The position numbers and the translations under genes were made by a program. The notes under the pieces were generated by a model. It saw only the letters and a list, made by a program, of their open reading frames with translations. It searched no databases and was not told the DNA's origin. Source: Rhina ancylostomus (lineage: Eukaryota). From it: 64,000 bases of DNA. The stretch is from the NCBI GenBank assembly GCA_030265395.1, contig JARFYF010000007.1, forward strand, positions 54,295,259-54,359,258, written 5' to 3'. This document shows positions 1 through 64,000 of this stretch, one piece after another. Each line of letters begins with the position of its first letter. Within the stretch, counting starts at the first letter, position 1.

Positions 1-1523
1 CAACAGGACCTACTAATTTGTGAATGAGACTTTAAGCCAGGAGGCAAATCCCATTAGTTGAATGGGGCATGGCCAAGTGGGTGCAATATCTTCTTGAATA
101 CATTGAGGTGCAGCAAATAAATCTAAAAGATGTAATGTTGAACTGCAAGAGAGTATAATATTTACATGTTAAGTTTCTAAGCTCTTTGTGTAAAACTGAA
201 TATTTGTGAAACTGTTTCATTATTTGAAGAGAAGGGACACCACAAGATCCTGCTATCCAATAGCATTACACCATGAACACACACAAAAATACACAGACAA
301 CAGCATGTTCTATGCTTAAAGCTACAGTATATTACAATGGTAGTATATGGTTTTTACATATGATCAGGTGTAAGATTAAGAGCACAGGGCAAAGAGCTTT
401 CTTTTAAAGCCTGGAGAAGTATTTCTATTCCACTTGCATCAAGTTTGTTGTCACAGAGAAAATCCCCCTCAAGTTCCACCAGTTTGGGTCAGGTCTCATG
501 CTGGCCTACATCAAGACATAGCAGGGAGGCAGCAGTAACAGACAGGGCTACGCTGCTGTCTTATTTTAAATGGCCCACTCACTCAGTTTTGAAGACGCTT
601 GAAGATTAAAATTGGAGCTGCTATTTAAGCTATTTCTGCTTCTTTGCACAACGAACCTGGAAGAATGTCAGAAAATTGCAAGTTATTGGTAGGAATTCAA
701 ATTAATGTAACAGCAAAGACAAACTGATGCAGATGCATCTTAATGAATGATGGTCCCACTGCAGTCATTATTTTTCCTGTGTGAAAACTGAGTAATGATG
801 ACTTTTGAAAAGGCCCATGAGTTATTAATTTTGACAATTTTGATAAACGCTTCAGTCTTGCTGTCACAGTGAGCTATTTTTTACATCATATATTCCTATT
901 CATTATAATATGAGCTTTTAAATTAAAAGTTCTTCCAAAGTATTTGAAAAGTTTCCAAAGACTCTGAATTACCATTGCCTCAAGTGTTGAGATACCGTAC
1001 AACTCCCTGCAAAATGCCTTGATCCTGTATCTACACTTACAGGAGATTTTATCAGTGTATAGATAATTGAATATAAACAAGAGAAGGAGCTTGCATTATA
1101 CAGCACTTTCACAGCCTTTTGACCCTTCATAAATCTCATTAATAATAGATTACTTCTGAAGTATAGTTCCCTTATAAAAATTAATTCTGAGGATGTGTGT
1201 ATCATCCACAAGGTCTGCATTATGTTTCCCTAATCACCCTCTGGATGTTAGCAGTGAGTTTCTTTCTGTTATTGTTGCAGGCCCTGTGGAAGCTGCACTC
1301 ACAGTGTTGGTGGGTAAGGAGTTAGGGCCTCTGGAATTGCTTATAACAGGTTGGACCAAGCAATGATGAGCAAATGGAACTTCAGCGCTAGAAATGTGTT
1401 TTAACAACTGCAGACAAATAATAATTGGAACAAAAAAAAACTACAGATGCTGAAAATACAAAATAAAAACAGAAAATGCTGGAATACTCTGTAGGTTGGG
1501 CAGCATCCATGCAGAGTGAAACA

Positions 1524-1563
1524 GAGTCAATGTTTCAGGTTAATGGCCATTCATCAGAGCTGG
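1524..1563 (-). ncRNA. Second, more decayed hammerhead core in the opposite arm
   Basis: Minus strand reads CAGCT-CTGATGA-ATGGCCATTAACCT-GAAACATT-GACTC; stem II is mutated. Confidence 0.45.
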
Positions 1564-1696
1564 CAGAGTGAGAAAATATGTGTTTTATAAGTTGCAAAAA
1601 GGTTTGAGAGATCATGGAATACCAATGATAAGATACAGACCAAAGTTGTCCTCTCCCCCTTTCTGAAACTTAAAGTATACTTGCTTTTTCATTTTT

Positions 1697-1736
1697 CCAC
1701 TTCTGATGAAGGGTCTTTGACCTGAAACATCAATTC
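1697..1736 (+). ncRNA. Degenerate minimal hammerhead ribozyme motif in Penelope-type repeat
   Basis: CTGATGA(1703-1709)-A-GGGTC-TTT-GACCT-GAAAC-ATC. Two CpG-type reversions give ...GACCCGAAACGTC, the minimal hammerhead form known from Penelope-like elements. Confidence 0.6.
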
Positions 1737-2498
1737 TGTTTCTCTCCCCACAGATGCTACCTGATTTGCTGAGATCTTCCAGCATTTTTGATTTGTACAA
1801 AAAAAGTGCTGTAGAGTTGAAAATCAGGCCATAACAGACTAGAGCAATTTTTCACACATTCCTGGATTCCTTAGGACTTATCAGGCAATTTGTTTTCTCA
1901 TTTTGCAGTAAAACTTTCACTCTTCTGAACACTTTCTGGAGTAAAACTCCCCAAGATGATTTCATCTGTTGTGAATATAACACAATATTCATATGCAGTG
2001 AGACTTTCAAGCTTACTTGTCTGAAAAATGAGAGTTCTTATTTATTGACCCAACAACTGTTACTGAACTGGTAAACCCTGAAACTATGCTATTTAGAGGG
2101 CCAACATTCAAACTGCATTTTTTATCCTCAGTGAGATCTCTGATTTCCCACAGCCTCAATACAGCTCAGGTGTTTGGTTTAACAGCTTTGTTTGTGGAGG
2201 TTAAGTCAGGGTCACTCACAGCATCCTACCTCGGGAACATTCTAGGCTGTTACTGCTGATCTCTACTATTGGCATAGGCTCAGCAGGCAGATTTACTGCT
2301 CAGTGAGTTCAGAAATCCATGGAAATCTGCATTACTCAAGAGTAGTCCAGTCTATTGGTTCAAAACAATGGGCAGAGCACAGGAACATGGGTATGCCCTG
2401 GCAGAAGTGCTTGTGTCAGGATGAAAGTTCTGATCCAATAAAATCTTATGTAGTAGGACTGGAACAAAAGTCAGGCATGGGATGATGTGTAAAGTAAC

Positions 2499-2757
2499 TG
2501 TCATGGTTCTGAGTTCTGGTCCTCAATTTGGCTCCATTAATGCCTTGTTGTCCAGCACANNNNNNNNNNNNNNNNNNNNNNNNNNNNNNNNNNNNNNNNN
2601 NNNNNNNNNNNNNNNNNNNNNNNNNNNNNNNNNNNNNNNNNNNNNNNNNNNNNNNNNNNCAGTTGCTGCCTGTGTTTGTCCTGAGGAAGTATCCTGACTC
2701 CAGTCTTGTATTGGTGTGCTGCATCTGGGTTCTCTGAGTTTTCTCAACGTTGTGACA
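2499..2757 (+). mobile_element. Solo LTR (Gypsy-like family 1) spanning an N gap
   Basis: Termini TGTCA...TGACA; perfect 5-bp TSD GTAAC at 2494-2498 and 2758-2762. Reverse-complement homologue at 45938-46330. Confidence 0.9.
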
Positions 2758-2799
2758 GTAACGATTTTGCTGAACAACTATTAGACAAGACAGAGTCTA

Positions 2800-2895
2800 A
2801 CAATTGACCTGTGACACTGCACGATCAGTATGCAAGACAAGTTTTTCACTGTACCTCAGTACACGTGACAATAATAAACTAATATCAATACCATA
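2800..2895 (+). mobile_element. Short LINE 3' tail (Rex/Babar-like, tentative)
   Basis: TTTTCACTGTACCTCAGTACACGTGACAATAATAAAC plus a short repeat tail resembles a common elasmobranch LINE 3' end (from memory). Confidence 0.4.
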
Positions 2896-2914
2896 ATGGC
2901 ACCACAATTTCTAA

Positions 2915-3365
2915 AACTCAGCTTTTAATATCTTGGGTGTTACCATTGAACAGAAACTCAAATGGACCAAGCACCTAACTGCTATGACTACAAGAGGAGG
3001 TCAGAGCCTTGGTATCCTGGGTTGAGTGACTCACCCTCTGACTCTCCAGACTTTCCATCATCTATAAGGCACAAGTCCGGATACTCTCCATATGCAGCAC
3101 CAACAACTCTCGAGCTCAGTACCTTCCAGAACAAAGCACCCACTTGATTAGCACTCTATCCACTAAATAGTCACTCACTCAACCATCAGCAGTGTGAACC
3201 ATTTATAAAATGCACTCCAGCAATAAATCCAGGCATCTTCGGTACCTCAAGATCTTGACAAATTAGAAGGACAAATGGAGGCATGGGAATGTCATGAGCT
3301 GCAAGCTCCCCTCCTAGTTGCATGCTATCTTAACTTGGAAATACTACCTTGAAATTAGTTTTAAA
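2915..3365 (+). mobile_element. Decayed LINE 3' fragment (CR1-group family B)
   Basis: Aligns by eye with 56045-56520 (TGGGTGTTACCATTGAACAGAAACTC vs TGGGTGTCACCATTGACCAAAAACTC). Confidence 0.7.
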
Positions 3366-3804
3366 CAGTGTTATGGGTCACCCTGATGTTGTTTATGAAA
3401 GCAAAATAAAGAGAGTGAACTTGATGTATGAGGTTCATCCTGCTCTCCCTGTTGATGCATTGCAGGTTCTCTCTGTTACTGTGTTACACAGCAGGTGTGT
3501 TGTTTGCAGGCAGCCCTTAAAGGAACATACCACTGTCCAAGCAATATTCTTCTAGCTACAGAGAACTGTTGCCAATGAATGAGTGGATGTGGGAGAATGA
3601 GTGGTCCCAAAGGGACCAGAGAGACTGAACATATCTAAGAAGAACATGTGTCGACATGAGGACCAGAGAAACCATGGAAGGCAAAAACCAGGTGCTCTTG
3701 GCAGAAGGTTGCCAGGGGATGCCTCTGCAAGGAGTGCAGTTGATGACAGCACACATTTGGAAAAGCCTTCAAATTCCTGTGTTTGTTCTGTCCACACCTG
3801 TGAG

Positions 3805-5047
3805 AGGAATATAATCAAATCTAATCAACATGGTTCTATGAATGGTAAATCACGTTTGACAAATTTGCTTGAATTGTTTAAGGATGTAAGAAGAGATATA
3901 GGGAACCTGTAGATGCAGTATATTTAGATTTTCAAAAGGTATTTGACAAGTTGCTACCTCAGAAACTGGTGCATAAATCAAGAGCCCAGGATATTGGAGG
4001 AAGTGTGTAGGTATGGATTGAAAGATGGATAGCACATAGTAAACAATGAGTTGGATTAACTGAGTCCTTTTCAGGCTGGAGGGATGAAACTAGCAGAGTA
4101 CCCCAGGGGTCAATTGTTGATCCTCAGTTGTTTACTATTGACATCAATGACCTGGAGGAGGAAACGAAATGCAAGGTTTCCAAGTTTACCAATGACACAA
4201 AAATAGGTGGAAGAGCATGCTGTGAGGAGGACTTTGTTTTTCTGCAAGATATAGATGGATGGAGTGATTGGGTGAAAGCCTGACAAATGGCATTTAATGT
4301 GGGGAAGTGCGAGACCATGCATTTCGACAAGAGAAATCAAAAGGCTGATTATTATCTAAAGGATAGAGACTGGAAGTGAGTGAAGAACAGAGGGATCTGG
4401 GTGTTTTAGTGCCTGAATCACAAAGTTAGCAAGCAGGCCCAACCAGCAGTTAAGGAAGCAAATGGCACTTTGGCCTTTATTGCAAAGGGGTTTGAGTTTA
4501 AATTAGGGAGATTTTACTACAGTTGAACAGGGTGTTGGTGAGTCCTCACCAGAAATACTATGCCAGTTTTGGTCACCTTGCCTATAGTGTCACTGGAGGC
4601 AGTCCATAGGAGATTTATCAGGCTGATTGTTCTACCAAGAGAGGCTAGACAGTTTGGGTCTGTATTCTTTGATGTTTAGATAAATGAGGGGTGACCTTAT
4701 TAAAACATATGAGATCCTAAGGGGACTTGACAGGGTAGATATTGAGATGTTTTCACCAGTGGGAGAGTCACAGACAAGGGGTCATAGTTACAAAATATAG
4801 GGCCAGACATTTAAGATTGAGATGCATAGAAATCTCTTCTCTCAGAGGGTAATGAATCTCCGGAATTATCTGCCCCCAAGGGTGATGGAGGCCAGATCAT
4901 GAGAGATTTTTAAGGTGAAGAAAGATAAATATTTGAAAAGTTGTGGAATTGAAGGTTATGGGGAGTTGAAGCCACCAGGCACCAGCCATTGTCATTCTGA
5001 ATTATGGGGCTGATTTGAAGAGCCTGGTAGCCTACTCCTGCTCTTTT
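3805..5047 (+). mobile_element. 5'-truncated CR1 LINE (RT to 3' end), pseudogenised
   Basis: Translates IKSNQHGSMNGKSRLTNLLELFKDV...VDAVYLDFQKVFDK and INDLEEETKCKVSKFTNDTKIG (RT motifs); ends in a CR1-type tail GCCTACTCCTGCTC. Confidence 0.92.
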
Positions 5048-5239
5048 CCTCCTGAGGTTTCCTGAAGGAAAAATCTCCTGGAGTATGAAGTTTGGGTGTC
5101 CTTTCCCAATGTGGCAGTGAGAGGCACAGTGTGTTGTCATCAGCACACATCCACACCTTTGCCCTTGAGATGGAGAGGTCAGTGACGAAGCAGCTATAGA
5201 TGAGTGAATGGGGACACACCTTTGAGAAACTCCAACAAC

Positions 5240-5570
5240 AATGGCTTGGGCTGAGATTTATTTCAGCAGTCATAATCATCTTCACTTCTGACAATAAAGT
5301 CCTTTGTTTGCTGGAAGAGGATCCTCTGATCTTGATTTCACTTTTATCTCCTAGTTCAATCATGGAACCATTTGTGCTAACTCTCTTCTGCATCTCCATA
5401 TCTTCCTTCCTGACCTTGTTCAAGTCCTTGGTTACCTCTTGTAATATGACCTTATGAAATTTGGTTGCAATTTTGTAATTGAATTTTCCCCCAAGAATCT
5501 TGGGATGCTTTACTATATACTGTATAAGGACTTCAGAACAGCCATGAAACTTTTTATGGCTACCAGTGGG
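5240..5570 (-). pseudogene. Myb/SANT-like DNA-binding ORF remnant of a PIF/Harbinger transposon
   Basis: Within ORF 4992-5801(-): KKFHGCSEVLIQYIVKHPKILGGKFNYKIATKFHKVILQEVTKDLNKV resembles the NAIF1/MSANTD-type domain, but the conserved Trp residues are lost. Possible element end ...AAAACCAGGCCC at about 6317. Confidence 0.6.
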
Positions 5571-7684
5571 CTGGATTGCTTGACTGATCGGCTCGCAATA
5601 CCATACACAAACACTGGCAGCTGGAGTGTGCCTGCCTGTGCTTCCAACTTCCACACGTTGCACTGATAGGCATGAGTACAGAACATGCTGGAGGTCAGAT
5701 GTGGCAAAAGTACCTTCAGCTGCACTACTGGGATCAACACTGAACCCAGGGCTGGTTCCTGATTGGCCTCTGCTGACAGAATGGATGCATTTCATTTCCA
5801 TCCCTTCACCTTTATGCCAGTGATAGGATTGCCAACCTATATTAAAAGGATAAGCAAAGCTCAGTGTATTTTCTCCCCTTTATTTCAATTAATATTAGTG
5901 TTTGTAATTAATTTTCATTAGTTTAGAATGTTTTAAAACACACTTATTATTAAAATTTTTATTTAAAGTATTTATTTTTTAAAAAAATTATTGAAACATA
6001 AATCATCAGAGACATTTAGACATAACAGCAAAGACTATCGACAGCAGGAGAGCATTCCTTTAAAACATCATCAGAATGGCCTTCACCTTGACTACTGTGT
6101 TAAAGCCTTCTGAGATTGCCCACCAAGCCTTTGCTGCTTGGGATCATGGGAAATGAATCTCAATTTTAAAGAACTCTCTCCCATAGCAGATACAGTATAC
6201 CAACTGCCATGGATATGAGGAAAAACAGAGAAATAAGTCATGTGTCTTCAGTTTCTGTGGCCATACAGAACATTTTCAATTCTCAGACCCCAATATCTTT
6301 GGCAGAAAACCAGGCCCTTTTCCTGAACAGCCCCAATCCACTACAAGACATGGGCTCATTACTTTAGATATTGCAGCATGTGTCTCTGCTGTGCATAACT
6401 GCAGTAAGTACTGCGAGTCTCAGCAATAATTCTTGAAATACGCAGAGCATTAAAAACTCAGGCAGACAGGTGCAGAAAGCTACACAGTGGGGAACCTTTA
6501 ATTCATGTCTCCTTGCTTACATGCTATGGCACTTAATGGGAGTTAAAAACAGTCATACTATTGCTTAAATTTCTTTTAGTAAAGGAGAGGTGACAACGGC
6601 ACCAACACTGATTAAGTCATTTGTTGTGCAAGTGATGCTTAGAAACATCGTCCACACTATAGTGAACTTCATCTGGAAAAACCTGGTCCAAGCTCATAAT
6701 GGACTGGACTTCAAATGGGTGAATTGGCTTTTATATCTGATATGCACAAAAAACATGGGCACAAATAGTTCAAATTTCTAGCCTGTTTTAAAAAAAATTA
6801 ATTTACTGCATTCAATTTTGCAAAAAACCAAGGTGGTATTTCAATTCAGGATGCCAGATCAGCTTTGCAACATATGCCAAATTAAAATCCACTCATAGTT
6901 GATTTCAAGCACCTATGATCAACTAAATTCAGAACAAAGAAAACCGGAACTAGAGAATGACTTGTTTTCCAATGACAAGTCAATCTACTTCACCACAACT
7001 ACATTCCAGACAGGGCTTATTATTTCCACTAATTATTTTCACTAATCAAGATTAGTGTACAATGCATCTCACCTAGGCCTTTATATAAATATAAGCATGA
7101 CTTATTACAAACTTCGAAAAAGGACAGTTATCTGATTTGTTGCAATTATCACTGTTAACCTTGATTTTAACAGCAACATTTTCCACCACTGGTAATTCTA
7201 GTGATCTTTTGGAAGGATGGATTCTGTTCTTCTGGAGAGGCAAGATTCTCTGCCAGATTCAATGAAAGGCCAAGATAGTCTTGAAAGGTAACTCTTATTT
7301 GCTTAATCCCAAACATGACATCTAGCACAGTTATCATTGGAAGCACACGAATTTACTCTGCGGTAATCTTGCCTAATTCGAGTGGTTGGACTGGGAATGT
7401 TGCTCAGCAGCCACTATAACAGGTATTTCACTCTGCTTTTCTACTCTGATCATATCCTTGATCCTCAGTATTTTCCATGGATCATTCAACCTCCCCTTTG
7501 TAACAAAAGAACCTCAGAGCATCATTTTTGCCTATTGTTTGCTGTAAATCCTTTTATGTCAAAGATTCTGCCAGTATGGAACATTTAATGGAAAGCAGAT
7601 TCTCAAATTCGGGTCCTCATGCTCATCATTTCCTGAATTACATCAATAACTATACTAGAAAAAGACACAATTGGTTGTCAATAG

Positions 7685-9370
7685 CTTTTGGATGCCTGGA
7701 CCCAAGCTATGAATATCTCTTTGTTGGATATGTAGAGCCCTATTCAGATCCTCTCTCTCACCTCTTTCTCTTGTATATTGAGAACTGTATCGGTGCTGCT
7801 TTTTTGCTCTCTCACATGCAGAATTTGAAAATTTCATTATNNNNNNNNNNNNNNNNNNNNNNNNNNNNNNNNNNNNNNNNNNNNNNNNNNNNNNNNNNNN
7901 NNNNNNNNNNNNNNNNNNNNNNNNNNNNNNNNNNNNNNNNTTGCTCTCTCACATGCATAATTTGAAAATTTCATTATGTTTTCTCCCATCTTACACCCTG
8001 GTCTCACTTTCACATGGTCCATTTCTGAACCTTCCCTTCCCTTACTTGGCTTCTCTATCTCTAATCCAGAGGATAGGTTAGCTTTGAATCTTCAGTACGA
8101 GCCCACAAGCTCCCACAGCTACCTTTGACTACGCGTCCTGTCACCTGCTTCCTGTAAGGATTCTATTCCATTCTCCCAGTTTCTCCAGCTCCAATGCAAC
8201 AATTCTGATGATGATACTTTCCACAACAGTGCTTCCAAGATATTTCACTTTTTGCTTAAAAGTGGTTTCCATCCACCGAAGTTGACAGGACTCTCAACCG
8301 TATCTGTCCATTTCCTGTATTTCTGCTCTCACTCATCTCTTCCCACCAACAGCAAGGATAGAATTCCCATTCTCCTCACCTTCCACACCTCCAGTATCCA
8401 CTGTAATTTCCACCACCTCATACATAATGCTACCAGTCGACACATCTTCTTTCTGAATTCTGAAGGACCATTCTCTCTTTGACTGCCTGGTTTCAAATGG
8501 TTCCTGTGCATGTTACCAAAGGAGATGCAGTATCTGCCATTTTGTCTTTTCACTGCCCACCTTTCAGGGATCCAAGCACTTCTTCCAGACGAAGCAGCAG
8601 TTCACCTGTACTACTTCCAAGTTCAAATGCTGCATTTGGTGCTCACAATATGCTGTCCTGTACAATGCAGAAACTAAATGCAGACTGAGTGAATGCTTTG
8701 CAGAATACATCTGTTTAGTCCACAAAGGCGGTTCTGAGTTTCGAGTTGCCTGTCACTTTTAATTCTCCAACCTACTCATATTTTGATTTATTTGGCTTTG
8801 ACCTTTTACGCTGCTCCAATGATGTCTGACATAAGCTTGAAGAATAGCACCTCCTCTGCTAACAAGGCATATTACAACCCTCAGGACTCAACATTGATAT
8901 CAACAATGCCAGAAAACCAGACTTTCCTGTCGTATCAGAACTGGACAGATTTGAGGAAAGAGCTTCAGCCAGTAATAATAACTGTTTTTCTCTCTCTGCA
9001 AATGCTGCATGGCCCACTGGCTATTTGCAGTAACCTCTTTAATTTCAGATTTCCAGCATCTGCATCTGTGTTTTGTATCAGACAATTTCAGTGCTTTCCC
9101 TTATCTTCCCATTCATCTTCTTCTACTTACACATCCATCAGACAAGCCTTCAGCCCCAATCTAGCCAGAACTGACACGACTTATGCCGTTCAGTCTCACT
9201 GGTTTCCAGCCTATCACTGAGATTTCCTTTCTGGGTATTTCTCTGCAACTTAAAACGTGTTTGATTTTTAACTTCTCCTAGTTTTTGTGGAAGAACTTCA
9301 ACTTGAAATGTTAAATCTTTTCCTGCCTGACTTGTTGAGTGTTTCCAGCATCTTGTGTTTTAATCCAGTT
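7685..9370 (+). mobile_element. Penelope-like element remnant (RT, GIY-YIG endonuclease, tandem pLTRs)
   Basis: PSYEYLFVGYVE...LFLLYIENCIGAA (decayed YIDD), HPGLTFTWSIS, SCKDSIPFSQFL; GIY-YIG-like CCIWCSQYAVLYNAETKCRLSECFAEY at about 8630-8710; two terminal-repeat copies at about 8940-9070 and 9280-9365. Confidence 0.88.
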
Positions 9371-9637
9371 CTAATAGTTGTAAGCAGAAAGTGCTGGTTG
9401 CTGCCTTTACCCTTGGAAGATGGTGCTCTAAAAAAATGAGAGGCATTTAAAATATTTACTTAATGCCCATTCTACAGTCCAGAACTAATGTTGCTTTTGG
9501 TTACAAACTATTTTTTTATGAGCTAATTTGCCTCTATTGAAGACAAATAATTTTGTTTCCCTATCATATTTTTATGTTTAAGTGACCAAATCATTTAAAA
9601 TTTTGGATACAGGCTTGCAATTTGCCAGACTTTTTCT

Positions 9638-9968
9638 TTAGAAAATAGAACAGTACAGCACTGGACATTCAGCCCACAATGTTGTGCCGATCTTGATGCC
9701 AATTTTTACTAAATGTTCTTCTCCTGTATATCATCCATATCCTTCCATTCTTTTCATATTCATGTGTCCATCTAAAAGCCTCTTAAACTCCACCAAATTG
9801 CCTGCTTCCACTACTAGCCCTGGTAACCTATTCAAGGCACCTACCACTCTCTGCATAAAAAAACTTGCCCATCACGTTGCCTTTAAACTTCCACCTCACA
9901 CCTTAAAAGCCTGTCCTCTGGTGTTTGACAATTCTAACCTGGGGAAAAGATTCTGACTGTTTGCTCTA
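9638..9968 (-). mobile_element. CR1 LINE 3' end
   Basis: Homologous to 61950-62290; minus strand encodes NLFPRLELSNTRGQAFKV. Confidence 0.8.
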
Positions 9969-11064
9969 TAGCCACTCTTGGTAATTCCTGGAAGACAAAT
10001 TCATTATATGAATGTATAAGTTTGTATATGTTACTGTTTAAGAATCCAGCCTATAAAACTTCTCAATCCCAGGAACCTGTTTGGAATTGTTTTTGAGAAT
10101 GTAATTGACCTGGCCACGTGAGCCAGTTTAAGGTATTTTGGGGAAGAAATTCATATTTGGGAACCAGGATTAAATGCATGCAAAACTGTCAGCCTTTAAG
10201 CTGTACTCATCCAATCTTCTGTCCTCATCATCCCCATCAACACTGGCTTCATGTCAGCATCGTACAAGGATTGATGTCATAAACTGCCTCTCTGCAAAAT
10301 GGCAGCATGTTCCAACAATACACATGCTCATGCACTAATCATTTTACCAGACATGGCAAGTATGAGAGTTTGTGCAGAGCAAGGCCGTGCTCATTGATCA
10401 TATCCTCAGTGGAATTTCCACTGGAATTTGTCCATTTCAGAGCCATTGAGCTGGGGTGCAAGCTTAGATAATATATACAAGAAGTGTTTTGTGGACTTGA
10501 CATCTTATCACCACTTTTTCTTTAAATTTTCACAGTGCCTAAGGTAAATGTTGTATTTTGGTATTACTACAATGGAATAATTTTAACCTAGAAGGTCTGA
10601 CTTATTTGGAGTTGGTTTTGTATTTCCACCACCTGGTTAGAAAGTAACAAGAAATCGCAAAATGCAATGTCCCCACACACTTCAACTCTCTGTGATTGAT
10701 AGAAAAGATTATTATCCTCCACAACAGGCATAAATGCCATGCTAAACATAAGAGACCTAAGTAATGTGGAAGGTTATTGCCATTTGCCATAGTTTGAATG
10801 ATTTTGTCAATGACTCAAAGTGAAGAAAATGGACAACAGTGTCCAGAATGAAGGATCTCATCTTTTATTGCATCCAATGCCATCAACAAACACTCCACAT
10901 TTTGATAAAGTCTCCTATGTTTTGTGAAGTAATCCATTTCTTCCTTTGCACATGTACCTGAAAGAAGATGTTTCATTCTTAACTTTTTCTTTTGAAGAAT
11001 TTCAAAAGAGAAGGATAAAATGAAATATCTTCTTTTGGAATAAGAACAGAAAGTGCAGAAAATT

Positions 11065-11955
11065 TCTTTTTACTTATTCTTTTGGGATCAGGGGATATCA
11101 TTGGCAATACCAACATTTATTGCCTTTTACTAATTGCCCTAGGGAAGGTGACTTCTTGAAATGCCGCAGTCCTGCTGTTGAAGGTATTTCACTACGTGGG
11201 TGGGTATGGAATTCTCGGATTCAGAACAGGCAACAGTGAAAAATTGCCATGATTATTCCAAGCCAAGATGATGTGTGATTTGTAGGGGAACATGCAGGTG
11301 GTGATGTTCTCATGCATCTGAAGTCCTTGATCTTCCTGATGGTAGAGGTTTGGGTCTGGGGGGTGTTGTTGGAATAGCCTAGGCAAATAACTTCAGCGGA
11401 TTTTGTCATTTCAGTGGTGATGGGGGGAATGAACATTGAGGGCCGTGAATGGAGTAATAATCAAGAAGCTTGCTTTACCCTAGGTGCTGTCAAGCTTCTT
11501 GATTGATATTGGAGCTGCAATCATCCAGGCAAGTGGAGAGTATTCAATCACCATCCTTGTAGATGGTGGAAAGGCTTTGTAGTGTTAGGTGAGTCACTCA
11601 CTGCAGGATACATAGCCTCCGACATGCTCTTGTAATGATAGTATTTATATGGCTGCTCCAACTGAGTTTGTGATCAATAATGACATCTAAGATGTTGATT
11701 TAAGGGGACTTGACAATTATAATCCCTGTGAATATCAAGGCCAGGTAGTTAGGCTCCCACTTGTTGGAGATGGTCATTCTCTGACAACATTCAAGTGTGA
11801 ACTGATTTCTTACATGTCATATATCAGTCTACACTTGAATGTTGTCTAGTTTTTGCTTCATGTAGTCATGGGCAGCTACTCTTGCTGAAGAGTTGCAAAT
11901 AAAATTAAATGTTGTATGATCATCAATGAGTATCTTCAGTTCTGACCTCTTCTGA
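11065..11955 (-). mobile_element. Decayed LINE 3' portion (CR1-group family B)
   Basis: Reverse complement of 55860-56695, including the tail GGCAATAAATGTTGG. Confidence 0.75.
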
Positions 11956-13384
11956 CACAAAATTCCTGTCAATGTTTAAAAACAGACACTTCTCTTTGAG
12001 GTAAAATATGTTTACTAAATGTTCTGGCTGCCATTGGATTTAGTGCTGAAGCACGTATGGGCATAATAATGCATACCTTCTGCAAACATTTTCAAACAGT
12101 AATCACAATGATGCCAATATTTACACAGACTTAATTTCCTTTGTCCTTTGGTGCAGAATAAATCAACCAGTTTTATGCTTCACTCTTGTTCATCGAAGGG
12201 TTATTGTCATTGGTAATGTTCTTCAACATTTTTTACACATAAAATTGTTCAATTCTAACAAGCAAAATTGAGGAGAATTAAGGATTTTTTAAAATCGATT
12301 TCAAAAATACTGATTGCAGTGACAACCCATCAAACGTGGAGAAAGGAAAACATTTGAACTATCTGTTAGTCTGCTAGAAAACACGGTCTGCCAACAACAG
12401 CCGCTGGCCTTTAGTAGCACATTTACTCACAATGTTTCAAAATACAGGAAACCAATTGAATGCAGTAATTTCCACATTGATTGACAGATCAGCCAAACCA
12501 CTCATGAGATTCACACTTACTACGAGTAATGGTGTTTTCCTTATACTGTAAGCCAATTGACTAAAATCTGGATTTAGCTCTATTGTCCTAATTTGAATTT
12601 TTCCACTGCTTTCATGTCTACTCAGTAGTGGAGTGATCAGAGTGTGGGTGGGCTAACATCACACCAAACTCTGCCATAAAGACAATTTTCCTTCCAGTAT
12701 GAAATGATCCCAATCGCAATCCTTAGCACTGGCCAAAGAGCAACAGAATACAGACTAATATTACATTGTACCAGATTACAAAGATGCTGTGTTGTTTATA
12801 AAATAATACAGTGAATAAGCAGATCCTGAGACTGTTGTGCCACAGTGAGCACTTTGAAGGAGTTTTCCCAATTAGTCACATTCCCCCCTGCAAATATTTT
12901 CATCACGCATGTGTACAATTCCCTTTATAGGATCTGTTTTCTTTACCTTTTGTTGGAAACTGGGGCTGGACAATAAATGTGAGAGTGAAAGTTTACATCC
13001 TTTGCTATGTACTAAGATCTGCCAGCAACAGCTACCATAAACGAGGGAAACAATGAATTAGTTGCTAAGAGGGAGGTCAGAAGCACTGACAAGCTGTCAC
13101 TTATGAACTCCAGTTTTTCTGGTAGTGACAATAAAATTCAAATAAGACAAAGGAGAAATCTCTCTCCTTCCTACAGCTGGTGCCAAGCAATTGCTCCTTG
13201 AGTAACTGCAGTTATTATAACATCAAGAATTTTTTTGTGCTAAATACTGAACTTGGAGTCATATTGGTGTCTCATAGCGTTCTTGCAATGATTTTGGTAA
13301 AAGTGACTAGAAAAACATGCAGTTTTCTTGACAAAAAATAAATAGATCAGTTAAATTAACTTAACTCAGTAAGCATTTGGGACA

Positions 13385-13448
13385 TATAGGATTTCAAGTG
13401 ATTGCTGTTAGAATATATAGGATTTCAAGTGACTGTTGTTAGAACATA
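13385..13448. repeat. 31-bp tandem duplication
   Basis: ATAGGATTTCAAGTGA(T/C)TG(C/T)TGTTAGAA occurs twice. Confidence 0.85.
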
Positions 13449-13649
13449 GGTCCCATATCTTAAGAGTTTTTTTCTCTAAAGGACATTTATACAACTTTCC
13501 TAACTCTGGCATAATTTTTTTGTCGCAATTGCAGCTTGATATGATGGAAAGGACTTTGCATTCTTATGGCTTAAAGAGCCAAGTTGATTATATCTAACTA
13601 TCCGCTCTCTAGATACTCTGCTGTCTGGTTATTTGGAAATCCTGATGGT

Positions 13650-13897
13650 TTGGCATCTGGCTCACTGCTAGTCACCAGTCTCCATTCTACCATCTTCAAC
13701 CACCACCCTCTGCTTCCTACCTCTGGGCCAATTTTGAATCCACCTAACTAGCTCTCCCTAGATACGATGGGACTGAACCTTCCACACCAGTTTGTTGTGT
13801 GGGACCTTGTTGAAGGCTTTGCCAAAGTCCAAATAGACAACATCCACTGCCCTACCCTCATCTACCCCTTTGGTTACCTCTTCAAAGAGCTCTAGTT
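13650..13897 (-). mobile_element. CR1 RT internal fragment
   Basis: Minus strand: LELFEEVTKGVDEGRAVDVVYLDFGKAFNKVPHNKLVWKV. Confidence 0.88.
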
Positions 13898-14602
13898 GTG
13901 CTTCTTAAGTGCACTTTTCCATGGGAAGTTTTATGCTGAACTGAAATGGCATGGGAATTTAAGCATGTCTGCCTGAGAAAAGCTGGGACATTGTATAATG
14001 TCTTTGCTGATGGCATCAATACCAGAAACATCAAGACTCTTTTGGGGTGTTCATTACTTATTAGATATCATGGGTCCTTTCAAATTAATTAGAGCTATTA
14101 CTGGAGAAGTCTGTGCCTCTTAGCTACAGATGGTGGGTATATTCAGTTAGCTGGGGCATCTGCAGAATGCAAGTCAAGATATCAGATGTTCAGGAAAATG
14201 TAGCATTCCACAGGAAGAATGGTCACCTACTCTAACAGGATGCAGTAGTTATATAAGTAGCAGCAATTCTTGGTCCACAGTCAGAAATTGACAAAAATTT
14301 AATGTCGCAGCATGAGATATCAAGAGCTTTGTAAGTGTGAGAAGGGACAGTGGAGAAAGATAGAGATTTGACTGAGAGAGAGATCTCTTGCACATAGTCA
14401 CAGACCTCACTTCATCGGGGATTTTCCTTCCACAGCTTCCAACCCTGTAGTGCCCCAGACTTCCAATTCCACAAACAGGACTCTCTGGACAAGACCCATT
14501 GTTTCAGCCTTCACTTGCCCTGCAGAACTCATTTCTTCTGAGCTTGACTCCATTCTTTTGTCTCTGGTCCGGTTCTTTCCCACTTCCACCCATGACACAT
14601 TT

Positions 14603-14938
14603 GCGGGCAGCTTTGTGGTGCAACCAGTAGTGCTGCTGCCTCACAGCTCGAGTGATCTGGATTCAATCCTGACCTTTGCTGCTGTTTGTGTGGCGTTTGC
14701 ATGTTCTCCCGATGATCACATGGCTTTCCTCTGGGTGCTCCTGTTTTCCTTCCACTTCCCAAAGACATGTAGACTAATTGGCTAATTGTAAATTGGCCCA
14801 TGTGTGGGGCTGAGTGGTGGAATCTGGAGAGAGATAATGAGAATGTGAGGAGAATAAAATAGCATTCATGCAGGATTAGTGTAAATGGGTGCATGATGGT
14901 TGGTGTAGATTTGTTGGTGCTAAGTAACTCCATGACTT
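14603..14938 (+). mobile_element. tRNA-derived V-domain SINE (HE1-like)
   Basis: A/B-box-like head (GGATTCAATCC), then TTTGCATGTTCTCCCC...GGGTGCTCCTGTTTTCC core; homologous to 59538-59908. Confidence 0.8.
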
Positions 14939-15401
14939 CTGATACCTTCTGCCACTTTGACAGTTTCCAATACTCTCATCCCCCCTCGGCTCTTCTTTCT
15001 GACACATGGACAACTTCTCTACTCCTCCATCCTGCATTAGGAGGCTCTGAGGGCCCTCTGCTTTTTCCTAGTATGAAGGCCCAACTAGTTCCCCTGTCAA
15101 CACAATCATTTACCTGGCTGAACTCGTCCTCAGCCTGAACAACTTCACCTTCAATTCCACTCACTTTCTCATCTTAGAGGTGTTGCTATGGGCACTGGCA
15201 TGGGCCCAGGTTACAGCTGTCTTTTTGTGAAATATGTTGAAAAGTCTTTGTTTCAGTTCCATCTGGGCCACCTTTCTCAAATATTTATGCATTTCTGCTG
15301 TTTCCTGCACCCACAAAATCTTTACAAATTTCATTATTTTTGCTGATAATTTCCATTCTGCTTTCACCTTTGCATTCTTGACTCCTTTCCCTTTCTGGAC
15401 C

Positions 15402-15596
15402 TTTTATTTAAATTTATATTTTAAATTTTTTATTTAAATTTTATTTTAGTTACAGCATGGTAACAGGCCCTTCCGGCCCAACAAGTCCACACCGCCCATT
15501 TTAAGCCCCAAATTAACCTACCCGTACGTCTTTGGAATGTGGGAGGAAACTGGAACACCCGGAGGAAACCCACGCAGACACGGGAGAACGTACAAA
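15402..15596 (-). mobile_element. Young V-domain SINE, head lost in gap
   Basis: GGGAGGAAACTGGAACACCCGGAGGAAACCCACGCAGACACGGGAGAACG with CpGs retained; AT-rich tail at 15402-15448. Confidence 0.85.
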
Positions 15597-16649
15597 NNNN
15601 NNNNNNNNNNNNNNNNNNNNNNNNNNNNNNNNNNNNNNNNNNNNNNNNNNNNNNNNNNNNNNNNNNNNNNNNNNNNNNNNNNNNNNNNNNNNNNNNTTTC
15701 CTCCATTGATGAGATGAAAAAAAAAATCACATGGGTGCTTCTGAAATGGTTTCCTTCTTCCTGAACTGATGTTTACCCCTCCTACAGTAGGCAAAGCCCT
15801 TGACTTTGGCACTTCTATTTCCTACAGCTCTTCTCTCAGCTTTGCTCCTCCTGAATAGAGCAAGGACAGAGTTCCCCTTGTCCTCACCTTCCACCCCACC
15901 AGTCTCCACACTGGACACATTGTCCTTTGCAGCTCCTGCCAGTTCCACCACTGGACACATCTTCCCTCCCTTCGCCATTCAACACTTCAAAGGGACTGTT
16001 CCCTCCCTGCTCGACTCTTCCAGCCCCAATAACCACTTCCCATTCTATGATACTTTACCACACAACCACAGGAGGGCAACACCTGTCCTTTCACTCCCAT
16101 CATTCTTGCAATCCAGGGACTCAGCAGCGATTCATTTGCACTGCATTCAGTGTTCACAAGGTGACCTCCTCTACACTGGACAAACCAAACACAGATTGAG
16201 TGACCACTTTGCAGAGCACCACCTCTCACTCTGCAGGAGTAACCCTGCCACTTTAATTCTCCATCCCACCCCCACTCTGATCCATTTGTCTGTAGTCTGT
16301 TGCACTGTTATAATGAGGCCCAATGCAAGCTTGCTGAATAGCACCTCATCTTCAGCCTGACATGTTGCAGCCTTCTGGAGTCAACATCGAATTTTCCAAC
16401 TTCTGGTAAGTAATCTTCTCTGTCCATATCAGAATTGGCTCAATCTTTTTTGCTCTTCTCATTAAGACAATCTGAGCTGTCATTTCAAACTAAGATTTCT
16501 TTATCACCCTATAACTGCCCCATTTATAGCCGATCTCCGCAGCCACCAGGCCCTAACTTATCGCAGGTATTTCCTTTGTCCTATCCATCCCTCCAAGTGT
16601 TCTGCAACCTAAAGCTAACTTTTTTCTCTCTCTGTCCCAGAACTATAGT

Positions 16650-17571
16650 TGTTGTGAGAGGGGTATGTATTTGCTAAGTTTAACCATGTCTTTCCTTCGC
16701 TGATTTCTCATGGTATGTCATTTCCCAAAAGTCACTAACATTCACATCACAGCAACAAATAATTTATAAATGTCTCAAAGCCTTTGGAAATGCTAGGAGT
16801 CAGAGGTTGTGAGTTAAAACAATTAGACAAGTGCTCAAGTTATCCAAAGAGTGACTGTAATGAAAACCTCATGGTCTGCCAAGGACTATTTTGTTATACA
16901 TGTCATTTCATGTCAATGATATGGTTAACTTGCTTCAAGAACAACAAAAACTGATGAGTAGAGAAGTATTTTCTCACCTGAAGTGTAACCCCATTCCAAA
17001 AATGTAGTTGTATTGAAATTGCCTTCCCAGTTGAAGTGAAACACAACTGTAGGTGTAACATTACTGTAAGTATTTAAGTTGTATTTGACTACTTGGAATG
17101 TAATTTAAAAATTGTGACTTTGTAACAGATTAAAATTGTGTCAAACAGCCAACACAAATTTAAGACATGACAGGTCAAAGAACTGAATGTCGTGTTTATC
17201 AAAGCCAGGGAGCTGGAGAGGGTGCAAAGCCTAGAGCAAAGGGAAATCTGCAATTACAGTTGTTAATGGCTGGCAGGGTTTTACCTAAAAAAAGTAAGAC
17301 CTCTCAACCATTTAGGCATTGTGGTCAGGGAAGGGTGACATAGTTAGTTGCCAGAAACTGTGCCTCATTGGATCATCAATGGATTGATTCCCAGGATGGA
17401 TATGTGAACCCAGGGCTCAGCTTGTGGCATATTGTAGTTGAGAGAAAGAGAAGGGTATCATACATCAAGGATACATCCTTGACACATCAAGGATATTGTA
17501 ATCTCTCAACCTCCAGTAAAATAGCTTCAACACAAGAAAATATTCTTGCCCTTTGTTATTTACTAAAAACA
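16650..17571 (+). mobile_element. Solo LTR (922 bp) of the endogenous retrovirus family at 47.6-51 kb
   Basis: Termini TGTT...AACA; perfect 5-bp TSD ATAGT at 16645-16649 and 17572-17576. Colinear with 50028-51008 (e.g. ACTACTTGGA.TGTAATT.AAAA and GAGAGAAAG.GAAGGGTAT). Confidence 0.85.
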
Positions 17572-20500
17572 ATAGTTAGGACACCTGCACAACTTACAGT
17601 AATTCCATTTGTGGTCCTTTGTAAACATAGATAGCAAAGAAGATACATTTCTTACAGAAATGAAAAAATTCTGATAGTAATAATCAAATTGTGCCTTATC
17701 AAGGTGCCTTAGATGGGTAAGACTCAGTTGTAAATTGGAGCATCTGTTATTGCTTTTAGACTTTGATCTAGCTTCATTAACTGAACTCTGTTGACAGGTA
17801 TATATAGAAACTATAAAATGCAGTTCAGTTTTAAAGTAGAAGGCTAAAATATTCCCTCATGCATAAGCATCTTATCAGGCAATTCCGTTCAATTCATCTG
17901 GAATTTATTGGTTTGTACATATGTACTATGTGGTGAGAATTCAATTCCAATTATATGATACACACTTACACAATCTGATTGTTTTGCTACTTTCATGCAG
18001 TTGGGAGCTGTGGAAGTTAAAGAATTGAATGTTATGAATGCAGGCTGTAAGAAAAGAAGGCAGAGCTGGGGATGTAATAGGGAGTTGAGAGGTTAAATTC
18101 CACTGTGTTTAAGAGACTCCTCCTGGGAGAGAAATCTAGCATGTATAAGAGTAACTGTATCTTTACAAAAGGAGTGTCTCATGTGATTTGACTTTGATAC
18201 ACCGTTGTACCACACACTGCTGTTCAGTGAAGGTTACTGCCTTTAATAAAGGTTGTTCTGTAGATAACATCTCATAATTTGCCTATGCAAGCAACAGAAG
18301 TCAAAAGGACTTGCAGACTTTATAGGGAAGTTAAGGAGTGTGACACATGGAAAGAAATCCACAATATTTCAAACCAGAGACAATAAATCAAGATTTTTTT
18401 TTAAACTGAGTACTGCAAAATAAATGTCTTTTTTGATGGATGGTATAGCCACACAAAAAAGAAAAACTTACTGTGAACAATTTTTGCCTTCAAACTATCA
18501 GAGTAACAATATTATTTTGTAATTACATCACTATGAAGTGTAAGGGAAGCATTTGAGAAATAGCTATTCTGTCAAACCACAGTTCATGAAAAGTTCTAAA
18601 GGTCCTGCTGTAGTTTGTTTTGAAATCATCAGACTCTCTCACTCATCCTCCTTCAGTTTTCACTCATAAATTGACACCTACTATTGCTATCACAATGGCC
18701 TCATACCCACTCCTGTTGCCAAGAGCTATCTGCCTTACATTATCTTCAGCTGCCTCACTCTCTTCAATGATTCATAACCAGGACACACAATTTTCCACTA
18801 AGGCGCTTCTTCCTGTTGTTGAAGCGCTGTCTGATTAGTAGAAGTCTCACCCTGTTATAAAGTTAGACTCTAACGACAACCCTGGCAAAGGAAAATCACA
18901 AAGGATTGGAAATGATGAGGTGAAGTCCACCCATAGTGCATTGGCTGACCTTTTTCATTTCCTTTTTATCTTTCCACTTTCATCTCCAGGTCACACACAA
19001 AGTATGAAACCCAGGGCAACATTATGATCCCATGCCATTCCTACCTCAACCTTATTATTATATTAACTTTCTTTCCCTTGCCCTTCTTTTAAGTCAAAAT
19101 GGCTCTACAACCACTCAGTTAGGGTGGGGCAAGGGAATGATGTGAATAACTCTCTTGATGGTGAGCCTTCTATCAGCCATTGCCCTTCAGCCTTCTAAAT
19201 ACTTTGCATTATACAAATTAGGGATTAAGGATGTGCCCTGCAATGTTTCCAACTCTAAAAGCTGTATGGAAATACCTGTCTCTGAAGTACATACACATGG
19301 TGATTCAGAGAACAGGTGAGTAGCAGTGACAGCAAGTGGATTGAACAGCCATGGAAACTGTTCTATGGACCCCCCAAAGATCTAAGTTTCCAGAGCCCAT
19401 ACAGTTATAGTGACTCCAAGTTCAAGACATATACATTTTGAAAAGGAGGGTTAAACAGGGCTGTGCTGTCCATCTGCAAATGAAAGTGACCTGTTTTGGA
19501 GCAGGTCCTGGGGATCCCTTTAACTAGTTACACCATGATATCACTTGCTGCACTTCCAGAAATGTGTCTCTGCACTCATGCTCACTATATTGAGCAACTT
19601 AGTGCATATTTTACCATTTAAACTGGAAGCGGCATCAACCAAGTTCCAGGTTCAAGACTTCACATGTTATAATTCTCTCCAGCTTGTTACTGCATTTTTC
19701 TGTGACAGGAAAGAATTATGTGAGTCACACCATGGTGTATTTCACACAATTTATGTCTACACTTTGTGCTCTTTTCAATTATGAGTCTTTTGAACCTACT
19801 GTCCATAAGATCTGACAGGTGGATAAGATTGACAAAAATGCAGTCTCCTTCAGATCATAGCAATGTGACTTTAACATGAATGAAAGACCACACCTAAGCC
19901 CCCTACCCTCTCACGGACTGGTACTATATTGCAATTGCTGATTTGCTGCAAACTTAGAAGAAAGAAAAAGAGGAATTATCATTAAAAAAATGATTAAGTG
20001 TTGTGTAAGATGAAACAAAAGCAGAAAACAAGCATTTTCTATGACTAAATCAATATATTTGTACATCACTGATAAATTTATCTTTCTTGCCAGGTTCATG
20101 CTTTTAGTAATTATTTGGTAGCATCTACAGCCCGTTATCATTCATTTACTCACTTGCAAATTCTGCTTATGCAAGTATTATATAAATACAGAAACTACAA
20201 AATTTCATAATAATCATACAAGTCCTCAGGCTTCAGGAGAAAAGATAAAACTAAATAACCATCTGATATGTAGCAAATTAAAGCATTAATTCCCACAATA
20301 GATCTAACACATCATTACACACGGCTGAGAGCGAATGAAAATCTTTTAAATGTCCAGGCTTGAAATATTCAGGTACTTAAATATTCTAGACAAAACAAGA
20401 GATTCCCAGCCTTCTTGTTCATGCTGAACCGTCAACAGTATCAGTCAGCATTTCATAAGGTGTATGACAATAAACATGGAATATGAGATGAATGAAAAGA

Positions 20501-21721
20501 GGCTGGTGTTTATGAAACAAGAAATTTGGATAAATGGGCAACTGGATAAGGTTATGAAGAAGAGTGGCTCAGGAATCAATCAGGTACACTTATTTGAGGT
20601 ATTTACACATGATTTTATTNNNNNNNNNNCATAAAATTTTCATATAACAAAGTAAAAGGTTTACAAATGCTACCAAAGACGAAGACTCAGGGTTACAAAT
20701 CTCTTTGAAACATGCTAAGTACATGATATGGTAATGAACATTCATTGTACCCTGTCTGAAGTTCAATTCCACATTGTTACATTTTATTTTAAACACAAGC
20801 AACCTATGACGTGTTTTTATCTTTTAAGTGGACACAGGGGCAGGATAAGAGAATGACAGACTGGCAGTAGACGAGATAAAATAAGAGATAAGATATTTAC
20901 CAAATATGAGATTTATTAAATATAGCTTCAGCAGCTCTAACGTGAAAATACTCAGCATNNNNNNNNNNNNNNNNNNNNNNNNNNNNNNNNNNNNNNNNNN
21001 NNNNNNNNNNNNNNNNNNNNNNNNNNNNNNNNNNNNNNNNNNNNNNNNNNNNNNNNNNTAACGTGAAAATACTCAGCATCCAGACACCAAAGATAGTTCA
21101 GTGCTTGTCCAACAGCATTCATAGTCCAAAGAGGGCATACTAGTACTGTTGTCATACCCAGAGAGAATGGTGATCAACAAACTGCACAAAGTACACCAGC
21201 TCAAACAGGGTAACTGTACTCATTCACAGAGAGCACTGTGCTAAACTAACCATATTTGTACACTAGAGCAGCAACAGCACTAACTTACCAGTTGCCATAC
21301 AACAAAATACTGTGAAATAGTACATATACCCAAAAACAAAAACATTATCTCCAAAATAATCACACTCATAGAACAGTAGTAGCTTGTAAACTTCTTTGCA
21401 ATGCAAAATGCAAATTAAAATAATCTCCTACATATCCTATGTTTGCTGTAACAGTCTATAGGTTTGGGAGAGTTTAAAATGCCTTTGGTATCATTTTTGA
21501 AGCTACAATACATTTGTGACCTCTTTACAGATTATCTAAAGAGATGCAAGCTAACCTTCGGAAATCTTCCCCAAATTGATGATGAGTCCAGTTCTTGATA
21601 TGCTGACCCATACAAAATAAGGATTGGTTAAGATGTTGACCAGGACACTGCTTGAACAATTGTTAATTCTGAAAGACTGACAGACAGCTATTTCCAACTG
21701 AGCAACTAACCACTGCAGTAC

Positions 21722-21836
21722 CAGAATCAGATTTATTGTCAGTGACTTATATGTTGTGAAGTTTGTTGTTCTGCAGCAGCAATACAGAGCAAAAATGTAA
21801 AATTACTATAAATTACAAAATAAATATATAGTGCAA
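21722..21836 (-). mobile_element. Short LINE 3' tail
   Basis: AGAATCAGATTTATTGTCAGTGAC...TTTGTTGTTCTGCAGCAGCAATACAG resembles a common elasmobranch repeat end (from memory). Confidence 0.45.
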
Positions 21837-22199
21837 TGTAGTCAGTGCTTTATTCTGCTGTTTGCTGCTATAAAGCCTGAACACCAACAGTATCCTTACT
21901 GCAGGCACAGCGCTCAGCATGGGCATCCCATCAGTTTTCTGGTAGTTTCACTGGATGAGGAGGTGGAAGAAGAATTCCTGCAGGAGGAAGAGCACGAGTT
22001 TGTCGGGCTCTGTAATTTCACTGGATTGTTCCCAAAACTGCAGTTGATTTTTAATTAGACATCAACACACCAAGCACTCCCATGGCCAATGTGTTTCCAA
22101 TCCATCTGTGTCACAGTAGAGGACACAATACTCTGATTTTGTAACACAGCACAATGTTATAACTAATTTTCAGAGCAAGGCACTGAAACATTCAGAAAC

Positions 22200-22430
22200 A
22201 TTACTCTTTTCACCCCTGTTGCATTATGGCTGCAGCAGTTCCATGTACAAGGTGCACTGCAGCAACTCAGCAAGGCTTCTTAAAAATACTGTCTCCCAAG
22301 TCTGTGGCCTGCAGAAACTAGAAAGGCACAGAAATTCCTGGATGTGTAAACTCTACCCCTTTGTAGTTCTGTCCCAAGTCATCCACCCACCTCAGCTTGA
22401 CGCAGTTCTGAATTTTTTTTTAAAATCATA
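22200..22430 (+). mobile_element. LINE family B 3'-UTR fragment
   Basis: CAAGGTGCACTGCAGCAACTC...CTAGAAAGGCACAG aligns with 56350-56500 and 3190-3340. Confidence 0.5.
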
Positions 22431-22588
22431 ATCTGATTCTTTAACTATTATTTGGTCAAAACTGTGGAGTTCTCTATTTTGTTAGAGAATCTTCATCAAA
22501 AACTGGAGCAGTTTTTGAACGGCAATAAACTAGCTTTCCCAGTGNNNNNNNNNNNNNNNNNNNNNNNNNNNNNNNNNNNNNNNNNNNN

Positions 22589-22900
22589 AAACAAGGACAA
22601 CATTTACTGCCCTGGTTATGAAGAACAGTCAGATATCCCCACACTGAAGTGGCAATGAAGTGAAATGAGGCATATGTCTCTGTCAGGACTCTGGAGGAAC
22701 ATTTCATAGCAAATTAAAGAGCTGCCTGGTCAGCTGAAGTGGGGTCCAATTCAAATATTGCATAGCTATGGCATCCAGGGACTTAGAACCAGCCAAACAT
22801 GTAGCAATGCAGGCTGACAGCCTGCAGCACACAAAGGAAGAAGAGTTAGCCAAGAATGACACATTACCAGATGGAATGATGTAACAAGAACTGATTAACA
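22589..22900 (+). pseudogene. PIF/Harbinger transposase C-terminal remnant
   Basis: KQGQHLLPWL*RTVRYPHTEVAMK*NEAYVSVRTLEE...LKSCLVS*SGVQFKY follows the HARBI1-type pattern GDKGYPL.PWLMTP.RNP...YNEAH..TR..IE...LK.RFRCLD.SGG.LQY. Confidence 0.65.
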
Positions 22901-25370
22901 GGATTTTCATTTATTCTTCCAGTTCCGTCTTCTACATTCTTCAACTCTCTTCATGAACTTTTCACTTTATTGCACTAGACTCAGACTAAGATGATTGTCT
23001 GAATGCTCATCCCGTCCTGAAACATTCATGACCAATGCCTCACATTTGTTATCAATGTTGGCGTGCATATGGCCCTTTTATCAAAAGAAATCTCGGTCAA
23101 GCATTCTGAAAAAAGATGCACACAACTTACTCTCTCAGTCCACGCACAAGCTGCATTAATATTTGCATTGCATCAGCTTCCCCTCATTGAACAGTGTAAA
23201 ATGTTTGTCAGTCACTTTTTAATCTTGTGCTACCTTCCAGGAAGGATTCAAATGTGGTGTCAAATTTTCACTTCTCAACGGGAAACCTCTGAATAGTGCA
23301 TGTGACTGCTGTGTTTATGTTAGGGATTAAGAGGTTCTGCCACTACCTGCAATCATTCACTTTCTATGCTGGTTGGCTGTTCTTCTCCCTTATCTCNNNN
23401 NNNNNNCTCCTTCTCGGAGGAGTTGATCTGGCAGGAATAGATTGTCACCTCAAGACATCAGGCCCTCATTTTCTCTCTTCATGTTACAGCATAGCTGATG
23501 GAGGTTCGTTTTAAATGTGGAGAGATAGATTCTTGGCTGCCACTAATAAAGCAGCCCATTAAAAATGTCTGCTCAAGAGAACTTTGTAAAATGGAAGTGA
23601 GCACCTCAGTAAATTTGAACCCAAGCAAATGCAGCAGAAGCAGTACTGATGAGCAAAGTGGCATCGGTGTTCATACACTCTTCTTTAGGGGAGCAATCGG
23701 GAAAGGTCAGATACAGGAGTGATGGTGGAGAGAGGGGCATTATGATTACACATGGTACTATGGATTTCCCACTTACTGTGTGGAGCTCTGCCAGATCAGG
23801 TTATCGGACATATCCACATGTTTTCCAACATTCCACCAAGATTCCCAAAAGACTGCACAAGGTTTGATAGCGCAGCTCAGTGTGTATTCAGTGTAAGGAT
23901 GGAAAACATGGGCCCTATAACAGATGCCCAAGTGACCCCAACCATTTCTGCTCCTCTGCTTTCACTTTCACTTGATCCTCTTAACAAGTATCCTGCCTGG
24001 TGTTCCCATCTAACTACACCTGTTTGATTCCCCTGAGGTCGATGTGTCTATTGCTGGCGCTTGTGGAATCTGGTGTGCTTGCAATGGGCATGTTTCCTGT
24101 TCCTTTCTGCTACCAGCTTCCTCTTGTGAGACTCCTACACAAAGAGAAAGTGAACATGGGTGAGCAGAGGATATGCAGCCCATAGCTCTGCGCACATGAA
24201 TGAGACCACAATGGGAGACTGCAGCAAAACATGATTGCCTGTTAGTCACTGAGTAAGAGGTAGATGTTAGCTAGNNNNNNNNNNNNNNNNNNNNNNNNNN
24301 NNNNNNNNNNNNNNNNNNNNNNNNNNNNNNNNNNNNNNNNNNNNNNNNNNNNNNNNNNNNNNNNNNNNNNNNNNNNNNNNNNNNNNNNNNNNNNNNNNNN
24401 NNNNNNNNNNNNNNNNNNNNNNNNNNNNNNNNNNNNNNNNNNNNNNNNNNNNNNNNNNNNNNNNNNNNNNNNNNNNNNNNNNNNNNNNNNNNNNNNNNNN
24501 NNNNNNCAGCTCTGTGAATGGAAGGAAGCTTTGCCTTTCATCTGGCATTAACCCAGATATGTACCTTTACTGAGGGGGTATTGATGGAGTGTTACAGCAA
24601 GAGGGTTGGAGCCAGTGCCTTGCACTTTAGGCATGACACTGTGATAAAGTTTGAGCGCACGAAGCAGTTATTGTATAAGCCTTTCCTTTCAGTGTTTGTC
24701 CTTCATTAATCCCACCGAGGAACTCTTCTTAACTCCTGAGAATTTCAGCCCTTAAAATATTAAATTCTCTCATTCTGTTTATTACTTTTATTCTGCTTTG
24801 GAGAGGTTCCAGGTTCCCAAAAATTATCCACTTTCTTAGAGCTACCTTTCTTAACATCTCCACAGGAGATTTTTCTTTATTTCTCCAGGTGATTTTGTTT
24901 ACACACAAATCAACCAAAATCATGGGCAACACACCTTTTAGTGCTGTTGTATTTCATTTTCATGTGGCACTCCACCAATCCCAACACCCCCTTCCCCCCC
25001 ACAACAACCCCATGCACCTGTCTCTCAGGAGTGCTACAGGGGAGCTGTCAAGTAAATGACATGACCCAGCCCTCAAGGACTTCAGTTCCTGCTGGTGCAC
25101 CTAACAATCCCATTCTTTGGTTCATTTGTCAAATTAATGCTCTTGAGCCAACCAGTGCAACATGGATTCCAGCATTTATAGGGATATAATAATAGACAAG
25201 TCCATAAATATGGGTCTCTGAGAAAAATCATACTAAATTTTCTGATTCTGATTGCTGACCAGCAACCAGCNNNNNNNNNNNNNNNNNNNNNNNNNNNNNN
25301 NNNNNNNNNNNNNNNNNNNNNNNNNNNNNNNNNNNNNNNNNNNNNNNNNNNNNNNNNNNNNNNNNNNNNN

Positions 25371-25535
25371 ATGAGGTGACCAGAACTGGACACAGTACTC
25401 CAAGTGTGGTCTAACCAGAGTTTTGTAGAGCTGCATCATTACCTCACAGCTCTTAAACTCGATCCCATGACTTATGACTTTCTTAACTACCCTATCCACC
25501 TGCAAGGCAACTTTCAGTGATCTGTGGATATGAGC
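25371..25535 (-). mobile_element. CR1 fragment next to gap
   Basis: Encodes MMQLYKTLVRPHLEYCVQFWSPH. Confidence 0.9.
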
Positions 25536-25539
25536 AGCA

Positions 25540-26520
25540 ACAGCAAATATAGAATAGCAGCAATCAAAGGCATACAGCATATCACTAACATGGGGATGAC
25601 CTTGTCTGTATGTTAGTGGAGCTACAAACTAAAGAATGACAGCATTTACTCCTAAGCAGAAAAAGAACAAAACTAACCACTAAATAATAGCACATGCAGT
25701 TCATGATAGACCAGCCCTAATTCCTGACTGAAAGCACACATCCAGAAAATGCTGGACCAAATCTGGAATAAAACACACATCCAAAGCAACCCACACCTAC
25801 ACCACAATAACTAAAGCTTAATCTATAAAGCTATATCTACTGCAGAATTATTTCATTCACACTAAAGCATGCATCACCAGTTCTGGTTTAGCAGCATTTA
25901 TGCCAGAACAGAGAAAAGCATATTTGAAAATAGGAGGAATCCTACTCACAACTTGAGCAAAAATCCTTCTGAAACAAATCTGAACGAAGATAAAAACAAC
26001 CTGCATCCCACAAGTGAACAAAACCATTACACAGACAGAAAACCAACCTGGAATAATAGTGCAAACATCACAACAGAACAAAGCAAGCTCCATAATACCG
26101 TCTCTCTCACCCAAAATATGTGTGAGAAACTTCAGATTCACATCGAAGCAAAGCAACAGCAGAATTAACACTTGAAAGAAGTGATATGATCCCCACAAGA
26201 TCACAAGAGCTTGAACAGAAGAATGCTAACTCTAGAAAAATAACATTTATATTCCATGGGAGAATTAGCAACTTCAGAAGAAACACGCACTGGATGAGTG
26301 GGGCGCCAGCTCTAACTTAACAGCATCCATACCTGAACTTAACAGCAGCAACCCCAGAATCACAGTACAACACTGCCATAGAGCAAAATCAATTCAAGAG
26401 CAACAGTCCTCACCAGGAAGGTACAATGCTAACTCCAATAATAACAGAATCCCACGAGCACCTGCTCCAGAATAGCTAATGGTAACAAAGCAGGACCATT
26501 CCTTAATTCACAAATATGAC
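25540..26520. repeat. Degenerate 41-42-bp tandem repeat, block 1
   Basis: Recurring (A)CTCCAGAATAACAGCA-like motif; strong A/C excess on the + strand. Confidence 0.65.
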
Positions 26521-26959
26521 AGAATAATTGTCATTGGTGGCCCATTTGATGTTACTCTTGCCTTTGNNNNNNNNNNNNNNNNNNNNNNNNNNNNNNNNNN
26601 NNNNNNNNNNNNNNNNNNNNNNNNNNNNNNNNNNNNNNNNNNNNNNNNNNNNNNNNNNNNNNNNNNAACTGCTAAAGAGGTTAATCACTTGCAATATTAA
26701 AAGTGTATGTATCTGGTTTCACACAAGTTGTGTGCACTTCTCCTGCTTATCCTACCGTTACACGGATTTTATCAAAACTGCCAATATGGCATTCTCTCAA
26801 TTATACAAAAAATGAACCGATATATTTATAGTGGATGAATTGCTTCTTGTCTTTTGGGTTATTCGCAGGCCTAATTAATTGCATATATTATAAAACATTT
26901 GGTGTCGCATCTGTGATCAAGAAATCACAGGAGTATAATATGAATTATGGATTAAAAAT

Positions 26960-27600
26960 ATTCAGTTCATTAAAGATTGAGCATGAATTTACAAAAAGCA
27001 TAGATTTCATCTGATGAACCTGACTGAACTTTTTGAAGAGTTGACTAAAGCAGTGAAAGAGTGAATGTCTATTGATGTTATTTATTTGGTCTTCTAGGCA
27101 TTTTGTGATGCCCTACATGTTAGTTAAATTTTAAGTTCATCCAATTGAGTGAAGCACCATTGATCTCATCAGGAAATTGGCTGAACAGCAAGAAGGAAGA
27201 GGCTAACAGAATGCAAATGGCAGGCTGATGGATCCCCCAAGGATCTGTGTTGCTGAAATATTCATAAGCCACTGAGGTGATGCCAAAGAAAGCCTCATAT
27301 CTGAGTTTGTTAATAGCACAAATGCAGAAGGTGCTCTGAATTTCATAAAAATGAATGGGTAAAACTGTGGTGAAAGTGAGATTATCCATTCCCATCCCAG
27401 AAAGGATAGAACAGAGTATTTGCTGTATGATGAAAAGCTGGAAGCAGTTGCAAAGATTTAAGGTCTATGCACATATATCAGTTGGTGTCATGAATAGATA
27501 TAGAAAACAAGCTATTAAAATACTGCCCTTTATATCCAAAGGACAGGAATACAAGTAGGTAAAGATAAGCTAACACTAGACAAAGCCTGGTGAGAACACA
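26960..27600 (+). mobile_element. Highly decayed CR1 RT fragment
   Basis: LMNLTELFEELTKAV...IDVIYLVF*AF; later LPFISKGQEYK. Confidence 0.7.
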
Positions 27601-28059
27601 ATGCCAATCTTCCCAGCAGCGGCCCAGATAGGGATGAGCCCTTTAAATAATACTGGAGCATTCTGTAACCCTCCAATTAAGACCTTCTCGTGGAGGCTTA
27701 TAAATCACATACACACGGTAGAATATTGCACAAATAGCATGAACCAAATGGAGGACTGTCCTTTAGTTAGCAGAAGTATTCTACAAAAGTATTCAACTGT
27801 TTGGTGATTGGTTACTGATAAAATCTGTTGCATAGCACAGAAAAGTGTACTATGTGGCAGAGTTAGGTCACCTTCTCCTCTTTGGAGAGGGAGTTGCAGG
27901 TAATCAGGGTTGAGGAGCTAAGTAGTCTGTCACGATTATAATGTGACATTCAGGTCTTGGTTTTCCAGTGAATGGGACATCCTGTGGTCAAGAATGGCTC
28001 TGTCAGAGCAACACCAGAATAATAGTATTAACACTTAAACAAAGTGTCCATCTCTGGAA

Positions 28060-28420
28060 TAATTTTATTAATTCATGTAGGTGTCACTAGCAAGATCAGT
28101 AAAGATTGTCTATTAATAACTGCCCTGTGAATGGAATGGTTTACTCAGCCATATCATAGGAAAATTACAAGGCAATCACATGGCTTAGGGTCTGAGGTCA
28201 TATGTTGGCTAGATCAGGTATGCATGATAGATTTCTTTTCATAAAGGCCGTGTGAATCAGAGATTTTAGATAATCCAGGGTTCATGGCCTCTATTTCCAA
28301 TACTCGCTTTTATTCCAGATTTAAATCACGCAGCTGCTGTGATTGGATTCCAACACATGTCATAGATAAATAGTCCTGATTCTGTATTCCACTCATCAAG
28401 TGATCACTTTGCACCATTCC
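28060..28420 (-). mobile_element. Decayed tRNA-derived SINE sharing its 3' tail with LINE family B
   Basis: Left end resembles 11070-11140. Minus strand AAATCTGGAATAAAAGCGAGTATTGG...CCATGAA resembles 63040-63330. Confidence 0.55.
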
Positions 28421-29307
28421 CCTATATTAAGCAAACCCATCACTAGAAGCAAATAGGTACTTCATGATGCACATGGTATATGTTTAGTGATATCATCAGT
28501 GATGTCATTGTTTAAAACTACACATCAATGGTTCATGAACTGCTGGTTCTTGAAAGATAGCATTAATAGAGTATTGCAACCTATTCCTTTCCAGGCCAGT
28601 CCCACAGAGTGTATGGCCTCGATCCTCCTTGGGCTAGTTTCTGTTTTAACTTCCCACTTGTAGTGATCGTCCTTGCTGCCCACAACCATTTTCCACTTTT
28701 TGCCAGGATCCTTTTGGTCCCTTGGATGTTTCCCACCACCCACAGATCATTTCTCCCATATTGCTGTTGTTCTCCCTGGTGTTCTGACCTTCTCCTCTAA
28801 CCCTTACCCAAACTTTTCCTCAGTACCCCTTGGGCACAATTACCTACTCATTCACAACAGTTTTCTTCCAACTATCTTATCCCAGATTATTTCCCCACAG
28901 TGAGTCTCTCTCCAAGCTCCCAGTTTCCTCCACTCACAACAAAACCTCTAACTCCCTCACATAACTCCAACAATAGCCCCTCAGCCTTTCTATGCAATCA
29001 TGCTGCCTGACACTCTTCCAACCTCTGTGGTCGGGGGTCATGAGGTAAGGCCTTTGAGGGTGATAACACATTAACAGTATATACCAGTACGCACAATGCT
29101 TTGGGGATGTCCATGATTGAATACCAGAACCTCAAGGACTTTGCATCAATTACCACATGAAAATGCATGTCGGAGCATCTCTAGCAAACCTCCCCCCCCC
29201 CCACCACCCCCCAACCTCATNNNNNNNNNNNNNNNNNNNNNNNNNNNNNNNNNNNNNNNNNNNNNNNNNNNNNNNNNNNNNNNNNNNNNNNNNNNNNNNN
29301 NNNNNNN

Positions 29308-30200
29308 TAGAACACTGGAAATTAACATACTAACTCTAGTCTAAAGATAGTCATGAAATAAAGCTACACATAGCTCAGAAAACATAGTGCACAGTTGCAC
29401 AACAAATTGAGAAAACAAGCAACTGTAACTCAAATAGATTGGCACCAACTTTAGAACACTGGAAATTAACATACTAACTCTAGTCTAAAGATAGTCATGA
29501 AATAAAGCTACACATAGCTCAGAAAACAATATTGACCCCAAAAATAACTATACCAACTCCATCATAACAGCATTCACCAGCCAAACAGAACAGCAAGTCT
29601 GGAACAGTAGCACAAGTCTGGAACAGTAGCACATCTGGCTGAATGAAACAGTAACCTCCAGCTATGTACATAACCCTAACAGAGCAACAGGTAATCCAGA
29701 ACTGAAGTAGAACCCAAACAGAGCAAACCCACTGCAAAATAAAAACAAACAACTTAACCTGCAATAACTCCATATTAACAACACAAACCCAAACAGAGCA
29801 ACAGTAACTCCTGAATAACAACATTCATTTGTAAAGCAAGCCTGAATCCAGAATAATAGCATTTATATGCCAACAGAAAAATGTTTACTCAGGCACAACA
29901 CTTGCAGACCAATAGAGCAAAACACACTCCAAAAACACAGCAAACAACCTAGAAAGGGTTGTTTAGAATATAAATTACAACTACACAGAATGACAGTTAC
30001 TTGGTCCACATACATCACCTGCTCCAGATTAATAGCCCATAATCAGGAGTTCTTCAAGACAGTAACCTATGTCCAATCATTTCTGGCTGCTTCATCACAG
30101 AGTTTGCCTGCAGAAGTGATGTTCCCAGCAATAATGTTTACAGCTTCTCAGAAAATAAAGCACTTTGTAACTGTATGCAAAACTCAGGCAAGGGTCATAT
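29308..30200. repeat. Degenerate 41-42-bp tandem repeat, block 2
   Basis: Units such as CCAACTCCATCATAACAGCATTCACCAGCCAAACAGAACAGC; contains a 77-bp exact duplication and a 19-bp tandem duplication. Confidence 0.75.
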
Positions 30201-30204
30201 ATGA

Positions 30205-30985
30205 CATAATGACCATATCCGACGAGAGAGATTCTAACACCTCTGATGTTCAATGGCAACGCCATTAACAAACCCCCATCAAACTTGGGATTCATCATTG
30301 ACCAGGCACTTATCTGGAGCCAGATAAATGCCGTGGCTACAAGAACAGGTGAGAAAATTGATTTTCAAAAGCAAGTGGCCCCACCTACTGAGTCTTCAAA
30401 GCCTTTCCATCAGCTGCAAGGCACAAGGCGAGAGTGCAGTGGAAGACCCTACATTTGCTTGGAGGAGTATGACTCCAAGGAGTGCTCAAGAAGCTTGACA
30501 CCTTCCAGGATAAACCAGCTTCATGACTTGTGGCTAGTCCATCACCATGCCCTCCTGTGCACTATGGCTGCAGTGAGTACCATCCACAAACTGCATAGAA
30601 ACATCTTAATCAATCATTTTGACAGCCCCACCAAAACCCAAATGACTTCTGTTGGCTGAAAGGAGAAACACGTGGAAGTATCATCAGCTACAGTTTTCCC
30701 ACTAAGCCACATATCATTTTGCTGTTTAAATATATTGGCATTGCTTTCTTGTCACTGAGACAAATTATTGCCACTGTTATTCTGGTGTTGGATCCATTCA
30801 AAGTATAGGCTTTTGCTGTTGGATTTAGTATTTATTTGGGTATCTAGTTAACTCTACTGTGGTAGTAGCTTCACTGCAAAGGCTGCAGTGGTTCACGAAC
30901 GCAGTTCATCACTCAATTTTCAAGAAGATTTAGTGATGGGCAGTAAACACTGTCCTTAACACATTGCCCACATCACATTAAGCTA
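30205..30985 (+). mobile_element. Decayed LINE family B 3' portion inserted in the tandem array
   Basis: Colinear with 56000-56690. Confidence 0.7.
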
Positions 30986-30989
30986 TGAA

Positions 30990-33950
30990 GCAACCCACCC
31001 AAAGCAACACTCTGGAAATAACAGCTTTACCAATCTAATCAGATCAATAACAATTTATGATAATTAATACTCAGAGCCACACCCAGTCAAGCAAACAGAA
31101 GAGAGTAAAAATAGTAACCTGAGAATAACTTAAAACAGCAGGACAGAACACTAAATCCATAACAACAGTAATCTTTTCCAATGAGCAGCTTCAATTTCAG
31201 AGTAACAGACTCACCCGTGAGTAATAATTACTCCAGAATTACAGCAAACTAACCAAAAAGCACAAAACTAAATTAACATAAAACAAACATACAACAGAAT
31301 AGAGCAATACCAGCTTCAAAATAACAGCAGTCAGTCATACAAGAACAATGGAACACTCATTCTAGAATAACTACTTGCAGTTCCAAACAAGAATAAAGCC
31401 AACTCAAGTAGTACATATGCTGGGACACAAAAGTTCAGATTGACAGCTTCACTGAACAAAATGACTTCAGCTAGATCAGATAAACCACCTAGCTGAGCAT
31501 AAATCAGGTCCAAATAATACTTTGAAATAAAGCAACCCTAATTCCAAACTATTGATATCAGGAAAATGAAACTATAATAATATCAAGCTTATCCAACAAA
31601 ATGAAACCAATTCCAGAATAGGAAAATTAAGAACCAGATTAATAACATCACCTCCAAAATAACCACTTCTGCTTCAAAGAAGAACTACACCAACTCCAAA
31701 ATAATAATATTCATCCTCACATTGAACACCACAAACTCCAGATTAAAAACATTTGCACACAATGAAAGCTACACTTGCTCCAGACTGAAGCAACAGCAGC
31801 TCCAGAATACCAGCAGTATACACTCAAATGTAAATGCTAAATAACTCCTCTTAGACATTCAGGTGGATCAAACACAATTCCAAATTCAGAACAGCAACTC
31901 TAAAATAACAAAAATAAGCAATGATTCCAGATTAATATTTTTATCTGAACACAAGGCCAAATCTAAAATACTAACATTCACCCCAAACTGAGAATCATCA
32001 ATTCAGAATAACAGTATTCACAAAGCTATACTAAGTGCAGAACACACTGGTGTATACACACTATAACAGCATTACCAATTCCAGAATAACATAATTGAAC
32101 AAGGCAAAATCTATACCAAAATAATATAAAATATTCAAAATAGCAACATCACCACTGGAATAACAACACTGCCCCCTCCTTGAAGAGAACACCACTGGGA
32201 CCTTAATCATTCACCTGAAAACCCAGCCATTTTCCCAGCAAAACATTCACAGCTGAACAAAGCAAGATCAATTCTAGAATGAAAGATTTTCTCATTGCAA
32301 AAGTAGCATGAACTCGAGAATAACAGCATTCACCACCAAACAGTGAAAATGATCTCCAGTTTATCAGTAAATGGTACACAAAGGAAAATCGGCTTAAGAA
32401 TGACTGCATTTGTCTCAGAACAGCACAACACCCAATTGAGAATAAAACTATTCATGCCTATATAGCAACCCCTATTTCAGAATTATACATGCACCCAAAA
32501 TGAGCAGCACCATCTCCAGATTAATACCATGAGTACTGAAGAAACAACATGAACTCCAGTGTATCTACACAAGCACACAAAAAGCCAACCTGGCTCTGGA
32601 GCATCACACACCAACAAACATTAGAGTACAAGAGCTAGAGTGTGGTGGGATAAAGCAGAGCCAACTCCACACCAAAGACTGCACCAGTTTCTCTGCATAA
32701 ACATATACAGACCAAATGAGATCAGCACTAACTTCAGAATATTAACATTCACATTAAAAATAAATACAAACTTCAGCATAACAGCATTCCCAGTGGAACA
32801 AAACAATGATAATAAATTAAAGCACCTGCAGCAAGTTGGGCCAAATCATTTCCAGCATTCACTCCCAAATAGGGCAACTTCAAATTCAAAATCAAAGACT
32901 CAGTGAGAAAGCAAATATCATGTCCAAACTATTTACAGACATCAGAGCAGAGTAGTACCAACTTTAGAATCACTGAATTCACACTCAAACAAGCAAAACT
33001 ACAGAATAAAAGTACTCTCATCTAAACAGGAAATCAAAATCCAAACAAAATCTTAAGATTAACACCATTCTTACATGCAGATAACAAAACTAACTTCAGC
33101 ACAGAAACATCCACACCCCCCCAAAAAAAGCCAAACATAACAGTAACACGCACACACCATTGGATTTCTGGAATAAAAGCACACACACACCTCCAGAATA
33201 ATAGCACCCACAAAAAAAGAGGAATAGAAATGTACTCATCCTTTCAACAAAACAAACCCAAATCCAGATTAATACACACTACTGAGTAGGGTAAAACCAA
33301 ACAGTGATTCCAGCTCCACCTACTCCATAATAAAAGCACACATAAATGCCCACACATGTAGGGTAAAACCATTGAGACTCAAGCACTCAGAACAACTGCA
33401 ACACAAGAAAAATAGCACACATTCCCAAAATGAGCAAAATTGACTTCAAAATAGCAACACCTACACATCCAAGCTGAGCAAAGCCAAATCTAAAGGAACA
33501 GAAATCAAACAAATGAGGAAAAAGATAATCCCTTTCACACACCTGTCGAAGAGCAAAACCCACTGCGGAGTAACAACACTCACTCCTTAAACTCAGCAAA
33601 AGAATTAAAGTGACAGCACATATACTAAAATAGGACAAAAACAACCCTAAAGTAACAATAATCATAATTATAAAAGGAGTACACTGACTGAAAATAACAC
33701 CTATATACACTGGTAAAAGAGGAACGCCATCTCCAGAGTAACATCTTTCAAGCTCATATAGAACAACATCAGCTTTAGGATAACATCACTCACATGCCCA
33801 ACAAGAACAATCCAGACTCTAAAACAAGTCACACAACTAAATCACGTCACTCTCATATCTAAGTGGAGTGAAACAGAATCTAATCAACAGTGCTCACATG
33901 GCTTATAAGAGCAAGACTGCTTCCAAAGTCATATCTCCCGAGCAAAGCAA
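30990..33950. repeat. Degenerate 41-42-bp tandem repeat, block 3 (largest)
   Basis: Adjacent 42-bp units at about 31692-31775: AACTCCAAAATAATAATATTCATCCTCACATTGAACACCACA and AACTCCAGATTAAAAACATTTGCACACAATGAAAGCTACACT. Confidence 0.85.
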
Positions 33951-33954
33951 TGTA

Positions 33955-35230
33955 GACATAAAATCATCAAAGACAGCCATTATGGATTTATGAAGGGAAA
34001 GTCTTTCCAATCTAACTTACTGGTTTCCTTTCAGGATGTGACAAAGGAGCTTGATCGGGGTAAGGCTGTGGTTGAAGTATACTTGGAATTCAGTAAGGCC
34101 TTGGACACTGTTCTTCTGGACAAGCTGGTACTGAAAATAAAGAAAGCGGGAATCAGTGGAAATATTTAACATTGGATACGTAATTGGTTGACCATTAGAA
34201 CCCATTATGTTGTGTTACATGGATCAAAAGCAGCCTTGGAGAATGTTACTGTGAGATCCCACAATGGTCTGCTTTGGAACCTTTAATATTTTTGTAAAAA
34301 TCAGGAGCTAGGAGCTACAAGCAAACTGACTTAATTTGCAGATTATACAAAGCTAATGAAGGTGACATTCAAATGCTAAACAGGTAAACTATCTGAGGAT
34401 TGAATATACTTCCGATAAAGACAGAAAATGCCGGAACACACAGAGGTGATGTAGGATCTGGGAAAAGAGAAACTATTTCTCTTTTCACAGATTCTGCCTG
34501 ACCCATTTAGTGTTTCTAGCATTTTTTGTTTTATTTCGGATTTCCAGTATTTATCGATTTGTGATTTTTCAATATACTTCAGAATTGGGTAGACAGGTGG
34601 AAGATGAAGTTCACTAAAGAGAAATACCAAATGTTTCACAGATTGACAATGAAATCTAGGCAGGGATTATTGCCTATTTGTAATAAAATATTGAGGATAG
34701 AAAATAAAACAGATCTGGCCTTTCTCATTGACAATAAATCAAAGCAATCACATCTATGTTCATCAGCATTAAGTAAAACAAATCAGATGTTGGAATGTAT
34801 AAATAGAGATTGAGCTGAAAAAATGAGGCAGCCCAGGAACACTGTAAAATGCTTATGCAAGTGGACTTTGAATAATATCCACTTTTATTTGTAACATAAC
34901 AAAAATATACTAAAACTGTTGAAAGCACATGGAAAAGGGCAGCTTGAAAGATCCAATGAATGAAAGGATTGGATTGTTATATAACTTGAACATGTGCTCA
35001 TTGGAAAATAGAGGACCGAGGTAAAATGACTGCTGTTTTTTTTTTAAGCATTATAAAGGGATTGATGATGGCTCATCTTGTTCTAAACAGCAGAACCAGA
35101 AAACACAATCTGTATTTAAAGAGGGTTAAGTTCAAAAGTTATCTGTGGAAACTAAGTGATCAGCCAACTGATAGAATAGGTTCTCAAGGGAAATGGTGGA
35201 TTTACTCCAAAGCAATTAACTAGTTTTCTT
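33955..35230 (+). mobile_element. Decayed CR1 LINE (RT to 3' region)
   Basis: IIKDSHYGFMKGKSFQSNLLVSFQDVTKELDRGKAVVEVYLEFSKALDTV; FADYTKL; LNILQNWVDRWKMKF. Confidence 0.88.
34413..34570. mobile_element. 158-bp fold-back Penelope-repeat insertion inside CR1
   Basis: Perfect 10-bp TSD AATATACTTC at 34403-34412 and 34571-34580. Hairpin centre GAAAAGAGAAA-CTA-TTTCTCTTTTC. Removing the insert restores the CR1 frame LNILQNW. Confidence 0.88.
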
Positions 35231-35509
35231 CTATTAAATAATATATTGTGGTGCACCGGAAAGTTTCAACTTTACAAATGGTCTGCATAATATCTTAGGA
35301 GTGTAAAGTAACTCTGGATCTATATATCACAAAGCTTTCTACTTGGGGTTGTCCTCAGCTCTTATCTGAATTTGTTGCCATTCATTTTGAGGAAGTTGGC
35401 TGTTTTGGTTGGTAATCAACTCCATTATCATTGTATCATACAACCACCATGATGCTAGGTATTAAATGAGGTAGACCTTGATCCTGAATCTTCAAGCAAT
35501 TCCTCTTTT

Positions 35510-35990
35510 CCCAACATCAACTCCAAAATAACAGAACTCTTGCACCCAGACTGAAATAAAATGACAGGATTCACACTATTGAACAGATCAACACCAAATC
35601 TAAAAGGATTTAAAAAAATAAGCAACACTGAGCCAGAAAACCATCATCCATGTACCTGCACAGAATGTTGACTCCTAGAATACTGCCTCTCACACACCTG
35701 TACAGAACACGGACCCTAGAATACTGCATCTCACACACCTGTACAGAACACGGACCCTAGAATACTGCCTCACACCTGTACAGAATACTAACTCTAGAAT
35801 ACTGCCTTTCACACACCTGAATCTAGAACAGCACCATTCATACACCTGTACTGAGTAGAATTGATCTTAGAACAACATCACTCACACAGGAAAACAGAAG
35901 CAGTCTCTAGAACATCATCTCATTGACATTGGACAGAACACTTGATTAGATATTACAGTACATCCTAAAGGGTATACTGGAATAACATTC
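35510..35990. repeat. Tandem repeat block 4 with a homogeneous 41-bp sub-array (about 35655-35900)
   Basis: TACAGAACACGGACCCTAGAATACTGCATCTCACACACCTG in about 4 near-identical copies plus decayed ones. Confidence 0.9.
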
Positions 35991-37029
35991 CTGTGGTGGA
36001 AAAGTGACAAACTCTTTCTTTGCACTAAAATTCAGTTGCAGCCATGACAAAAAAAGTAGGCATTGCACATTTTGCATTCAAGAATGTACCGCCTGGTGCT
36101 CTTCTTCTGAGGCTCAGCTCAGCAGGTTGAGCCTGTACTGAGAGTGAACAGGACAACAGAGGTGTTTTGGGTTCCAGGAGGCCAACAGGATTGGGGCGTC
36201 AGAGAGGCTGGAAGAATCAGGGGAAGGGGGATCTTGAGCAGCCTCAGGGGAGACCAGTCAGGGAGACCAACATCATATTTGCGAGGAACCATATCGGGAC
36301 TGCAGGTTGAAGTGAAGGCAACAGGATGGTTGGCAGGTGGCACTAAAGTGGGGAGAGAGGGGGGATCTTTGGGTCAGAGGTTTGGAGGTGATTCAGTGCT
36401 GGGGTTGGACTGAGGAATTAGTTGAGCTTTTCATTTATCTGAAGGACTCCCAGAACAGATCTGTGAAATTAGAACCCTGTTGTCCCGGCAGTACCCTGTG
36501 ACAGGCACTCTCAGGACAGGCAAGATCCCCCTCAATGCTCCTGCTGACAATGATTTGAAGCGTTCACAATTTTGCCCATTAGCATTAAATAAAACAAGTC
36601 TGATGCTGGAATGTAAGAATAGATCAATAAACTAAATCATTGAGATAAGCTGGCAGTCTGCAAAATGCTGGTGCATTTGGCTGTAGAATAATACCCAGTT
36701 TTGATTATTATCCAACAAAAAAGCTGCTTAAACTGTTGAAAGAACAAAAGATCTATTGAATGCAGGACCGAGCACCAGCTCACAAGGGAATACATGGCTG
36801 AAAGGTTAAATCATTGCTTATAGGATTCTGAAGGGACTAGATAATGTGAATCATCACAAGATAGTCATTGTGTTGGGATTACAAAGGTGACTTTCAATAT
36901 GATGTGTCAGGTCATATTGCCATGATTTGACCTGGAAATGGTTGCAGGCACAATTTAGCATGGGTTAAATAGAGTTGTAATTGCATAGCATTGAGAAACA
37001 GTGCTTTATGACCCAATTTATAGATAACC

Positions 37030-37800
37030 GTTTCTCACTCACACAGCTGAACAAAATACCAGCAATTTAAAAATACTACCACTCATACACTCCAACAGAA
37101 CAAGAGGCTCTCAAAAACCAGAGTACTGACACACCCAAAATGAGCAAGATGGACTCTACTCCCAATTCCATTACAGAGAAGGATAAACAGTAAAATAACA
37201 GCAGTCACACTTGCCAGTGCAGCAATATGGACTCCAAAAATATCACACACCCAAACAATATACATATTTCTGAAGAAAGAAACACCCCATTTTAATTATG
37301 ACCATTCGGTGCGATATTTGAAGCCAGTAATATTGACACTAAAACAGGAGCACCTACCTAACAGAACAGAGCCTGCAAACAGCACAATGGACAGATTTGT
37401 ACACAATTATACTCTCTAAAATGGCAACACTCATCCATTCAAATAAAACAAAATTAACAGTAAAGCATCAGCATCTTGTCATGTTACCAAACCAATGCTG
37501 GTTACAAAATAATACTGTTCTCATACTCACAGAATGAACATGTCTAAAAGTCAAATAGTTATTGGCGGAACCATCTTCAAACTATTGGCATTCATTCCGT
37601 TAAACACAGCAAGACTGGCTCCAAGAGATCTGCTTGCATTCAGGACCAGAGCAAAATAAATCAAAACAGCACCACCTACACACCCAACTGGAACAAAATG
37701 CACCTTTAAATTATAGCAGCATTCACGCATCAAAGGAAGTAACAACAACTACAAGTAACAACATGCACTTGTGAACTGAGCAGCACTAACTTCAGTATAG
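37030..37800. repeat. Degenerate 41-42-bp tandem repeat, block 5
   Basis: Same motif and skew; further pieces at about 38330-38600 and 40070-40230. Confidence 0.65.
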
Positions 37801-37934
37801 TCTAGTGTGAGGTAGCACATTTTCAAAGGAAGATCCTTGTGTTTAAATGACAGGAAGAAATGCTTTTCACAGCCTCAGGTTATCCCACAGTCATTGACAG
37901 ACTTTGGAAGTGCAGCCACTGTAGAAATCGGAAA

Positions 37935-38330
37935 TATGAAGTGGTGGAGAAGTGCAAAAGAACCTAGGGGTCCAGTTACAAAAATCACTGAAAGCAGTGA
38001 TTAATATAACCAAGAAAGAGCAAACAAAGGCCAGGGTTTCCACCCCTGAGGGTTGAAAGAAAAAGGTATGTTAAAAAGAAAGTCACTAATAAATTCAATA
38101 GGAAGCTCAGAAATAGTTAGATTGTGGAATTTGCCACCATAAGGAATAGCTTAGGCAAATAAGAAAGGTGCATTTAAAATCAAGGTAACAGAAATGAGGG
38201 AGAAAAGAATTAAAAGATACTTTGCTTGCGTATGGTTGAAGAAGGATGCTAGGAGGCTTTTGAGAAGTATACCCAAGTGAATGGAAAAGTTGGGTGAATG
38301 TCTGTTTCTGTACAATACTGTGTAAATAAT
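37935..38330 (+). mobile_element. Decayed CR1 3' fragment
   Basis: AACCTAGGGGTCCAGTTACAAAAATCACTGAAAG and GATTGTGGAATTTGCCACCA...GCATTTAAAATCAAG resemble a CR1 3' region. Confidence 0.5.
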
Positions 38331-38599
38331 ATTACACTTGTTCCCGAACAGAGTGACACTGGCATAAATATATCATACCTCTTACAGCTCAACGGAGCAA
38401 TATTGACTCTGCAATAATAGCACCCACACACACAAAAAAAAGCAAGAATGACTGCAAAATAACAGCACTTAGGGATATTAACAGCACACTGGTTCTACAA
38501 CACCACTTACACAAATAAATTGAGCAGCACCAGCTCAACAATACTTTTGCTCAAGAGCTGGGAAACACCTGCACAAAAATAACCGTACTCTTACACCTG

Positions 38600-40045
38600 A
38601 ACCCTGTAAGGGATGCTGTCCCTTTCTCCCAACTTCGCTGTCTCCACCACATCTGCTCTCAACATGAGCCCTTCCATTCCAGGACATCTGAAAAGTTCTC
38701 TTTTCAGAAAAGATGGCTTCCCCTCTACTATCATTGATAGAGCCATCTCTCACATTTCCCTCAATTCCCAGACTTCTGCTCTCCTCCCTCCAAACAGGAC
38801 AAAGATACGAGTTTCCCTAGTTCCTACTTTTCATCCCAACAACCTCCGCATCATTTCCATCAGCTGCAAAGGAATCCCATCACTCGCCACATCTTCCCCT
38901 TTCCGCCCCTTTACACCTGCCGCAGGGAAAACTCTCCCTGTGACTCCGTGGTCTGCTCATCCCTACACACCTACCCCTCCCTGACCCCTGGCACTTTCCC
39001 CAGGAACAGTAGGAGGGGTAACACCTGTTCCTCCCTCACCAGCACTCAGGGACCTAAACAGCCTTTCCAGGTGAGGCAAAGATTCACGTGCACCTCCTCC
39101 AAACTTTCTACTGCATTTGGTGCTCCTGATGTGGCCTCCTCTATANNNNNNNNNNNNNNNNNNNNNNNNNNNNNNNNNNNNNNNNNNNNNNNNNNNNNNN
39201 NNNNNNNNNNNNNNNNNNNNNNNNNNNNNNNNNNNNNNNNNNNNNNNNNNNNNNNNNNNNNNNNNNNNNNNNNNNNNNNNNNNNNNNNNNNNNNNNNNNN
39301 NNNNNNNNNNNNNNNNNNNNNNNNNNNNNNNNNNNNNNNNNNNNNNNNNNNNNNNNNNNNNNNNNNNNNNNNNNNNNNNNNNNNNNNNNNNNNNNNNNNN
39401 NNNNNNNNNNNNNNNNNNNNNNNNNNNNNNNNNNNNNNNNNNNNNNNNNNNNNNNNNNNNNNNNNNNNNNNNNNNNNNNNNNNNNNNNNNNNNNNNNNNN
39501 NNNNNNNNNNNNNNNNNNNNNNNNNNNNNNNNNNNNNNNNNNNNNNNNNNNNNNNNNNNNNNNNNNNNNNNNNNNNNNNNNNNNNNNNNNNNNNNNNNNN
39601 NNNNNNNNNNNNNNNNNNNNNNNNNNNNNNNNNNNNNNNNNNNNNNNNNNNNNNNNNNNNNNNNNNNNNNNNNNNNNNNNNNNNNNNNNNNNNNNNNNNN
39701 NNNNNNNNNNNNNNNNNNNNNNNNNNNNNNNNNNNNNNNNNNNNNNNNNNNNNNNNNNNNNNNNNNNNNNNNNNNNNNNNNNNNNNNNNNNNNNNNNNNN
39801 NNNNNNNNNNNNNNNNNNNNNNNNNNNNNNNNNNNNNNNNNNNNNNNNNNNNNNNNNNNNNNNNNNNNNNNNNNNNNNNNNNNNNNNNNNNNNNNNNNNN
39901 NNNNNNNNNNNNNNNNNNNNNNNNNNNNNNNNNTCAACCCAAAATGTCGACAATTCCTCCCCCCAGCCACCCCCGACCCCTCCACAGATGCTGCTGGAAC
40001 CTGCAGTTTGTTCTGTGCTCCAGAGTCTCTTGTGTCTCTAGAGTT
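38600..40045 (+). mobile_element. Penelope-like element 3' half spanning a long gap
   Basis: SSLFRKDGFPSTIIDRA, QGPKQPFQVRQRFTCTSSK; terminal repeat after the gap (CCACAGATGCTGC). Confidence 0.85.
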
Positions 40046-40619
40046 TTATCTCTCACTGCTCTGAGGTATCATCACGGTGCTATTGGAGCTCTAATGTAAC
40101 AGCACTCAGACATCTATTCATTCAAAGCAAAAATGTCATCACTAACCCTGACATGAGAACACCTGCTCCAACATAACACTCACACATCCGATCAATGCAA
40201 CATTGATTCTATTGTTACAATACCCACATCTGAGCATGGAAGGTCACATGGGTTAGATCGGGGCATAGAGCTGAAGTTTCCAAGAATATGAACATGAATA
40301 GAAGCTGACTACAATCACCAGCCTCTGCACTTAACTGGCACATTAGTCTGCTTCTACAATAATCTAAAACTAAAAGGGTGATTGCCTATTAATAAAAGCT
40401 AATAAATTAATGCCACGATATTTTAACACACCTTTAAACTTATGGGCAGCTCCACAAATTTCCCAGGCTTTCTTAAAATGTCCATTCACACCAAGGCCAG
40501 AATACAACAAAAATTGAAGGTGTTGTTAAAAAAATTCAGATAAATATTTAGTACTCACATTAACAAAACAACCATGACCACAAATTGTTGTTGACTGAAC
40601 TTCAGCTGGACACTCAGAG

Positions 40620-42200
40620 GGGAGCAGCACCTGTAATACAGGATGTACAGGTGAAGCTTCCTTGGACTTCAGTTTGTCACAGACACTTACTGTTTCCTGG
40701 AAGATGAGCTCCTTGCTGGACCTGATGGCCAGATGCTGCAAATGGCCATCAAAGGTACTGCCAGGCTCAACATTGTTGTCTCTGGATTTTTTCAAGGTCC
40801 TGCAGGAAATACATCTAGGATCAAGTCACATCAATGACAAGTAACACCTATGCCATATAATTGCCGGGTAATAGTCATCTCCAACAAGATAGTCTTACTA
40901 CCTTATTTCGAGATCAGTGGCATTCATTGCCTTGCCTGCCAACATCAATAACTTGAGGATGACTATTGATTAGGAACTTAACTGGACAAGTTGCATAGAG
41001 ACTGTGGCTAGAAAGCCTGGGTATCCTGCAGCAAGTGATGCACATCCTGACTTCTGAGGCCTTCCATCATCTACAAGAAACAAGTTAGGAGTCCAATGGA
41101 ATACTTTCCACTTGTTTCAATGGATACAACTCCAACAGCATTCAAGAAGCTCACCAACCTAAGGTTTCATTCCTTATACCACATTTTCATTGTGGTTGCA
41201 GTGTGTATCCATACTTGGACTGTGTCAATCAGCCAAGCTTCCTCCCATAGCACTTCCCAAACCCATGATCTCCATTGTCTAGAAAGACAAAAGCAGCAGG
41301 CAGATGAAGATGTCACAACATTAACTTCTACTCCAAGTCACAGACCATACTGACTTGAAAATACATAAAGCATTCCTTTATCTTTGCTTGGTTAAAAATC
41401 CTGGAGCTCACAACCTAACAGTGCTGCCTCACCCTGAACATACAGACTGCAGTGGTTCAATAAAGGAGCTCACAATCATTTCCTCAAGGTACTTAGGGAC
41501 TGTAGATAAAAGCTGACTCTGCTAATGATGTCTGCATCCTACAACAGAAGTACTGTCACCCAAATACTTAAGGCATTGTTTATTTGCAAGGGCATGTAAA
41601 GCTATGCCTAGAGTGATTGGTGATGAAAATGGTTGCACTGGCTTGCACCTCAGGCTGGCTTACTGGCTGGCTTCTTGAGAATGCAGGGAATCATTAATTG
41701 AACACACCAGATAATCCAGGCTTCCCCATGTCAACCAAGAGGGTTTGTGTTCTGAATGGCCTTCAGTGTGGACCAGTAAAGAGATCTTTCTTCAGATGTG
41801 CACAAGAATTCAGTGAGCTACCCTGATGCCCTCTGACATTTTTGGACTTTGGCTGCTTGGAGACAAATGGTGCACTAGTGAGTTTAAAGTATACTCACTA
41901 GAAAACCCAGCAAAAACAAAACCTGCAGTGAAAAGCACAAGTGTCATTGTGGAAATCGCCAGCACACTGAAGATACTCTTCGTGCTTCTGGGCAGCTTAG
42001 AAAATGCCCTGTAGTTACACCATCCAGCATGTTCTGTTGCTCTGCAAGATATAGTGCAGCAAAGAGATTTGGAATTGTTGGATGAGAATCCAGTGAAACC
42101 ATTTCATCTATGAAGAATGAAGCATGAGATGGACGGAGGTTGAGGAAGAGGAATAATATCATGAAAAAAGCAAGGTAACTGAGCCAGTGGAGTCTCAGCT
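40620..42200 (+). pseudogene. PIF/Harbinger (HARBI1-type) DDE transposase pseudogene split by a LINE
   Basis: VTDTYCFLEDELLAGPDGQMLQMAIKGTARLNIVVSGFFQGPAGNTSRI (40676-40825). After the LINE: LLAGFLRMQGIIN*TH, FLQMCTR, LWLLGDKW...LENP, STSVIVEIASTLKILF...ENAL, ALQDIVQQRDL. Confidence 0.85.
40830..41545 (+). mobile_element. LINE family B 3' portion nested in the Harbinger transposase
   Basis: Colinear with 55960-56690; ends GATAAAAGCTGACTCTGCTAATGATGTCTGCATCC. Confidence 0.78.
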
Positions 42201-42451
42201 GCTCACATTGTCACCTGAATTTCAGATGCTCTTATTAGTGCAAATTTCACTTTGAAACCCACACCGGATGGAAGATAGAGCTGTATGCTGTGTCCAGTCT
42301 AACCTCACCCCTACCTCCAATACCACATCAAGCACATGCCCAAGTGTACATTACAGATCCTGTCGCATCTCCCCTTCCTAGGTCCTGCCACAAACAATGA
42401 CCCCTGTCAATTCATGATATCTCAGACATTGTCAGCATATGTTAAACTAAA

Positions 42452-42779
42452 AACAGAACACTAGAAGAACGCAGCAGGTTAAGAGGCAAACGTGGAGGCA
42501 AAAGGTATAAGTTGATACTTTGGGCCAAAGCCCCGCATCAGGACCGAAAAGCAAGAGGAAAGATGGTCTCTATATAGCAGTTTGAGAGAGGTGTGGGATA
42601 GAGGCTGGTAGGTGAAAGGTGGAACCAGACAGGGAGGGCAATGATGGGTAGATGGAGCCCAATGGAAAGGGAACGTGGGAGAGAGGCTGGTCGGTCATAG
42701 GTGAAACCAGAAGGGAAGGAGATGGAAGAGTTCAGCTTAGGAGTTCAATTCCAACATCTGCAGTCTTTTTTGAATTAGC
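42452..42779 (-). mobile_element. Penelope terminal-repeat insertion with short inverted tail
   Basis: 13-bp TSD ATGTTAAA(C/T)TAAA at 42439-42451 and 42780-42792. Decayed hammerhead on the minus strand (CTGATGC-GGGGC-TTTG-GCCC-AAAGTATC). Confidence 0.75.
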
Positions 42780-43649
42780 ATGTTAAATTAAATTGTTATG
42801 CACAAATAAAGAATAGGCAAGTTGAGAAAGGGAGTCAAAGTAACAGATTTTATGTAATCTTACTCGGAGAAAGTGTACTTCATGACTTCAGGACATTTCC
42901 AAAGCTCTAAGGTGCAGATATTTTTGCAATGTATGAAATGCAGCAAGTAGTTTGCACATTAAAACATAAGTTTCACTAAATGCATTTTCTCTATACCCAG
43001 TATCTGTCCTGCTGTTCCAAAGCTTGTGGCTCCCATGACTTCAGTAGATATAGAGGGAGGCTGGTCACTTCACTGTTCTATCAAATTGCATTGAACTGCA
43101 TACTCTGTGATTTGAAGCTGTGAAGCTCCCAGCGAAGGCTGCACCACCTATCTCTGTTCAGAGCCAGTTTGGACCATTAAAGGCAACTTGTCAGGTACTG
43201 ACTGAGATGGAGGCTGGGTGAGTGAAGTGAGCAGTAGGTGAGAAATGGAAGTGCTTTGTGAGGAGTCACTTCCATGTTCTGTCTCACCATCATTCCTCTT
43301 ATAAATCAACAGCACTTCACTAGCACTCCACTAACACAGCAGAGTGAGGTGTTATAGAGCCAAGGGAAAGGTATTTGTCATTCTATTTAAGGTGGCAGAC
43401 AAGTTAGCATTCAAAGTCTCGTCTTGGAGACATGTATGGGCTCATTTGAAAGCCAGGGTTAATCTTCTGCAGAGTTGGCTACCCTATCCATGCAAGGATA
43501 TAGAGTTGCTATCTCTTGCAATATCATCCCACCATTGCCTGAAGTGAACTTTTCCATCCTCCTTGCAATCATAGTCAACATGTTGGAATGCCTGTAAATG
43601 AACACATCCTCTGTTGCTGTTCAGTCAAAATCCCTTCTGATCAACAGCC

Positions 43650-44640
43650 TTGAGGGTTCAGCAACTGTTCACCAGTGTGTAGTTTAAAGAGGGCCACATT
43701 CTCTGATGTGAATTCTTCAGAGATATTCCTGTCTGTTCTTGCTCACTTGTAAAGTGTGAGTCACCAAGTGGAAAACCAACTAACTGTCTTGCTGGTTCTA
43801 CTGAAGTGTGAGTATATGAGTTGGTGCTTGGTAAGCACAAATGCTGTGATGGTGTATCCTCTGAAGGAACCTGCTCCTCTGAACCATCATTGTTGTTGAG
43901 ATTCAGGAACTCTTGTTCCTTGTCCAAGCACCCTGGTAAAAAGAAAACATATGATTACTACTAGCAGGCTAAGAATGTTACAATCTACCAAAATAAAGGT
44001 GATTACATTGCAATCTCAGTTAAGATCAAGTCAGCAAAACTGCGCCTTAGAAGACACATTTGCATTATACTTTATTCTGTTCGTGGTAGATATTCACCAC
44101 CCTATCTTTGAATGTTAGTTGGAATGGAGACAACCCTGGTTTCCAATGCTTCCACAACTGCAGTTGTTAGCTGTGAGATCTGCAGAGGATCATCTCTGGT
44201 CCCCTCCATCCTCCTTGAAGCATCAGTTTGTATAATGCTGGGAGTGAGCAATAGAGATGGATGCCGAGACAAGAGTGAATGGCCATGGCAAAAAGATGGA
44301 TGAAGCTGCGAGGAAATGAAGAGAAAGATGAAAGCTGGCAACTTAGGTGGGTGTGAGGAGTGAGCTGATGAAGCAGGTTTCACAAAAGGAGGGTTGGGGT
44401 GGTGTGGGGTACTGTACAAAGCAGGGTGTCAGTCAGTGTGAAGTTTACTCACCTATCCTCAGCTGGATATCTGCTGACAGTGCATCTTCAACTGAATCCA
44501 AGAGCGTGACATGGTGCTCCTGCTGCGGGGACACCGGCAGCTGCTCTTCATTTGTGAAAACAGCAGATTTCTTCCTCCCATTTCAAGGAAGAGTATATCT
44601 CACCTCATACCTCCCTGCGGTTTGGGGAGCAGTCACAGGC
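43650..44640 (-). pseudogene. Harbinger Myb/SANT-like second gene remnant, probably spliced, convergent with the transposase
   Basis: Minus strand DILF/P*NGRKKSA at about 44600-44560, donor-like GTGAGT at about 44450, RRMEGTRDDPLQISQLTTAVVEALE, acceptor TTTTCTTTTTACCAG at about 43935, then an acidic Ser/Thr-rich ORF 43658-43927. Confidence 0.55.
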
Positions 44641-44692
44641 AATTGAGCAAGACTGACTTCAAAACGCAAATCACGTTGAAATGAAAATCAAG

Positions 44693-44876
44693 AAACTGTA
44701 GAAGCTGGAAATCTGAAAGAAAGACAGAAAATGCTAGAAATACTCAGCCGGTCAGGCAGCAGTCCAGGGAGAGAGAAACAGAACTGATGTATGGCCTTTG
44801 TCACAAATTGTTAACTCTGTTTCTCCACGGATGTTGACTGACCCGCAGAGCATTTCCAGCACTTTCTGTTCCTGTT
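44693..44876. mobile_element. Fold-back Penelope-repeat insertion
   Basis: About 44724-44787 is an inverted copy of about 44810-44876; the hammerhead segment is missing at the centre. Confidence 0.78.
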
Positions 44877-44989
44877 AAGATGACTACTTCATAGCCCCTT
44901 CCTGCGATAAGTGTCAATTCTGCTTTTCATACCTTTGGTGCAGAAAACATGAGTTGACTGAAATCATCTAGTAGATGTGCAATGGTTAT

Positions 44990-45640
44990 GTAGTCATATT
45001 TGGAGGAAAAGGTGCAAACTGAATTTGGATTGATGGACCCAGGTAGCTAATGTCAAGGCAATTTATGACTGAGATCAAGAAATTGACCAAATGTTTAATA
45101 TCCCAGAATGAATAGAGGGATTCAAGTACAGTCAGTGGACAAGATATAAAAACAGAGTGAATGGCATAGTTAAACTATGCCTGTTCTTCTCTGACCCTCT
45201 GTTTTTAAACTATCCACAAGCCTATAATATTCACAACAGAGAAATCAGCTCAGCAAGGCTGCTTATGTCCAGTTGTATCTATGCCTTTGGAAGTGCTAAC
45301 AGGAGCCATTGAATTGAAAATCATCAGAAAGAGTATGTTAGCTAATCAGACAAGCAAACAGATTTCAATTGGAAATACCATTGTATGCCTGAAGGATTTG
45401 TTCCTTTACACATGGCATTTCATATCAATATACAGTCAGCTGATCTCATAATAGAGATGCAGGTGGAGAAGTTTTGTTTTATTCCCATCTGAAATGCAAT
45501 CCCATTGTGAATATTTAACTTGACTTCCCATCTGAAACCCCACTGACATGAAACTATTATAAAGGTAACCCCACTGTAACAATTGAAGTTGTGTCTGAAC
45601 ACTTGGAGTGTAATTCAAAATTGTGACTTGTAAAATACAG
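44990..45640 (+). mobile_element. 3' end of another copy of the ERV family (pre-PPT region plus partial LTR from about 45162)
   Basis: Colinear with 49850-50510 (AAATTGACCAA, AACAGAGTGA, ACTATCCACA, CTATAATATTCACAA, CTGAAACCCCACTGA, ACTTGGAGTGTAATT). Confidence 0.8.
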
Positions 45641-45849
45641 CTCTTCCCTAGTTAACAAAAGGGATATGTTCCTAAAGAACTACTGTTATACAAAAACTCA
45701 AACAGCAGGTGATGCAGTCAAACCTTAACTTTTGTAAGGGGATATCAGCCTCTGTGGATGGTGAGAGGAATCAGGATGAAATAAGTTAAAATAAACAGTT
45801 GTAGTTTTGATAAGCTGAAAAATCATAGCTTTCAAGTCACTCACCGAAT

Positions 45850-45937
45850 CACAAAAAAAACTACTAGAGGAACTCAGCAGCTCGAGCAACATCTGCAGAA
45901 GGAAAGGAATTGTCAATGTTTCAATTCAAGACCCTAC
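45850..45937 (-). mobile_element. Penelope terminal-repeat fragment; continues at 47621-47629
   Basis: GAGGAACTCAGCAG...GCAACATCTGCAG...GTCAATGTTTCAATTCAAGACCCTAC|ATCA. Confidence 0.7.
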
Positions 45938-46330
45938 TGTCAAGATCTTGATCGAGAGCAAACTCACAGAGAACCCAAATGTGGCACACTGATACAAAAC
46001 TGGAGTCACATTACCTCCTCAAGACGAACACAGGCAGTAACCGGAAGGTATCTTGCCTCAGAGATCGGAAGAGGAATCCCAATACGAACTGGATCTTCAC
46101 AAAGGAATAAAGAACACAGGACTGCTCTAGAATGAGCCACTCTAAGCAACTAGGAGCCAAAGGTAGACCAATACTCTGGCAACTAGTGCCACAGAAACAG
46201 ATACTTATGCTAGGCCCCTGATGGGGCTCAGGTGTGTATCGTTATACAATCAGTCCAGCATGGAATCCATGTGCTGGACAATAAGGCATTAATGGAGCCA
46301 AATTGAGGGCCAGAACTCAGAACCATGACA
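45938..46330 (-). mobile_element. LTR (Gypsy-like family 1), 393 bp
   Basis: TGTCA...TGACA termini; reverse-complement homologue of 2499-2757; left flank CCTAC. Confidence 0.9.
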
Positions 46331-46489
46331 ACCTGTGGCCAAACCAACCAATGAAAAAAGCATATATTCACCTGATGGACGAACCAATAATCTGGTAAGC
46401 AGCTATTTCTTGTGCAGCCACTTGAGGTGTATGAAACACTATACATGTTAAAAAACTAATTAAAACAGTTGAATCCAACAACTGTGACC

Positions 46490-46690
46490 TTCATCTTATC
46501 TATATCCCTCACAATTTTATGTACCTCTATAAAGTCACCCCTCATCCTCCTATGCTCCAGGGAAGAAAGCCGCAGCCTCTCCTCTTAACTCAAGCTCTCC
46601 CATCCTGGCAACACCTTCATGAATCTATTCTGCATCTTTTTCAGCTTAATGACATCCTTCCTCTTGCTGGGTGACCAGAACTGCTCATCT
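46490..46690 (-). mobile_element. CR1 fragment
   Basis: Homologous to 62275-62640 (CTATAAAGTCACCCCTCATCCTCC...GGGTGACCAGAACTG). Confidence 0.8.
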
Positions 46691-47449
46691 GGGTCATCTG
46701 GCAGTCAGTCACCAGCAATGACTCATTACGGTGGTGAGGTGCAGCCCTGAGACCCACATGTCAGTGCAATCACTTCATCAACAGCCTGGAGCCATGGACA
46801 AGGGCACCAGTGGAGGGTAGGGGTTCATACCAGGTTCCTAGCACAGCAGCATGCGGCATTGGGGAGGGGAGGGCAAGGTTTTGTGCCAGGTTCCTGGCAC
46901 CCAGGCACACAAGTACTATCAGTAACACATCCATATATAATGACGTTTTGACCTCTTTGCCCCCTATTTCCATTAGCACTTTCATTCTTGAGAACACATC
47001 CTGAGTGGTAAGTGAAGCAGCAGTACATTTTGCATGGAACTTCATTACATAAATATACTTGCAAATAAACTAACCCAAAAAAACTTGTAAATACCAGCAG
47101 AGACATATGTTTCTCCCCATTGACGTAATAGCGGTGTAAATCAATGTGAGAAAATTCACCTGCAAAACGTCTATTCCAAACGGAGTCTGACTTTGACAAT
47201 TCAATCAAAAGATCTGCAAATGTGAAAGGTAAGCAAAGGTAAAAAATGTACAGATGCATCCCTTAATAATACATTAAAATATTTGAAAAATATATTTGTC
47301 AAAATGAGATGTTAGTGCTGGGTAATGGAATACCTCAAGCATTTCAGGTNNNNNNNNNNNNNNNNNNNNNNNNNNNNNNNNNNNNNNNNNNNNNNNNNNN
47401 NNNNNNNNNNNNNNNNNNNNNNNNNNNNNNNNNNNNNNNNNNNNNNNNN

Positions 47450-47620
47450 AGGTAGACCAATACTCTGGCAGCTAGTGCCAGAGAAACACAGGTACTTATG
47501 CTAGGCCCCTGATGGGGCTCAGGTGTTTATCGTTATGGAATGAGTCCAGCATGGAATCCATGTGCTGGACAACAAGGCATTAAAGGAGCCAAAATGAGGC
47601 CATAACTCAGAACCATGACA
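47450..47620 (-). mobile_element. Partial second copy of the family-1 LTR after a gap
   Basis: Matches 46161-46330 with roughly a dozen differences (by eye); right flank CCTAC at 47621-47625. Confidence 0.9.
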
Positions 47621-47629
47621 CCTACATCA

Positions 47630-48380
47630 ACCCCAAATGATTTTATTGGGTTTTGCCAACCTTTAAAAAAGGTAATATACATTGCCTAGTGCTGGTGGAT
47701 AATGTCACCAAATGGGCAAAAGCAGTGACCTGCGAAACAGTCACAGTTTGGTGGATGATAAAGATACTGGGCAAGGGACTGTTCTCCTGGTAGAATCAGC
47801 CCAGTGAAGCCATTTTACAGGCTAGTTTCTGTAGACCACTCTGGAATTATTAGGCATGGACTGTAAGTGGTACATGGCTCAGAACTTGCAGTGATCAGAG
47901 ATTAGAGAGGGAATAAAGACGATCTTGAAGCTAGCCCTCCAAAAAGAGTTGGAAGGGCAGTCCACTAAATGAGATAAGGTGTAGTAATTAGGATTAGAAC
48001 CAGAAATTCACAGGGCATGAAATACTCTCAGAATGAATTGGTAACAGGGAGACCCATGTGTACTCCAACATTTTTCCTGGTCCACACATCATTTGTGAAA
48101 TGGGTAGTGGAAGGAAATTAGGACAATCATGTGGAAGAGTTATGGGAAATGTTAAAGTAGATACACCTTGATGGTACCCAAAATATAGGGAGATCTCATG
48201 AAATTACCTAAATGGGCTCCAGGCAAACTCCAGGAAGTGGAGGACCAGGTGATGGAACAGAACTGTGTAGGGATGGGAGTATTTGAAAGGGTCACTATTA
48301 TATTCTGAGCTAAACAAGTCCAATGCTGTGTGCAGTTCAGCTACGAAAGTGAATTGATCATACACGTGTGTTGTGTGGGA
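47630..48380 (+). pseudogene. Retroviral-type integrase (DDE core plus GPY/F C-terminus), decayed
   Basis: DFIG/LPTFKKGNIHCLVLVDNVTKWAKAVTC...VESAQ*SHFTG*FL*TTLELLGMDCKWYMAQNLQ*SEIREGIKTILKLALQK...KYSQNELVTGRPMCTP...EVEDQVM...KGHYYILS*TSP. Confidence 0.92.
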
Positions 48381-49853
48381 ATGTGAAGATGGTGAAGCAG
48401 AGGAAGATTTAATCCTTTTTTTGGTGGAATCTATTCAGAGAAGCCGACCCTGGTTCAACAATAGAACAACAACAACTACAACAAATTCCATTGCAGGGGC
48501 AAACAGTTATAGTTCTTTGGAAGAACAATTGATAGAGCTTAAAGATGTTCCAACTTGATGTGTAAGTCAGGTGACTAAGCCATCAGGTTGGATAAATGTT
48601 CATTTATCTTAGGGTCCTAACCCCAGCAGGAAACATATGATGGACCTTTTGATTTGGGAAGATGCTTGCAATGCTTGGAGGATGTTCCAGGGAAGGAAAG
48701 ATGTGGAGGAGGCTGTGGAGGCAGTAAGGGGACCATCAGAATTCCTGAACATTACAAGAGTAGTGAGGGATAGGACAGGACTAAACAGGATTAATGGTGA
48801 TTATTTTACCAATTGATCCAATCTATTTAAAAATGTTGTGACTCTCCCCACAATAGGCCAAACTGAATACAAAGGAAGTTTCCAAATTAATAATAAACAG
48901 TCAGTTGAAAAGTTTCTAGAAGGATAGGAATATCGTTCCTACAGCAAGTGCAATTAGACTGGGTCTACCAGCACAAGAACATAACTGGTAATTTAAAGGA
49001 TAGTGGTGACAAAAAATGACATACTCCACTGGATTACACAGTGGGTGTGGATGGAATGATATGACAGTCCCAGAGAAGACAAGATGTAGTCAAATCTCTG
49101 CCTTGATAATATAATGGAGCATTCTCCATCAATGAGTGGGACCAGGATCCCTATCACTGGCAGTAACTACAGGCCAACACTTCCTTGTGAGGTGAGCCTA
49201 CAGAACGAAAGTGGAGCATGAATACTGTGTGACAGCATGTTCCTGGAATACCAGCACAGGGACCAATAGGCCTGTCCAGTTACATAGATTTTATTTTGTT
49301 TTACCCCAGGTTAACTTAGAAAGCTTGGAGTACTGGTTTCACTAGACACGTGTTCACATCAGCAGTTGGATGTGGTGACAGTAGAGAGGTTAGAAGAGCA
49401 ATTATATCATTATATAGTGTGCCTCAGGCATGACACTTCAACCTTACCAGAACACTACGTAGAGCTATTGTATTGAGTTAACCAGTCATAAAAGCATTAT
49501 TACACTCTAACACAAGATAATAAAAAGAGCTGATAAGGGGATCTCTCATGGGTGATGACTCATCACAGTGGGATTTTGGCTTGAATACTGAAGTTTGTTC
49601 AGGGATCAGAATTCTATCATATATTCGGCTTGTGGCACATCTGCTCATTATGCGTGAGTTGATCTGGAATCTGCACCAGAAACAGAGATGGAAAAGACTG
49701 GCCAAGTCTATTGCCAAAATTATAGCAAAATCCTGACAAGAAGGCCTGCTCCAGGCTGAGGTAAGAAGATTATTACACAATATACTAGCTCAGCAGGAAC
49801 AGGAGAAACCTGATTTCTTGCGAAGTCAAAACTTCAGTCACTTGAGGGTGTAA
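48380..49853 (+). pseudogene. Decayed envelope-like frame of the ERV
   Basis: Lies between integrase and LTR. Fragments: SSLEEQLIELKDV, WEDACNAW, VTLPTIG, GCGWN, EYCVT, ACPVT*ILFCFTP, LPEHYVELLY*VNQS*KHYYTLTQD, WDFGLNTEV, a hydrophobic stretch IRILSYIRLVAHLLIMRELIW and a basic tail. Confidence 0.65.
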
Positions 49854-50027
49854 TCCTTTGCAGGAAGAGTGACCAAATGTATCTACATTAATAGGACCAG
49901 CTGTATGTACAACAGAGGAAATTTGTGGCTCAGAATTTCAAAATTGACCAATAATTTAGTATCTCAGCAAGCCATAAATAAATAAGGACTCTGTAAATGT
50001 ACAAGTGGTGAGAACAGAGTGAGTGAG

Positions 50028-51008
50028 TGACAGAAAAAGAGAGGAATGTAATTGCTAAACATTAATCATGTCTTTTCTTCTCTAACTCCTTGTGGTTTTT
50101 GACTATCCACATCTATAATATTCACAATACAGCCATCAGCAAGGCTCTTTATGTCAAGGTTGCCCCCAGAGCCTTTGAAAATACTTATAGTCAGGAGTTA
50201 TTGAGCTGAAAACTATTAGAAAGAGCACTTCAACTGAGTAAACAAGCAGTCAACAGTTGGAAACTGCTGTATGCCTTAAGGACATGTTTGCTTATACATG
50301 GCATTTCATGCTAATATGTAGCAATATTTTGAAACTTTTATTTTCCCTACCTGAAATATAACCCCATTCGAAATACGAAAGTCTATTGAAATTACCATTT
50401 CACCTGAAACCCCACTGAAGTGAAAACCCATTATAAGTGGAATGCATTACTATCATTGAAATTGTGTCCAACTACTTGGAGTGTAATTGAAAATTGTGAA
50501 TTTGTAACATATTAAACCTGTAGCAAAGAGCTGAAACAGATCCATAACAGGAGAGGTAGGGTAACTGTGGAGTGCAGAGCTGAAGTTCTGTTTGGATCAA
50601 AGGAAGAACTGCAATCCCAGCTGTTTATTCTAAAAGGGTTTTACCTTTAAAGTAAAACCTCCCAGCCCCAAAGTGCAATGTAATCAGTCACCATCAGATG
50701 CTAGCTGATTGACCACTGAGACAGAGGACCCCCTTCCCTACCAAAAAAACCTCCCAGCCCCAAAGTGCAATGTAATCAGTCACCAACAGATGCTAGCTGA
50801 TTGACCACTGAGACAGAGGACCCCCTTCCCTACCAAAATGGTTTTGAGCAAAGCAGTGGCCCAGCTCATTGGAGATGGAGTGATAGATAGAGAGAAAGGG
50901 AAGGGTATTATATTGTCTACTGCTATAATGAGGTTATTATAATCTTTCGGCCTCATTTCATCACAAAATAAAGAATTCTAGTGTATTTATTTTTTTTATT
51001 GAATTCAC
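50028..51008 (+). mobile_element. 3' LTR of the ERV (ends approximate)
   Basis: Colinear with the TSD-bounded solo LTR 16650-17571; purine-rich tract around its start; AATAAA at about 50967. Confidence 0.8.
50654..50838. repeat. 92-bp near-perfect tandem duplication inside the LTR
   Basis: AAAACCTCCCAGCCCCAAAG...CCCTTCCCTACCAAAA twice; one mismatch (CCATCAG/CCAACAG). Confidence 0.95.
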
Positions 51009-52484
51009 TTTTCAGAATTTCTGCATAACCAGCAGGTAGTAATTCAATCACCAGCCCATTGTAAGCCATCCTTCAGTTACAGGACTGATGGTGTAAATCT
51101 GGTGATGGAGGGGGCACATGATCGTTACTTTCATTCATTGTGTGTGACCAACTGAACTTTTGACTTATCAGGGTATTCCTTGCATCTCAGGCACCAGCGT
51201 AATTAGCTAAATTGATGTTGTGTGTCCGACCATCCTTCAACATCTCAACATTGCAAAGGTAGAAATGGCTTCTCTTGGTGCACAGACTGAAGTTCTCCAA
51301 CTAATTTGTTCACACCATTACGTTCTACTTATCATAATCTGAGGCATTTGAGAAAGCAGCTGTGGGTATCAGTTCAATGTTCAAATTGGTGCTATGTCCT
51401 GAGCTATCCTGGTAAGGAATTTATTTTCAATGCTTATACTGCAGATTTCTGGGAAGCAGCCATTCGTTCTCAATGGTTTCTGATTGCATGATAAACATTA
51501 ATCAGGGACTTACTTCTCTGTAGCAGGATATTCTGACACTCTGATACCTGTGACCAAAAATAAATGTCAATAAACTAAATTACATAATCCTATTTGTTTT
51601 CAGCATATTGCCTTTGATTTTTTTTCTGGTGTGAACCATGATATTGACCACTTCCAAGTTATTTTGCATCATTCAGAAAATTTGACTAGATACTTCCTCA
51701 TGAGCCACCCTCGTGATCTTGGCACTGTTTTCACATTAGGGGTGTATATGATTACATAATTCCTTATGCATTAATCCTTTTACAGCATCGTAGGGACATT
51801 GTTGTCTTGAGAGTGCCCGTCATTGTACACTTCCAGAATGACTTGCACACTGCTTGGAAGACTGCAAACTAGGTAATTACTGCACTCCCCTTCCCCCATC
51901 CCTGCAGTGAAAAATCCTTCAACATCTCTGATCTCTAGCCATGTACCCCGACTCATTCTAATGACATCTCACCAATCCAGCAACATTACCATATCCAATG
52001 TGCTGCCAATCCCGATCTCCTCTATCCAGCTTTTGATTCCCCATATGAATTGCCAGTCTTTCCTTCACTGATCTCTCAAATTACCTTCTGGACCCTTCTA
52101 TACATCACTCCTATGCACCAAAAATCAGCACCTGGTGTATTGTGCCCAAGGCCTTGCAGTTCTCTAAAGTCTGAATGGGGGTACTAGAATTTCTAGGCAA
52201 CAACAGAAACCTGTATGGTCACTTAGTGACTCATTTTGCATATATGATTGTATGACATTGTGCCTATTGCTGGGGAAGAGAAGGGGGTGTTAATGGCAAT
52301 CACACATTTCAGCAAAGCAATACAGCCCAGATATAAATGGGAATGCTGAAGATGCAGAGATGCTCAGGGGAGTGGGAAGATCCCAGCAAGTCTGCAAACA
52401 CAGAGGCTCTGGTTGGCCTTACTGTCTGGGCCACGATTAAATAATGCTCTGCAGCTTCCTACCCAATCATGAAAATGTACTGGT

Positions 52485-52750
52485 AAGATATCTTTATTAG
52501 TCACATTGTACATTGAAACACACAGTAAAATACATCTTTTGCGTAGAGTGTTCTGGGGGCAGCCTGCAATTGTCGCCACGCTTCCGGCACCAACATAGTA
52601 TTCCCACAACTTCCTAACCCATACGTCTTCGGCATATAAGAGGAAACCGGAGCACCCGGAGGAAACCCACGCAGACATGGGGAGAACATACAAATTCCTT
52701 ACAGACAGCAGCAGGAATTGTAATAGTGTTACGCCAACTGCTACACTACA
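52485..52750 (-). mobile_element. V-domain SINE
   Basis: AGGAAACCGGAGCACCCGGAGGAAACCCACGCAGACATGGGGAGAAC core; its tail differs from that of 15402-15596. Confidence 0.85.
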
Positions 52751-53104
52751 GAATATGAAACAAGTTACATATCACACATGGAAAATTGTGAAATAAAGAT
52801 GGAATCTGAAGTTCTGGGCTGTGTTTATGTAGGACACAAAACCAAGAGGAGTAGTAAAATGTGAGGAAAATAGTAATTAATTTAGTTAAGGACTGTGGAA
52901 GTGATTAGTGAGGGTGTGGGTGTGAGCAGCATAGGAACTGGGCTGTGTCTGGAAGGAGTGGTCATGCCCCGTCAGTTCTGGACCAAGCACTCCTGCCTCC
53001 CTGGTCCTTAGGGAGTGCTAGAAGTTTAGCACTCAATTTGGACAGTCAGCCTTCAATTTCTGTTCTGCTGCCAGACAACCAATACTTTGGGCCTTTCCCA
53101 CACT

Positions 53105-53790
53105 TCACAGAATCACATAATAGTTACAACAGAGGACGATGTCACTTAGCCTGTCAAATTCATAGCAGCTCTATATCAATAATCCAGCTAGTCCCACTGC
53201 CTGCTCTCTCCCCATAGTCCTGAATTATTTTTTTTCTTTCAGTTACTTGTCCAGCTTCTTTATGAATGCTACCATTAAGTGTGCTGCCACACTGCTCCTG
53301 GTAGAGCATTCCAAACCTAACCTTTGTAAAGAAAAAGCTTTTCCTCCTGTCATTTTTGGTTCTTTTGTAAGTCACCTTCATTTTACATCTCCTGGTTATT
53401 GAATATTCCAACAGTTTCTCTCTTGCTACTCTGTCTGTACCCTTCATGATGTTACATCTCTGTCAGATACCCTCTGAACCATCTGTATTCCATGGAGAAT
53501 CATCCTCGCCTCTACAGTCTATCCTCACAACTAAAGTCCTTATCCCTGGAATCATTTCTGTAAAATATTTTTTACACCTCTCCAAAACCTTGACTTCTTT
53601 CCAAAAACGTACCATTCTTAACCAGCATTCTAAGTCCAGGATTTAGGATGCTTTTTAAACTATCTTCTCAACCTGTCCTGCTATTTTCATTGAACTGTTC
53701 ACATATACCCCTTTAGAATTCTGCTCTCTAGTTTATATTGCCTCTGCTCATTCTTCCTACAAAAATGTAACATCACGTTCCTCACTATTT
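53105..53790 (-). mobile_element. Decayed CR1 3' portion
   Basis: ORF 53160-53447(-): MKGTDRVAREKLLEYSITRRCKMKV...FFFTKV. Confidence 0.78.
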
Positions 53791-54129
53791 CTCAGGCGCA
53801 TACTGGTAACTCAATCTTAACTTGTCTATTTGAGCAGGCAATTTAAAGAAAGAACTCGGAGAATCAGCGATAACTGGAAAAAGTCAATAACATCAGAATA
53901 TGGAAGAGGGGATTTGGACTTTGTCTCAATTACATGCACCTCTGTTGAAGAGAGCTTGCCAGAATTATTTAAATTGTTGGACCTCTCCTTGACTCTTAGT
54001 ACATTAACGGGAGTAGTGATGAGGCTATCAGCAGGCTGATCCTGGCACTTCTGGCGGGATCAAAGACTCCTGGCTCTTTAGGTCATCTTTATGTCACAGT
54101 TGAAAAAAAAGTTGTGAATCAGTGCCAGC

Positions 54130-54490
54130 AGCCTCATCTTTAAGTCAGAAGGTCACCAGATCATCTTCCCCTCTTACACTTGAACACATAATCAAGGGTG
54201 ATATTTCAGTACAGTCCCGACTGAGGGCAATCCTGTCAGCCAACATCAGTCCTTGAAGTGATAAAGATTATACACTGCCATCTGATGAAGAGAAGCTCTC
54301 TTCATCAGCAACATTTATCCCTCAATAAATGCCACTAATATCGTTTGTCCAGTCATTTATCTTAGTACTCTCTATGGGGCCTCACAGCATGCAAATTTCC
54401 TGTCATATTTTCCAAAATAAACAACTCAAAAATAATCATATGTTGTGAGGGATGTTTCAGCTCATGAAACTGATATATAACTCCATACAT
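54130..54490 (+). mobile_element. Old Deu-domain (AmnSINE1/SacSINE1-like) SINE
   Basis: AGTCAGAAGG...CTTGAACACATAATCAAGGGTGA...CAACATTTATCCCTCAA...GTCATTTATC follows the remembered consensus. Weaker minus-strand pieces at about 1085-1260, 37850-37930 and 42870-42965. Confidence 0.6.
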
Positions 54491-55679
54491 TTTAATTTTT
54501 TCACATAGCCAACAGAACAATGTAAGTTCTAAATTTGTGCCTTGTGCCAATGATGAAATAATAGCATTCATTCATGGAAATAAGTCTAATATAATAAACA
54601 GTTATAAAACTATTAGCAGTTGTACCATCGAACAAACAGGGCAGCATCACAACTAAAATAATAGCACCCGCAAACTAAGCACACCAACTATATTTCTTAA
54701 AACATGCAACTCACAGATTTTTGATGATGTTTTTGACAGTGAAGAACATTATAGGAAGAGAAATAGGGAAAGGGCATGTAGACCAGATGATTAAACTCAG
54801 AAAGGGGTATAGAACTGAGAGAATTAGAGACTCAAGTGGACACACTTTGGAAATAGAAGGTTGTGTGGAACAATCTGTAAATATTGTAAGTGAAGTCCCA
54901 TTTATTACTAGAAGCACAGTGTACAGAAGTAAATTTGTAATAGTAAGCATGTTAATTTTGTGTCAAGTTTTCATCTCCACCACTGGCAGCAAAGGAAGAG
55001 ATATCAATAATTCAAACTGCAACACATTCGGAATCTACCTACTCCCATCAACATACAGGTCTCAACTACTTTGCCTGTAGTCTTCAACTGGTGGCCTGAA
55101 GGAAATAAACGAGGTCTCATTGGCCCAGACAGTTTGTAGTTCACTGACTTCAATTGTTTATCAATGGAATTTAGAAGCTCCAAACAGCAGACTGCAGATT
55201 ATGCATTCTCTACCAGCTGGAATTGGTGTTGATTGTGTCCACCAGCTGTCCTTAAAATGTTAGCTGTAGACCCCTTTTAGAGAGCATGTAAAACCTGTTT
55301 TCTTATAGCTACTTTGAGACTTAGAAGGAATTTAATATAGGTCAGGTTCAGGTGGAACCGATTAGGCAAGTATTGACTGTACTTTTTTCCCCATCTCTTA
55401 ATAGAAGGGGCTTTATATTTTAACATGGGAAATACAGTTTCAAATTTACACAGAGCAGGTTCACACAGGCAACAATGAAATAATGCAACATTTTTATCTT
55501 AAAGTAGTTCACGATTCTAGACGTAATTCATGATTCTGAGCAGGTTTTAATCAAAGAACGAATGCCTGCAGCAGTGTTAATTTAGCATCTTGTCTCTGCC
55601 TGAGCCAATATCAGTTCAGCAATGAAGCAGTACTAGGAGACTTCAAGGATAGTTTAACATTGTTCCTTTCCTGGATATC

Positions 55680-56695
55680 AAATGAAATACATTCAAATGG
55701 TTAAATTTGTACCTTGAACATAGGAAGATGGCTGTGATTGTTGGATATCAATCATCCTTATCCCACGTCATCACCACTGTTTCTCAGACCAAGACCAACC
55801 TTATTTAGCTGCTTCATCAAAGACCTTTATTTCATCATAAGATCAAGTGTAGAGATGCTGGATGGTGATCACACAATGTTCAATTCCATACTGTATATTG
55901 CTCCATGACAAATTAAACAGTCTGTAGTTGCATGTAGCAAGACTGAGACATCATTCAAGCGTGGCCTGATAAGTGGCAAGTAACTTTCATGCTGCAGAGG
56001 TGCTGGGGAATGACTATCTCCAACAAGTTGCAGTCTACCTTCAATGTCCTGGGTGTCACCATTGACCAAAAACTCAAGTAGGCTATCCACATAAATACTG
56101 TGACTAAAGGAGCAGGTTAGACGCTGAGTGACCTGTAACAAGTGGCTTAGTTCATTACACCCCAAAGTCTTTCCACACCTATAGGGCACAAGTCAAGAGC
56201 ATGATGGAACACTTTCCATTTGCTTGGATGAGTGCAGCTCCAACAGTCAAAAATCTCAACACCATTCAGGTCAAAAGAGCCGATTAAATTGACACTCCAT
56301 CAACTACCCTGAACATTCATTCCCACTCTCTGAAGCTTCAGAAGTTCCATCCACAAAATGCACTGCAGTTACTCTCCCAGGCTATTCCAACAGTTTTGCC
56401 CAAACCAATGACCTCTACTGCCAGGATAAGCGTAACATGTGCATAGAACACCATCTACTGCAGCTTCTTTCTTAGCTGCACACCATTGTGAATTGGACTA
56501 TAATGCAATTTCTTCATCACCCCAAGGTCTAAATCTCAGAACTCCCTCCTCAACAGTATAATAGATGTACCTTCAGCAAAAGGAATGCATTGGTTCTAGA
56601 ATGTAGCTTGCTTTCACCTTAAGAAGAATTAGGGATGGGCAATAAATGCTGGCCCACTGGTGATGTCCAAATCCTGAAAACAATAATCAATGAAA
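55680..56695 (+). mobile_element. LINE family B (CR1 group), RT end plus 3' UTR; longest copy
   Basis: KMAVIVGYQSS...PTLFSCFIKDLYFIIRSSVEMLDGDHTMF (decayed FADD); tail GGGATGGGCAATAAATGCTGGCC. Confidence 0.85.
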
Positions 56696-57379
56696 AAGCG
56701 ATCATTATTTTTCATTTGCGAAGAGCTCTGGTGATGAGAATTCCTGTCTGGGTACCCAATTCTGGAAGTCTTTTAGTGCTTCACCCACATAGTCCATTAG
56801 CCAATCAGAAGCAAATTTTCCTTAAAGCAAAGTTTGTGCTTCATCTCTGCCTTTATTATGTCTTCACTGGGATCATGAATACAACCCAGGATACATGGGA
56901 TTCAGCTAGAATAGCATTCATCTGTGACTTTGTATGAAACTGGTCCATCCTCTGTACAAGACCACTTTAAGACACCTTTCTACATGCAACATTTTCAGGG
57001 CCATCTATTTAGGATTATTGGTTGAGAAATGAATAGTGGTCTGGATATTGGTAGATAATTTTGCTCTTAATTAAAATAGTAGGGAGGTTTATTATTTCTT
57101 CCAGAAGACAGGACCTCTAACAGTACAGCCACCCACCCCCCCAAATAATGCAACCAAAGTTTGCTGGCTGCATGTAAACAATATTTTGGCTGTAGTATAG
57201 CACAGGACTTAAAAGAGTAACAATATGGTAAGTATATGCCAACTCTATGTGGTGCTTCTTCCCGTTGCTAATGGGCTATGGGAAAAAACACCACAAAACT
57301 TCCATTGAAGGTGGTACCCAGACCGGTGATTGTCTGCTGACCATTAATGCAGTGCACCCCAAATTATGCAACTGAACAT

Positions 57380-57740
57380 TGAATCTGAAATAGTCCAATA
57401 TAACAATGGGTCTAAAATAATTCAAGATGACAATCAGGCAATGGCTCCAAAATAATCCAGGACAACAGAGGGACAGTACGTCTAAAATAATGCAGGTAAG
57501 AATAAATGCGAAATAATTCATGGTAAAAATTAGAATAAAATAATCCATAGTAAAATGGGTCTTCATCACTCAAGGTTAGGTATTGGTCTTGAATTATTCT
57601 GGGCAAAATTGGTCCAAAATAATCCCAGGTAACAATAAGTCTAAAATAAAGAGGGGATCAATGGATCTAAAACAATCTAGAGTTCAAAATTATACAAAGC
57701 TAAATTAATAAAGAATAACATGGATTTATATCTTTAAATA
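57380..57740. repeat. Degenerate ~26-bp minisatellite
   Basis: About 8-10 variants of TCTAAAATAATCCAGGTAACAATGGG. Confidence 0.7.
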
Positions 57741-58129
57741 ATATAATTATTTTTCTGATAATAGCTTACCTCAATGGAACTAATTAAACTAATCTATTTT
57801 TTGTCCTTTCTCAAGGCATTCTCTGTTTCAGGACTTTTAATTCATTAGTTTTGTCTTGAACACTTTCTGACTGACTCAGGGATTAAATTGGACAGCTCTG
57901 GAAAATATACACTGGGATTACCATGGCCAGTAACTTGTGCCTGTTTGATCCTGTGTAGGAGATCCACAAAGTTTGCCATCCAATCCCATTACTATGATTT
58001 CAGCATCCAGTCAGCTGAGCTATTGCTGGCCTGGGCAAACATTCACAGGCAGCACAGGTTCAAGGCAGCTAGCACTGACTGAATCTAAACCTTCACCAAT
58101 AATAGAGGAGGTGCTGCATGATTGCAATT

Positions 58130-58350
58130 CGTGGCGGAAGCTTGCTGGAAAATGGCTGATTACGGGGACCCTGAGAGTTCACCCTGAAGACATTAGTAGA
58201 CAAAGGAGAGAGGATTTCTACTTGCAGGAGACCAGTCACCAGTAGGGGGAGGAGGTCATAAATGAGGTCACTGAAAGGAGCAAGGCACCACAGATGAGGT
58301 ATGGTTTTTAAAGAAAACATGAGTTCACACACACTGTCAAGATCAGTAAA
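58130..58350 (+). pseudogene. Harbinger Myb/SANT-like ORF remnant
   Basis: TLRVHPEDISRQRREDFYLQETSHQ*GEEVINEVTERSKAPQMR resembles the pattern LE.LVEEV.RRR.VLYP...QWEEVA.EV.ARS.APR. Confidence 0.5.
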
Positions 58351-59537
58351 GATATCATGAAATTCCAATTTTAACAGCTACATTACTAGCCTCACACACT
58401 GCTCCATGCTATGTATCCCCACAGCTTACCTAACCTCAATCTCAGTCAATTAGGACTCCTAACTAATGTTCATATGCCTTACTGCACACTCACAGAACAA
58501 GCATCACTACTCCAAGCCCCACATTCAAATCTCACTGCTTCTACACTCTGGCAGCTATCCAAGCATTGGTCTGACATCATCCAGACAGATTAGAAAACAC
58601 TCACACTTATCTGTCTCTCTTACAAAAGGAAAAATCACATGCTCCCCACATTTGAACACTGAGCTAGCCATTATTACAGTGACCACTTGAATGTCTCAGG
58701 CTAGCAAAGATATAAAGATCACTTTGGATGACTGCATGCTCACACCAAATCCTACATTGCATTTCCAACTTCCCTCTCATCCCACAGTCTCTAGATGTAA
58801 AAGCTGCAAATGATGTTAGCCTTAACTTCTTACTTGCTCCCACCTTCCTACATGATAGTCCTGTCCTCATGTCTTTTACCTTTCAGATGGTCTAAGTAGA
58901 TACCTCTAAGTACAATTTTCAAAGGGATTTTGGTGGTATATCAGCAATGTCTCCTCTAATAGATCAGTACCATTATTAAAGTACCACAAGGACAACAAAT
59001 GATATCAGTTCCATAATTAAACCATTCATGAACTTCATAAGACTAACCTCACCATTCCAACATAGTCCCAAATAATAAACCACAGTCACTCCCAAATAAG
59101 AAATAATGGCAGCCAGGTCATGCAAGTTAACCAAAGAAAGAGTTTGACACAAAATCATCACATTTACAGTTTGAAATGGAGCAAAACTAATCATCGAATA
59201 GTCTTAACATCATAGAATGGGGAAGAATGGGGAAGATGATTATAATAAACACGTCTACCCCCAAAAGAACTGCTTCATCTGAGTGGGGATCAGTGAGCTC
59301 ACAGACTGTCTATTGAGAGGAGTTAGTATGTCGCTGTAGGGTTCAAATAGCTGCAGCACCTTGAACAGTCAATCAGTAACAAAAGGCCCTGTGCTTCAAT
59401 TCAGGAACAAAGTTGCAGCAAGGTTCTCCCAAAATTGCTTAGTAAGCCCAAAGCATGCAAAATACCAGGTGACTCCTTACACTGATTTAGGAAATATTGA
59501 GCTATTTATTCCTGATTGTTTTTCGATTATTTAAGAT

Positions 59538-59908
59538 CAGGTGGCATAGTGGTGCAGTTTGTAGAGCCACTGTCTCACAGTGGCAGAGTCCTGGGTTCGA
59601 TCCTGACCTCGGGCACTGTCTATGTGCTGTTTGTATGTTCCCCCTATGACTGAGTGGGTTTCTTCTGGGTGCTCCGGTTTCCTCCCACATGCAGTTTGGT
59701 AAATTAATTGGCCATTGTAAATTGCCCCTAGTATATGGGTGAATGGTAGAATATAGGGGTGGGGGGGGGTTGTGGGGGGAATTGATGGGAATGTGAGAAG
59801 ATAAAAAGTAGAATGAATATAGGATTAGTGTATATGGTGGTTGACGGTTAGAGCGGACTCAGTGGGCCAAAGGGCCTGTCTCCAAGCTATAACCCTCAAT
59901 GACTCTCT
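59538..59908 (+). mobile_element. Full-length tRNA-derived V-domain SINE
   Basis: A-box GTGGCATAGTGG, B-box GGTTCGATCC, V core, CR1-like tail GGGCCAAAGGGCCTGTCTCC; G-run expansion at 59756-59790. Confidence 0.88.
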
Positions 59909-60169
59909 GTGATTCAGGTTATTTGCAGATGATGGAATGGACAGTCCTTAAGAATGCTTATGTTTTGAGATTAACCCACTCCAGTTGATTTAATAAAGCT
60001 GCATCGGGATACAGTGTTTAGATATGTTAAGAAACTTGGTTTTGCACAAAAATATTCTGAAACAATTTCACCAACTCTTGCAAGTCAAGAGCAGCCCACC
60101 ATATCATAAAATAACCTTTCATTAAATTCTGTGTGTCACAGAATGTCACAGAATTCAGCACCCACTAGA

Positions 60170-60370
60170 GATGTGGCTTAGTAGAAAATTATTTGCACAG
60201 AGTACAAGTAGGGCATGGAATACTTTTGAGCTTTAAAAGGGAAAATTGGATTTATATTTGAGCAAGAAGATGATAGAGGAAAATGGTAGCAGGAGAGTAG
60301 ATTAGTTTCAGATTGCTTTTGCAAAGGGCAGCGAGAGATCAATGGGCTGAATGGTCCCGTGCTGTGCAGT
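60170..60370 (+). mobile_element. Decayed CR1 3' tail
   Basis: TTTAAAAGGGAAAATTGGAT...ATGGGCTGAATGGTCCCGTGCTGTGC. Confidence 0.55.
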
Positions 60371-61099
60371 AAACTTCAGTGGTTCTTCAGTTCTCATTCT
60401 GCACCAAAAACAGCAATATATGCTCCATCAGAAAAACACATATACACATATTAAAAAGGAACAACAGTTCTGCAATAATAACGTCAACATGGTCAAACTG
60501 AGAAAAGCCACCTCTTGTTGTGGCAATCAAAGTAATAGTACTGTCAATGAAGTAAAGATACACGATCCAGTTCGATTATTAAATGGAGCACCAGCTTTCA
60601 GCTCATCACAAGAGCTACTACAGCTGCAGCTGTGCCTGTACAAGCATTGATGCTCAAAAGAAATGTACTGTAATGAAGAACCCTTCAATCTAATTGACAA
60701 CTATTTTCTAATGATTATTTATGCAAAGGGACACGTTTGAACTTGAATCTATTAGCAGTGATAGCAGAATGGGTAGAATACAATTTAACACATGACAATA
60801 AAATGTATACTCATCATTCTCCATAACAGTTAATGCAATACCCTGGCAAGAAGTGCTTCTATGCATGACACACATGTTAAAGCTGTGCTCTCCAGGCAGA
60901 AGGCCCTCACCAATTTAATGTGAAGTCACAGAGGAATGAAACTCATCTGTCAACAACGTGTAATAGCTCATGTGCAGGTGAATTAAGAATCAACCATCTT
61001 TGAAAGTTGACCATATGTAACACAGATGTTCTGTGTATTTATCCTCGAGTTGGGAGGGGTGGTGGAGTGTGATTGGATTGTTAGGGCTAACTACCATGA

Positions 61100-61410
61100 A
61101 AATATAAGAACGTGAAAAATTAGAAGCAGGAGTAGGCTATTCAACTTCTTCTGCCTGATCCATCATTCAACATAACCATGGCTGATCTTTTTACCTCAGT
61201 GTTACTTTCCTGTACTCACTCCATAGCCACTGATTCCCTTAAGAGCTAAAACTCTATCAATCTCTGCCTTAAGTACACTCAGTGACTGAGCCTCCACAGC
61301 CATCTTAGGTGGTGAATTTCAAAAATTAATCACCATTTGATTGAAAAAGTCTTTTCTCACTTCTGCCCTGAAGGGCCGATCGCCACATCAACTCTGTCAA
61401 GTTCCATAAG
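61100..61410 (-). mobile_element. CR1 3' end
   Basis: ATAAGAAC...TAGAAGCAGGAGTAGGCTATTC is the reverse complement of the tail type at 5020-5047. Confidence 0.75.
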
Positions 61411-61949
61411 AAGAAGGAATTCTGCACGTCTGAGAGTCAATGGGACCTTGTGCCATTGAAGGAGGGAACCTGGGAAAGGATTGTGCCAGTTGAAGATCTA
61501 GGGCTCAAGCTCATACTTGGGAACATGCAGCTTGGTTGAAGTAATCTCTGTTCCAGCCATCTCAAAAATCTTACGCAAAGCGATGGGCCTTTTAAAAATG
61601 TTGAACCATACCTTCACCTACTGTATCAATGTTTGACAGCAGGCATTGTCAGTGAAAGTAAAGTGTGGCGACTGTGACATTAATCACATGTTGTTTTTCC
61701 ATTAGTTTTGTTGTATGCAACCATCAGCTTCCCAGCAAAAGTGTATCAGACAACTCCGCTATTTCTTGAAGTTTCCAATATGTACATGAAAATATGCAAG
61801 ACATTTACCAAAATGTGTTAATATACAATTTTGTCAATATACAATATACATAAAAATATTGCACTATGTAATGGAATTTAGAGATGTATAATAATCCCAA
61901 TAATTTTTCATTCAGGGTACAAGCATTGCTGGCATTTGTTGGCTATAGG

Positions 61950-62990
61950 GTCATAGAGTAACACAGTACAGAAACAGGCCCTTTGGCCTAACTGGTCCAT
62001 GCCGACCATAGCATTCTCCCTGCTAGTCCCAGTTGCCATCATTTGGCCCAAAACCCTCCAACCTTTCCTTCCATGTACCTATCCGAATGCCTCTTAAATG
62101 TTGCAATTGTACCCACCTCAATGACTTCCTCCAGCAGCTCATTCCAGGTACTCACTACCCTCTGTGTAAAGAAGTTACCTCTCAGGTCTCTTTTCAATCT
62201 CTTTCCTCTTATCTTGTATCTGTGCCCTCTAGTTATGGACTTTCCAACCCTGGGGAAAAGCCTCTGACTGTCCACCTTATCCATACCTCTCATGACTTTA
62301 TAAACTTCTTTCAGATCACCCTTCATTCTCCGACACTTCAAGGAATAAAGATCCANNNNNNNNNNNNNNNNNNNNNNNNNNNNNNNNNNNNNNNNNNNNN
62401 NNNNNNNNNNNNNNNNNNNNNNNNNNNNNNNNNNNNNNNNNNNNNNNNNNNNNNNCTCATGACTTTATAAACTTCTTTCAGATCACCCTTCATTCTCCGA
62501 CACTTCAAGGAATAAAGATCCAGTGTGGCCAACCTTTCCCTATAAGTCAGGTCCTGTAGTCCAGGCAGTATCCTTGTAAATCCCTTCCACATCCTCTCCA
62601 GCTTGACAACATTTTTCCTGTAATAGGGTGACCAAAACTGCACACAGTACTCCAAGTGCAGCCTCACCAATGACTTATATAATTGCAAAATGTCCCTACT
62701 CTAAACTCAATGCCCTGACTGATGAAGGCCAGCATGCTAAACACCTTTTTCACCACCCTTGTATGGCCGCTTGCAGCAAACTGTGCACTTGGGCTCCCAG
62801 CTCCCTCTGTTCCACAACACTTGTCAGTGTCCTGCCATTCACTGTATAAGTCCTGCCCTGGTTGGACTGTCCAAAATGTATCACCTTACCTAATTGAAAT
62901 CCATTTGCCATTCCTCAGCCCATCTCCCGAAATGATCAAGATTGCTCTGCAATTCATTGTAACCTGCTTGAATATCAACTATCACTAGTT
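61950..62990 (-). mobile_element. Relatively young 5'-truncated CR1
   Basis: ORFs 62338-62688 and 62039-62341: MQLYKSLVRLHLEYCVQFWSPYYRK...RRMKGDLKEVYKVMRGMDKVDSQRLFPRVGKSITRGHRYK. Confidence 0.95.
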
Positions 62991-63039
62991 TCATTTGAGA
63001 AGATGGTATCAAGTCCTCCATGAAAGATCAGGAAGTCAA

Positions 63040-63330
63040 GTCCTCCATGTAACTAAATGGTTCTCTCAGCCACTTTGGAGGGGAATTAAGAGGCAACTGG
63101 TTAATTGGGACTGGACTCACATATAAATCAATGAAGTATGGATAGCAAATTTTTCCCCTGAGAAAGTTTACTTTTTATGACAATCTGACAGTTTCATGGT
63201 CATTTTCAATGATAACAGCTTTCTATTTCCTGTTTTTGAAAGTCGAACTGTAATGATGTAATTTGAACTCATCTTTGCCAGATATCTGTCTGGATTTTTT
63301 AATTAACAGTTCAATAACACTACCAAACAC
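63040..63330 (-). mobile_element. Decayed tRNA-derived SINE (same family as 28060-28420)
   Basis: CAGCCACTTTGGAGGGGAATTAAGAG...CAGTTTCATGGTCATT...ATTTGAACTC. Confidence 0.55.
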
Positions 63331-64000
63331 TTCTTAATAAAGAAAAGTTAAGTGGTTCATCAGGTCAGTGCATAAGTTACTCTTTACAGGAGGCCACTCG
63401 AGCATGGCTGACACTAATTATCTGAATTTTCAGGATGTGTGAATGCCAATATGAAACAAAATCTACATGCCCTTTGCTTGCTATTTATTGTATATATCAA
63501 TAAAACATCTCACAATTAAATTAGCAACACTGAAGGATATTCTCAATTGGCTACAGGAATGGAAAACAGGTATTATGGGATGAGCACCAATTCAAAGTAA
63601 ATCAGGTAGTTCCTCAAAAGGGACATCTAATCGGTTAAGAGTTAATGTAATTATGCCCATTCCTCCTTTATTAAATTACTCACAATTGCTATTATCTACA
63701 TTAATGTTGCTGATACCGTATTTCTAAATAAGGTTTAAGTTATAGGCAATGGACTTAATTTGCCTTGCTGGAAAGAATTCTGTCCAATGCTTCCTGAAAT
63801 CTCCATAGGGAGGATGGCTGCATGGTAAGACTTTCACTTACCTCAAGGTCACCATGGAGCTGACAGCTCTCATGGCTGACTGGAAAATCCTGGCCTTTTG
63901 CCAGTCAGATATCTCCAGGAAAAATATGGTCTCAGAATCTTCCAACTCAAGAATGGCATGTGTCTTAATATAAATGGGGCTGGTGGCCAAGTTTGTAAAA

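Follow-up and report, generated by a model that had tools for sequence, protein, structure and literature searches.

What kind of retroelement left a decayed integrase, a broken downstream reading frame and a terminal repeat in the genome of Rhina ancylostomus, and did it carry an envelope (Env)? The number of envelope gains during the transition from long terminal repeat (LTR) retrotransposons to retroviruses remains debated; the accessible part of one study favours separate env gains in lokiretroviruses and canonical retroviruses and expects more intermediates (PMC9040795). The stretch of DNA analysed here (hereafter the window; 64,000 nucleotides of contig JARFYF010000007.1) is vertebrate-like and repeat-rich, with 14 N runs. 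A sequence-only reading of it had proposed a fossil endogenous retrovirus, either lokiretrovirus-like or from another, undescribed env-bearing LTR lineage, whose envelope might resemble viral fusion (F) proteins. The chondrichthyan host suggested there is plausible in view of the repeat at 44683-44790. We found that positions 47639-51048 are the dead 3′ end of an ancient LTR retroelement, consisting of an integrase, a probable third gene and an LTR-like repeat, and that this remnant is real.

Structure and age of the remnant

The order of the parts follows the general layout of LTR elements, with a DDE integrase, then a purine tract, then an LTR-like repeat with a TG start and a poly(A) signal. 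The LTR-like repeat (49849-51048, plus strand) is ~1.0-1.2 kb long, starts at 49849 (TG) or 50047, ends at ~51008-51048 and carries AATAAA at 50967-50972. A 15-nt pure purine run at 50032-50046 (plus strand), followed by TG at 50047, is a candidate polypurine tract and LTR start. The LTR that had been noticed behind the frame was thus recovered, together with two other LTR-like copies in the window (74-75% alike in aligned columns), and the three are about equally distant from one another (K2P 0.31-0.35).

The fragment at 44989-45637 has the same orientation and is 75% alike over 603 aligned columns (K2P 0.31), its homology beginning exactly at TG 49849. It is either a cut-off 5′ LTR or the 3′ end of a paralogue; if the LTR starts at 50047, the fragment is the paralogue 3′ end and not the 5′ LTR. 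No target-site duplication was seen by eye at this fragment. The second copy, at 16657-17608 on the same strand, is 74% alike and has a purine run at its start; its homology begins at 50038 and extends to ~51048, and no integrase or third-gene match was found beside it. Within the LTR-like repeat, 50654-50837 holds a 92-nt tandem duplication (98-99% identity) that is either recent or an assembly artefact.

At its 5′ side the element starts at ~47621-47640, directly after a very high-copy short repeat (47450-47620) that sits at the break and is not part of pol. The summed contig depth of this repeat was ~2.2 million, compared to 6.5 for the element interior (run X1), and this depth ruled out 47540-47620 as an integrase zinc finger. 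An assembly gap (47350-47449) lies just upstream, and we attribute the missing reverse transcriptase (RT) to truncation of the element by the repeat and the gap. In agreement with the sequence-only reading, gag, protease and RT gave no signal in tiles over 40-54 kb (best scores 59 and 43, from tiles scored without a null), to which the gap may contribute. An Rfam search over 44-52 kb found nothing. The high-copy repeat has a second copy at 46161-46330 and recurs at 2499-2559, adjoining assembly gaps; its depth runs into the millions in X1 and X2 and is far lower in X4, which suggests a young SINE-like family that expanded in some of the organisms.

At 80% likeness the interior of the element has a single copy, and near-identical contigs from four organisms (A to D) cover it in 4 of 13 listed runs. 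About one contig per run covered most of the integrase and the third gene in X1, X2 and X4, and X3 covered them partly. Interior differences were 2-4% in organisms B and C and 222 over ~3000 bases in organism D, whose contig (record 32 of run X4) continues for 1788 bases past 47621. These contigs are likely orthologues, so the insertion would be older than the split of the four organisms. Runs X1-X4 gave no sign of a young multi-copy family; contigs can document that a sequence is present but not that it is missing. Parts of the LTR-like repeat are matched by further contigs in other runs. Dating the insertion with the 44989 fragment as the cognate LTR was abandoned, as K2P 0.31 at 2.2e-10 (PMC4422223) gives an implausible ~700 million years. 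The same K2P exceeds the distance to organism D about fourfold.

The integrase and its nearest relatives

The claim of a DDE integrase held up well. With an aligner that tolerates frameshifts, writes X for stops and for breaks between frames, and takes local dinucleotide shuffles as its null, a dead catalytic core was aligned at 47639-48202 (plus strand), scoring 154-166 against a loki and Gypsy profile (z 26-31, null maximum 47) and reaching z up to 32 against single references. The core is read across three frames with X at 10 breaks; 46 of 186 residues are identical to a loki integrase row in the profile alignment, the first catalytic Asp is kept, and the position of the second is not Asp. 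Ordinary database searches miss this integrase because it is split over three frames. Single-frame queries with X at the breaks gave no match among 117 candidates of a word-index search, and viral contigs searched with an integrase piece yielded nothing; such searches are weak negatives, each frame carrying only part of the old gene. The GPY/F-like tail fared less well: a probable C-terminal tail of this type can be seen by eye at 48203-48410 (plus strand), with a score that 101-194 of 300 shuffles also reach (z -0.5 to 0.3).

Natural reference sequences for comparison were gathered by motif scans. Four rows (L051-L054) are called loki from the motif and the gag-pol-env layout given in the accessible part of PMC7947760, and the Env of L054 weakly matches PF00523. 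Two of them (L054 and L051) are near-complete lokiretrovirus elements on public metagenome contigs that are probably fish host DNA; L054 has gag, pol and env of 544, 1745 and 568 codons.

Other reference rows carry labels that we take to be walleye-virus-like (L037, L040), Xen1-like (L006), MMTV and JSRV-like. Against 47621-48450, all four loki integrases scored 110-118 (25-29% identity), and the best of 39 other reference rows scored 74. Among 22 further rows the best was Gypsy-like at 96, a score biased upward because the search motif for that row had been built from the integrase in the window, and the next reached 80. Canonical retrovirus integrases scored at most 80, foamy integrases at most 61 and betaretrovirus integrases (9 rows) at most 42, and the snakehead integrase was absent from the ten best rows.

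The lokiretrovirus-like character proposed in the sequence-only reading was therefore supported in part: loki integrases score best, but the TVTC motif is absent and a joint clade of the window integrase and loki had a support of 0 in a 21-row quick tree. Where the window reads VLVDNVTKW, loki integrases mostly have TVTC-x-F-[TS]-KW, with one TITD, among those seen in the supplement of PMC7947760. In a 26-row tree, from which three fetched rows were excluded as short or doubtful, the window integrase formed a long branch (2.81). It joined loki and canonical retroviruses at a fork left open (93/93), fell outside the clade of sampled loki rows (100/99) as well as that of the canonical retroviruses (89/89), and was nearest to loki by tree path. 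Approximately unbiased (AU) tests rejected no placement (canonical retroviruses, p 0.43; Gypsy-like rows, p 0.43; epsilon/gamma, p 0.35), and a clade with snakehead and foamy viruses in the 21-row tree likewise went unrejected (p 0.35-0.43), all with a reference set without vertebrate Gypsy clades, Odin, CGIN1, ERV-L and fish foamy-like elements. Decay by itself could pull a true loki integrase down to the observed identity. Because the tree leaves the fork open and TVTC is absent, the loki link appears to hold for the integrase as "nearest of the references tested" and falls short of membership; the integrase leans towards loki, and we do not file it there.

A probable third gene in the env position

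Between the integrase and the LTR-like repeat, where an env would be expected, a third reading frame is present in broken form (48410-49853, plus strand), and is likely an env. In a frameshift-tolerant test this region showed coding potential on the plus strand (z 3.3-3.5, 0 of 200 shuffles) versus z 1.0-1.1 on the opposite strand, and the minus strand, LTR and flanks stayed at z 1.8 or below (11 regions tested); the test is a weak one, its integrase positive control reaching z ~1. The signal comes mostly from the 5′ half and may be inflated by a short (ACA)n run near 48460-48490. Stop depletion was weak (matched by 4 and 8 of 100 shuffles) and the longest stop-poor runs were at chance (34% and 11% of shuffles), and the region shares a raised G content with the integrase (23% and 26%, compared to 19% in the LTR and flanks). 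We consider it fairly likely that 48410-49853 was a gene and, from its position, length and coding signal, likely that this was an envelope gene.

Several details of this region as first described had to be revised. The decayed frame of ~1.5 kb is not a single frame, as each frame holds 23-35 stops in 498 codons. The motifs GCGW, YCVT, CPV..FCFTP and WDFGLN are all present, but the first two sit in one frame, the third in another and WDFGLN in the remaining one, so neither the Cys pattern nor a beta-rich region is established. A hydrophobic segment at 49593-49649 (plus strand) does follow WDFGLN (49569-49586), with a basic stretch and then ~65 codons of tail behind it; as a signal it is no better than chance, its KD19 of 1.6 being reached by 49% of shuffles, and it is by its position that we judge it a likely membrane anchor. 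WDFG was not found in the accessible part of the supplement of PMC5512871.

The absence of a CX6CC motif and of a gamma/epsilon immunosuppressive domain (ISD), as stated in the sequence-only reading, was borne out (CX6CC, 0 in three frames). Ordinary retroviral Env references, a comparison of the kind proposed at the outset, gave no match to the third gene: z was 0.2 and -0.4 for gamma/epsilon TM (15 rows), -0.6 to 1.3 for foamy SU and TM (17 rows), -0.3 to 1.0 for beta-type TM (5 rows) and -0.6 to -0.2 for snakehead TM. The method is blind to F likeness at the level of fold: compared with each other, intact Envs of foamy viruses and loki reach no more than z 1.0-4.1. No match was found to 16 single reference open reading frames (ORFs; 15 in env position), in screens where unrelated ORFs reach z 4-5 as a chance tail, or to 10 Env pieces at four settings each, or to an invertebrate Env (L034, Pfam Monjiviricetes_fusion). 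Searches with single frames were again weak negatives: a word-index search with the third gene gave no match among 480 candidates, and one frame of 47641-49560 found nothing when run by full HMMER search against 1.84 billion representatives. None of 12 queries with X at the breaks matched Pfam, including the third gene in all three frames, in a search where even an intact loki Env scores no better than E 0.002; PDB searches with such frames gave best matches of E 0.17 or worse, and a single-sequence AlphaFold model of 48361-49053 had a pLDDT of 30.

In these comparisons, which would miss a likeness at fold level, the F-like envelope proposed in the sequence-only reading gained no positive support. 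A loki Env profile of 54 sequences (the query and 53 of 62 homologues, with rows 39-86% identical to the teleost-type query, a limit on its reach) scored at z 0.3 and 1.1, with 38 and 13 of 100 shuffles scoring equally high. This negative carries weight because loki Env is, by eye, conserved from lamprey to frog, visibly so across lamprey, coelacanth, frog and teleost, and because the equally decayed integrase was easily found. Only two RxK/RR sites were present, both behind the anchor (49686 and 49795) and none upstream. No fusion-peptide-like stretch follows such a site in any of the three frames, though decay may have removed both site and peptide, and a long helix behind a cleavage site and fusion peptide was not found in the third-gene frames.

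Two short motifs recall the Cys loop of beta-type TM proteins, namely C-x7-C-F-T-P at 49273-49308 and CVT-x3-W-N-T-S at 49226-49255; each was found in 0 of 1000 shuffles, as patterns picked post hoc. MMTV and HERV-K carry C-x7-C-[VI]-T-P, and the third gene contains one CX7C, where 1.0 is expected by chance. As a positive control, MMTV finds the HERV-K TM in the PDB at 6e-22; the third-gene fragment does not find it at E up to 10. The likeness to the HERV-K/MMTV loop, made out by eye, scored at chance, as did a likeness by eye to snakehead TM (an AW..G helix, LPTxG and SKC..TG). The snakehead TM itself (L043, 7985-9250) shows by eye a long helix, a Cys-bearing beta-like region and then another helix with an anchor, an arrangement that resembles F-like Envs, and has no Pfam fusogen match.

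Rival origins and a proposed history

Taken together, the evidence makes it somewhat better than an even bet that the window holds an ancient LTR retroelement whose remains do not permit family placement, its third gene having likely encoded an Env with a membrane anchor, of a type that matches none of the Env references tested. The best reading, with a third frame for which no homologue was found, is an unclassified, likely env-bearing LTR lineage near the junction of loki, Gypsy and retroviruses. Of the two options first offered, an undescribed env-bearing LTR lineage fits best. A more specific version, in which the element represents a further env-bearing lineage beside loki and Odin in sharks or rays, its env captured independently of canonical retroviruses and loki, is possible but rather doubtful. 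Odin, compared here by description only, is the sister of loki in the same tree region and differs in being env-less and known from sea anemones, according to the accessible part of PMC9040795.

Among the rivals, the one that survives best is an env-less Gypsy element (Metaviridae), in which the 1.44 kb would be either an additional gene for some protein other than an envelope or a 3′ untranslated region of unusual length. Most Gypsy elements of vertebrates have no env, and the Ty3/Gypsy group also includes errantiviruses with F-type or gB-type Env. The window element shares with this group the LTR layout and a DDE integrase whose N-terminal core motif is similar (best row 96); its Gypsy placement is unrejected, its anchor-like segment is at chance level, and its third gene matches no Env profile. 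The plus-strand coding signal speaks against a plain untranslated region, however, and a near-star mixture-model tree groups the integrase with loki and retroviruses against the Gypsy-like rows (93/93); an env-less Gypsy element is unlikely. In the accessible part of bioRxiv 2023.10.26.564294, no intact vertebrate ERV was found to be homologous to the invertebrate env-bearing elements of that study.

A true but heavily decayed lokiretrovirus with an F-like Env seems to us improbable. Loki integrases score highest and lie nearest by tree path, loki Env is called to mind by a short stretch near 48800-48870 that looks beta-strand-like, and the window shares with the lokiretroviruses described in the accessible part of PMC7947760 the order integrase-third gene-LTR, a similar third-gene length (~500 codons, versus an Env of 568 aa in L054) and an anchor-like end, as well as the lack of CX6CC and ISD. 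Against this stand the missing TVTC motif, the missing RxKR site, fusion peptide and long helix, and a loki Env profile at chance while the equally decayed integrase reached z 26-31. The same source lists lokiretroviruses in five vertebrate classes, Chondrichthyes not among them, and in 0 of 3 Orectolobiformes genomes. Among the papers listed on lokiretroviruses, cartilaginous hosts included, in a largely open-access literature outside Repbase, none reported such an element.

A canonical retrovirus decayed beyond recognition (snakehead- or spuma-like, or with a beta-type TM) is the least probable origin: placement with retroviruses is unrejected, snakehead-like ERVs are known from a chimaera (Callorhinchus; accessible part of PMC4422223) and snakehead and foamy Envs likewise have no ISD or CX6CC (the foamy one being F-like by structure, in the part of PMC11468914 available), but those Envs, at ~1000-1130 aa, need twice the space in the window element, the two beta-like motifs lie in different frames, the beta-type, foamy and gamma/epsilon profiles and the snakehead TM all scored at z 1.3 or below with the HERV-K TM unfound in the PDB, betaretrovirus and foamy integrases score low, and beta-type Env was unfound in 974 fish genomes, as far as the accessible part of bioRxiv 2021.11.23.469661 goes.

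Returning to an unclassified, likely env-bearing lineage, its parts suggest a history like that of other LTR elements, in which the LTR would have given rise to RNA, the purine tract would have served as a priming site for reverse transcription, and the DDE integrase would have inserted the product into the genome. The third protein, most likely a class I fusogen to judge from its position, length and C-terminal anchor, would have let particles pass between cells. One copy may then have been fixed before organisms A to D split, lost or been separated from gag, protease and RT, and decayed since; the sequence data give no sign of a present function. If true, the combination of a loki-leaning integrase with an unrelated envelope in an old element of vertebrates would mean one more envelope gain and one more host class. 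A single decayed fragment that lacks RT can point the way for a genome-wide search but does not amount to evidence.

Two further observations were made along the way. At 29000-34000 the window contains 5 kb of strongly A-/C-skewed DNA with ~10 loosely spaced 46-nt look-alikes (family D1), possibly a decayed satellite. Two contigs filed in a bacterial metagenome-assembled genome (L076 and L078) carry retroviral pol and ISD-bearing env frames, and likely represent host contamination.
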